A stretch of 64,000 nucleotides of DNA from assembly GCF_001194135.2 (NCBI RefSeq), contig NC_068994.1, forward strand, positions 22,447,928 through 22,511,927, in the 5' to 3' direction. Positions 1 to 64,000 of this stretch are shown piece after piece; the first letter of the stretch is position 1; every line of letters begins with the position of its first letter. Source of the stretch: Octopus bimaculoides. Lineage: Eukaryota. Below the pieces are notes generated by a model. It saw only the letters and a list, made by a program, of their open reading frames with translations. It searched no databases and was not told the DNA's origin. The position numbers and the translations under genes were made by a program.

Positions 1-50
<50 letters not shown>
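1..50. repeat. (AG)n microsatellite
   Basis: Pure AG run at the window start. Confidence 0.98.
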
Positions 51-55
<5 letters not shown>

Positions 56-339
56 TATCGCAACCCCTAATCATGTTTATTGCTCATTATGTTCACTTCT
101 ACCCTAATATCTAACCATCGGTTACTTCCCCTCCTGATCCACAGCCCGTATCAACTCTAGTTTCCTGAAGGTTTTGTTCTGACAACCCATCACTACCCAC
201 TTGCTCCTTCCTACCCTTATATAAACACAGAGTAGCTATGTATCTTCTCCATAGCAAGACACCTCCATTTGCTTGTCATAAAATCACTCCACCCTCTCAA
301 GTACTCCTCTACACTTAGAATAGTAATTTCTCTAGTAGT

Positions 340-500
340 AATTACACACAGTAAAGTGGTTGGCATTAGGAAGGGCATCCAGTCATAGAAGCCACACCAA
401 AGCTGACATGGCGTATGACACAGCCTTGTAGCTCACCATATCCTGTCAAACTGTCCAACCCATGTCAACATGGAAAATGGCTGTTAAATGCTGCTGCTGA
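340..500 (+). mobile_element. Degenerate RTE-type 3' tail fragment
   Basis: ggttggcattaggaagggcatccag...catgtcaacatggaaaatgg, the same terminal motif as the copies at 8100, 31990 and 39880. Confidence 0.8.
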
Positions 501-896
501 TTATATATATATAAATAATATATATATATACATGCATGTGTGTGAGTATAAATTTATTTTATTCATTATCATTCAATGTCTTTGTGTTTATGTTTTATAC
601 TACCATTGAAACTTATACTGTGCTTAGAAGCCATAACAAAGGATAAATAGAAGCAAAATAAGGCTAGAAATTTCCCAAACTCAATGGACCTGCAGCAGTC
701 ACCAACATCCAAATATTTAAATGATTATAGATGACATACAAGAAACTAGTCTTTTGGGTTGTGAGGAATTCAAGGATTTATTTATAAATATGTTTAGATT
801 AAAAGAGGTGCTGGATCATCAGTGGTGTATATAAAAAAAAAAAACTGGCACTCCATTGGTTACAAGTGTTCCAATTGATTTGATCACCAGAACAGT

Positions 897-936
<40 letters not shown>

Positions 937-3254
937 ATGATTTGGTTAGTATTACTAGCAGATCAAGTAACCAAGTAGAAACTTCCATCATCGACTTCTA
1001 ATTGAAATTATCATGTCATAGACACTACACAGCAGCTTCAGCACACTTTGGCTTTCAGTAGCTGCTCAGTATATTTTCTTTTGGACAACCATCAGTTTTG
1101 TAATATATAGATTGTAAACCTTTAAAAAAGAGGTTGCAAACCAAGAATTTGGCCTAATATCAAGCTGATTCTTCACTTTCACCCATTGATTACTATAAGT
1201 ACATTAACCAATGTTTACAGAATATTTAACAAGGTTTCTCATTAAAAATGTTGCTTGTACTTATACTTCCCCACATTATGGACTTCATCATTGCATGTAT
1301 TTTATAATTTAACATATCACACAAATGAATGTCCAAATTTAAGGTAGCACAAGGGAATGTGAACAGTTCCAGCTGGGGAATTCAATATTATATACTTCAG
1401 GAAATAATATATTATACACTTCATCAACAACCATTAGGGTACAAAACTGAACCAGCCTGGAAGTTTTACCTGCTAGAAATAACAGTCAAATATTCTTTAA
1501 ATTATAATCTTATCATCTTAAGAAATGAAAAGACATTTGGATTATGTAGTCTTGACACTACTAAGAAAGTAGGATGGTCATAATTGCAACAACACTGACC
1601 ATAGATCAACTCAATCAGGGTTGGTCTGAGGTATGGCAACAGAATACAATGTCACTCTACAATTCAGTGAATCAGAAATATATTATGAGTTTACTCATAG
1701 ATGTTATATATCCAACACTTTAAAAAGACTTCTATAAACTGTACATGCAGTTTGACATCACAATTGCAATTTTTATTTTTTACACTTATATCATTGAAAT
1801 AAAATCTTTGAGGGAATATCACAGATTCATAGCAAATCATATGTTATGATTTAACGGCATAATATATTTGAAGTCAAACTAGAGATTTTTTTCTTAAATT
1901 CCATGAATTTCTTTTTAAATATAATGTATTTTATCAAGGAGATGAAGGATAACATCACAACTACTAGAATATAGCAACTCAAACTTCATTTTTCTTTGTA
2001 AAGCAGTAAGATACTGACTCTTAGAGGAACAAAGCAGAGCATTTATCAATCAAGACCAAAAGAACTTTACTTTTATTTAAAGTTAAAAGTATAAGCAATA
2101 GAATCATTTGTTTAATGGTTTATTTTTAATACAAATTAGAAAGATCTTGTTAAAATGATGATTTGCAGATTGTTGTTATAAAATATATTTCATGTTTGAC
2201 CAATTCGAATGAACACATAATAAACAATCTATTTGACATGATCAAAAGCCCATATTTAGCTGCTGCACAATAGCTAATGCAGTTTTATTTACAACTACTA
2301 TGGAAGTCTAATTATTTGAACAGCTACATTTTTTTACATTAACACAAAGGCTGGAAAAAAATGAGTTGTCTCAGTGATATTGTATGGAAAAAAATAAACA
2401 GTTCTGGATATAATACATTTATAGACATCTAGTTATAAAACAAAAGAAGTTTGTGAATTAACTAAATTTTCATTAGACATTGAAAGATCCAGTTAAATCA
2501 TTTATCAAAGCAGCGTTGATAAATTTGTTTAAACACCTTTTCTGTTAAATGATTCACAGCTAGCTTTATGATCAATTGACCATACAAGGAAAGTTGCTTA
2601 AGTCATTCCTTTCTGATGACAGTGCATATAAAAAATTTAATACTTTTTCAAAATAGTTTTATAAAAATGTTAGAGCAGTTAATTTAATGAGATTAAACAG
2701 GAGGGAGTCAATGAAGCTAGCATTTTCTAACAGGAACTTTCATTTATATGGAATGGAAGCTTTAGGTACCACAAATTAATTTAATGCTCTCATTAGCACT
2801 GAATTTAGGCATTTCCAAGTTGTGCTTATTTAAGCACCACCTTTTTAACTGCATTTTCTATTTCTGTTTATCTCTTAGACAAAGCCTATATCTCAATATT
2901 TATAGGAAACACACAGAAAATTAATTTTGACAGCATTATAATAATAATAATTTTACATGACATTGAGAATATCTTGTTGAATTTGTACTATTTTTTTCAG
3001 AATGTTTGCATTCTTAAAAAAAGTCAAGTCATGTAATGGGGTGTAACAAGATGAATTTTAAGCTTCTCGCATAAAGAATTCACAACAATGTTATTTCAAA
3101 TTTCTGAACTGAAAATATTCAGAAATGAATCCGACACATTATTGATGAACAGATGAATGTTTGAAATATATGTATGTGAATAGCAACTAAATTTACAACT
3201 ACTGTTTCGAATTAATATTATTTTGTTTTAGTTGCTTGACACATATAGTTTAGG

Positions 3255-4499
3255 CTAGACTTTATTGCAAGATGAATGGTGTGCATTTGGTGGTTGAGGC
3301 AAAAACTGGGGTGTAGTGGTATTTCCACCAGCGTTTAATCTTTCTGTCATTGTGAACCCTCGGGACCAATTAAAATTGTTGTCCCAGTTGTTTGGTGTTA
3401 ACTGATGGTGGGGATATGTCGAAGCTATCCAAGTTGATGGAATATTAAGTGGTTGGGGTCTGATAGAAGGATTAGGACTTGATAGTTGGGGATGCTGTGA
3501 ATTCTGTGGAAGAGGTTCTGATATTGATTTAGATTCAGTCAATTTCCGCAGTTCTTCAATTGTGTGGGTACGTTCATGATTTTTTAAATTGGTAACTTGT
3601 GAGAATGCTTTTCCACAAACAAGACAAGAAAATGGTTTTTCTCCAGTATGGATACGTTCATGATTGCGAAGGTTAGTCTGTTGTGTAAACGCTTTTGAGC
3701 AGAAAGAACACTGGTATGGTTTCACACCAGTATGAGTTCGCTCATGACTACGTAAACTTGATTGCTGACTGAATACTTTTGTACAAAATGAACATTTGAA
3801 TGGTTTCTCCCCAGTGTGAATACGCTCATGACTTTTGAGATTAATAAGTAGAGAAAATGCTTTCGGACAAAAGACACATTTAAATAGTTCTCCAGTATGA
3901 GTACGTCGATGATTGTCTAGATTGGTACGTTGACTAAATGCTTTACCACAGTCAGCACATGTATAAGGCTTCTCTCCTGTATGAGTTCGCAAATGTATTT
4001 TAAGATTCCCCTGTTGACTAAATGTCTTGCTACATATAGAACAGGCATATGGTTTTTCTCCAGTATGAACACGTTCGTGGTTGCGCCATTCAGTCTGTTG
4101 AGAAAATGCACGATCACAAAATGAACAATTATACGGCTTTTCACCAGTATGTGTCCGCTCATGATTTCGCAAAATGATTTCTTGAGAGAAAGCTTTCTTG
4201 CAGTAAGAGCAATAGAAGTGCTTTGCTCCAGTACGTTCATGATTATTAAGGTTGATTTTACGAGAAAATCCTTTACGACAAACACCACATTTAAAAGGTT
4301 TTGCAAGAGCTAAAGTTCGTCTTATTGGACACTTAAGAATTTCGTTACTTTGGTAAACACTGTCTGGCTTACTTACAAAATCACTACACACAGTCTGAGT
4401 GTTATCAATCGAATTGATGGCTGGAACTGTATGCATAGCCTTTGATTTCATAAAATCTGGCAAATTAACAGAATTCTGATCAAGTTTATAATTCATCAT
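3255..4499 (-). CDS. C2H2 zinc-finger protein A (414 aa, single coding exon; 1 degenerate + 8 canonical fingers, Pro/Ser/Asn-rich tail)
   Basis: Uninterrupted ORF with eight C-x2-C-x12-H-x3-H units joined mostly by TGEKP linkers (array ~3564-4289). Start context cttaaaATGATG. Candidate acceptor tttttcag 9 nt upstream (AG at 4510-4509). No KRAB/SCAN/BTB/ZAD-like domain recognisable. Confidence 0.93.
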
Positions 4500-5600
4500 T
4501 TTAAGTTTCTGAAAAATTTGCTACTCGGACTTACTGAATTTTACTATAAATGCAAACAAAATTATTTAAACAATTTGCATTTCAACTTTTTCTTCTTTAC
4601 ACTTAGCAAAAATTTAAATTTAAAAAATAATGTTCTAAAAGACATGAACTTATAACATCAAATGTTCCCGGAATTACTCATAGATACTTCGATTGTAAGC
4701 GAAGGAACAACAGACTGTTAAATTTTTTTAAAGGCTCTCAATCTATCAGACTTTGTAAGCACATTACTATCTAACGTTAAACTATTTTAAAATAAGAAAA
4801 TTTATCAAATCGTTTGGATAGAAAAAGATGAAACCAAAGAATAAAACATTAATTAATGAACGAAAACATTAAAAAAAAAGTCGATAGATTCTATATTTAA
4901 CTATCTAATGCTATCTTTAAAGTCAAAGTTGACAATAGTTACGGCAGTTCTTAACCGAAGTAAGAATATGATCATGACAAAGCGGTTTAACCCTTTCCTA
5001 CAGATTGTCAGGAACTGCAGTTAATTCAGACAAGTTCCAGAAATAACTTTGAACACATTTAATTACAGATGCATATAGTTTTCTTTTGTATACTTTTTTA
5101 ATGCAAAAATTATTGCATCAGATATTAAGTTACTAAATAAATAAATCTATCATAACAGTTCGCATAGGCATTTCAATGAGATTCATCGAGGGTTAGCAGG
5201 AATTTTTTAATATATTCAAATTATTACTTTTTAATGTAAAAACGTTGCGTAATTTTTTAGTTTTTCTCTTACTTTGAAAGGAAATCAAATTGTTAAAAGC
5301 TACACTTTGAAAGAAAAGATTTTAAACACTAGACTTGAGGAGCGAACAAAAAAAGAGCTGGTAAGAGCATAATTGATTTAAAAAAAGAAGCTACCCACTT
5401 TAAAAAGACGGTTAATATATTAAAATAATGGAAAACAAAGCAAAGCCGTATTATGTTTCCGATCCCATTGTGAAATGTTTTGTTAATTTCTTTGGCATCT
5501 TGCTGGTAGAACGAAAGCCAACAGAATTCCCACCAGAATCTAAGTTACTTTGCCATGCTAAATACACACATGTATATATGTATATTCGTTAACGAAGGTT
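4500..5600 (-). promoter_or_regulatory. CpG-richer region immediately 5' of ZNF A; possible proximal or alternative promoter
   Basis: CpGs more frequent than in 0-3 kb or 6.5-11 kb by eye; no recognisable repeat. Confidence 0.3.
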
Positions 5601-6614
5601 AGGATAAAATAAAAGTTAAATTGAATAAAAATATATAAAAAATAAGAAACATTGCTAAAGGGAGATAATATATAATTGCGATAATTTTTAATTTCTAAAT
5701 AAATATTACAGCAATGAAACAAAAAGAAAAAAGAAAGAAATCTTTAAATGAAATATTGATATGTATATTTAAATTCAATAAAAGTATCAACAGCTGTCGG
5801 AAAATACTGATTGGGAACTTCTTAAAAAGAGTTATCATTAGTATTAACACCGTCTTCTTTGTCTCCATCAATCATTTAAAAAAGTAAAAAAAAACAAAAT
5901 GACGTGTAGTTAACTAAATTGATGATAATCTCCCTTTCTTGACAGTGGAATACTTTTTAGGACAGCATCAAATTGATTCAGATGATAGTAAAGGGAGATG
6001 ATTTCCATTGTATATCTTACTACGAAAACTTATAAAATGAAACGTGAAATATATTATAAGTTAAATGATTATTACAAATTTTACATCAAAATTTTATATT
6101 TAAAAATTGTTCAAAATTTTCTTCAGCAATAGGACAGTGAAGATAATGCCTATGTATTGAGTTTGATCTGCTATTCCTGTTATTACTAAAACAAATTCTA
6201 TCAAGAATAAAAACAATATTCTAAAAGGAGACTAAATATTTAGTTCTTAAATTCATACATTTTAGAGAAAGAATATTAAATTTTAGAGTTATAGCAGTAG
6301 TTAACAAACCAAAGATAATTTGTTATGGAAAACAACTGTACACATTCATCATTATCATCACAAACATAATTCTTTTCTTTTTAATGTTGAAGTTGAACAG
6401 GCTATTATTCTACATTCCCATACATTGAGTTTCAATATTCTCAAATTTATCCTGACTACTCAACCTTGTGGGTATCTATTATCAATTCAAGACGTTTTTT
6501 ACATGCCACATAACCCATCTATTCATATTGAAAATCTGTATCAATGCAGATTACCTGCTTATTATTGCTAATGTCATTTGATATTAAGTGTATCCAACAT
6601 TTTTTCAATAATTT

Positions 6615-6750
6615 AATATTGGTTTTAATTTTCGGCACAAGGCCAGCAATTTTAAGGAAGGAGATAAGTTGATTACATTGATAGCAGTGTTCAACTGCTA
6701 CTTATTTTATAAACCTTAAAAAGATGAAAGGCGAAGTTGACCATAGCAGA
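6615..6750 (-). mobile_element. tRNA-derived SINE family A, 3' fragment
   Basis: Reverse complement of the ...gactttgcctttcatc...gctggccttgtgccaaaatt consensus seen at 54370. Confidence 0.75.
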
Positions 6751-7279
6751 ACAATAATTGAATGTTGAACATCATATTCAAGTATCTATTGATACTCTGC
6801 ATTTAATACCATAAAGAATTACACTTACATAACTATTATACAATTAGCCCAAAGCAATAAGGGTAGCATTTCTTCATAGTGTTATCACTAGCCAGTATGC
6901 TACTCTTTATTCCTCTCCCAGCACATACAATGTTATCCAGGTGGCAGAATTTGTCAACTGGCCTATCATACTAGAAATTTATAAAATTTATTGACTATAT
7001 AATGAATATAACTGCTAACTGAAAACTTTAACGAGTCTTTAAAGTACTGATAATTTACCTTAAATGATTATAATCTATTGATAAACTTATTTTTACTCAG
7101 TCATACAGAGTTTATCTTTTACTATTCCAAAATTTTTGCCTTATACATGATCCCATTTGCATATAGTTATAAACTTTGTAAAAACAGTCCGTATGTGTAT
7201 ATATATATTCCCTTGTACACAAACTGCCAATCAGAAAATAATAAATGGCATGCATGCATGTTTGTTTGTCATTAGACTG

Positions 7280-7595
7280 CAGACATGCTGAGTATGGTCT
7301 TGAAGAGTTTAGTTGAACAAATCAACCTCTAGTACATATTTTAATGCCTCATACTTATTCAGTTAGTCTCTTTTTGCAAACCAGTAAGTTACAGGGAGGT
7401 AAACAAACCAACACTGGTTGTCAAGCAGTGTTGAGAGATAAATACATGCATGCATACATTTCATGTAGTTTCTGCCTACCAAATCCACTTACAAGGCTCT
7501 GGTTAGCCTGAGGATATAGCAGAAGACACTTGCTCAAGGTCCCATGCAATGGGACTAAATCTGGAACCATATAGTTGGGAAGCAAATTTCTTACC
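7280..7595 (-). mobile_element. SINE family B (CORE-like central domain)
   Basis: Reverse complement of ccttgagcaagtgtcttctgctata...ttgtaagtggatttggtagg. Confidence 0.75.
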
Positions 7596-7729
7596 AGAAT
7601 GATTATATCATATCACATACAATAATAATTTCTACGTGCACTTCTATATTCTAAAATGCAATAGAAGGAGATCAAACCACAAATTGCAGTATATGTAGCA
7701 AATTCTTCGAACGTTGGGCCTCATGGAAG

Positions 7730-8265
7730 CAATGACAAGTTACCAAGACCTTTGGTGATATGCTGTGCTTGAGAAGACCTGGCAAACCAAATGAGACCGT
7801 AACCATGGCCTATACCAGTGTCAGATAACTGGCCCATTTAAGAGTACCCTTCAATCATTGGGAAATATATTGTGCTTGAGAAGACCTGTTGAGTCAAGCA
7901 TTGTCATGGCCGATGCCAGTACCACCTGGTTGGCTCCCATGCCAGTGGCACGTAAAAAGCACTATTCGAGCATGGTCATTGCCAGTGCCACCTGACTGGC
8001 TCCTGTGCCGGTGACACATAAAAAGCACCATTCGAGCGTGGTCGTTGCCAGTACTGCCAGACTGGCCTCTGTGCCAGTGGCATGTAAAAAGCACCCACTG
8101 CACTCTTGGAGTGGTTGGTGTTAGAAAGGGCATCCAGCTGTAGAAACCTTGCCGGATCAGATTGGAGCCTGGTGCAGCCTCCTGGCTTGCCAGTCTTCAG
8201 TCAAACTGTCCAACCGATGCCAACATGGAAAGCAGATGTTAAACGATGATGATGATGATGATGAT
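7730..8265 (+). mobile_element. RTE 3' UTR-derived repeat with internal ~60-bp tandem units and (GAT)n tail
   Basis: Repeated gccagtgccacctgactggctcc...ggcacgtaaaaagcac units, then ggttggtgttagaaagggcatccagctgtagaaac and gatgatgatgat. Confidence 0.85.
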
Positions 8266-8369
8266 TAGTTATAGTAAACACCACTCTCTTTTTGTTTTTC
8301 TATCTCTGTCTTTTACTCTTGTCTCCAACTACTTATTAGTCACTACACAGATACAGAAATATATATCAT

Positions 8370-8600
8370 TCATTGTTTTAATGTCCACTTTTCCATGCTT
8401 GAATGGATCAGATGAATTTTGTTGAAGCGGATAGACTATGGCTGGATGCCCTTCTTGTCACCAACCCTCACCTTTTTACAAGCAAGGTGACATACCCATA
8501 GTCTTTCAAACATGAACAGCACAATAGCTGGACATGTTCTTATGGAAGATTGCAAACAAAGACACCATTTGTATGACAGTGATGCTCATTTACAATTAGC
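8370..8600 (-). mobile_element. RTE-type tail copy, inverted relative to 8100-8265
   Basis: cattgttttaatgtccacttttccatgc...ggctggatgcccttcttgtcaccaacc. Confidence 0.7.
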
Positions 8601-8844
8601 ACAAAATGCTAAGACAAGAGAACACAAATATGCACAACAGACTCTTTTCAGTTACTATCTACCAAAGCCAATATTCAAAGGCTTTGGTTGGCCTGGAGCT
8701 ATAATACAAGATACTTATCCAAAGTGTCACACAGTAGAAGTGAACCTGAAACCACATGATTGTGGGATGAATTTCTGAACCAACAGCCATATGTGCATAT
8801 ACCTATTTACTGATGCAGAGAGAGAGATGGGAGGAGTAAGGTAA

Positions 8845-9060
8845 CAAGCATGGCTGTCCGGTGAAAATGTTCATTCTGTTACCATATGGTTTAGTTTTTG
8901 ATCCCACTGTATGGATACTGTTCACTGTTAAGTTCTATTACAGCTGCAGGCTGACCAATACCATGAGAGTAAAATTTGGTAGACAGAAACTGTAAAAAGT
9001 CCATCATATATACATGTATGTGTGTGTTCATTAGTGAATTCCTCTTGTCTTGATGCAGAC
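8845..9060 (+). mobile_element. SINE family B copy
   Basis: aagcatggctgtccggtg...gatcccactgtatgg...aatttggtagacagaaactg. Confidence 0.65.
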
Positions 9061-9855
9061 GTTGATTTTAAACAAAAGTAACCATCATACAAATGGTGTT
9101 GTATTTATAATCCTCTATGAAACCATGTTCAGCTATTCAATGTTCAAATGAACAGGGAAAATATTACACTTTGGGGGTAGGTGCCCTTGTATGCAGCAAA
9201 TGTAAATTTGGAAAGGGAACATTGTCGGCAGAAAGGCCAGAAATGGTTATTAGAAAGGTGGGAATAGAGGTATAGAGAGTATTCATGTACATTTGCACAT
9301 GCCTTAACAGGAAGGTGGAAAGAAAAAGGCAGGGATATGTAGAGGTGGTTGGGGGAGGGAAACTCAACCATAGCTTGGAATGACCTTTTGGAATTCTTTT
9401 AAGAAATAAACACATTTGTAATTGAGTTTCAAAACTCGTTTAGATGGTTCTCTATGCTTAAATTACTTTCAGAAATTTTGTTAAGTGGAATATCACAATC
9501 TGGCATAGTTCATCACTTAAGTAAACAACTTTTTTATTTTTGTTATCATTCTTCCCATTCTAGATTTTAAAATATTAAACTTTTATTACCTTAATTTACT
9601 ATGTAGATAGGTACTTGTAACACAGCATGCACAAAAATGAAACTTTTAGCTATCATGGTGAGCAAAAGTTGTGAATATATGCGATCACATTTGTCACTTC
9701 CTAACATATGAACCCCTTATGATGATTAGTAACTATAATAACCATGTATGTCTTAGTGAGAGCACATGCAATTTATCCTTACAACAACCTGCTATAAATA
9801 CCATTTATATTCACACATGCACAAGTACAATTTCTCTTGGAATTCAAGTCATGTA

Positions 9856-9886
<31 letters not shown>

Positions 9887-10049
9887 TCTATGCATGCACA
9901 TGCAACTTTTCTTGGCATTTACTAAGGTTCAAAACTCAAATTCAAAATTTTTTACTCCATGGTTACCCATATTTCAGAATAGCATCATCATCACCATCAT
10001 TGTTGCATTTTCTTCCCAGATAATTTGTATTTCAGCAGTCATATCACCA

Positions 10050-10430
10050 CTACCATCCAAAGCTCCCAAACCAAAGACATCCTACAAAAGGAAAACTTTT
10101 CCAAATACCCATACCCTGGGTAGGAAAAACGTTGACTTTGAAGATTAAAATAATATAATTAACCAGCATAAATGAAAGTTATTTATAGTTGTCTTATTCA
10201 GTAACCTCCACTATTATTAAGATCAAGAAAGGAGTTTTAAAGCAGTAAAAGAAAACCAAGCAACTGACAAGGATTTATCAATGAAATAGAGAAAATGTTG
10301 AAGATCTGGATATAAAAACAAATAACCAAAAGCCTACTAACAATTCAACACAATGCTTTAAGAATTTTTGACAGTCTAAAGGAATGAATGGGAGAGGAAT
10401 ATAAAGAAAACTATAAAGTTAGCAATAGAC
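10050..10430 (+). mobile_element. Degenerate pogo/Tigger-like transposase N-terminal (CENP-B-type HTH) fragment
   Basis: Decayed translation ...IEKMLKIWI...ALRIFDSLKE resembles the CENP-B HTH; many stops. Confidence 0.4.
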
Positions 10431-10533
10431 AATTTAATGATATCAAAAAAAAGAAAAGAAAAAAGTCCAAGCAACATATACTGATGTTTAATAAATCTTT
10501 GGATGAATTAATCTGAGGAGAAGAGTTCTAGAG

Positions 10534-10838
10534 CAGTGGTTCCACCAAGGGCCATATGACTTCTGGGGGTTCATGCAAGCAAAATAGTAAATTGGAGGTC
10601 CATGAAAATTTTTGCTTTAGATATATTTATTACAAGAAACAACTAGGTTTCTTTTTTTAACACTTTGTTCAACACGTTCTCTCAGAGAGTGCAAACCTAC
10701 ACAAGCGAATGGGTGGAAAAGAGAGTGGGAATTTTGAGAGAAGTATCTAGTTTTTAAACATCAAATGATTTTGGGGATCCACCAGAGTAAAACAGTAATC
10801 AAAGAGGTCTATAGATAAAAAATGGGTGAGAACCACTG
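10534..10838. mobile_element. hAT (Charlie/Buster-type) MITE
   Basis: TIRs CAGTGGTT...AACCACTG; 8-bp flanks TTCTAGAG and TTTTAAAG match 6/8 with central TA. Confidence 0.75.
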
Positions 10839-11506
10839 TTTTAAAGGAATAAATTTTCAGTATCGATGAGAATGGCTTATATTGGAAAAGGATGTTTTGA
10901 ATAAACAGAGATACACAGAAAGACAAAAACCATGCCTGGGTGTAAGGCATTTAAGGATCAGATAACTCTCCTGCTAGGAGAGAATGTAGCTTGCCACAAA
11001 CTTGAACCTTTTCTAATCTACTATTCTGAAAATCCATGCATATTTACAAATATCAATAACAAACTGCTGTCCACGGGCAACAAAATAAAGTATAGATGAC
11101 TCAAACATTGTTTGAAGGCTGATTTTCAACCTGTTTTACTTGAAATATACAAAAATATTGTATTGGAAAAGTCCTGTTCAAGGTTTTATTAACCCTAAAG
11201 AATCAGCTTGCTGAAAAATTAAATTACAAGAGGATCCCTATCAAAATCTACTTTTAGTCCTTTTCTTCCCTAGGATACTTCACAGGATGGGAACAGAGTT
11301 ACCTAAGAATTCAAGTATAGAGCTAATTATGATACGAAGAATTCACTATGACTCTGTAACCTTCAAAGCTTGATATGCATGTTATTCCCTTTTTCAACTG
11401 CAACTTTTTTTTTTGAAGTTGTTGATAACAGTAGTGCTAGACTTGTCATGAAGAACACCTCTTAGAAAGTGATTAGTCAAATATTAACCAAGCTTGATCG
11501 TTTTAC

Positions 11507-11635
11507 CTCAACTTCTATTATTCTTGAAGATCCTGCAGCAGATTTTCTTGTTACACATATACTTAATTAGTGGCTCATATTCTTTCTGATCACTACAACC
11601 AACTCCTGTTTGTTCTGCTTAGAGTAGTCTCTTTC
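11507..11635 (-). other. Candidate non-coding (5' UTR) exon of a minus-strand transcript
   Basis: Minus strand reads ttttgttaatatttctag|GAAAG...TTGAG|gtaaaa; 129 nt with stops in all three frames. Confidence 0.35.
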
Positions 11636-11852
11636 CTAGAAATATTAACAAAATCTTTGACATAAAGATTATACGATATATAACCTTCAATCACTTTCAG
11701 AGTTGTTTACTCAAAGACCACGAAATTTGTCTTTCCTTCCTCGAGATAAGACGGCATAAATTTTTCAAACACTTAAGAGAACAATTTAAGTAAAATATTT
11801 GGTACATGTTATATAGTTTCCTTGATTATAAAAACACTTCAGAGGTAAAGAT

Positions 11853-11895
<43 letters not shown>

Positions 11896-12952
11896 NNNNN
11901 NNNNNNNNNNNNNNNNNNNNNNNNNNNNNNNNNNNNNNNNNNNNNNNNNNNNNNNNNNNNNNNNNNNNNNNNNNNNNNNNNACATATACACACACACACA
12001 CTCAGAATAACAAGGAAACACGAAATTTATTTTTTTCTCTTGACTGGTGTTAGAAACCAGCTGATAGCTAGTAACAAATGAAATGCAACTTTTAATTAAT
12101 TCAAGAAATAGAACAATAAGCATCTTCACTACTAAAACTAAGTTATACAACTTTATGATAGTGGAAATACAAGTTTAAAAACCGATAAATATGATGGCGC
12201 GAATGAGACAGAGTTGTTCTACTAGTTGAAACTGCACATTAACAAGGGATTTTTACTAGTGAAGAGATGATGTTGACAAACCAATACCTTGGAACGAGGA
12301 AGCGCAAACAGATGGAGAAGGAAAAACTTTCTTAGGACCAAAATCAGAAAATCAATATCAGCTGCATACATATGATGTAAAACTAATGGTTCCTTATCTT
12401 TCTCGATTACTTCTCGTACTAAAAAGATTTGCTTCAAATCCCACTTTACCTTTCTGAAAAAACTGGTTGATTTAATAATATAGTGCTAGATATACTGTGA
12501 TTTCATAAGATATAAACTGGATAGTGAGGAGTGGATCGCATTTAATCTGAGCTATAACAACTTCACGCTAAATTGTGAGGATATATAATTACAAATATGA
12601 GAAAGTTTCAAGTTGTTGCAGGAAATCAAAATAAAGGATGGGTTTCGATGGTATATTTTAGTGGATTTATTTTCACGTGTCACCTATTCTTTTAGATAAA
12701 ATTTTAAAAAAGCAAAAGATATAGAAAAAATTAAAAACTTCGTTTGAGAAACATTTTCACGTTTTAATGCAGAGGTATTCATAATTAATTGATATTACAA
12801 GTCTAGAAATAAGATCATCAAAAAAATTTGTCGTGTTTCAATCTCAAATAAAGTTTTACAATCAACTGATGATTCATTAACTTCTACGAAAAGTAAATTA
12901 ACAGAACAATTGATTATGAGATTAATTACTTTTATAAGACACAGAGAGGGGA

Positions 12953-13070
12953 ATAGAGCGGCAGAATTGGTATTTAGTTAAATCTATTTACGTTCTTAGT
13001 TTAATCCTGTCGAAGTCGACTTTCTCTTTTATTCTTCTGAGGTCGATAAAATAAAGTACCAGCCAATCGC
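12953..13070 (+). mobile_element. Degenerate SINE family A inside the candidate promoter interval
   Basis: gagcggcagaattgg...cctgtcgaagtcgactttctc...gaggtcgataaaataaagtaccag. Confidence 0.65.
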
Positions 13071-13791
13071 GATTATTTTAATAGACGGCTATCTTCAAAG
13101 CGTATGGCCTTGTGTTATGTTAGAAATTATTTCTAGGCTATAAGATGATAGAAACACAAGATAGAGTCGAGAAAAATCATGTTTATGAACGATATTACGT
13201 AAGAGAACGTGAATTATGAAAACAAAATCTAAGAGCTCAAGAGTAAAAACTTTTTTAGAGTTATTTAAAAAAATAATCAAACTTTGTTGAAGAGGGGAAA
13301 AAGATGATCAACCACCCATCATCATGAGAATTAGATACAACAGCAAAGAAATAAGTAACAGACATAATAAATTCCTGTAATTAGTGAAAAGAGGAAGGTC
13401 ATTGAGGAAAAAGACTCCAACAAGTGACAATACCTTAAAAATATCAAGCCATTAATAAAGGTTTCTGGTGGAAGTTTCTTTGTCTGAACGTCTAATTGAT
13501 GAAATGTGGGAGACAACAATGTCGGTGTTCACAATGAAAAAACATCCGGGTAAAATTTGTTATGAAAAAATATCCGGATTAAATTTATTGCTAGTTTTGG
13601 AAATATGTTATTGAAATATCGGGAAATTTACTTGAAAATAATAGTAAATTTAAATTTTGGACAATATTAGTAAATTGTAACTAAAAAGATAGAAGGATAA
13701 TTACAATAATTATAATGTTGTCTCCCCTTGACTATTCATGTCGGCAAGTAGTTTCCCCCCTGCTGCTGCTACTGTTATTTATTTCCCCCAG

Positions 13792-13806
13792 GTTAAATCA
13801 GAAAAG
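13792..13806 (+). other. Candidate 15-nt UTR micro-exon, or 3' end of first exon of ZNF B
   Basis: atttcccccag|GTTAAATCAGAAAAG|gtaagt. Candidate downstream acceptor tttttttatattatttag| at 20549. Confidence 0.4.
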
Positions 13807-15049
13807 GTAAGTGTGTAACTTGGTTAGGTAGACTTAAAGGATATATGAAAGAATAGATGTATCAGTTGCAAAACCAGAAATACTTTCGATACCTCCTATT
13901 GCTATAGTTTTTGATTTAGTGTAAGCTGAAGTTTAGCTGCTGACATGACAGCAACTCGACTTCAGTGTCACAGATGTTCGAAATGACTGAAAAAAAAGAG
14001 CTTGCTTTTAAATAACTTGCTTCGTGTCTGATTCTACCATATCTTCAATGTTATTTTATTAAACTGCCTCTCGTTTTCCTAGATCATTTAAGAATACCTA
14101 AAAAATATAGCCGTATAGAGAACAAGGGACAGTTCTCTAAATCTAAACTGCTGTGTATCAGTGAACTCTTCTATTTTATCGATGTTTTTCGTATTTATTT
14201 ATTTATTTATTGCGGAATCCCACAAACTCTTAACCCTGACAAAATGTCATTCAAGATGTTTTAACTTCTCAACTTCTATCGCCATATGTCCCTTTCGCTG
14301 GACACTTCTAATAGTCTTTTCCTTGTATTTAAATAGCCCAGAAGCTACTTTCTGCTTATATTTTTGTATTTATTAAATTTTATTTTCTGTTTTGCTTTTG
14401 CTGCTGTAAATAATCATAATCGCTGATGTGTTTTATATAAAGTTTGTAACCGTGTTTCAAATGTTTAACTCCATCAGTTTTTGTTCGAGCACGTCACTTT
14501 ACGCTTGCAGGCTCTCGCTTTTTATTGGCATACTTACAGTTGTGTTTCTTCTATTATTATAGCCAACAACATTATCTTTTTTCTTCTCTCTATCCTCTTC
14601 TCATTACATTAATTTCATTCATATTGAACGGGCATCGGATAGAAAGCAGAATTATGTGATCTGTTGATTCTCACCTTAAACTGAGAAGGAAAAATTTAGT
14701 ACAGCAAGCCCCTAGCTGCATCAGTAATGAAAGGTGGTTTTCTTATAAAATTTGTGTATAATTCTTTATAATACTAGTAAAACTAATTGCTTAAAGTGGG
14801 GCAAATTGATTGTATTACATTGATCTGTGATAATTGATTGTCTTCCGTGATAGATTGGTGAAAATATTTCGAGTTAGAAGAAAGATAATTGTTTTTTTTT
14901 TTACAACATAGGTCCTACACACACATAGTTATTTCAAAGCAAGTTTAAGAATAACAACGGAACATTTACTGCTGGGGAGTCAAATATTTAAAAATTTATT
15001 TTTGACAGGGACTTTAAATTTATACTGACGGATTATTTAACCGAGTTGA

Positions 15050-15260
15050 ACATGTGTCATTGTTTTAACGTCCACTTTTCCATGTTTATAAGGGTCAAAC
15101 AAAATGTTGAGTGAAATTTTTCCTACAATCGGATGGGCTTTTGTCACCAACCCTCACCTATTTCCTGGCAAGGTTATAATTCCCTGGATTTATCAAACAA
15201 TGAGCGGTCCGGACATGCTTTGCGTAGAGAATTGTAAACAAATGACACTTTGTTTGAATA
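15050..15260 (-). mobile_element. RTE-type tail copy
   Basis: cattgttttaacgtccacttttccatg...ttgtcaccaaccctcacc. Confidence 0.7.
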
Positions 15261-17016
15261 GTAGATTTGCTTGAAGTAGATTCTCACTAACTCATTCATA
15301 CTCTCCATTCAACCCTTCCCATTAGCAAAACTATTTTTTTTTAATTCCAATAATTTTGAATTCTTTTCCAGTGAATTGCATCAAATCAGTTTGCCATCGT
15401 TTTTTTTTTTTTTTTTTTTTTTTCCACAATTGCTGTCTTAAAACACTTGGATGCTTATTACTGTCCCATCCTACCCTAGGTTCTGCTTTTGTAATAAGGG
15501 TAGTAGCCGTAATTGAATTTAAATGAATGTAAACTTTTTTTTTTTTTACTTATAAGGATACACTTTATTATTGTAAATGAAAGTAATGATTATGATAGCA
15601 CACATTTATTTTTTATAATTAAAATATGAATAACTGGAGTAGCACAATCTATTAATATGATTCCTGCAACTGATGATGACTAGCTGCAAGTTTTGCAATA
15701 TTTGGTTCCAAATTTAATAAATGAAGTCATAAATCCCCACATTGTGCTACTTCAATTCATTTTCTAATTGTTGGTCAAAATTTAATTTTGTAACCCAGCC
15801 AAAGGTCAGACATCCTCAGTTTAATTAAATCTTGTATCCAAATCTTCCTTCAGTTGTTTTTAATGTGCACACCAGGTCCTCAGATTATCATCTGAATAAT
15901 TGAGAAAGACTTTTTTTTTTGATGGAAACTGACAGAACTCATGTTGACTGCAATTGAATTGAAATGGTTTCATTTCATTTGCAAATTCAAGCAGTTCATC
16001 CTGTCATAGATATCTGCTATCTCCATGAATTAAGTTAATGTCTTTGGCTTGTTAGTCATCATGATTTCTAAGTAGAAATTCAAACTAATGTTATCAAGTT
16101 GGAAGAAGTATTTTATACAGGACCCTTTATGTGAAGAAGGAGTGCTTTAAAATTTTCATTATCTCTTCACATAAATGATGGAACAGCTTAGTGTTTAAGG
16201 TCTGAGCTTTGATTTTTGCTAATAATCATTATTATTAAAGCTAAGCTTGAAGACAGTTGTCTACTTAGTTTCTAAGAAATAAGGTGTTGCTGATGTATTT
16301 CACAGGAAATTGTGAATAGATTAGGCATTTCCTTTTACATATATAGCATCAGACCAGCTTGGAAACCTGTTATAGGTGGTATACCATTAGTTGTGCATGA
16401 TAACATACTACTGAAGAGAATATTTTATCTTAAAGGTAACCTTTAAACTTCAAAAATTGTTTTTCTCTTTGTATCCATTTTCAAAGATTTACATGTAAAC
16501 CATCAATAAAGTTTCATTACCACACAGTTGATTTGCTAAAACTATATGCCAAATGCTCTCTTTCTGCATTTCATGCACTTCTCATTTTCACTATCCTCAC
16601 TCATTTCATCAATATTACTAAGAGGAACCAATTTTAAAGTATCTGTTTCTACTTTTAAGGATTATGGTAAGGAATATCAGAAACTAGTGGTATTACTAAA
16701 GTCTCTCTGATTATGTTTCCACATCAAGCTATTAGTTATGATATTTCATGTGAAGTAATGAGACATTTGTCAAGTTTCGGATTAGATTAAAAAAATATAT
16801 ATATATATCCAAAGTATGGTGTCTTTCACACATCTTTTCCGTCTTTTTTAACATGAACATTTTTTGGATACTTTTTCAAAAAGTTGTCTTTTAGGCACAA
16901 TGATTTCATAGTTTCCACAAATATCCCACATATAATACTGATGATCCACAGGTAGAGCAATAACTCCATGCTGCAGGTAGTTTATAATTATCCTGATAAA
17001 CTTGGGTTTTAGTTCC

Positions 17017-17047
<31 letters not shown>

Positions 17048-17527
17048 TTGGCAAAACTGTTTAGCAATTTTCATTCATTTTTCCCATTTGCTCAGAATGA
17101 TAAGAAATATCAGAAATTTAAAAGGAACTGTAGTGCTAAGGTCTTCCAAAATTGCCTTGAAATAAACTTGGATTTCGATATTTACTCTGCTTTTGGTGAA
17201 ACTTTGTGGTGGGCAGGGCTGGATGCTGTTGTCCATGTACAGGTGGGAAACTTGTGTCTTTGGGTGAGTGAATTAATTGGTGGACACTCAAAATGGATGA
17301 CACCCACTATAAGTTCAGATCAATTCAGATTATGATATGTTTGATTCCTCAATTCTTAAATCTACATACATGGTGCTTCACTCATTGATGAGTGAAAGGG
17401 TTGACCATTCTTCTGGGGATTAAGTTTATCCTTTTTTGTTTAGCAACAGTGGTGCTGAGATGTTTGAGATTTTAATAAACGGGAATAAGCTGTAAAAAAT
17501 TAGGGATTAGGTTGACCTGTCAACTCA

Positions 17528-17750
17528 TAAATATTGGTTTGAAATTTTGGCACCAGGCCAGGAATTTTGGGGTTTGGGAGTAAGTCGATTACATCAACCC
17601 CAGTACTCAACTGGTACTTATTTTATTGACCCCGCCCCCTCAAAAGGATGAAAGGCAAAGTCAACCTTGGCGGAATTTGAACTCCAAGTAAAGACGGACA
17701 AAATACCACTAAACCATTTTGTCTGACATGCCAGCTTGCTGTCTTTGTCA
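17528..17750 (-). mobile_element. SINE family A
   Basis: aaattttggcaccaggccagg...aaaggatgaaaggcaaagtcaaccttggcggaatttgaactc. Confidence 0.85.
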
Positions 17751-18033
17751 ACTCGTAAACGTTAAAACAATGCCATGCTGCTGCTCATACATTCTCAATA
17801 ATGGATGACATTTTGTTTCAAGACATGGCCATTTAATTGTATTAAGAAATTGTTAATTAAAATAAAAACCATCACGGAAAACTTTACATCAAGATAGATT
17901 TACTTATACTGGTGTTCCCAGAGATCATTTGATTGAAAAATTCACACCACCATGCCAAGAAAGATGTCAGGTCTACACCAAAGATCTTTGAATCGTAGTG
18001 CATGGAATGCACTCTGGGACATTCATACAGTTT

Positions 18034-18250
18034 CAACCCTTCAACATTCTGATTACTCTCTCCAATGTAATGCTTATTTATTTATATTGTTTATGACTTA
18101 ATCATGCATTGTCTCATAGCTTCGAAATCTCAATGGTGTGATTATTTATTTTTAGAATGACATTGTAGGATAAGTCTGAGAGATCAGATATGGCTAGTTT
18201 GAACATAAAATAGGTAGAATGTTTAGACTGGATATGGTCTGTTTAAACAC
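18034..18250 (+). mobile_element. ~220-bp piggyBac-like MITE (TTAA-CCC...GGG-TTAA family), copy 1
   Basis: Aligns by eye with copies at 18787, 20089 and 49685. Confidence 0.7.
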
Positions 18251-18786
18251 TTTTTTAAATAGGAATAAAAATTACATTTGACTAAAACCCCTCAAGGTGG
18301 TACCCCAGCATGGCCACAGTCCATTGACTGAAACAAGTGAAAGACTCAAGATTTAATCTATTAAAATATAATCAAATTTGGCAGCACATTCAGTTGTTCT
18401 TCCTTTTTCCTTACTTCACTGACAATTTACTTACGGCCATACTCAAGCCTCTAAACACCCCCACCCCATAATATTTTGCTCACCACCTCCTCATAACTGC
18501 AAATTTCTTCTTCTCTAAGAACATTGTGGATCCTGTTGGGAAACACTGCATTACATGCTTATTGGTGTTGCACAAAGCATTCACTTTTTGTCTGTAGACC
18601 ATATTGCATTTCATGTCACTTGGTATCATAAACTTAGCAAGGTTTTCTTAGTTTATTTATATTTTTTATGACTATGATCATAATATTGTATTGATGGTAC
18701 ATGATTTAGAGGAGGAGGATTTGGTCAAGGATTGGAACTTGTGAACTGACTGTGTCATTTTTATTATTTTATTATTTTACTTGCTT

Positions 18787-18960
18787 CATGTTCAAACTGG
18801 CCAAATCTGGCCCCTCACACCTATTCTACAATGTCATTCAAAAAATAAACTATCACATCATCAAACACTTGAAGCTACAAGATAATGCATGGTTAATTCA
18901 AAACAATGTAAATAAATAAGTATTACATTTGACAGAATAATCTGAATGCTAATGGGTTAA
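18787..18960 (-). mobile_element. piggyBac-like MITE, copy 2 (inverted, truncated)
   Basis: Ends atgctaatgggttaa; reverse complement matches the 49685 copy. Confidence 0.75.
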
Positions 18961-19653
18961 AGTTTTATTTCTTATTCATGTAAGTTTATTGGGAATTTGA
19001 ATTTCTTAGTGCTGCTTCATCAGCAGTACATTGGTTTTCATTGTCATATTTATTTCTTGTTGATCATCATTGACACAATCAGTTCTGTGACCTGTTTTCA
19101 TTTTCCTCAGCAACATCATCCAGCAGATATTTAGTGTTCAGTTAGATTAGTTAAGAAAGTTATTGGCCTCATTGAATATAACATACATGAATTTATATAT
19201 ATATATATATCTCACAATTTTATTCTTGGTGTTTATATTATTTGAATGGCTTCAGAAATAAATACTGTAAACACTTAGATGTAAAGAAGAGATAAAAGAA
19301 AAGGGCATCCTGAGATAAAGCGGTTAGATCAGATTAGTGAGATCTTACAAATAAAATGCCAACAAACAACTATAGCTTGAAGGACTAATGCAAAGTTGTG
19401 TCATTTATACGAGCAGGAACATTTGTTGTTTTGTAGTTGATGAAATCTAAAGGTCATTATCTACCTTTAATTTCCAACCTAGTGACAAGTAGTAGCAAAT
19501 ATTCTCAGTTCAGAAATAGTTTATAATAAAAATAAAAGTGAGAAACACTTATTTGTTCCTTGCATTAAATATAGCCTTTAGAACACAAAATGTGAAATAT
19601 ATGTTTCACATTTTCTGTTCTAATGTATCCATAAATAGGTCATCAGTGCCGTT

Positions 19654-19691
<38 letters not shown>

Positions 19692-20088
19692 AAAATCTTG
19701 CCTTATTTCTGGCTGCATGATTAGTCAAGTGATGTAAATATATGTTTGTATTTTAGATATATAATAATTCTTGCAGTGAATTTAAATTCCTGATTCACAG
19801 ACGATAACTCCAGTATTTATCCATTCAATAATAATATGGATAGATTAGATAAATAATTTCATTTTATTTCAAAATTTATATTTGCTCTGTAAATAATAAT
19901 TTGATCTTTGAAATTGTATGAGGACTAGATTAGTTTTAGATATAGATGATAACTCTTATAATCAGATTAGAATTATTAACATGGTTGGAATCTTTTCCAT
20001 AAATTTCATCATTCTTCTTCATTCTTGATCTCTTGGTAAAGTTAAATTGTTAAAATAAGCCAACTTCTGTACAGTGTAAATCTCTTTA

Positions 20089-20316
20089 TTAAGCCTGTAG
20101 CTTTCAGATTACTTTGTCAAATTTAATGCATACTTATTCAAATTTTAAAAAATTGATCATGCATTATCTTGTAGCTTTGAGATTTCAATGATGTGGTTGT
20201 TTATTTTTACATTGACATTGTAGGGTAGGTATAAGATGCTGGATCTGGACATTTTGAACATAAAACAGGTAGAATATTTGGGCCTGATAGAGCCAATTTA
20301 AATGCTAATGGGCTAA
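20089..20316 (+). mobile_element. piggyBac-like MITE, copy 3
   Basis: ttaagcc...cagattactttgtc...aaatgctaatgggctaa. Confidence 0.7.
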
Positions 20317-20679
20317 ATAAAAACAACTGATATTTCTATTCCTGAATATAATTAGTACTCATAAAAAATATTTTTTAATAAAATTATTATAAGCAAACTA
20401 CTGTTTCATGTTATACATTTAATTGCTAATAAACCTAGTTATTTCACTTCACTTGTTTATAATTTTTTTCTTCATAAAAGTTTTCATTTATTCAGAACTG
20501 TATGTTGATTAATATTAATAATAGTTATTAATTTTTTTATATTATTTAGTGTAAAGTCTGAAAAACCTTGCTGTCAATACTGGAAGCTGAAAAATTTGTT
20601 CTACTATTTGTCTAAAAGTAATCCCATAAAATCCTTACAGTATTTAATGCCTGAAAGTTGACTTTATGAAGGTAGTAAA

Positions 20680-22122
20680 ATGTATTCTGGCCAACCAGTT
20701 TATCCAAGTTTTGGGAACCATTATAATTATCACAGTTGTGGAATCTCTTATCCTTCCAATGACCAGGCTCAAACATACAAGAATGTACCTCATAACTCAA
20801 AGAAACCATATAAATGTGATGTATGCCGAAAAGGTTTTACACTAAAAGCTTATTTAAATAAGCATGAATTAGCTTCAGCAACAGGAAAACACTTCAACTG
20901 TGCCTTCTGTGGGAAAGTATTCAGCCAAAGAGATAAATTGAAGAATCATGAACACACACATACTGGTGAAAGACCATATACCTGTGAAGTATGCTGTAAA
21001 GCATTCAGTCAGAGAACACATTTGAACAGTCATAAACGTATTCATACAGGAGAAAAACCATTTACATGTTTGATTTGTCGGAAATCCTTCTCACAGAAAT
21101 CGCATCTTAATAACCATGAACGTACCCATACAGGGGAAAAGCCTTTTATGTGTTCTGTTTGCTGTAAGGCATTTAGTCAAAGAACACATCTCAATAGTCA
21201 TGAACGTATTCATTCTGGTATTAAACCTTTTGTTTGCTTAATTTGCAACAAAGCATTTGCACAGAAGGATCATCTCAACAACCATGAAAGGATTCACACT
21301 GGAGAAAAGCCATTTAAATGTGATGTATGTAAGAAAGCATTCAGTCAGAGGACTCATTTGAATAATCATAAGCGTGTTCATACTGGAGAGAAACCATTTA
21401 AGTGCAGTGTATGTCAAAAAGCATTCAGTCAAAGAACACATTTAAATAAACATCAGCATACACACACTGGAGAAAAACCTTATAAATGTGAAGTGTGCAA
21501 GAAAGCATTTTCTCAACGATCACATCTTAAAAAACATGGACATTCACACATAGGGGTATCAAATGACACTGGTATGTCTCAAAGACGAAATCAAACACCA
21601 AACCAACTTCAGCTGGAACCTATCTCAGCAGGTACTGGCAGTAGTGAGCTTCAGCAGCCAGCAGCTGTTACTACTGCTCCTGCTATGGGATCAATGTGCA
21701 CACATCATCAAATGGTGGCTCCTAGACCAGATCATAATCATGCATGGGTGAGGGGATTCCCTGTGTCACCTACATCATGGACAACTACCAGCTGGGTAAC
21801 TTCAAGCAATGTTCCTTCATGTACAGCTGGACACAATATATCCCCATGTACAGGTGGACACAATATATCTCCATGTACAGGTGGACACAATATGTCCACA
21901 TGTACAGCTGGACACAATATATCCACATGTACAGCTGGACACAATATATCCACATGTACAGGTGGACATACAATGTCACCATGTTCTGGAGGACATGATA
22001 TATCCCCATGTATTAGTGGACACAACATGTCCCCATGTACAGGTGGACATGACATGTCCTCATGTACAGCTGGACACAACATATCCTCATGTACAAGTGG
22101 ACACAGCAAGCAATCAGATTAG
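20680..22122 (+). CDS. C2H2 zinc-finger protein B (480 aa, single coding exon; 1 degenerate + 8 canonical fingers, C-terminal 9-aa Cys/His repeat)
   Basis: Uninterrupted ORF with eight canonical fingers and TGE(K/R)P-type linkers (array 20815-21549). In-frame TGA at 20659 upstream and gtaaaATG context support this start. Confidence 0.94.
   Translation: MYSGQPVYPSFGNHYNYHSCGISYPSNDQAQTYKNVPHNSKKPYKCDVCRKGFTLKAYLNKHELASATGKHFNCAFCGKVFSQRDKLKNHEHTHTGERPYTCEVCCKAFSQRTHLNSHKRIHTGEKPFTCLICRKSFSQKSHLNNHERTHTGEKPFMCSVCCKAFSQRTHLNSHERIHSGIKPFVCLICNKAFAQKDHLNNHERIHTGEKPFKCDVCKKAFSQRTHLNNHKRVHTGEKPFKCSVCQKAFSQRTHLNKHQHTHTGEKPYKCEVCKKAFSQRSHLKKHGHSHIGVSNDTGMSQRRNQTPNQLQLEPISAGTGSSELQQPAAVTTAPAMGSMCTHHQMVAPRPDHNHAWVRGFPVSPTSWTTTSWVTSSNVPSCTAGHNISPCTGGHNISPCTGGHNMSTCTAGHNISTCTAGHNISTCTGGHTMSPCSGGHDISPCISGHNMSPCTGGHDMSSCTAGHNISSCTSGHSKQSD
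21820..22104 (+). repeat. Coding 27-bp tandem repeat, 10 full copies + 1 partial (C-T-[AG]-G-H-N-[IM]-S-[PT])
   Basis: Unit tgtacagctggacacaatatatcccca; Cys codons recur every 27 nt from 21820 to 22090. Confidence 0.95.
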
Positions 22123-22988
22123 ATGTTTTATTCAGTCTCTGTTAAGTTTCTTAAATTTATTAGACATTAAAAGAAATTACATATATATATTGTTAATTAA
22201 TACTATATTGCTATGATGTTTAGGTATTTTACCTCCACTTCATTTTCAATGCAGAAAGAAAGGTATTGTTATTTAATATTTTACAAAGGATACATTTTCC
22301 TTCTAATGAGAGTTATGTAATTATCATAAAACATTTTAATATATTTTATTTTCCTTCAGATTGTATTATCTCGTAACCTTTTGTTTTATTCTACTTTTTT
22401 TTTTTACTTATGTTTTATTTCAAACAATCAATTGCTAAAGCCGCTGCAATTATCATAGTGAGCAACAGAAATAGTAATGCTCCTTATTATTCTAAATGTT
22501 TAAAAAAAATTCTATTACTTTATTATTTGTGCTTTCAAATGTTCAATTTTCTGTTTAAAATGTGTGTTTTGCTGCATGAAAAGACAAACATTTCTCATAG
22601 TTTCTCTTACAATTTGGCAACTTTTTGTTTTTCAATTTTGTTGCTTTATCCAATGCTACATCACTCTATTAAACAGTTATTAATATGGCATTTTATACAA
22701 GACACACTTTTTAAACTTATTTTATCCAACTGCTACATCAACTTATTTTTTTATGATTCATATCTGTGTCAAATCATGATTGTATTCCACCCTTCAATTT
22801 TCATCACTTTCATTTTCTTATAGTTGAAAGATAGCAAGACTAAAACATTCTACAAGTAATTATCCCATTACCTCCTGTAACCTTAGACATATGATGTTAT
22901 AGTAGGCGTTTATTTTATTTTGCTTTATTGATCCCCACCCCAATGATTTAATTATACGCTCCCTATCATATGTATATATGCATATATA

Positions 22989-23907
22989 TTAGGTTGTCAA
23001 GAAAGTTCTTGTGGTTTTTAACCTTTAAATTCAGATGCACATATCTTGGCTCAAACAAAACTTTATTAATCGAAATAAACACCATCAGAATCAACACATT
23101 TTTGCCAACGTGAAACAGGTTTATTTATGCCAATAGTGTAAAAATCCTGCATTCTGGTGGCGATGAAGTCGTTGAAGGCATGTTTGGCATCGTCTTGGCT
23201 TTTGAAGCATTTCTCACGCAGGAAGTTGTTGAGACACTTGAAAAAGTGGTAGTCGGTAGGCGAGAGGTCTGGTGAGTATGGAGGATGAGGTAGAGTTTCG
23301 TAGCTGCAGGGTCAGTTGTGCGACGTGCAGCTGAGCATTGTCGTGGAGAAGAATTGGTCCTTTTCTATTGACCAATGCTGGCTGTTGTTGTTGGAGTTTC
23401 TTATGCATTTCATCTATTTGCTGACAGTACTTCTCTGCCATAATAATTTTGCCTGGATCCAAAAAGCAGTGATGGATGAGACCAGTGGCAGACCACCAAA
23501 CAGTCACCATGACCTTGTTTTGGTGCAACTTTGGCTTCGGGAAGTGCTGTGAAGCTCCGTTGGTATCCAGCCACTGAGCTAAGCATCACCAGTTGTTATA
23601 AAGAATCCACTTTTCATTGCAAGTCACAATCTGGTCGAGAAACGGGTCGTTCTTGTTGCATAAAAGAAAGGAAGACGACACTTCAAGACAGTGTTTTTTT
23701 GGTTGTCGTTCAATTCGTGCGGCACCCATTTCTCAAGTATTTTTGTTTTTCCAATCTCTTTCAAGTGGTTGGAAATTGTCATGTATGTTACGTCTAATTC
23801 AGAAGCAAGCTCTCGAACAGTTGTGCGTGGATTGGCTTCCACTAAGGCTCTTAGTTGATCGTTGTCAACATCCGATAGCCAACCACTACGCTTATCATCT
23901 TCAAGAC
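22989..23907 (-). mobile_element. mariner (Mos1/Hsmar1-like DD34D) transposon, frameshifted, 5' end lost in a gap
   Basis: TA|ttaggttgtc terminus. Transposase pieces include WVPHEL, KVMVTVWW, LLHDNA and a YSPDL-type region. Confidence 0.92.
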
Positions 23908-24676
23908 NNNNNNNNNNNNNNNNNNNNNNNNNNNNNNNNNNNNNNNNNNNNNNNNNNNNNNNNNNNNNNNNNNNNNNNNNNNNNNNNNNNNNNNNNNNNN
24001 NNNNNNNNNNNNNNNNNNNNNNNNNNNNNNNNNNNNNNNNNNNNNNNNNNNNNNNNNNNNNNNNNNNNNNNNNNNNNNNNNNNNNNNNNNNNNNNNNNNN
24101 NNNNNNNNNNNNNNNNNNNNNNNNNNNNNNNNNNNNNNNNNNNNNNNNNNNNNNNNNNNNNNNNNNNNNNNNNNNNNNNNNNNNNNNNNNNNNNNNNNNN
24201 NNNNNNNNNNNNNNNNNNNNNNNNNNNNNNNNNNNNNNNNNNNNNNNNNNNNNNNNNNNNNNNNNNNNNNNNNNNNNNNNNNNNNNNNNNNNNNNNNNNN
24301 NNNNNNNNNNNNNNNNNNNNNNNNNNNNNNNNNNNNNNNNNNNNNNNNNNNNNNNNNNNNNNNNNNNNNNNNNNNNNNNNNNNNNNNNNNNNNNNNNNNN
24401 NNNNNNNNNNNNNNNNNNNNNNNNNNNNNNNNNNNNNNNNNNNNNNNNNNNNNNNNNNNNNNNNNNNNNNNNNNNNNNNNNNNNNNNNNNNNNNNNNNNN
24501 NNNNNNNNNNNNNNNNNNNNNNNNNNNNNNNNNNNNNNNNNNNNNNNNNNNNNNNNNNNNNNNNNNNNNNNNNNNNNNNNNNNNNNNNNNNNNNNNNNNN
24601 NNNNNNNNNNNNNNNNNNNNNNNNNNNNNNNNNNNNNNNNNNNNATATACATACACACACATACACATACATACAC

Positions 24677-25110
24677 ATAGGGTGTGATGAGTAAATTGTT
24701 GGTATTTTATGTTGTTTTTAATTTCACGCATTGTTTGTTTCTGATTTTGTCAACTACATACTATAGTAGGGTCTGTTGGGCACCATCTGTGAGGGAAAAC
24801 AGCACCATGACACAATTCGCTCTGCCAGAAATTTGGAAACGACATACTGTACTGCTTGGCATTCATGCCAGAAGCTCCAATAAGAACATTGTAGAGAATT
24901 TGGGTGTCAGTCTGGGGACATGAACTGAGAGTGATAAAAATAAAGCATCCAGTCATTATGGTATTTGAACTGATCACTGATCACTATTACCAACATATGT
25001 TTCTTCCACATTATTCCTCTTCTTGGATTTATCTTAATGCATCTATTGAAACATGTTAGTAATGTGGTGTTATAAAGCACTTAAATAACATCTTGTGCGT
25101 TTGTCTCCAT
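24677..25110 (+). mobile_element. Internally deleted Tc1/mariner (maT/DD37D-like) remnant
   Basis: PEIWKRHTVLLGIHARSSN...LGVSLGT HTH-like start followed by a KHPVIMVF fragment. Confidence 0.55.
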
Positions 25111-25154
25111 TTTCCATTATTTTTATATATTATATATTATATATATTATATATG

Positions 25155-25199
<45 letters not shown>

Positions 25200-26061
25200 T
25201 ATTTTTTAAAATTCTTGTATTTGTTTTAGTCATTTGACTACAGCCATGCTGGAGCACCACCTTTTGTTGAGNNNNNNNNNNNNNNNNNNNNNNNNNNNNN
25301 NNNNNNNNNNNNNNNNNNNNNNNNNNNNNNNNNNNNNNNNNNNNNNNNNNNNNNNNNNNNNNNNNNNNNNNNNNNNNNNNNNNNNNNNNNNNNNNNNNNN
25401 NNNNNNNNNNNNNNNNNNNNNNNNNNNNNNNNNNNNNNNNNNNNNNNNNNNNNNNNNNNNNNNNNNNNNNNNNNNNNNNNNNNNNNNNNNNNNNNNNNNN
25501 NNNNNNNNNNNNNNNNNNNNNNNNNNNNNNNNNNNNNNNNNNNNNNNNNNNNNNNNNNNNNNNNNNNNNNNNNNNNNNNNNNNNNNNNNNNNNNNNNNNN
25601 NNNNNNNNNNNNNNNNNNNNNNNNNNNNNNNNNNNNNNNNNNNNNNNNNNNNNNNNNNNNNNNNNNNNNNNNNNNNNNNNNNNNNNNNNNNNNNNNNNNN
25701 NNNNNNNNNNNNNNNNNNNNNNNNNNNNNNNNNNNNNNNNNNNNNNNNNNNNNNNNNNNNNNNNNNNNNNNNNNNNNNNNNNNNNNNNNNNNNNNNNNNN
25801 NNNNNNNNNNNNNNNNNNNNNNNNNNNNNNNNNNNNNNNNNNNNNNNNNNNNNNNNNNNNNNNNNNNNNNNNNNNNNNNNNNNNNNNNNNNNNNNNNNNN
25901 NNNNNNNNNNNNNNNNNNNNNNNNNNNNNNNNNNNNNNNNNNNNNNNNNNNNNNNNNNNNNNNNNNNNNNNNNNNNNNNNNNNNNNNNNNNNNNNNNNNN
26001 NNNNNNNNNNNNNNNNNNNNNNNNNNNNNNNNNNNNNNNNNNNNNNNNNNNNNNNNNNNNN

Positions 26062-26100
<39 letters not shown>

Positions 26101-26215
26101 CTCACTTAAGCATTGTGATACTAATAATCTGGTGCTGAACTCAATAGTCGAGTACAGAGTGGTAATTAGAAAATAAAAATGATTAAGGAATAATGAATTA
26201 TCGTTTGAGCTGTTA

Positions 26216-26686
26216 CTGCTATAAGATGTAGTGGACTCATAGTGGAGTGCCTGAACACATGGAGGCCTTAAATATGAAGTACAATTTATTTGGGAAAAAC
26301 AGTTTGACCCATGCATACACTTAGAAGAGTATTACCAATGAGAAAATAATTATTTACAGAATGGAATCCAGGAGTTCCTCTCATAATAAGAATAAAATTA
26401 ATGTTAAAGTGTGTATAATGATAGGTAATACTTCAATGTAGAGAAACAGTAATTTGATCTATCAGTAAAAGTATATGTATTCATATACATACACATATGA
26501 AAATATACCTATCCTTATACACACTTTAATATTAAACTTATTCTAATTATGGCTGGGGCTCCTGGATTTCATTTTCTCATTGGTAAGGCTTTTCTGTGTT
26601 TATGCATGAATGTAATTGTTTTTCCCGAATAAAATGTACTTCATTTTTGAGGCACTCAACTATGAGTCCACTACATCTTACAGCAG
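26216..26686. repeat. Foldback palindrome with ~190-210-bp inverted arms and ~70-bp spacer
   Basis: ctgctataagatgtagtggactcatagtggagtgcct...aaagtgtgtataatgataggta versus tacctatccttatacacacttt...aggcactcaactatgagtccactacatcttacagcag. Confidence 0.9.
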
Positions 26687-26753
26687 AAATATCTGTAAGC
26701 TAATGAAGTTCATAAGATAATTGTTTATTCCTTTGTCATTCTCATTTTCTTAT

Positions 26754-26799
<46 letters not shown>

Positions 26800-26825
26800 T
26801 ACTTGTGTGTATATGTATGTATATA

Positions 26826-27672
26826 CAGGGTGTTTAGGCAGAATTTGACAGTTTGCATAAAAGGAAAAGAAAATATAAAATCCCATTCAAAAATAAAGTA
26901 TTTCAAAAAATCAAAAAAATATCAACTAGATTATGGCTGGGAGATAACAGTTTATTCAAAGTAACCACCCTCAACTTCTACCACAGCCTCAAGTTGGCTC
27001 CAGAACCTGGCACATGTGTTCCTCATTGTGTCCCATGGGAATTTTCTTCACCCCAAATGCGAACATTATGCTTATTGACTTTGCCATTCATATGAAATAT
27101 GGCCTCATCAATGAAAACAAGACATTCCTTGAACTCAGTTTCAAGTTTCTCTTGCATATCAACACAGAATTGTTTGCGCTTTCACTTGTCATCTGCTGTT
27201 ATGACCTGAATGAACTGCAGCTTGTAGGGTTTCATTCGCAAGCGTTTCCTCAGGACATGCCAGACTGTAGTTGGAAGAATCTGGGTTTCCAGACTTGTTC
27301 TTCTTATGGAATTCTTGGGGCTTTGCAAGAGTTTTTAGTGAACCTGCTCGACTGTCTCTTCCGATGTTAGTGGTCATCCAGATCCTTTTGCCCTGCACAG
27401 ACAGCCTTCCTCTTTGAATTTTTTGTGCCATGTACAAATCTGCATTGCCGTTGGTGACTTTTTAGAGAACTCTCTCATGCATGCTGCACAGTCTTGTTCG
27501 ACTGTGTTCGAGCATACTCCAACACACAAAATGCCTTTTCTCTTCCAGTGAATGCCATTTCTATACCTGAAAAGATAAACATATCAAACATTAACCATAA
27601 AATATTGATTTGTTTCTACACATGCTGTTAAAATTTAAAGTCATTTGAACAAGAACTGGCAAAGTTATTAGA
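26826..27672 (-). mobile_element. Tc1/mariner-superfamily transposon with DUF4817-type N-terminal HTH, partly deleted
   Basis: Stitched across frameshifts: MAFTGREKAFCVLEYARTQSNKTVQ...WHKKFKEEG...LRKRLRMKPYKLQ...LVFIDEAIFHMNGKVNKHNVRIWGEEN. TA|CAGGGTG terminus. Confidence 0.8.
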
Positions 27673-28032
27673 NNNNNNNNNNNNNNNNNNNNNNNNNNNN
27701 NNNNNNNNNNNNNNNNNNNNNNNNNNNNNNNNNNNNNNNNNNNNNNNNNNNNNNNNNNNNNNNNNNNNNNNNNNNNNNNNNNNNNNNNNNNNNNNNNNNN
27801 NNNNNNNNNNNNNNNNNNNNNNNNNNNNNNNNNNNNNNNNNNNNNNNNNNNNNNNNNNNNNNNNNNNNNNNNNNNNNNNNNNNNNNNNNNNNNNNNNNNN
27901 NNNNNNNNNNNNNNNNNNNNNNNNNNNNNNNNNNNNNNNNNNNNNNNNNNNNNNNNNNNNNNNNNNNNNNNNNNNNNNNNNNNNNNNNNNNNNNNNNNNN
28001 NNNNNNNNNNNNNNNNNNNNNNNNNNNNNNNN

Positions 28033-28076
<44 letters not shown>

Positions 28077-28167
28077 GTATGTGTGTGTGTATATATATAT
28101 ATGTATTTATGTATGTGTATATGCTTGTGTGTGTGTGTGTATGCATATGCATGTATGTATGTGTGTA

Positions 28168-29422
28168 TTAGGTTATTAAAAATGAAATGTCTGATTTCAA
28201 ATTGAAATTTTATTTTATTTTATCTCAAACAAGAAGCAGTGCAATTAATCAAAGTATGTGCCTAAACTATCAACACAGTTTTGCCATCTTAATGGTAACT
28301 TCTTTATGCTGGCAGTGAAGAAGCCTGGAGGTGAGAGGTGATGAAATGGTGAAAGGCTGTTTTCACAGCATCTTGAGAATTGAACGTTTTTCCTTGTAAG
28401 AAGTGGTCCAATTCCTGGAAGATGTGATAGTCAGTTGGTGCAAGATCTGGTGAATACGATGGGTGACAGAGAATTTCCAAATCCAACTCCTGTTTGAGTT
28501 GTGTTGTTTGTGTGACATGTCATCTTGTGTTGTCTTGCAAGAGGATTGGCCTGTCTCTATTGACCAATCTCGGTCATTTAATTGCAAGCTCCCTCATCAT
28601 TTCATTTAATTGGTTGATGTATACATCCACTGTAATTGATTGACCAGGTCTCATAAAGCTGTAGTGGATGATGCATGCACTGGACCACCAAATTGACACC
28701 ATTATCTTTTCTTGGTAAATATTCTGTTTTGGACTGTGTTTCAGTGCTTCATCTTTATCCAATCATCATGCCAAACACTTGCGATTGTTGAAAAGGATCC
28801 ATTTTTCGTCACCTGTAACAATACAATGCAAAAATGGTTTGCCTTTATATGCCATGACAGCAAAGAACAGCAAGTTTTGAGACAATTTTTCATCTGATGC
28901 TCATTTAATTCTATCCAGCTTCTTTACCTTATTGATTTGCTTTAGATGGTCCAATATTGTTGGAATAGTAATGTCAAATCTTGCTACTAATTTATGCACA
29001 GTTTGAGATGTATCCACTTTTACTATAGTTTTCAGTACATCTTTATCCACCTCGGTTGCAGTTCTCCCATGTGGCTTATTTTCAGGATTAAATCACCAGT
29101 ACAGAACTTCTCAAACCATCAACGCATTGTGTGTTCATTAGCCACATCCTCGCCAAACACCTCATTGATGTTTCAAGCTGTCTGCGATGCACTGGTTCCA
29201 CAATAGAACTCATATACAAAAATAACATGAATTTTTGACATGTCCATGGATTCACAAAAATTGATCTGAAACAGACAATCAAACAAAAAATTGCATTAGA
29301 AACTGTGATGATGTACCTGCACAATAAAACAAAACCAAGAACTGTTAAGGTGAAATGTCAGAGATAGCAAATCTCAAACTTAGTGGTTAAGGAAATCAGA
29401 CATTCCATACTTAATGACCTAA
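28168..29422 (-). mobile_element. Full-length (1255 bp) decayed mariner element with both TIRs and TA duplication
   Basis: TIRs ttaggttattaaaaatgaaatgtctgatttc and gaaatcagacattccatacttaatgacctaa, TA on both sides. Peptides KIMVSIWW and HPSYSPDLAPTDYHIF. Confidence 0.93.
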
Positions 29423-31574
29423 TATGTATTCATATATATGTACATATGTATATATATATATATATATATACATATATATGTATTTATGTGTGTATGAGTA
29501 TATATATATATATATAAGTGTGTGTTTGTATGTATATACATCTTCTCTTTAGATTTCATTTTGCACCTCATTCAACCAGTTTTGAATTGGTAGAAATCTT
29601 ACTGATATAGAAAAATGTTGAAAGTGAGAAAATAGCTTCTACAATGCAAGAAGTTTTTAAAATCTAGATTTTATCAAACTTTCTGCACTCTTCAATATCG
29701 CAATGCTTCAAGCAAACTACAACGCTCTTATATATTTTTCTTTTCCTTTCATTTTCTCTCTCTTTCTTGTGCTGTTCCCTCTAAATATTAGTTTTTACCC
29801 ATGTATACACTCCTCACAGTACTGCATATACTTCATTTACATCCATCTCAACAGAATATTGTTTTCCACTCATTCATTCTCTCTTTTCATTAATCACTTT
29901 TAACCTTCTCCTAGTCTATTAGTCAATAGAAATTACACTCTGATTTTCTTTGTATTCTAGCTCTAGCATTGGTAATGATACCTACAGATTTCCACAGTTT
30001 AACAAATGTTTGAAGAGTCTATGATTCTCTGTTAAAGCTTGTTAATAGCATTCATATCATATTTTTAATTCAAATCCTGCTGAGGCTGTCTTTGTTTTTT
30101 ATATCTTCAGCATTGATAAATCAACTACCATAACATATTGGGTTTATTTCAATCAACTATACCCTTTCCCTACAAACATGGTCCTTGTACCTTGCCAAAA
30201 TAAATCATTATAAATTGAATTAACACTGGTGTTTGACCAAAGCATTACCACTATGGTTATTCTCAATTCTACGCTTTAAAAGTACCCTCTGTAAAATCCT
30301 GGTTTTCCATTTCATGCAGATTTATTATAATTACATACAAGTTCTTATTTACCACTTAATCTTTCCCAAATAAAATAAAATTTCATTTATGCAATTAAAT
30401 AAAATGAAACTTTATAGACTTTAGAAAGGAAAAAAATGGAAAACCCTTTCTTTTCTTCAAGTAGGGATTGTTATCAAGCTTGAATAACTTATTTTTTTTA
30501 TTAAATAAAGTTTGTGGTTCTCACTAATCCAGACAGTTTTCTCATTTTTGGTCTTTAATTACTCTAAGGAATGGTTTTACTCTTTATAATCAATAATGTG
30601 TCACTTTGCTTGTGATTAACAAAAGCTTTAAAGGTTTGAACCATGCTTTTTAAACCACTCTAATGCCAGGCCTTTCATATAACTTTCCTTATGTTTTAAT
30701 TTCTTTTTAAGAATTCAGAATATAATTACATTTCTTATGCAGTATTCTTTAATCTGCATCAGTTAAATAAGATAAAATACTGAAATGTGAAAAATCAAAT
30801 TGAGAAAAATGAGTTAAATCCTGTAAGTACTAAATTACAAATTTTAAGTAATAATACACAGAAAAGAAAACAATTTACTTGGAAACGACACAATAGAACA
30901 CATGTATTTGCTTATATCTATTATTTCTTATTGACAGATAACCACATAAAACCTTTGTTGCTTGCTTTCTGTTTATATTGTTTAGAATTTGAAAAAAAAA
31001 TCTAGTTTCAATACATGGTATCTATATTAAATGTTTATCTAGCCAACTCATCCAGTGTAAAATAAATACAAAAACACTGTAACTTCATCCATTATATAAA
31101 ACAACTTTTCTATTCATTGAATGGGAAGCAGTGAGATTTATGTGCACTACCTCATTATATGATGCCAATATGCTATCATTATGTAATAAATTTGAGATAT
31201 TGTGTAGTTTTGTTATAATAAATGATATTGAACCTCTAATTAGTTGTTGACTTCTTAGGTAAGAATATTTTTGTTGATCCTTGATTTTGCACATACTTTA
31301 TGTTTTCTTATTTTCCATTTTCTAATAACTGCGTGGTAGTTACTGCTACATTCTGCAGGAATAATTTTTACACTGGCTGTTTTCTTTGCTCTACTAGATA
31401 AAATTAAAGATTGATTATTTCATTAATGAAAAAGAAATTTAAGCTCACAAACAGAAAATATTAATACTAGAAACATTAATTCTGTAGTTGTGACTGAATA
31501 TTGCTGGTTTCTAAACATTTGATGTTAAAAAAATATCCTTCTAGAAAACAAATGCTAATTAAAATATTTTGTCA

Positions 31575-32130
31575 CGTTGATATGTGTGCTTGAGAAGACC
31601 CGGCAAGCCAAGTGAGATTGTAGCCATGGCTGATGCCAGTGTCACATAACTGGTCCATTTAAAAGTACCATTCAATCATCAGGCAATATGTTGTGCTTAA
31701 GAAGGCCTGTTGAGTCAAGTGAAAAACGTAGTCGTGGCTGATGTCAGTGTCACCTGACTGACACGTAAAAAACACTGTTCGAGCATAGCTGATGCCAGTG
31801 CCGCCTGACTAGCTCCCATGCCGGTTGCACATAAAAAGCACTATTTGAGTGTAGTCAATGCCAGTGCCACCTGACTAGCTCCCATGCTGGTGGCACGTAA
31901 AAGGCACCATTTGAGCGTGCTTGATACCAGTGCCACCTGACTGGCCTCCATGCCGGTAGCACATAAAAAGCACCCACTACACTCTCGGAGTGGTTGGAAT
32001 TAGGAAGGGCATCCAGCTGTAGAAACCTTGCCAAATTGGAGCCTAGTGTAGCTTTCTGGCTTGCCAGTCCTCAGTCAAAACTGTCAAACTCATGCCAGCA
32101 TAGAAAGTGGAAATTAAACGATGATGATGC
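31575..32130 (+). mobile_element. RTE 3' UTR-derived repeat with ~4 internal ~60-bp units
   Basis: Same family as 7730-8265. Confidence 0.85.
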
Positions 32131-32164
32131 ACTTTGTATTTACTTAGTATTTTTGTCACGTTGC

Positions 32165-32330
32165 ACTTAATTTGGGATTCAGTTCCACTCTGGCGTTTTA
32201 GGCAAGTGTCTTCTATGATAGCCCTGGGCTGACCAGAACCTTGTAAGTCAAGTTGGTAAACAGAAACTGATAGAAACCTATTGTATACATTTGTATGTGT
32301 ATATGTGTTTGTGTCTCCTTGTCTTGACAT
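32165..32330 (+). mobile_element. SINE family B
   Basis: gattcagttccactctggcgttttaggcaagtgtcttctatgatagccc...gttggtaaacagaaactg. Confidence 0.7.
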
Positions 32331-32989
32331 CATGCAATGAGAATCATTGTTGTACAAGCAATGTTACTTATTCTCAGTCTTCTGTGAGAACATGTCCATT
32401 GACAGGAAAATATTAATGCTTTGAAGAGTTGAGGATTGGTGACAGAAAGAACATCTGTCTCAATGATTCTCATTTAACCTATGCAAGCATGGAATGGTGG
32501 CCGTTAAAATGATATTTCTCTTTTTAGTGAAGTATTCCCTTATGTATTATTGATATATTTGCTGAAGTATATCAATGAATTGTTAATACCTGCAAACAAA
32601 GCAAAATGAACATAAAATTACATTAATGACAATGGTGCTTCTGGTGGCATTGGTGTTAGCTGTGTGGTTGCCAATTATTATAGGTTAATAATTTCATTAT
32701 TAGGAACTCTTAACTGTAATTTGTTCTTAGAATTTTACTGTGTTGAGAATGAATCATCAAATGAGAATTAATTAACTAAGATGCATTGCTAGTGTCTACA
32801 TGCTGAGGGCATCCACAAATTTACTTGTAGCTATTCTTAAACTTCTATGATACATGTTTTCAGTGGTTCTTGGATATAAATACAACTGTTTAGTAATGCA
32901 GGAACTGAGTGCTTATAATGCTTCTTATTAACATAGCTGACAGTTACTCCATGAATGTGTGGTTAATATTAAGAAGGGTATCCATCATT

Positions 32990-33400
32990 ATCATCATCAT
33001 CATTTTAACATCTACTTTTCCATGCTTGCACAGGTCAAACAAAATTTTGTTGAGACAGATTTTCTACAGCTGGATGCCCTACCTGCTGCTTACCCCTACC
33101 TGTTTCCACATAAGGTAATATTTCCCCCAAAACTAGGAAAAAAAGACACTGCTTGCATGATGGAAACATTCGTTTACAACTATCATGCAATGACAAAGCA
33201 AGGAGACATACAAACACACACACATATACTACATATATACATACATATACACATACACATGGACATATATACACACAACAGGTTTCTTTCAGTTTCCCTC
33301 TACCAAATCCACTCACAAACCTTTGGTTGGCACTGGGCTATATAGAGAAGACTCTTATCCAACATTCCACATCGAATTTAGGGTTATGTAAGTAGGGAAG
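32990..33400 (-). mobile_element. RTE-tailed SINE family B copy
   Basis: catcatcat...catctacttttccatgc...agctggatgccc then ctttcagtttccctctaccaaatccactcacaaacc. Confidence 0.7.
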
Positions 33401-33602
33401 CAAACTATTTCCTTCCTTGATTACCTGAGTTACTGTGTACTCTCAGCACTTGTTCTCTTTGTCTACTTCTGGCTATGGTAAAGGCACTTATCCAAGTTAC
33501 TATGCTGGAAGATCAAACCCAGAACCTAACAGATGGGAAGCAAATGTGTTCACCTCTAGGCTATGCCTGCATTAACTGTGTGGCTAAGAAGTTAACCAAT
33601 GA

Positions 33603-33800
33603 ACATTGATTGCAAATTTTGGCACAAGGCCAGCAAGTTTGGAAAAGTGAGTAAGTCAATTACATCAACCCCAGTGTTCAACTGGTATGTACTTTTTCAA
33701 CCCTGAAAGGATGAAAGATAAAGTTGACCTTGGTGGAATTTGAAATCAGAACATGAAGATGATCAAAATGCCACTAAGCATTTTGCCCGTTGTGCTAACG
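33603..33800 (-). mobile_element. SINE family A
   Basis: aaattttggcacaaggccagc...gttgaccttggtggaatttgaa...gcattttgcccgttgtgctaacga. Confidence 0.85.
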
Positions 33801-34152
33801 AATATTATTAGCAAAGGACATAAACATTGGTAAGAAAACAAAGAAAACCAGTGTTTTTCAACAAAAGCACTGATTTTTGTTCAATTGAATAAGATAATGC
33901 CTTGTCACTGTTGCAGCTATAAATGCATCGAATCACTGATTAGTCAATCGTAAACCTGTAAACAGTGATGCTATTGTTTCCAAATAGCAATTTAAAATAA
34001 GTGAAAAGCTTTAATGAAACTGTGTTAATATATAGTCAGTGTAAACATGAGATATTAAAGAAACATGGATGCAAGTATTTCTTGTAGGCTTATAGAATTA
34101 GCTAAAAGCTTGCACTGCAATACTTGAAACCAACTAAAAAAATGGTTTAAGT

Positions 34153-34406
34153 CAATGGTTCCCAAAGTGGGTGGTATTGCCCCTCTGGGGACAGTGGAAC
34201 GTTCCAGGGGTGGGGCAATAATGGGCAATTCATGTAAAAACAACAAAATAATGGGTTCATTAGGTTAAGTTTATTTATGAAATAGTTGCTTTGAATTTGC
34301 TTCAGAAAGAGGTCTGTGTTTGTAATGGTTAGTTAGAGTGGGGGGTGCTAGGAATGTGGTCAGGGTTTCAAGGGGCTGGCAGTCTGAAAATGTTTGGGAA
34401 CCACTG
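34153..34406. mobile_element. hAT-type MITE
   Basis: TIRs caatggttcccaaa and tttgggaaccactg; no TSD recognisable. Confidence 0.65.
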
Positions 34407-34779
34407 GAAGTGAAGAATATGAGTGACTATGATTGACTGAGATAGTATAACCTAAGAAAAATAATTGTTAAATGCATGGCTGTATGGTTAACTATATTCC
34501 TGGACAAACCAAATCCTTGTGAGTGAATTTTCCACACAGAAACTGGAAGAAGCCCATCATGTATGTATATTATCATCATCATCTAATTCTAGTTTGAGCA
34601 TGGGTTGGATGCTTTGATAGGATCCAACAAACCAGAAAACTATGGCGAGCCTCCAATGTTTGTTTTGGCATGGCTTCTACAACTGGATATCCTTACTAAC
34701 AGCAGCCATTTTACAAAGTATACTGGTTTGTTAATGTGGAAATATGAACATGTGCAATATTGGCAGAAACAGCTAACAG

Positions 34780-36000
34780 GCATTAATCGTCATCATTTAA
34801 TGTTCATTTTCCATGCTGGCATGGGTCGGACAGTTTGACAGGAGCTGGGAAGGCCAGGAGCCACACCAGGTTTTATTGCCTCTTTGGGCATGGTTTCTAC
34901 AGCTGGATGCCCTTCCTAATGTCAACCACTTAACAGGGTTCACTGGGTGTTTTTTAAGTGGCACCAGTGCTTTTTATGTGGCACTAGTGCTTTTTATGTG
35001 GCACCAGCACCAACAGGGTTACCAAATACCTTGCAAGACAAAAAAACTGGGAGTGGGGAGTTGTACTGAGTGAGGTACAGCTTTGTGCCAGTTGAAAGAT
35101 TAAAGGTATAGAGGGACAGAGATAGGTGTTTTGCTGTAAAATAGATATATGGATACTCTAATTGGAAAAGAAGAGAGATGAAGTTAGAGAGTAAATTAAA
35201 GAGAGTGACAGAAAGAGAGATGATGATGAATATGTTTTAGGACATGCTCTTGAGGGTGGTGAGAATAGGTGCAATTTGGACTGGATAAGTGGAATGGATT
35301 GAGGTGACAATAGCAAATGCTGGAGAAAAATATAAGGAAGCCAAGCAGTAGATATGTGAGGGCATTGAAGGTGATAATAGATAAGTGAAATGTTAATGAT
35401 GGAGAACAGCACAGGGGAGAGAAGATACAGAAAGGAGGTCATTGGTGGAGATAATAGGTGGCGGATGATAATGGGAAATGATCAGGGGTGACAGAAGAAA
35501 GGCAACTGAAAAAGCCAGGGGATGTAGTAGTGCCTATTCTGCTCTCAGGGTTAGGGAAGTGATGGGTGTTAGGGGAAAATGTTGTCAGGGCAGAGAGGAT
35601 AGAGGTGGGTGCAAAGCTCCTCATGGACAAGCATTACAAAGTGGTTTCAGGATATCAATTCTGTTGTGGTGTGGGGGTTTTCTTGAGTATAGCAAGGTGC
35701 CAGATGTCTCAGTTCTTTGTCATCTCCTTTGTAAAGCTTCATCCTATGTCTTCCTGGGTTTCCCACAAGTTCCATCCACTTTAAATGATGAGCACTTCTT
35801 TATGCAACTGTCCTCATACATATGCATCGCATGACCAAACCAGCAGAGTCTTCTCTCTTGTACACTGTATCTAATTCCTTTTATGCCTAATTGTTCTCTC
35901 AGTACACTAGAACTCTGTCACACATATACACTAACATTGCTTATCCAGCAGAACATACTAGCTTTTTTCCCATGTCTTCTGCATTCAGAGCCCATGACAC
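34780..36000 (-). mobile_element. RTE LINE 3' end (ORF2 C-terminus, 3' UTR and tail)
   Basis: Reverse complement resembles 47280-48220, with a decayed R-W-x-GH-x-M-x-M region and terminal ttaggaagggcatccagctgtagaaac. Confidence 0.75.
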
Positions 36001-36199
36001 AGCTCAACCTCATTTTTTACCTAATCATACTGGAGATTTTATGGACAAATATTAAATGCCTTGATGACAACCTTAACTACTTGAAACTACTATAGTAAAC
36101 TGTCAATTCAATAGTCACACTGAGCATTCTTTGAGTCATAGTGGAGCTCTATAGTAAGCTTTCTATGAGAAATAGCTTCATAATTAAATTCCTCCGCTC

Positions 36200-38492
36200 A
36201 TGAAGTTTCATGAAGACACCTCACTCTTATATTGAGAACAACTCACCCAGACTGCAAGAATTGTCTAGTAAATTGAAAATGTCAAGGAAGGACATGGTTT
36301 TGAATGTGAATGTGACCTGTTTAGGAAGTTAGGGAACCTGAGCAAACTTGCTAGTGAACTACATAAAGAAGATGTAAACTCAACTTGTTGTAGCAAAGGC
36401 AATGCATCTGAGAGAGCTGTATCTCTGAATAAAAGCTGACACAATGTAGAAAGAACTCTTTAGTCCTGACAGATAGCCTCTTTAATGTTAGTGGCATGAT
36501 ACTAATTGCTTATAAGGGATTATTACATTAGGGCTACATACAGTAGTGGGATGGCCTGGTGTAGCATCTATCCTTCAGCTATCATCAAATATTGCACCAA
36601 ACTCTCTTTCAGATAAAGAAAACAGTACCAAACAATTCACACTTAACTGGAAACTGTCTTCTCCTTGTTAGGTTAAAAATTTTAGGGCTGCCACCATCAG
36701 TGTTAGCCCAATTAAAGATAAATTGGGAGAGACTATAGAGATGTTAGAGAAGGGTCAAGTATTGTGAAAAAGAGGTAACATGGAGAGAGACTCAGGAAAT
36801 CAGGAAACTTCAGGAAATCAGCCACCTACCTGATCACCAACTACTCAAGTGAACATGCAAGCCAAATAGACTTCATACTCCTCAAGAAGCAGGATAGATA
36901 ATTAGATGTAAATACTTAGTCCTTCCCTCGTGGAGAATGTACCACTTAACATAGACAAGCAATCAGTAACTTCAAGATAAGAGCATGACAGACTTAGTGA
37001 TACAAGACCTTCTGATGAAGGACAATATGGAAGTTGAAAGATCTTGACTATGCATAGATTCAAAGCAATACAAGTTCACACATGATGAGAAGGAGAGAAG
37101 ACAGGAACTTAAAAAAAAAAAGATAACTGATACTTTCTACGATGTGATCTGCTGTGATCCACGTGCCAGATCTGTCAATGGAGCAATGGTGTGTGGTAGT
37201 AGAAACAGTAAAGCAAATAGAGCCAAAAAGCTAAGAAAGATGAGAAGTTTGATGGAAGACAAGTGATCGATATATCAGGTAGCTAGAAGAGTAGTTAGAC
37301 ATCAGGTATACTTAACAAGGAGAAAAACTGAAAAGTAAGAGGTTTGCCAATGTTCTGCAGCAAGAAAATCAGAGGCGTGTGTTGTTCAGGACTGAAAAGC
37401 AGTGTCAGGATGAATTAGGATGTACATGGGGGAGAAATGTGTTGGGAATGTGATGCATTTGTCCTCTTTAATTCTGAAAAGAAAAAAAGACATGAAAATG
37501 CTACTTAGAGGAGTCACTGAATGACAAGATTGTTCAGGTAAGAGTGGAAGTGCTCCAAGTATAAACAGACCCAACAGAGGGACCAGCTAAAGAGGGACTT
37601 GCTATACAGCTGAAAAGGAGATTAAAGATTTGAAGGTGAGAAAAGTAACTGGACCACCAAAGATAGTCACCAAGACACTGAAAATATCCAATGAAATAAG
37701 GCATGCTCTATTTACTTGCATAATTAGTCCAGTTGTACAGTGAGAGAACTTGCACAATGATGGATGTCATAGTATTATTGCCAATTGTTATAAAGATAAA
37801 GGAAATATTCAAGAAAAAAGCCACAATAGAGATATCAAATTTATAGATCAACTTTTGAAAACNNNNNNNNNNNNNNNNNNNNNNNNNNNNNNNNNNNNNN
37901 NNNNNNNNNNNNNNNNNNNNNNNNNNNNNNNNNNNNNNNNNNNNNCAAGAAAAAAGCCACAATAGAGATATCAAATTTATAGATCAACTTTTGAAAACTA
38001 TAGAAAAGTTATATCATAATTAATTAGGAAGAAAATTTAACTTGAAAGAAATGTAATTCAATTATGTGTGTGAACAAATGTAGGATTTCTAAGCTAAGGG
38101 CAACTCATTATACATAGCATTTGTTAGTCTGGAGAAAGCCTTTGACAGCATATCATGATCTGTTGTTGACCAGTTGCTAAAACACTTAGCTGAATGGCTT
38201 GTCAGAGCTATGCAAGCTGTATACAGAGATGCTATCAGTAAGATGACAGCAATGAATTCAGCAATGAATTTAGCATGTAGGTAGGTGTCCATCAAAGTTT
38301 AGTTCTTATTAATTTTATTAAACAAGAGAACTTGGTTTAGTTCTCTTGTTTAATAAAATTCTCTGCTAGGAGGGGTTGTTTGATGTTCATGAATATGTTG
38401 AGTTTGTATCTGGTGATTAGTAGAAATCACTGGACAAAGGAGGACACATTTAGTAACAGTTTCTTGATCAATAGCTGCTGGTGTCATATCTG

Positions 38493-38526
<34 letters not shown>

Positions 38527-50690: not shown

Positions 50691-52043
50691 ATATATATAT
50701 ACATATTTTCCTTTCTTTTTTTTTTCCAGTTCTAAGACAACAAGCAGGTGAGTAGTTATGTAATATTATTACTCAATATATTTGATATTAAATCATCATG
50801 TAAACAAATATAGGAACTATTTTAACTATGTTCTGCTATGAAATTTCTCTTCATCATTTACTTTTCAAATACTTTTAGCATCTTAATAGCACAAAAGGAA
50901 AGTTAGTTTTCAAGTGATTTCCAATTCCAACTCAATAATGTCTTTAAAATATAGTGTGAAAGAAGCAGATGACTGAATTAATACCAATGCTTATCCTAAT
51001 GATTCTGAAGAATGAAAGACAAAATGGGCTCTGGTGACATCTTATTTCAAAAGGACAAAATTAAGTACAATAAAACAGTTAGTGAGATATTCAACCACAT
51101 TGCTACAGTATGAGGCTGATATTATTGGTTTTATTTGATTAAGTTCAAAGATTTTATACTTCACAGGAAAGGTGAAATGGAAGGTGATGATATTAATACC
51201 TTTTCTTAATTCACTAATGGAATCAAACTAGCTTCCATATTCAGCTGACTGAGTTCTTAACTCAACTCTCCTGCAGAAACCAGAATAACAGAAATATAAA
51301 TTTTCCATTAAAATACAGAAAAGGGCAGAGATCATGTTCTAGTGGCTAAAATTAACATCAACCAGTAACCATTATCCATTATGCTTGTAGTAAAAGAACA
51401 GAACAGTAGTGATATCTCATAAGTTGAAGTGATATTCTCTGTCCACATACTAAGTGAAACCTATCTCACTAACTGATCACATTACTGAAAGGTACTCGAG
51501 AATTATATTTTACTAATATGTTGTTTGGTAATAATGAAAATTTCTTACTTAGCACCGATAATATAATGCACACTAAAGCACTGCATCCATGAGTAGCTAT
51601 TTAGAACATTGATAAACCTTAATGCCTTTACTTTGCCCAGAAATATAAGAAACTAGATTTAGTTCTGAAGTTATATTTCTGACTGCATAAAATGGAGTGT
51701 TAGTGGTGGAAGTTAATGGAATGATAGTAATAATGACCATGGTGGTAGTATTAGTGATAGTAATAGTAACAACTAACAATTATTGTCATTAACTAATAAG
51801 CGTAAGTTATAAATTTTGTTCAATTTTGCAGTACAGTTACAACAATCTGAAATGGATTTTAACTTTACTGCTTCTAATCCCCTCAGACTGAAAAGAGGTA
51901 AGCACTTGTTAAACACTATTCCATTTTCCATCTAATTTCTGACATATAATTCTTCATCAACAAACATTTTCTGCATTTACATAGAAATCCATCTTTCAGT
52001 GTCATAGCATATTTATCTCTTTTTTGTCTAAGAAATATATATA

Positions 52044-53395
52044 CAGGATGCAAGAGGTATTTGAGGACATATTTGGTAATTTAATAAAATAACAAAATCT
52101 TGCAGAAACTAAGTGTTTTAATTCAAATATGCTCAATAAGCTTTCTTATAAGATTATTCTATAAATCTTCAATGTGGGACTGGAATCATTGACATGCCTC
52201 CACTAAATGGTTCTCATTTCTTTCAGCTATCACCTGAACAATGAAGGCTTTCAGTGAAGCCATGGTATAGTGAGGATGTGTTATGTCCTGCATTATGACA
52301 ACATATTTCGTCGTCTCTGCAGGACTGGCTGGAAAAATGTACCTCACTGATTGACATTACTGACTGTGTCAATCCACTATTTATTAGTAGTGGACCTGGA
52401 CGCGTCCGCCACAATACCTTTCCCCTTTGAGATTTTAAAAATTTCTTCTTTCAACACATTATTTTTTTTTTCCATTTCTTTTTTTTCTAACCAGAATTAT
52501 TTTCCTTCTTATTTCGATTTTTTTTTTGTTCCACACAGAATTATATATACTTATAAGAATTGGATGAGATATGACGGCTCAGCCATCTCTCCCCAGTTCT
52601 TATATTAATCATTAAAATCCAGAAATACAACAACACGAGGGATAACGGTAACAACAGATCAATAATTTATTCTAGGTTGGTGTAGAGCCGTTTCATTCCT
52701 GGGTGAACAGGCATGCCGCTGGGATACCAAAGAAGCTTCGACCACATGTCGGGGTCGAGTTGTGAGAGCCTGGAAGAACGTCCTGTTGCGACAGCTGCTG
52801 GATGGATAAGAGATTGAATGCTATTGCTCTCTCTCCACCTGTTGTATTGCGCATGCGTGCTCAGGTACTTCCGCTGATGGCAAGTCCCTTGCACATGCGC
52901 AATGGCTGTTTCCCAAGATGGCGGCCAATGGCAGCCACACGCGCCACTACATACTTTTTTCCCTCTTTCAGCAGAAGGTTTTTTTAACTTTGTTAAGTAA
53001 TCACTGACATGGTCAAAAACTTTTCCTGTGTCTTTACAGACATGAATTAGCATCCTCTCCTCAATATATACAACTTGCATCAAATGTCTTTATACACTAT
53101 AGTCCACTCCTATATTTGAAGTTCTTTGGTGATGGCCTTCATTGATTTTTCAGGATCATCAACAATAATGTTTTTAATGCATTGGATGAAATTATGGTAT
53201 CCTTATAGTGTCTGAATGTTTAGAATATGTTTTCCTCATTGATACAGTTGAAGCAATCCTGCCAGAGGCTTCCAGTTCCATTCAAACTTTAGGTACAAAA
53301 GTCTTGCAACATTTGAAAACTGGGAAATTTCTAAATCACTGTGTTTTGCACACATGGCAACAACGACTGAATGTGTCCTCAAATACCCCTCACAC
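52044..53395 (-). mobile_element. Tc1/mariner (maT/DD37D-like) remnant interrupted by a probable solo LTR
   Basis: Subterminal inverted match aggtatttgaggacat / gtgtcctcaaataccc. Minus-strand HPHYTMASLKAFIVQV...EAC*FQSHIE resembles the transposase C-terminus. Confidence 0.7.
52552..52951 (-). mobile_element. Probable solo LTR (400 bp) with 4-bp TSD
   Basis: TACT on both sides (52548-52551, 52952-52955). Minus strand starts TGTAGTGG; AATAAA ~280 nt in; CpG-rich. The other terminus reads TA rather than CA. Confidence 0.6.
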
Positions 53396-53404
53396 TATGT
53401 TGGT

Positions 53405-53500
53405 ATGTGTATGTATGTATGTATGTATGTATGCATGTATGTATGTATGTATGTATGTATGTATGTATGTATGTATGTATGTATGTATGTATGTATGCAT
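53405..53500. repeat. (ATGT)n microsatellite
   Basis: Direct read. Confidence 0.97.
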
Positions 53501-53681
53501 GTGTATACATACACACACACACACACACATATAATGTGTTGTATTAATTTTGAATGAATTTTGAATATATTGTTTACATTATAGAATACAAATATAGAAG
53601 ATTCATGAAAAATGCAAAGGTTTATCTTGAAGTGAATAGTTATAAATAATAGCTTGTAATATATTGGGTAAAAAAAAAAAA

Positions 53682-53892
53682 GTCAGCAAGCTGGCAGAAC
53701 TGTTAGCATGCTGGGCAAAATGCTTAGCAGTGTTTCATCTTTACATTCTGAGTTCAAATTCCCCCAAGACTGACTTTGTCTTACATCTTTTCAGAATCAA
53801 TAAAATAAGTACCAGTTGAACAATGGGGCCAATATAATCAATTTATGCCCCACCCAAACTTGCTGGCCTTGTGCCAAAATTTGAAATCAATA
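53682..53892 (+). mobile_element. SINE family A
   Basis: gcaagctggcagaactgttagcatgctgggcaaaatgcttagc...gctggccttgtgccaaaatttgaaatc. Confidence 0.85.
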
Positions 53893-54369
53893 TATTAGGT
53901 AAAAAGTTCTTTGGAATGAAAAAAGTTTGAAAGCTACTTGGTAACGTGAATCTTCGGACATATTCAAATAATTTTTAACTGAGTATATTAGAAACAATTA
54001 GTTATTGCACTCACTTTGAGATAAACTATTAAAATGATTTATTTTGAATATATTATTTTCAGTTCATTATTATACAAAATAAGAATCAGTAATAGATTGA
54101 ATTTTATTCTATTACTTTATCCACAAAGCATATTGTCATACAAAAATGGACTTTCAATTGATAATAGACTCGAGGATATTTTTATGCACTAAGAGCTGAG
54201 ATCAATTAATTCAGTGTATGAAAAAATATTTATGCTTGCTGTAGAATGAAACAGTAGCAGTTTTACTACTTATAATAGTGGAATGCATCATGAATGATAT
54301 TTATTTGCAGCTAGATATACTAAACCTTCAATAGTTAACTGTCTTTGCAATATTATAATGAATAAATTA

Positions 54370-54585
54370 AGGCAGTGAGTTGGCAGAATTGTTAGCACAC
54401 TGGACGAAATGCTTAGCAGTATTTCGTCCGCCTTTAAGTTCTGAGTTCAAATTCTGCTGAAGTCGACTTTGCCTTTCATCCTTTTGGGGTCGATAAATTA
54501 AGTATCAGTGAAACACTGGGGTTGATGTAATCAACTAGTCCCTTTCCCCAAAATTTTCAGGTCCTTGTGCCTTGAGTAGAAATAA
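54370..54585 (+). mobile_element. SINE family A (well preserved)
   Basis: ggcagtgagttggcagaattgttagcac...ctgagttcaaattctgctgaagtcgactttgcctttcatcc. Confidence 0.88.
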
Positions 54586-57500
54586 TTATAATGAATAAAT
54601 TTATTCAACCCCTACTTGATTACTTTTGTCAGTATCTAGCCTGCCTGAGTGTCAATGATTGAAGATGTTTACTCTTCAAAACCTTTTAAAACAAGACATT
54701 AATCTATGTTGTTAAAAATGTATTGTAATTCTTCATTTTTTTGCAAAATATTTCAGCTCAGCTACATTATGTAAGATAAATCAAATATTTGCATAATCTT
54801 GCAAAAAATTTACAAATATTGTATTTGAGTACAATGTATTTGTTGTATTTGTTACACTAATATCAAAAACATTTTGTACACAACCTACAAATGGTATTTT
54901 ATTGGTATTTTATTTTGATATTTATAGCTAGTGAGAAGAAATTCAAGTTTGGTGAGTAGAAAGAAAAAAATTTTTTAATAATTTTAATTTTGTAACTTGA
55001 TTGCTTCTATTTACTTTGATTGTGGATGAAATCTCATTTCATTACTCTAATGAGCTATTCAATTGCACTCTTGACAAATAATCCATTTATTTAAAGATTT
55101 ATCAAGTAAGATTTTAGTGGAAAATAATCACAATTTAATTGTTGAATATGAATTAGAAAGCTTACCATATATCCCAATTTAAGGGGCCTGTTCCAGCAAA
55201 TTTGTTTGACCCCTAAGTATTTCAGAATGTCCTACTTATAGATAAAATTCTTAGGAGGAAAAATTTATATATATATATTCAATATCTTTTCTTCTTAGAG
55301 TTTACTTTTAGGAATTCAGTGTTTTCTCTTTCCCTTGAACTTGTGGTTTTGACTTCTTGTAACAGTGCTGGAACCTAAAAAGTCTTATAGATTCAATCCA
55401 TTGGTATTTCTACTCTTGTTGGTTCCTTTTCTATGACTCTTTCCTTAAGCTAATTTCTGTCTCCTTTCCATTCCATTTCTGTTTCTTACACCATACATCA
55501 TTGTTTCTATGTATGTTACAATTTCTCTTTCTTCCCAGAATTGCTTCCCCTTTTTGTGCATTCTTACATATATTTTATCACTAATTCTAAAGAATTTTGG
55601 CATGTCTTTACTAGCATGTATTTTTTTCTTTACTAGTAACAGTTTATCGAATACTGACTTCACCTTTCTAGCAAACATTAATTCTACTGGTGAACTTCCT
55701 TCTAGTGCATTTGGGTTCGGAGTTAGCCTGTATACCCTTAACAACTGTTGGATCTCAACCTCATCCATGGCTTCTTTATTAGCTTTCTTTAAAGCTTTCT
55801 TAAAAGTGTCCATGAACCGTTTGGCCCTTCCAGTCGGTGTAGAGTGATACGGAGATGTAGGCTTATGCTCTAATGTGAACTCTCGCAAAATCTTTTAAAC
55901 TCACTGGATACAAACTGTGTTCTCTTATCAGAGACAATTATATCAGGTACACCAAATCTTGCAAACTGCTCATGTAAGCTGTTTATTACCTTATATGAGA
56001 TTGGTCATTAACACCTCACAACTTCAGGACATTTTGTTTAGTTGTCTACTACTATTAAGTAATAATATCCATTTACTGGGCTTGCAAAATCGATATGCAA
56101 TCAGGACCATGGTATTTTCACTTCTGGCCAACGTTCACATTTTGTAGTAGGTAGTTTCACTGCTGGCACACATCCTCTGCAGCCTTTTACAAGGTTTTCA
56201 ACTTCCCTGTCCATGCTTGGCCAGTATACGAAACTTCGCATGGAACTCTTTTAGCATTCTCTTCTGTAATATCTGTGGTATGACCACCCTCTGAGTATAC
56301 ATTAGTACACCATCACATATAGAGTACATGCTCACATCTTGGTGGTTCTTTGCATCAGACCTTTCTTTATTTCTTTTGTCAACCACAGGTTTCTTTTTGT
56401 TTCGTTAATAAATTAGTCATTACTAGCATTTCTTTTTATTTCTTCCAAAGTTACTGGTAGTTCACGCATGATGTTTTACATTACGTTTTTGTTTCAGCTT
56501 CCGTTCTTAGCTCTGCTATTACGATGTTCTCCAGTGGTTCATTATTTCTTAGAATTAACCTAGACAGACCATCTTCATGCCCCAACGTTTTTGAAGGCAG
56601 ATATTCCATTCTATGATTGTGGTTTAATAGAATGGTACTCCACCACTGCAGTCTGTTTGCCATATGTGTGGGGATTCCTTTCTTGGATCTGTATATTGTT
56701 ATTAGAGCTCTATGGCGCGTTTGCAATCAAAAATGTCTGTGGAACTTTTTCATACCAAATATAATAGCCAACACCTCTTTTTTAATCAGCTCTCTTCCAC
56801 CAGAAATAATGTCCTTGATGTGTGAGCTATGGCCTCTCTCCTGCCATCGTTATCCTTGTGTAGGAGCATGGCTCCTATTCCATACTTGCTAGTATCTGTA
56901 GCTAGTATTATCTCTAACTTTGGATTGAAATGTGTAAGATACAAGTCTGAAGTTAACACATCTTTCAACTCATTAAATGCTTTCTGGTATTTCTCAGTCC
57001 AAACCCATTTGGCATCTTTTTTAGTAATTCATTAAGTGGTGCTTTACCTTGTGCATATTTGGGATATACACTTAGTAATAATTTACCAAGCCTAGGAATG
57101 CTTGTAGCATTGTCAGGTTCGTTGGGGGCAGCTTATTTTGTATTGCCATCACCCTTGATGGGTCCACTTTTGTCAATTACTTGACCTAGGTATTTTCTTT
57201 TTTCCATAAAACATTCACATTTTTCTTCTGTAAGTTTTAGCCCATATTCACTTATTCTCTTGAATACTTTCTTTGTGATCAACGTGTTGCACCCTTACTC
57301 ACTCTTTATCAAAATGTCATCGAGATATGCAATGGTGAAGCCACAATCACTTAACATCCATTGTTTGTTGGAATATGGTGGGTGCCACTTTTACTCCAAA
57401 CAGTAGTCATTTGAACTGGTACAATCCATGGTGCATGTTGATTGTTAGTAGATGCGTGCAATCTTCCTCTAACTGAATTTGAAGGTACACCTCTGAGAGG

Positions 57501-57905
57501 TCAAACTTCGAGAAAATTTTCCCTCCATTTAGTTTAGCAAATATGTCTTCTGGGCTTGGTAGTGGGTAATTGTGTGTGAGTAAACAGTTGTTTAATCCAG
57601 CTGAGAAGTCTGCGCACACTCTTAGCTTATTATTTTTTTTTACATAGACCGCCAGTGCTGCCCTGTCTGTATGGTCAATCTTTTCAATTATATTTAGGCT
57701 TTCCAACCTTTCTAGTTCTTTATTCACCTGCTCTACTGCTGCAAATGGCACATTTCATTTGGGCCTTAAAATCAGTGTTGAATTTTCTTTGATAGCAATC
57801 CTTGCTTTTGTTTTTGTGCAACAGCATAAACCTTCCAAAAAACTATTGAGAAAGTTTGTTTCATTTTTTGTCTCAGTTCATTGACCTCATTCAATCATTT
57901 GACTG

Positions 57906-58855
57906 AGATCTTTGTTGTTTTCGTCACTGTTTACAATTTTGTTCCAATTGTTTTCAAATTTGGTATATCGATTAAGTTTTCTATACAAAGTATGAAAAGG
58001 AAATTCCTTTTTCTTATAAATCCATAATTAAAAAGTTATTAGCCTTTAAAATGTGCAAAATTTGGGTATTTTAGCCAATTAGAAGTGAGTATTTTAGACA
58101 TCACCATGGTGAAGAAGTCTGTTTCTATAGTAACCACTGAAAAGAAGCACCACGTGTTCCATAGCTGATTGGGAAGAACTCTGTTTCCATAGTAACCAAA
58201 GATGTTGTACATGCGCACAAGGAGTGTAACCACCACTTGTTCTATAATTGCTTGTTTTTATAACAGATGGGACTCACACTAAACAAACTGAAAGTACTTT
58301 GGTATGGTTGACTCTTATATTTGTGAATTTATGTAGAGAAGGAAATACAAGAAACAATTTATTTTATAAATTCTTAGAGTATTTTGCAAACTTTCGTTCT
58401 TGAATTTTTTTAACTAATAAATGTCTGTTTTAAACAATAATTTGACTTATTTCTAGCAACTCCTGTTGGCTTGTTCGTAACTTTTAAGTATTCAATTTGC
58501 TTGCGGATGTTTTAATATTAACTTTGCTCGTGTATATTTTAATGTTTTGACTGTTATTTCCAGCGACTCCTGTTGGTTTGCTTGTTAGTAGCTTTTAAAT
58601 ATTTAATTTGCTTGCATAGCTAGTTTAATGTTTTGAAATGCTGATGCCCTCCCCCATTTCATGATGGAAGAGGCAGCGAATGTGCTGTTTTCTGATTGGC
58701 TGAAAATTCTGAAAATGCCTGTAACATTTTTGCAAAACTTTTCTGGAATAAACGAATAACAAATTCGGATTCAGCGTCAAAAATTACACCTATATGATAC
58801 ATTAAAAAAATTTTTTAATGATAATTGTAAACAGTGACAGAAACCACGAAGATTC
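57906..58855. mobile_element. 950-bp non-autonomous DNA transposon with ~30-bp TIRs and perfect 8-bp TSD, nested in Gypsy pol
   Basis: TSD TTTGACTG at 57898-57905 and 58856-58863. TIR cores 57910-57938 and 58823-58851 match 25/29. Confidence 0.88.
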
Positions 58856-59228
58856 TTTGACTGCTCTGTTTACGTTATTGCACAAAATGCCTATGGGTGT
58901 ATCCCATAAATTAAATTTTTCCATAGATTCGGTACCAAATAAATAATTCATGGATTTTTTTTCAATACATAAACATTCACTTTTTTGGTTTGACCTTTGA
59001 ACATTACAAATGCATTCGCCCGTGAAATATAATTTTCTTCCTTTAACATTATACACTATTTTGTTTGGACTACATAATTTTGACTTACCCATTTATTCCT
59101 ATGTTTTCTCATTTATGATTGTGATGTCCTTTCCCATGTCTAATTGCATTCTGACACTAGTGGTTTCAATTCTCACATTCATGAATTTTCTGTTTGTTGT
59201 AGTCACAACTTTTCCTGTTGAAAAACTA

Positions 59229-60475
59229 CCATAAAAACCCATATAATTTGTACCCCTGTGTAATTTATGAAGGTGATTTTCAGGATAAAATTTGTTAAAA
59301 AAAGCTTCTACTCATGTAAAATTCACACCCAAAAGTTTTCAGAATTGCCGATATAGCCAGAGAGAAAGGTTTTCAATTTAGCTGTATTTAGCATAATTTC
59401 ACTTACATTTGATTAGATTTTATTAAATTTTCATTAAATAAAAATAATTTCTGTTTAACAGGTATCACATTGAAAGCTATTAAGTTACAAAATGTTTGTG
59501 TTGTTTATAATAAACTTTATTTTACATTTCTTGCCCACAAGAGATTATGTCTGGTCTTTAACATACTGCTGTATCTTCTCAAATCATGATCACAGGAAAA
59601 GTTGTTGATAAGAATTGCCAACAAAAATAAAGCTGATAAATATGCACAGGTGTTGCAAATTAAGTTTAATTTCCAATAAACATCAGCTTGGATGACACTT
59701 TACTCAGCCAACAGAGGAAGGTGACCAATCAAACTGATTAGATAAACAGAATTCTTTTCTGCCTATTCTTATTGGAACCTTTGATATGGAGTATTGAAAT
59801 TTTAATCCCTTTCACACTTATAAAATGTTAAGCAAACTTAAAAATTTGTCATGACCATTATTGTCAGCATGGGCAAAACTTATGAACCGTTTACTGCGAA
59901 GGAGAAATTAAATATGTTGAATATGCATTTGAATGTGGCAATAGAGTTGCCAGATTGGCACAAACAGTACAACAAACTTAAAACTGTGCCTAGTAATAAC
60001 CAGACAAAAATAAAAACATACAATCAAGATTATCCATATCATTACATTTTTTTTTCAGTCAGGAATATCCATACCACTATGTATGCCAATGGTGCTCCAT
60101 TGTGATAGGTAGAAACTCCAAGTGATGTAAAATATGGCCCAGACCGTGTTTACTAACATGAATGTCAGACTTCATAAGGTAGTTAACCATTTAATGGTTT
60201 TACTAAATTTATACAGAAAAAGTAAGCATTATACCGTCCAGCATAAATAAAAATCAACTTCATTATATTTAAGCCATTATTTTTTCTGCAAAAACCTATT
60301 CTGACATTAAATGAGTCAACTTCCAGTACGAATGTTTATGTTTTGTACATCTTTTTTCAACAAAAATTTTTTTTTTCAAATTCTGGAAACAATCTACTCA
60401 TGTAATTTACAAACCTTCTAAAGTTTACTTTTATTTTTGCGATAAAAAGTGCATAAATTACATGGGTTTTTATGG
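59229..60475 (+). mobile_element. 1247-bp internally deleted pogo/Tc2-like transposon nested between Gypsy gag and protease
   Basis: TA|CCATAAAAACCCATATAATTT...AAATTACATGGGTTTTTATGG|TA. Frameshifted YEPFTAKEKLN/VEYAFECGNRVAR resembles a Brinker-type HTH of pogo transposases (~59870-59970). Confidence 0.85.
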
Positions 60476-61491
60476 TATTTATTTTTTCTTGTTTGTTCCA
60501 TTTTCCTATAATTCTAGTTTTGCAGTTCGATTTTATATGTCCTGTAAATCCACAGTGAAAACACTTTGCTTTTTCACACGGACAATCTTTTTTCAGTTGC
60601 ATCTCACCACATTCCATACATGGGCTTACATCCTGATATTTTTTGTTTTTCCTGCAACACTTTATTTGTCTTCTGAATTTTTTGCACTGGTCTTATGTGA
60701 AAACACTCTTTCCGTTGAATTTCTTTCATGTCAGTTTCTGGAATGTCAAATCCTAGTTCCTTTCCAGTTTTGCTAGAATTTTCGTTAGGATTTCTGCATC
60801 CTTCTTATCTGTCAATCCTTGTGCAAAAATCAAACACTTGAAAGAATCTGGAGTAAGCATATCTAGCCTAAATCTCTCACAGTCTTCATCTTTGCTTTTT
60901 TCTATGTTTAAACATTTCCATCTAGTGTTAAACAGTGAGCTCTTTTCATTAAACATTTTGTACAAAATGTCAACTGTGTTTGTAAAATATATGTCAGATG
61001 CTTTTTTTGGCAATATGAAGTTACTATACCTCTCATGCTATGCTCTTGCTAGTTTTCTTAAAACTAGACGCATTTTCATTTCATCCATCCAATCCTGACA
61101 TTCTTTTTCAAAAAAATTTGTTCAAATCTTCAAAAGTAAGCCTCAAAGGTTACTCCTAATTCAGGGTCATGTTTGAATTCACTTATGGAATTTGCTACAT
61201 GGTCAAGTGAAAATGTATTCCCCAGTTTGGTTATCAACTTCATTAGTTGTAACATTTACTGCTGCAATCCTTGTTGTTGTTCTCATTGTTCCTTGAGTTG
61301 TTGTCATTGCTGTTTTTGCAACTCAACTACTCCAGCTAACAAGTCTTTCATATTTTACGATTTTCATAAGTGCGCACAAGATTTTTGTTTCTTTTTTGTC
61401 GAATTATTACTTTTCCGAGTGAATTAGTTTAAACTCTTTGTATGAATGTTTTTTTTTCACTCTGTGTAAGTTTGTTTTTCCTTGTCACCAC

Positions 61492-61772
61492 TGTTGTAAA
61501 GTGGGTTCCTCCCACTGGTCTAATGTGTGACTGCCATTGTACTATAGTTGCTGTTTTACGCTAGTAGCCACAATAGCTACTAGTCATTGGATACCGTTGT
61601 ATCTCTTCATATCAGAATAGTAATACACTGACTTCTTCTGCCTTACTATCACTGATAGCTCCACAAGACACTGACTCGAACTGTTGACTCTCAACTCTTC
61701 GACACTCGACTCTCTCTCTTGATGACCAGCTGCTGCTCTATTTATAATGACTGTGTCCTACCACTTTTTACA
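61492..61772 (-). repeat. 5' LTR (281 bp) of the Gypsy element, PBS at 61480-61490
   Basis: Minus strand TGTAAAAAGTGG...CCCACTTTACAACA, TATAAATAG ~25 nt in, followed by tggtgacaagg. Confidence 0.75.
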
Positions 61773-61849
61773 GTTTCATTAAACAAGTGAGCAAGAAACT
61801 TTATTTCACATTGCTCCAGTCCATTCAGCTGGTAAAAATTAGTTGTATC

Positions 61850-62030
61850 TATAATTCAAAGGACCAGTCTTGTCAGATTCTGTATTATGCTGAATGTCCC
61901 TGAGAACCACATTAAATATATCATCTGTTTGTAGAGTGCTCAACCACTTGTGTGTTAATTTCATAAATAGGCTATTCTGTTGACTCGGTCAACTAGAACA
62001 CTTGTAATAATTGACAGAGTGCCAAAAAGA
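61850..62030 (+). mobile_element. Old copy of the SINE family C 3' region (opposite orientation to 49158-49542)
   Basis: attcaaaggaccagtcttgtca...gtgctcaaccacttgtgtgttaatttc...gacagagtgccaa. Confidence 0.65.
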
Positions 62031-62379
62031 GAAATAAGCTGTTAGAAGATTAGAATCTTATTATAGGAGAGAAAAGGATGCACATTTCACATAAGGAAAG
62101 TTAAGTTATAAAACTTTTATGCACAAATACTTATACTTATAATATTTCATAATTTGAAGATTGTCTTTGTTTGATACCTATTATTTGAAGTTGTCTCATT
62201 TTGAGCCAAAGAAACTATGCTAAATTTATGCATTAACAAGTAGAAAAGTCTGTTTTATGAGGCTACAGCAAAACTAGCTCTAATAATTGGCAAGGAAAAT
62301 ATAATAATAGCAAATAATTTTAATAAATGGATGAATGATAAAAGATTAGCATTAAAATCTTAATATGAATAGTTGAAAA

Positions 62380-62592
62380 GGTGGTGAACTGGCAGAATCA
62401 TTAGCACACTGGGCAAAATAATTAGTGGTATTTCTTCTTTTCTGTGTTTTGAGTTCAAATTCCACTGAGATTGACTTTGCCTTTCATCGTTTTAGGGTCG
62501 ATTAAATAAGTATTAGTTAAGCACTGGGGTTGAGTTAATCAACTTAGTACCTCCCCATAATTGCTGGTCATTTGCCAAAATTTAAAACCAAT
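62380..62592 (+). mobile_element. SINE family A
   Basis: gtgaactggcagaatcattagcacactgggcaaa...gactttgcctttcatc. Confidence 0.85.
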
Positions 62593-63039
62593 ATGTAACA
62601 TAGAAATCCTAATGTATAATAGTTGAATACTTATCAGTTGGAAAGAGAGACAGGCTAATGATAGCACACATCCATCACTGACAGCAGAAAGCATCCTATC
62701 TGATTGCAGAATAAACTATAAGCATAAAGATATTGAAGAAAAAACTTAGAACAAAACAAAAAAGATGAAAAATATTTTGTGAGGGTCAGCTTACTAGTAG
62801 CACTGTGTGTGTGTGTGTGTGTACACACATACACACATACATATGCTCTTTAATTTCATTTGTTTAACTTCTATTTTTCTTGTGCTAGCATGTGTTGTAT
62901 GGGGATGTATTTGAGATGGGATTTTATAGCTGGATGCACTTCCTAAGCAGTTTTTGAAGTAAGGGATTTTTTATTCCACAGATTTTCAAAAACACAGCAC
63001 TCAGTTGCAAAATCAAAAAGGAATGGCGACATCATTCAT

Positions 63040-63270
63040 TGTTTTACTTCCATGTAAAAACCGCTGATGCTGATGCCATGTAAAAAAACACTAGTGACAG
63101 TGCCATGTAAAAAGCACACAGTACACTCTGTAAAGTGAATGGCCTTAGTAAGGGCATCCAGCTGTAGAAACTCTGCCAAATCAGGTTGGAGTCTAGTGCA
63201 GCCATCTGGTTCGCCAGTCCTCAGTCAAATCGTACAACCCATACCAGCATGGAACAAACTAATATACCTG
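63040..63270 (+). mobile_element. RTE-type tail copy
   Basis: gccatgtaaaaagcac...gggcatccagctgtagaaactctgcc...cagcatggaac. Confidence 0.8.
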
Positions 63271-63306
63271 CTTGTTGTTTATACATCTGTCTTCGTTTTT
63301 TTGTTT

Positions 63307-63344
<38 letters not shown>

Positions 63345-63389
63345 AAGGAGGGAAGTAAAAGAGAGACACACTCTCAAAGGATTCTACAC

Positions 63390-63670
63390 TGTTTCCATCA
63401 ATCAGTTTCACTCACAAGATACCACACTTGAAACCATGTGGCTGCAAACCATCTTCTTAGTCTAAGTTGCCCAGCCTTTGCTTGTGTGTATATGTATGTA
63501 TGTACATATAAATGTATGTATGGATATGGATATATGTATGCCTGTGTGTATGTGTGACGGGCTTCTTTCAGCTTCTGTCTACCAAATCCACTCACAAGTC
63601 TTTGGTTGACATGGGTCTATAGTAGAAGACACTTGTCCAAGATGCCATGACATAGTGCAAGCTTCTTAAC
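63390..63670 (-). mobile_element. SINE family B with internal microsatellite
   Basis: gacgggcttctttcagcttctgtctaccaaatccactcacaag...gaagacacttgtccaag. Confidence 0.8.
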
Positions 63671-63698
63671 TACAAACCCTGCCTACATATACATATGT

Positions 63699-63699
<1 letters not shown>

Positions 63700-63778
<79 letters not shown>
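63700..63778. repeat. (TG)n microsatellite
   Basis: Direct read. Confidence 0.98.
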
Positions 63779-63779
<1 letters not shown>

Positions 63780-64000
63780 GTTTTATCCAAGAATAAGGGT
63801 CATGTTTCCTTTTTCAGATAGGCAATAGTAAAGAAACTGTTCAGTGTTAGTGAGAATTAGTCATTCAAAGAGATAACCTGATGTAAGCCAGAGAAAAATT
63901 GAATGAAGGAAGCAGCAGATAAAATGGCAATTGAATATTATACTGAATGAAAATGCTAAATATATGATGCAAGCTGAAACGAATAGAAGAAATGAAGTAA

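Follow-up and report, generated by a model that had tools for sequence, protein, structure and literature searches.

KRAB, SCAN and ZAD, each with its own Pfam model, are N-terminal domains, folded or helical, which as non-finger modules define subfamilies of zinc-finger (ZNF) proteins. Groucho-type motifs occur in disordered regions of repressors; the WRPW/WRPY class, which binds Groucho/TLE, and eh1 are linear motifs centred on tryptophan or other aromatic residues in such parts of DNA-binding repressors. FiNZ, found in the ZNFs of cyprinid fish, is a short, lineage-restricted sequence carried on poly-C2H2 arrays; it is 28 residues long, N-terminal, rich in glutamate and encoded by its own exon in ~700 young, fast-evolving zebrafish genes (PMC10547256). 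The 2023 metazoan ZNF study that reports FiNZ in fish contains no cephalopod module (Wells et al. 2023, PMC10547256). The cephalopod C2H2 zinc-finger repertoire is among the largest in animals, with 1,453 C2H2 sequences in Octopus bimaculoides in one survey, and accessory motifs are not discussed in that 2025 work (PMC12513265). In the literature searched, we found no description of an accessory or effector motif of cephalopod ZNFs, and the literal strings of the motif reported below occur in no relevant paper.

We describe a C-terminal block that is present in two ZNF genes of O. bimaculoides, called here ZNF A and ZNF B, and in their relatives from other cephalopods. The two genes lie in a 64-kb stretch of DNA, the whole of which was analysed and which we call the window. 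The block belongs among the lineage-specific accessory sequences associated with ZNFs, and its closest analogue is FiNZ. Like FiNZ, it is short and restricted to one lineage, it is carried on poly-C2H2 arrays, and it recurs across ZNF genes of its clade (ten instances in three genera). Neither of the two resembles a known domain, and the recruitment of a cofactor has been proposed, not proven, for both. In contrast with FiNZ, the block is C-terminal, lies in the same open reading frame (ORF) as the fingers and is rich in Trp, Tyr and Phe, its core having one acidic and one basic residue where FiNZ is glutamate rich, and there is no sequence similarity between them. Whereas FiNZ occurs in hundreds of young genes, the block is so far known from a handful of old paralogues common to octopus and cuttlefish. 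With KRAB, SCAN and ZAD it shares the property of a non-finger module that defines a ZNF subfamily, but it is C-terminal and predicted to be disordered. Our main reading, to which we assign a probability of roughly 0.6, is that this putatively disordered block defines an old coleoid poly-C2H2 subfamily and serves as a linear docking site.

According to the ORF list and to Pfam, ZNF A (3255..4499, minus strand) and ZNF B (20680..22122, plus strand) are both single ORFs that encode nine C2H2 fingers; the first has 414 aa and a tail of ~100 aa, the second 480 aa and a tail of ~190 aa. Both products correspond to exact gene calls on O. bimaculoides CM046614.1 (GCA_001194135.2), at ~22.45 Mb. Pfam recognized zf-C2H2 at E=5e-49 in ZNF A and E=3e-38 in ZNF B, with nine stretches each, and the matches in ZNF A were zf-C2H2 and zf-H2C2_2 only. 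Eight fingers per ORF are canonical by pattern (C-x2-C-x12-H-x3-H, with TGEKP-like linkers), and both proteins are members of the poly-C2H2 class. The original prediction had singled out a 19-residue motif common to the two tails, which held up on inspection. The motif lies at 3354..3410 (minus strand) in ZNF A and at 21703..21759 (plus strand) in ZNF B, where it reads HHQMVAPRPDHNHAWVRGF, in both cases in the C-terminal tail of an intact ORF, and the translations of the two sites are identical at 9 of 19 positions without a gap. Among ungapped pairings of 19 residues from the two tails, the highest BLOSUM62 score was 52, which was reached in 0 of 5000 trials with both tails shuffled; nine identities were obtained in 27 of 5000. 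The similarity of the two motifs thus exceeds chance. The 64-kb window contains no third copy, and the exact sequences of ZNF A and ZNF B are absent from the clustered protein collection.

A first search with full-length ZNF A was dominated by many-finger ZNFs, mostly of vertebrates. A pattern scan of the 120 matches listed singled out one protein from octopus, P0007, whose tail contains YLHEMPQSWESNYLWSRGYPMPP. We also searched 1.84 billion representative proteins exhaustively with HMMER, using a profile of three tails and a threshold of E<=0.001. Ten matches were obtained, eight of them from cephalopods, with E values from 1.9e-29 to 3.9e-5, and the sources were Octopus vulgaris, O. sinensis, O. 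bimaculoides, Argonauta hians, Acanthosepion (Sepia) pharaonis and SRA contigs. Since each 50% cluster is represented in the library by a single protein, the members counted are a minimum. The bacterial matches, P0124 and P0127, were rejected as spurious, being long repeat proteins whose scores are the sums of 10 to 12 weak stretches. Alongside the O. vulgaris and O. sinensis matches, an O. bimaculoides orthologue maps to 4.98 Mb of the chromosome that contains the window. A scan of metagenomes with the block returned no relative.

The relatives had come from a profile that included ZNF A and ZNF B, so that the evidence is in part circular, although P0007 had been found independently and the E values apply to a library of 1.84 billion proteins. 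For independent detection, a profile of seven relatives (alignment A3) without ZNF A and ZNF B was run against the six-frame translation of the window. It returned exactly two sites, a block of 59 aa in ZNF A (3303..3479, minus strand; 41.8 bits, E=6.6e-12) and a block of 62 aa in ZNF B (21640..21825, plus strand; 23.6 bits, E=3.2e-6), and the next best match had an E value of 1.2. The search for the motif in other cephalopod proteins, as the original prediction had proposed, yielded relatives in octopus, argonaut and cuttlefish. The block is present in at least ten poly-zinc-finger genes of Octopus, Argonauta and Sepia, and three block-bearing genes were seen in O. bimaculoides and five or more in Sepia. 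The genomic loci that we read contain four full members, three genes of Sepia and one of Argonauta, and one of the Sepia genes is new, with YLHTGWSNHYGWPRGFPVTPRW. In each of these four, an N-terminal motif (see below), 7 to 19 fingers and the C-terminal block follow one another within a continuous ORF; all eight genomic copies that we read are likewise uninterrupted single ORFs. These comparisons indicate that the block is homologous across the three genera. The octopod and decapodiform lineages split ~250-300 million years ago. So far, the block marks a small, old subfamily and not the large octopus-specific ZNF expansion.

Ten distinct instances were aligned and gave the consensus R-L-Q....S-W-M-x-S-x-x-L-H-[EQ]-M-x-x-S-W-E-N-N-Y-x-W-S-R-G-F-P-x-x-P...S-x-W-x-N-x-P-S..S-C-S...K. 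To judge from this alignment, the 19 residues form the core, and the most conserved part, of a block that extends over ~55-60 residues. The family core is W-[ED]-x-N-[YF]-x-W-x-R-[G]-[FY], placed after H-[EQ]-[ML]; its looser form is W-[EDS]-x-[NH]-[YF]-x-W-x-R-[GSPA]-[FY], in which W-x-R is invariant. The second Trp and the Arg were found in all ten instances and the first Trp in nine. As a family motif, the pattern first proposed, HHQ-x6-D-x-N-x2-W-x-RGF, proved too narrow: it fits 2 of the 10 instances, ZNF A and ZNF B themselves, HHQ being their form of L-H-[EQ]-M and D standing in place of the family E. The accompanying statement that the surrounding tails do not align had to be revised as well, since the flanks do align over the full blocks given above once relatives are used.

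ZNF A and ZNF B are collinear paralogues located 16 kb apart, with finger arrays that are 49% identical. In BLAST comparisons, the score of ZNF A was 338 bits with a Sepia member and 307 with ZNF B, and that of ZNF B was 315 and 311 bits with two other members and 307 with ZNF A; these values are too nearly tied to show whether the two are each other's closest relatives. Shared derived features, namely HHQ, a first finger with C-x-V-C-R-K-G-F, a broken first linker and nine collinear fingers, suggest that they are sisters. The first finger is non-canonical in both, at 4149-4300 (minus strand) in ZNF A, where the broken linker is G-A-K-H-F-Y-C, and at 20800-20960 (plus strand) in ZNF B, where it is T-G-K-H-F-N-C. 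H-x6-H and H-x8-H take the place of H-x3-H in these first fingers. ZNF A also has a linker, T-G-E-L-F-K-C, of a kind common to P0007, P0123 and L009 (GELF/GDLF/GELY). The Sepia gene at L008, 9980-12109, may be the counterpart of ZNF A and ZNF B. In the synteny comparison, the window had only mariner and other repeats in common with the Sepia and Argonauta loci.

The motif match might then be residual similarity that two paralogues have kept by common descent, without a function of its own. Their collinearity with nine fingers each, the HHQ, first-finger and linker features that they share, and the occurrence of the exact earlier pattern in these two proteins only would all fit such an explanation, which we nevertheless consider highly improbable. 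Cuttlefish, argonaut and further octopus paralogues retain the core, with flanks down to 0-35% identity, and the synonymous positions of the core are scrambled. When octopus P0007 and its cuttlefish orthologue P0121 were compared in 15-aa windows, identity was 0.87-1.00 in the last fingers and mostly 0.00-0.35 in the ~200-residue tail, with a peak of 0.93 at the block, so that across relatives the motif region is far better kept than its flanks. Mean column conservation was 0.62-0.65 in the 19-column core, compared with 0.37-0.44 in the rest of the alignment. Five codons (AGG, CGA, AGA, CGG, and CGT) are in use for the invariant Arg among the eight genomic copies, three each for Gly, Pro and Ser, and two each for Asn, Tyr, Phe and Glu. 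Because the residues are preserved in spite of scrambled synonymous sites, the block is under purifying selection at the protein level rather than being a DNA or RNA element. The leave-out profile, the octopus-cuttlefish comparison and the codon data, taken together, largely refute residual similarity, and the block is very probably a real, selected and unannotated feature of the family. The argument for function draws on the relatives in other genera and does not depend on the pair formed by ZNF A and ZNF B. A second island of conservation was observed in the tail of P0007 (~455-540) and P0121, with C-[ED]-L-F-x-K-x-P-P-L-P-Q-P-P-P and 67-73% identity between octopus and cuttlefish; this island of the P0007 group is absent from ZNF A and ZNF B.

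Both window genes carry the C-terminal block, and both copies are divergent and partly eroded, since typical members score ~100 bits or more versus 42 for ZNF A and 24 for ZNF B. ZNF A, whose core contains a tandem W-x3-F-x-W-x3-F, is devoid of the prolines after R-G-F, and ZNF B has neither the first Trp nor the Tyr of the family core. The block of ZNF B ends at the P-S-C position of the family. From this position almost to the stop codon, its distal part is replaced by an in-frame 27-bp tandem repeat (21818..22105, plus strand; 10.7 copies, 83% matches by Tandem Repeats Finder), which codes for approximately eleven units of 9 aa, CTGGHNISP and similar. This repeat is a coding minisatellite. 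Given the low scores, the lost residues and the repeat expansion in ZNF B, constraint on these two copies may be relaxed.

Most block-bearing genes also have an N-terminal M-Y-x-x-Q-P-x-Y-P. Alignment of eight N termini gave M-[YF]-x-x-Q-P-[MV]-[YF]-P-x-G-[NK]-Q-x-x-[FY], starting at Met1, and the carriers are ZNF B, P0007, P0123, the three Sepia ORFs, the Argonauta gene and L006. In ZNF B the motif is at 20680..20739 (plus strand), from Met1, and reads MYSGQPVYPSFGNHYNYHSC. With ZNF B left out of the profile, its N-terminal motif was the top match in the window, but with an E value of 0.096 only, and this 21-column profile (19 profile positions) is to be taken as suggestive; a 45-column version was confounded by matches to finger linkers. 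Some members have L-K-C-P-E-K downstream of the motif. ZNF A keeps L-K-C-P, the N-terminal motif itself is absent from it, and no upstream exon with the motif was found in the 64-kb window.

We compared the block with known domains and structures. No match to Pfam was obtained with nine tails at E<=10, and the N-terminal regions alone matched nothing except one lone C2H2 finger; a profile search of the PDB at E<=10 returned nothing. KRAB (PF01352) was found neither in ZNF A and ZNF B at E<=1 nor in seven full-length relatives at E<=0.01, and Pfam detected no SCAN, BTB or ZAD (zf-AD) domain in ZNF A, ZNF B or the full-length relatives. The full-length members matched families of the C2H2 type, and their few other weak Pfam matches are all inside the finger arrays. 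Two expectations of the original prediction were borne out by these searches: no known domain is present at the motif, be it in Pfam, the PDB or the literature, and the proteins form a cephalopod ZNF family devoid of KRAB, with members from octopus, argonaut and cuttlefish. As far as we can tell, the block is unannotated and undescribed.

AlphaFold2 models of the ZNF A tail and of a consensus-like Sepia tail showed no secondary structure, with pLDDT values of 55-59 and pTM values of 0.11-0.14, and the block is thus predicted to be intrinsically disordered. The alignments were shallow (nine sequences), which makes a small fold unlikely rather than excluded. The conserved stretch of ~55-60 aa is longer than a typical short linear motif, and its Y-x-W-x-x-G-x-P-x-P-P is reminiscent of a Trp-cage arrangement. 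It might therefore be a small folded domain, or it might fold on the last fingers or on DNA and so tune DNA binding. We regard this as quite unlikely, given the two AlphaFold2 runs, the lack of a relative in the PDB or Pfam, and the distance from the last finger to the block, which varies from ~55 to ~200 residues and argues against packing on the fingers.

The ten block instances were scanned for co-repressor patterns of the kind given in ELM. The WRPW-like pattern [WFY][KR]P[WFY], eh1, PxDLS (CtBP), PxVxL (HP1) and PPxY were each found in none of the ten, and the analogy with the WRPW/Groucho type drawn in the original prediction is not sustained by these counts. In principle, the block could still be a divergent Groucho/TLE-binding motif of the WRPW type. 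Its W-[SP]-R-[GP]-[FY] comes close to W-R-P-[WY] with one inserted residue, as in the W-S-R-P-F of P0126, and both are aromatic-centred sequences of disordered regions in proteins that bind DNA. However, W and R are separated by an additional residue, and the motif, which is located internally and not at the C terminus, is embedded in a much longer conserved context, of which neither the upstream W-E-N-N-Y nor the downstream P-x-x-P has a counterpart in WRPW proteins. We judge this explanation to be most improbable.

Other patterns were frequent. A single W-x3-[FY] is present in all ten instances and the tandem form W-x3-[FY]-x-W-x3-[FY] in nine, and R-x-x-P-x-x-P occurs in seven. W-x3-[FY] pentapeptides of the PEX5-PEX14 type, likewise an ELM pattern, are thus found as two tandem units in 9 of the 10 blocks. 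Peptides of that class are part of a receptor for peroxisomal import and are bound in the form of an amphipathic helix, whereas the block is on a ZNF of nuclear type and has no predicted helix, and the likeness is a resemblance of pattern only. R-x-x-P-x-x-P and W-x3-[FY] are general docking patterns, which we treat as leads only. Together with the disorder, the abundance of aromatic residues, the single invariant Arg and the absence of known co-repressor patterns, they would also fit a linear motif with another role, such as nuclear import or retention, regulated degradation, self-association or the provision of stickers for condensates. This explanation is on the unlikely side but deserves to be kept in mind; position-specific conservation over ~20 residues is more than would be expected of generic stickers, and neither a basic cluster nor an import signal of the PY type is visible.

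We favor docking by a linear motif. The fingers of these factors would bind DNA, and a spacer that differs in length between members would link them to the block. Contact with a conserved partner protein would be made by the invariant Trp-x-Arg and the aromatic residues beside it. This partner would most likely be a co-regulator of transcription, and the block would then act as the effector end of the ZNF. For an aromatic motif that is conserved within a tail modelled as disordered, docking is a plausible role. That the docked partner is a co-regulator seems possible, at odds that we put a little below even, and the block may mediate either repression or activation. A bolder proposal is that the block and the N-terminal motif form an effector module invented by cephalopods, which would recruit a co-regulator complex through a mode of docking undescribed in ZNFs and would mark the ancestral coleoid stock behind part of the ZNF expansion. 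We hold it to be rather doubtful; if it were true, the block would be the functional counterpart of KRAB, ZAD or FiNZ. A protein motif common to octopus and cuttlefish offers a handle, in the form of a peptide for pull-down, residues to mutate and a profile with which to sort the ZNF repertoire. The subfamily seen is small and its function is one that we infer, which limits the weight of the finding.

The analysis also corrects existing annotation. Several deposited Sepia pharaonis models of block-bearing genes are truncated or mis-spliced, because the genomic loci read as one continuous ORF. P0125 (L008, 10001-37994) is a spliced "gene" of 28 kb that skips all the fingers of a continuous ORF of 703 aa, and P0128 (L009, 10001-10750) corresponds to the last 249 aa of an ORF of 867 aa. 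P0122 and P0128 are both named "KRAB" but have no such domain: Pfam found no KRAB in P0122, and the precomputed record of P0128 lists C2H2 only. In L006, the SRA contig of P0126, the finger array (58-1506) and the block-bearing tail (1472/1508-1942) are in different frames, with an overlap of ~35 nt. This break in frame (1472-1506) may reflect a fault in the assembly, a genuine frameshift or a pseudogene. The DNA of L006 shares 62-73% identity with that of the other loci over most of the finger matches.

Elsewhere in the window, a long simple repeat at 48179-48864 is open in both directions, as (SSSL)n on one strand and as (TTMMK)n on the opposite strand; this is sequence of low complexity rather than a gene. 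An ORF of 224 aa at 42153-42827 (plus strand), with LYLRRDKRGRGLRS, had no match in Pfam; it may be the C-terminal part of ORF2 of a non-LTR retrotransposon, which its sequence resembles. Two fragments of mariner-type transposase are found at 23138-23764 and at 28334-28687, both on the minus strand and beside runs of N that represent assembly gaps. The ORF at 23214-23528 matches Pfam Transposase_1 (E=7e-18), and a similar mariner element is present in the Sepia locus L009, at 439-1041.
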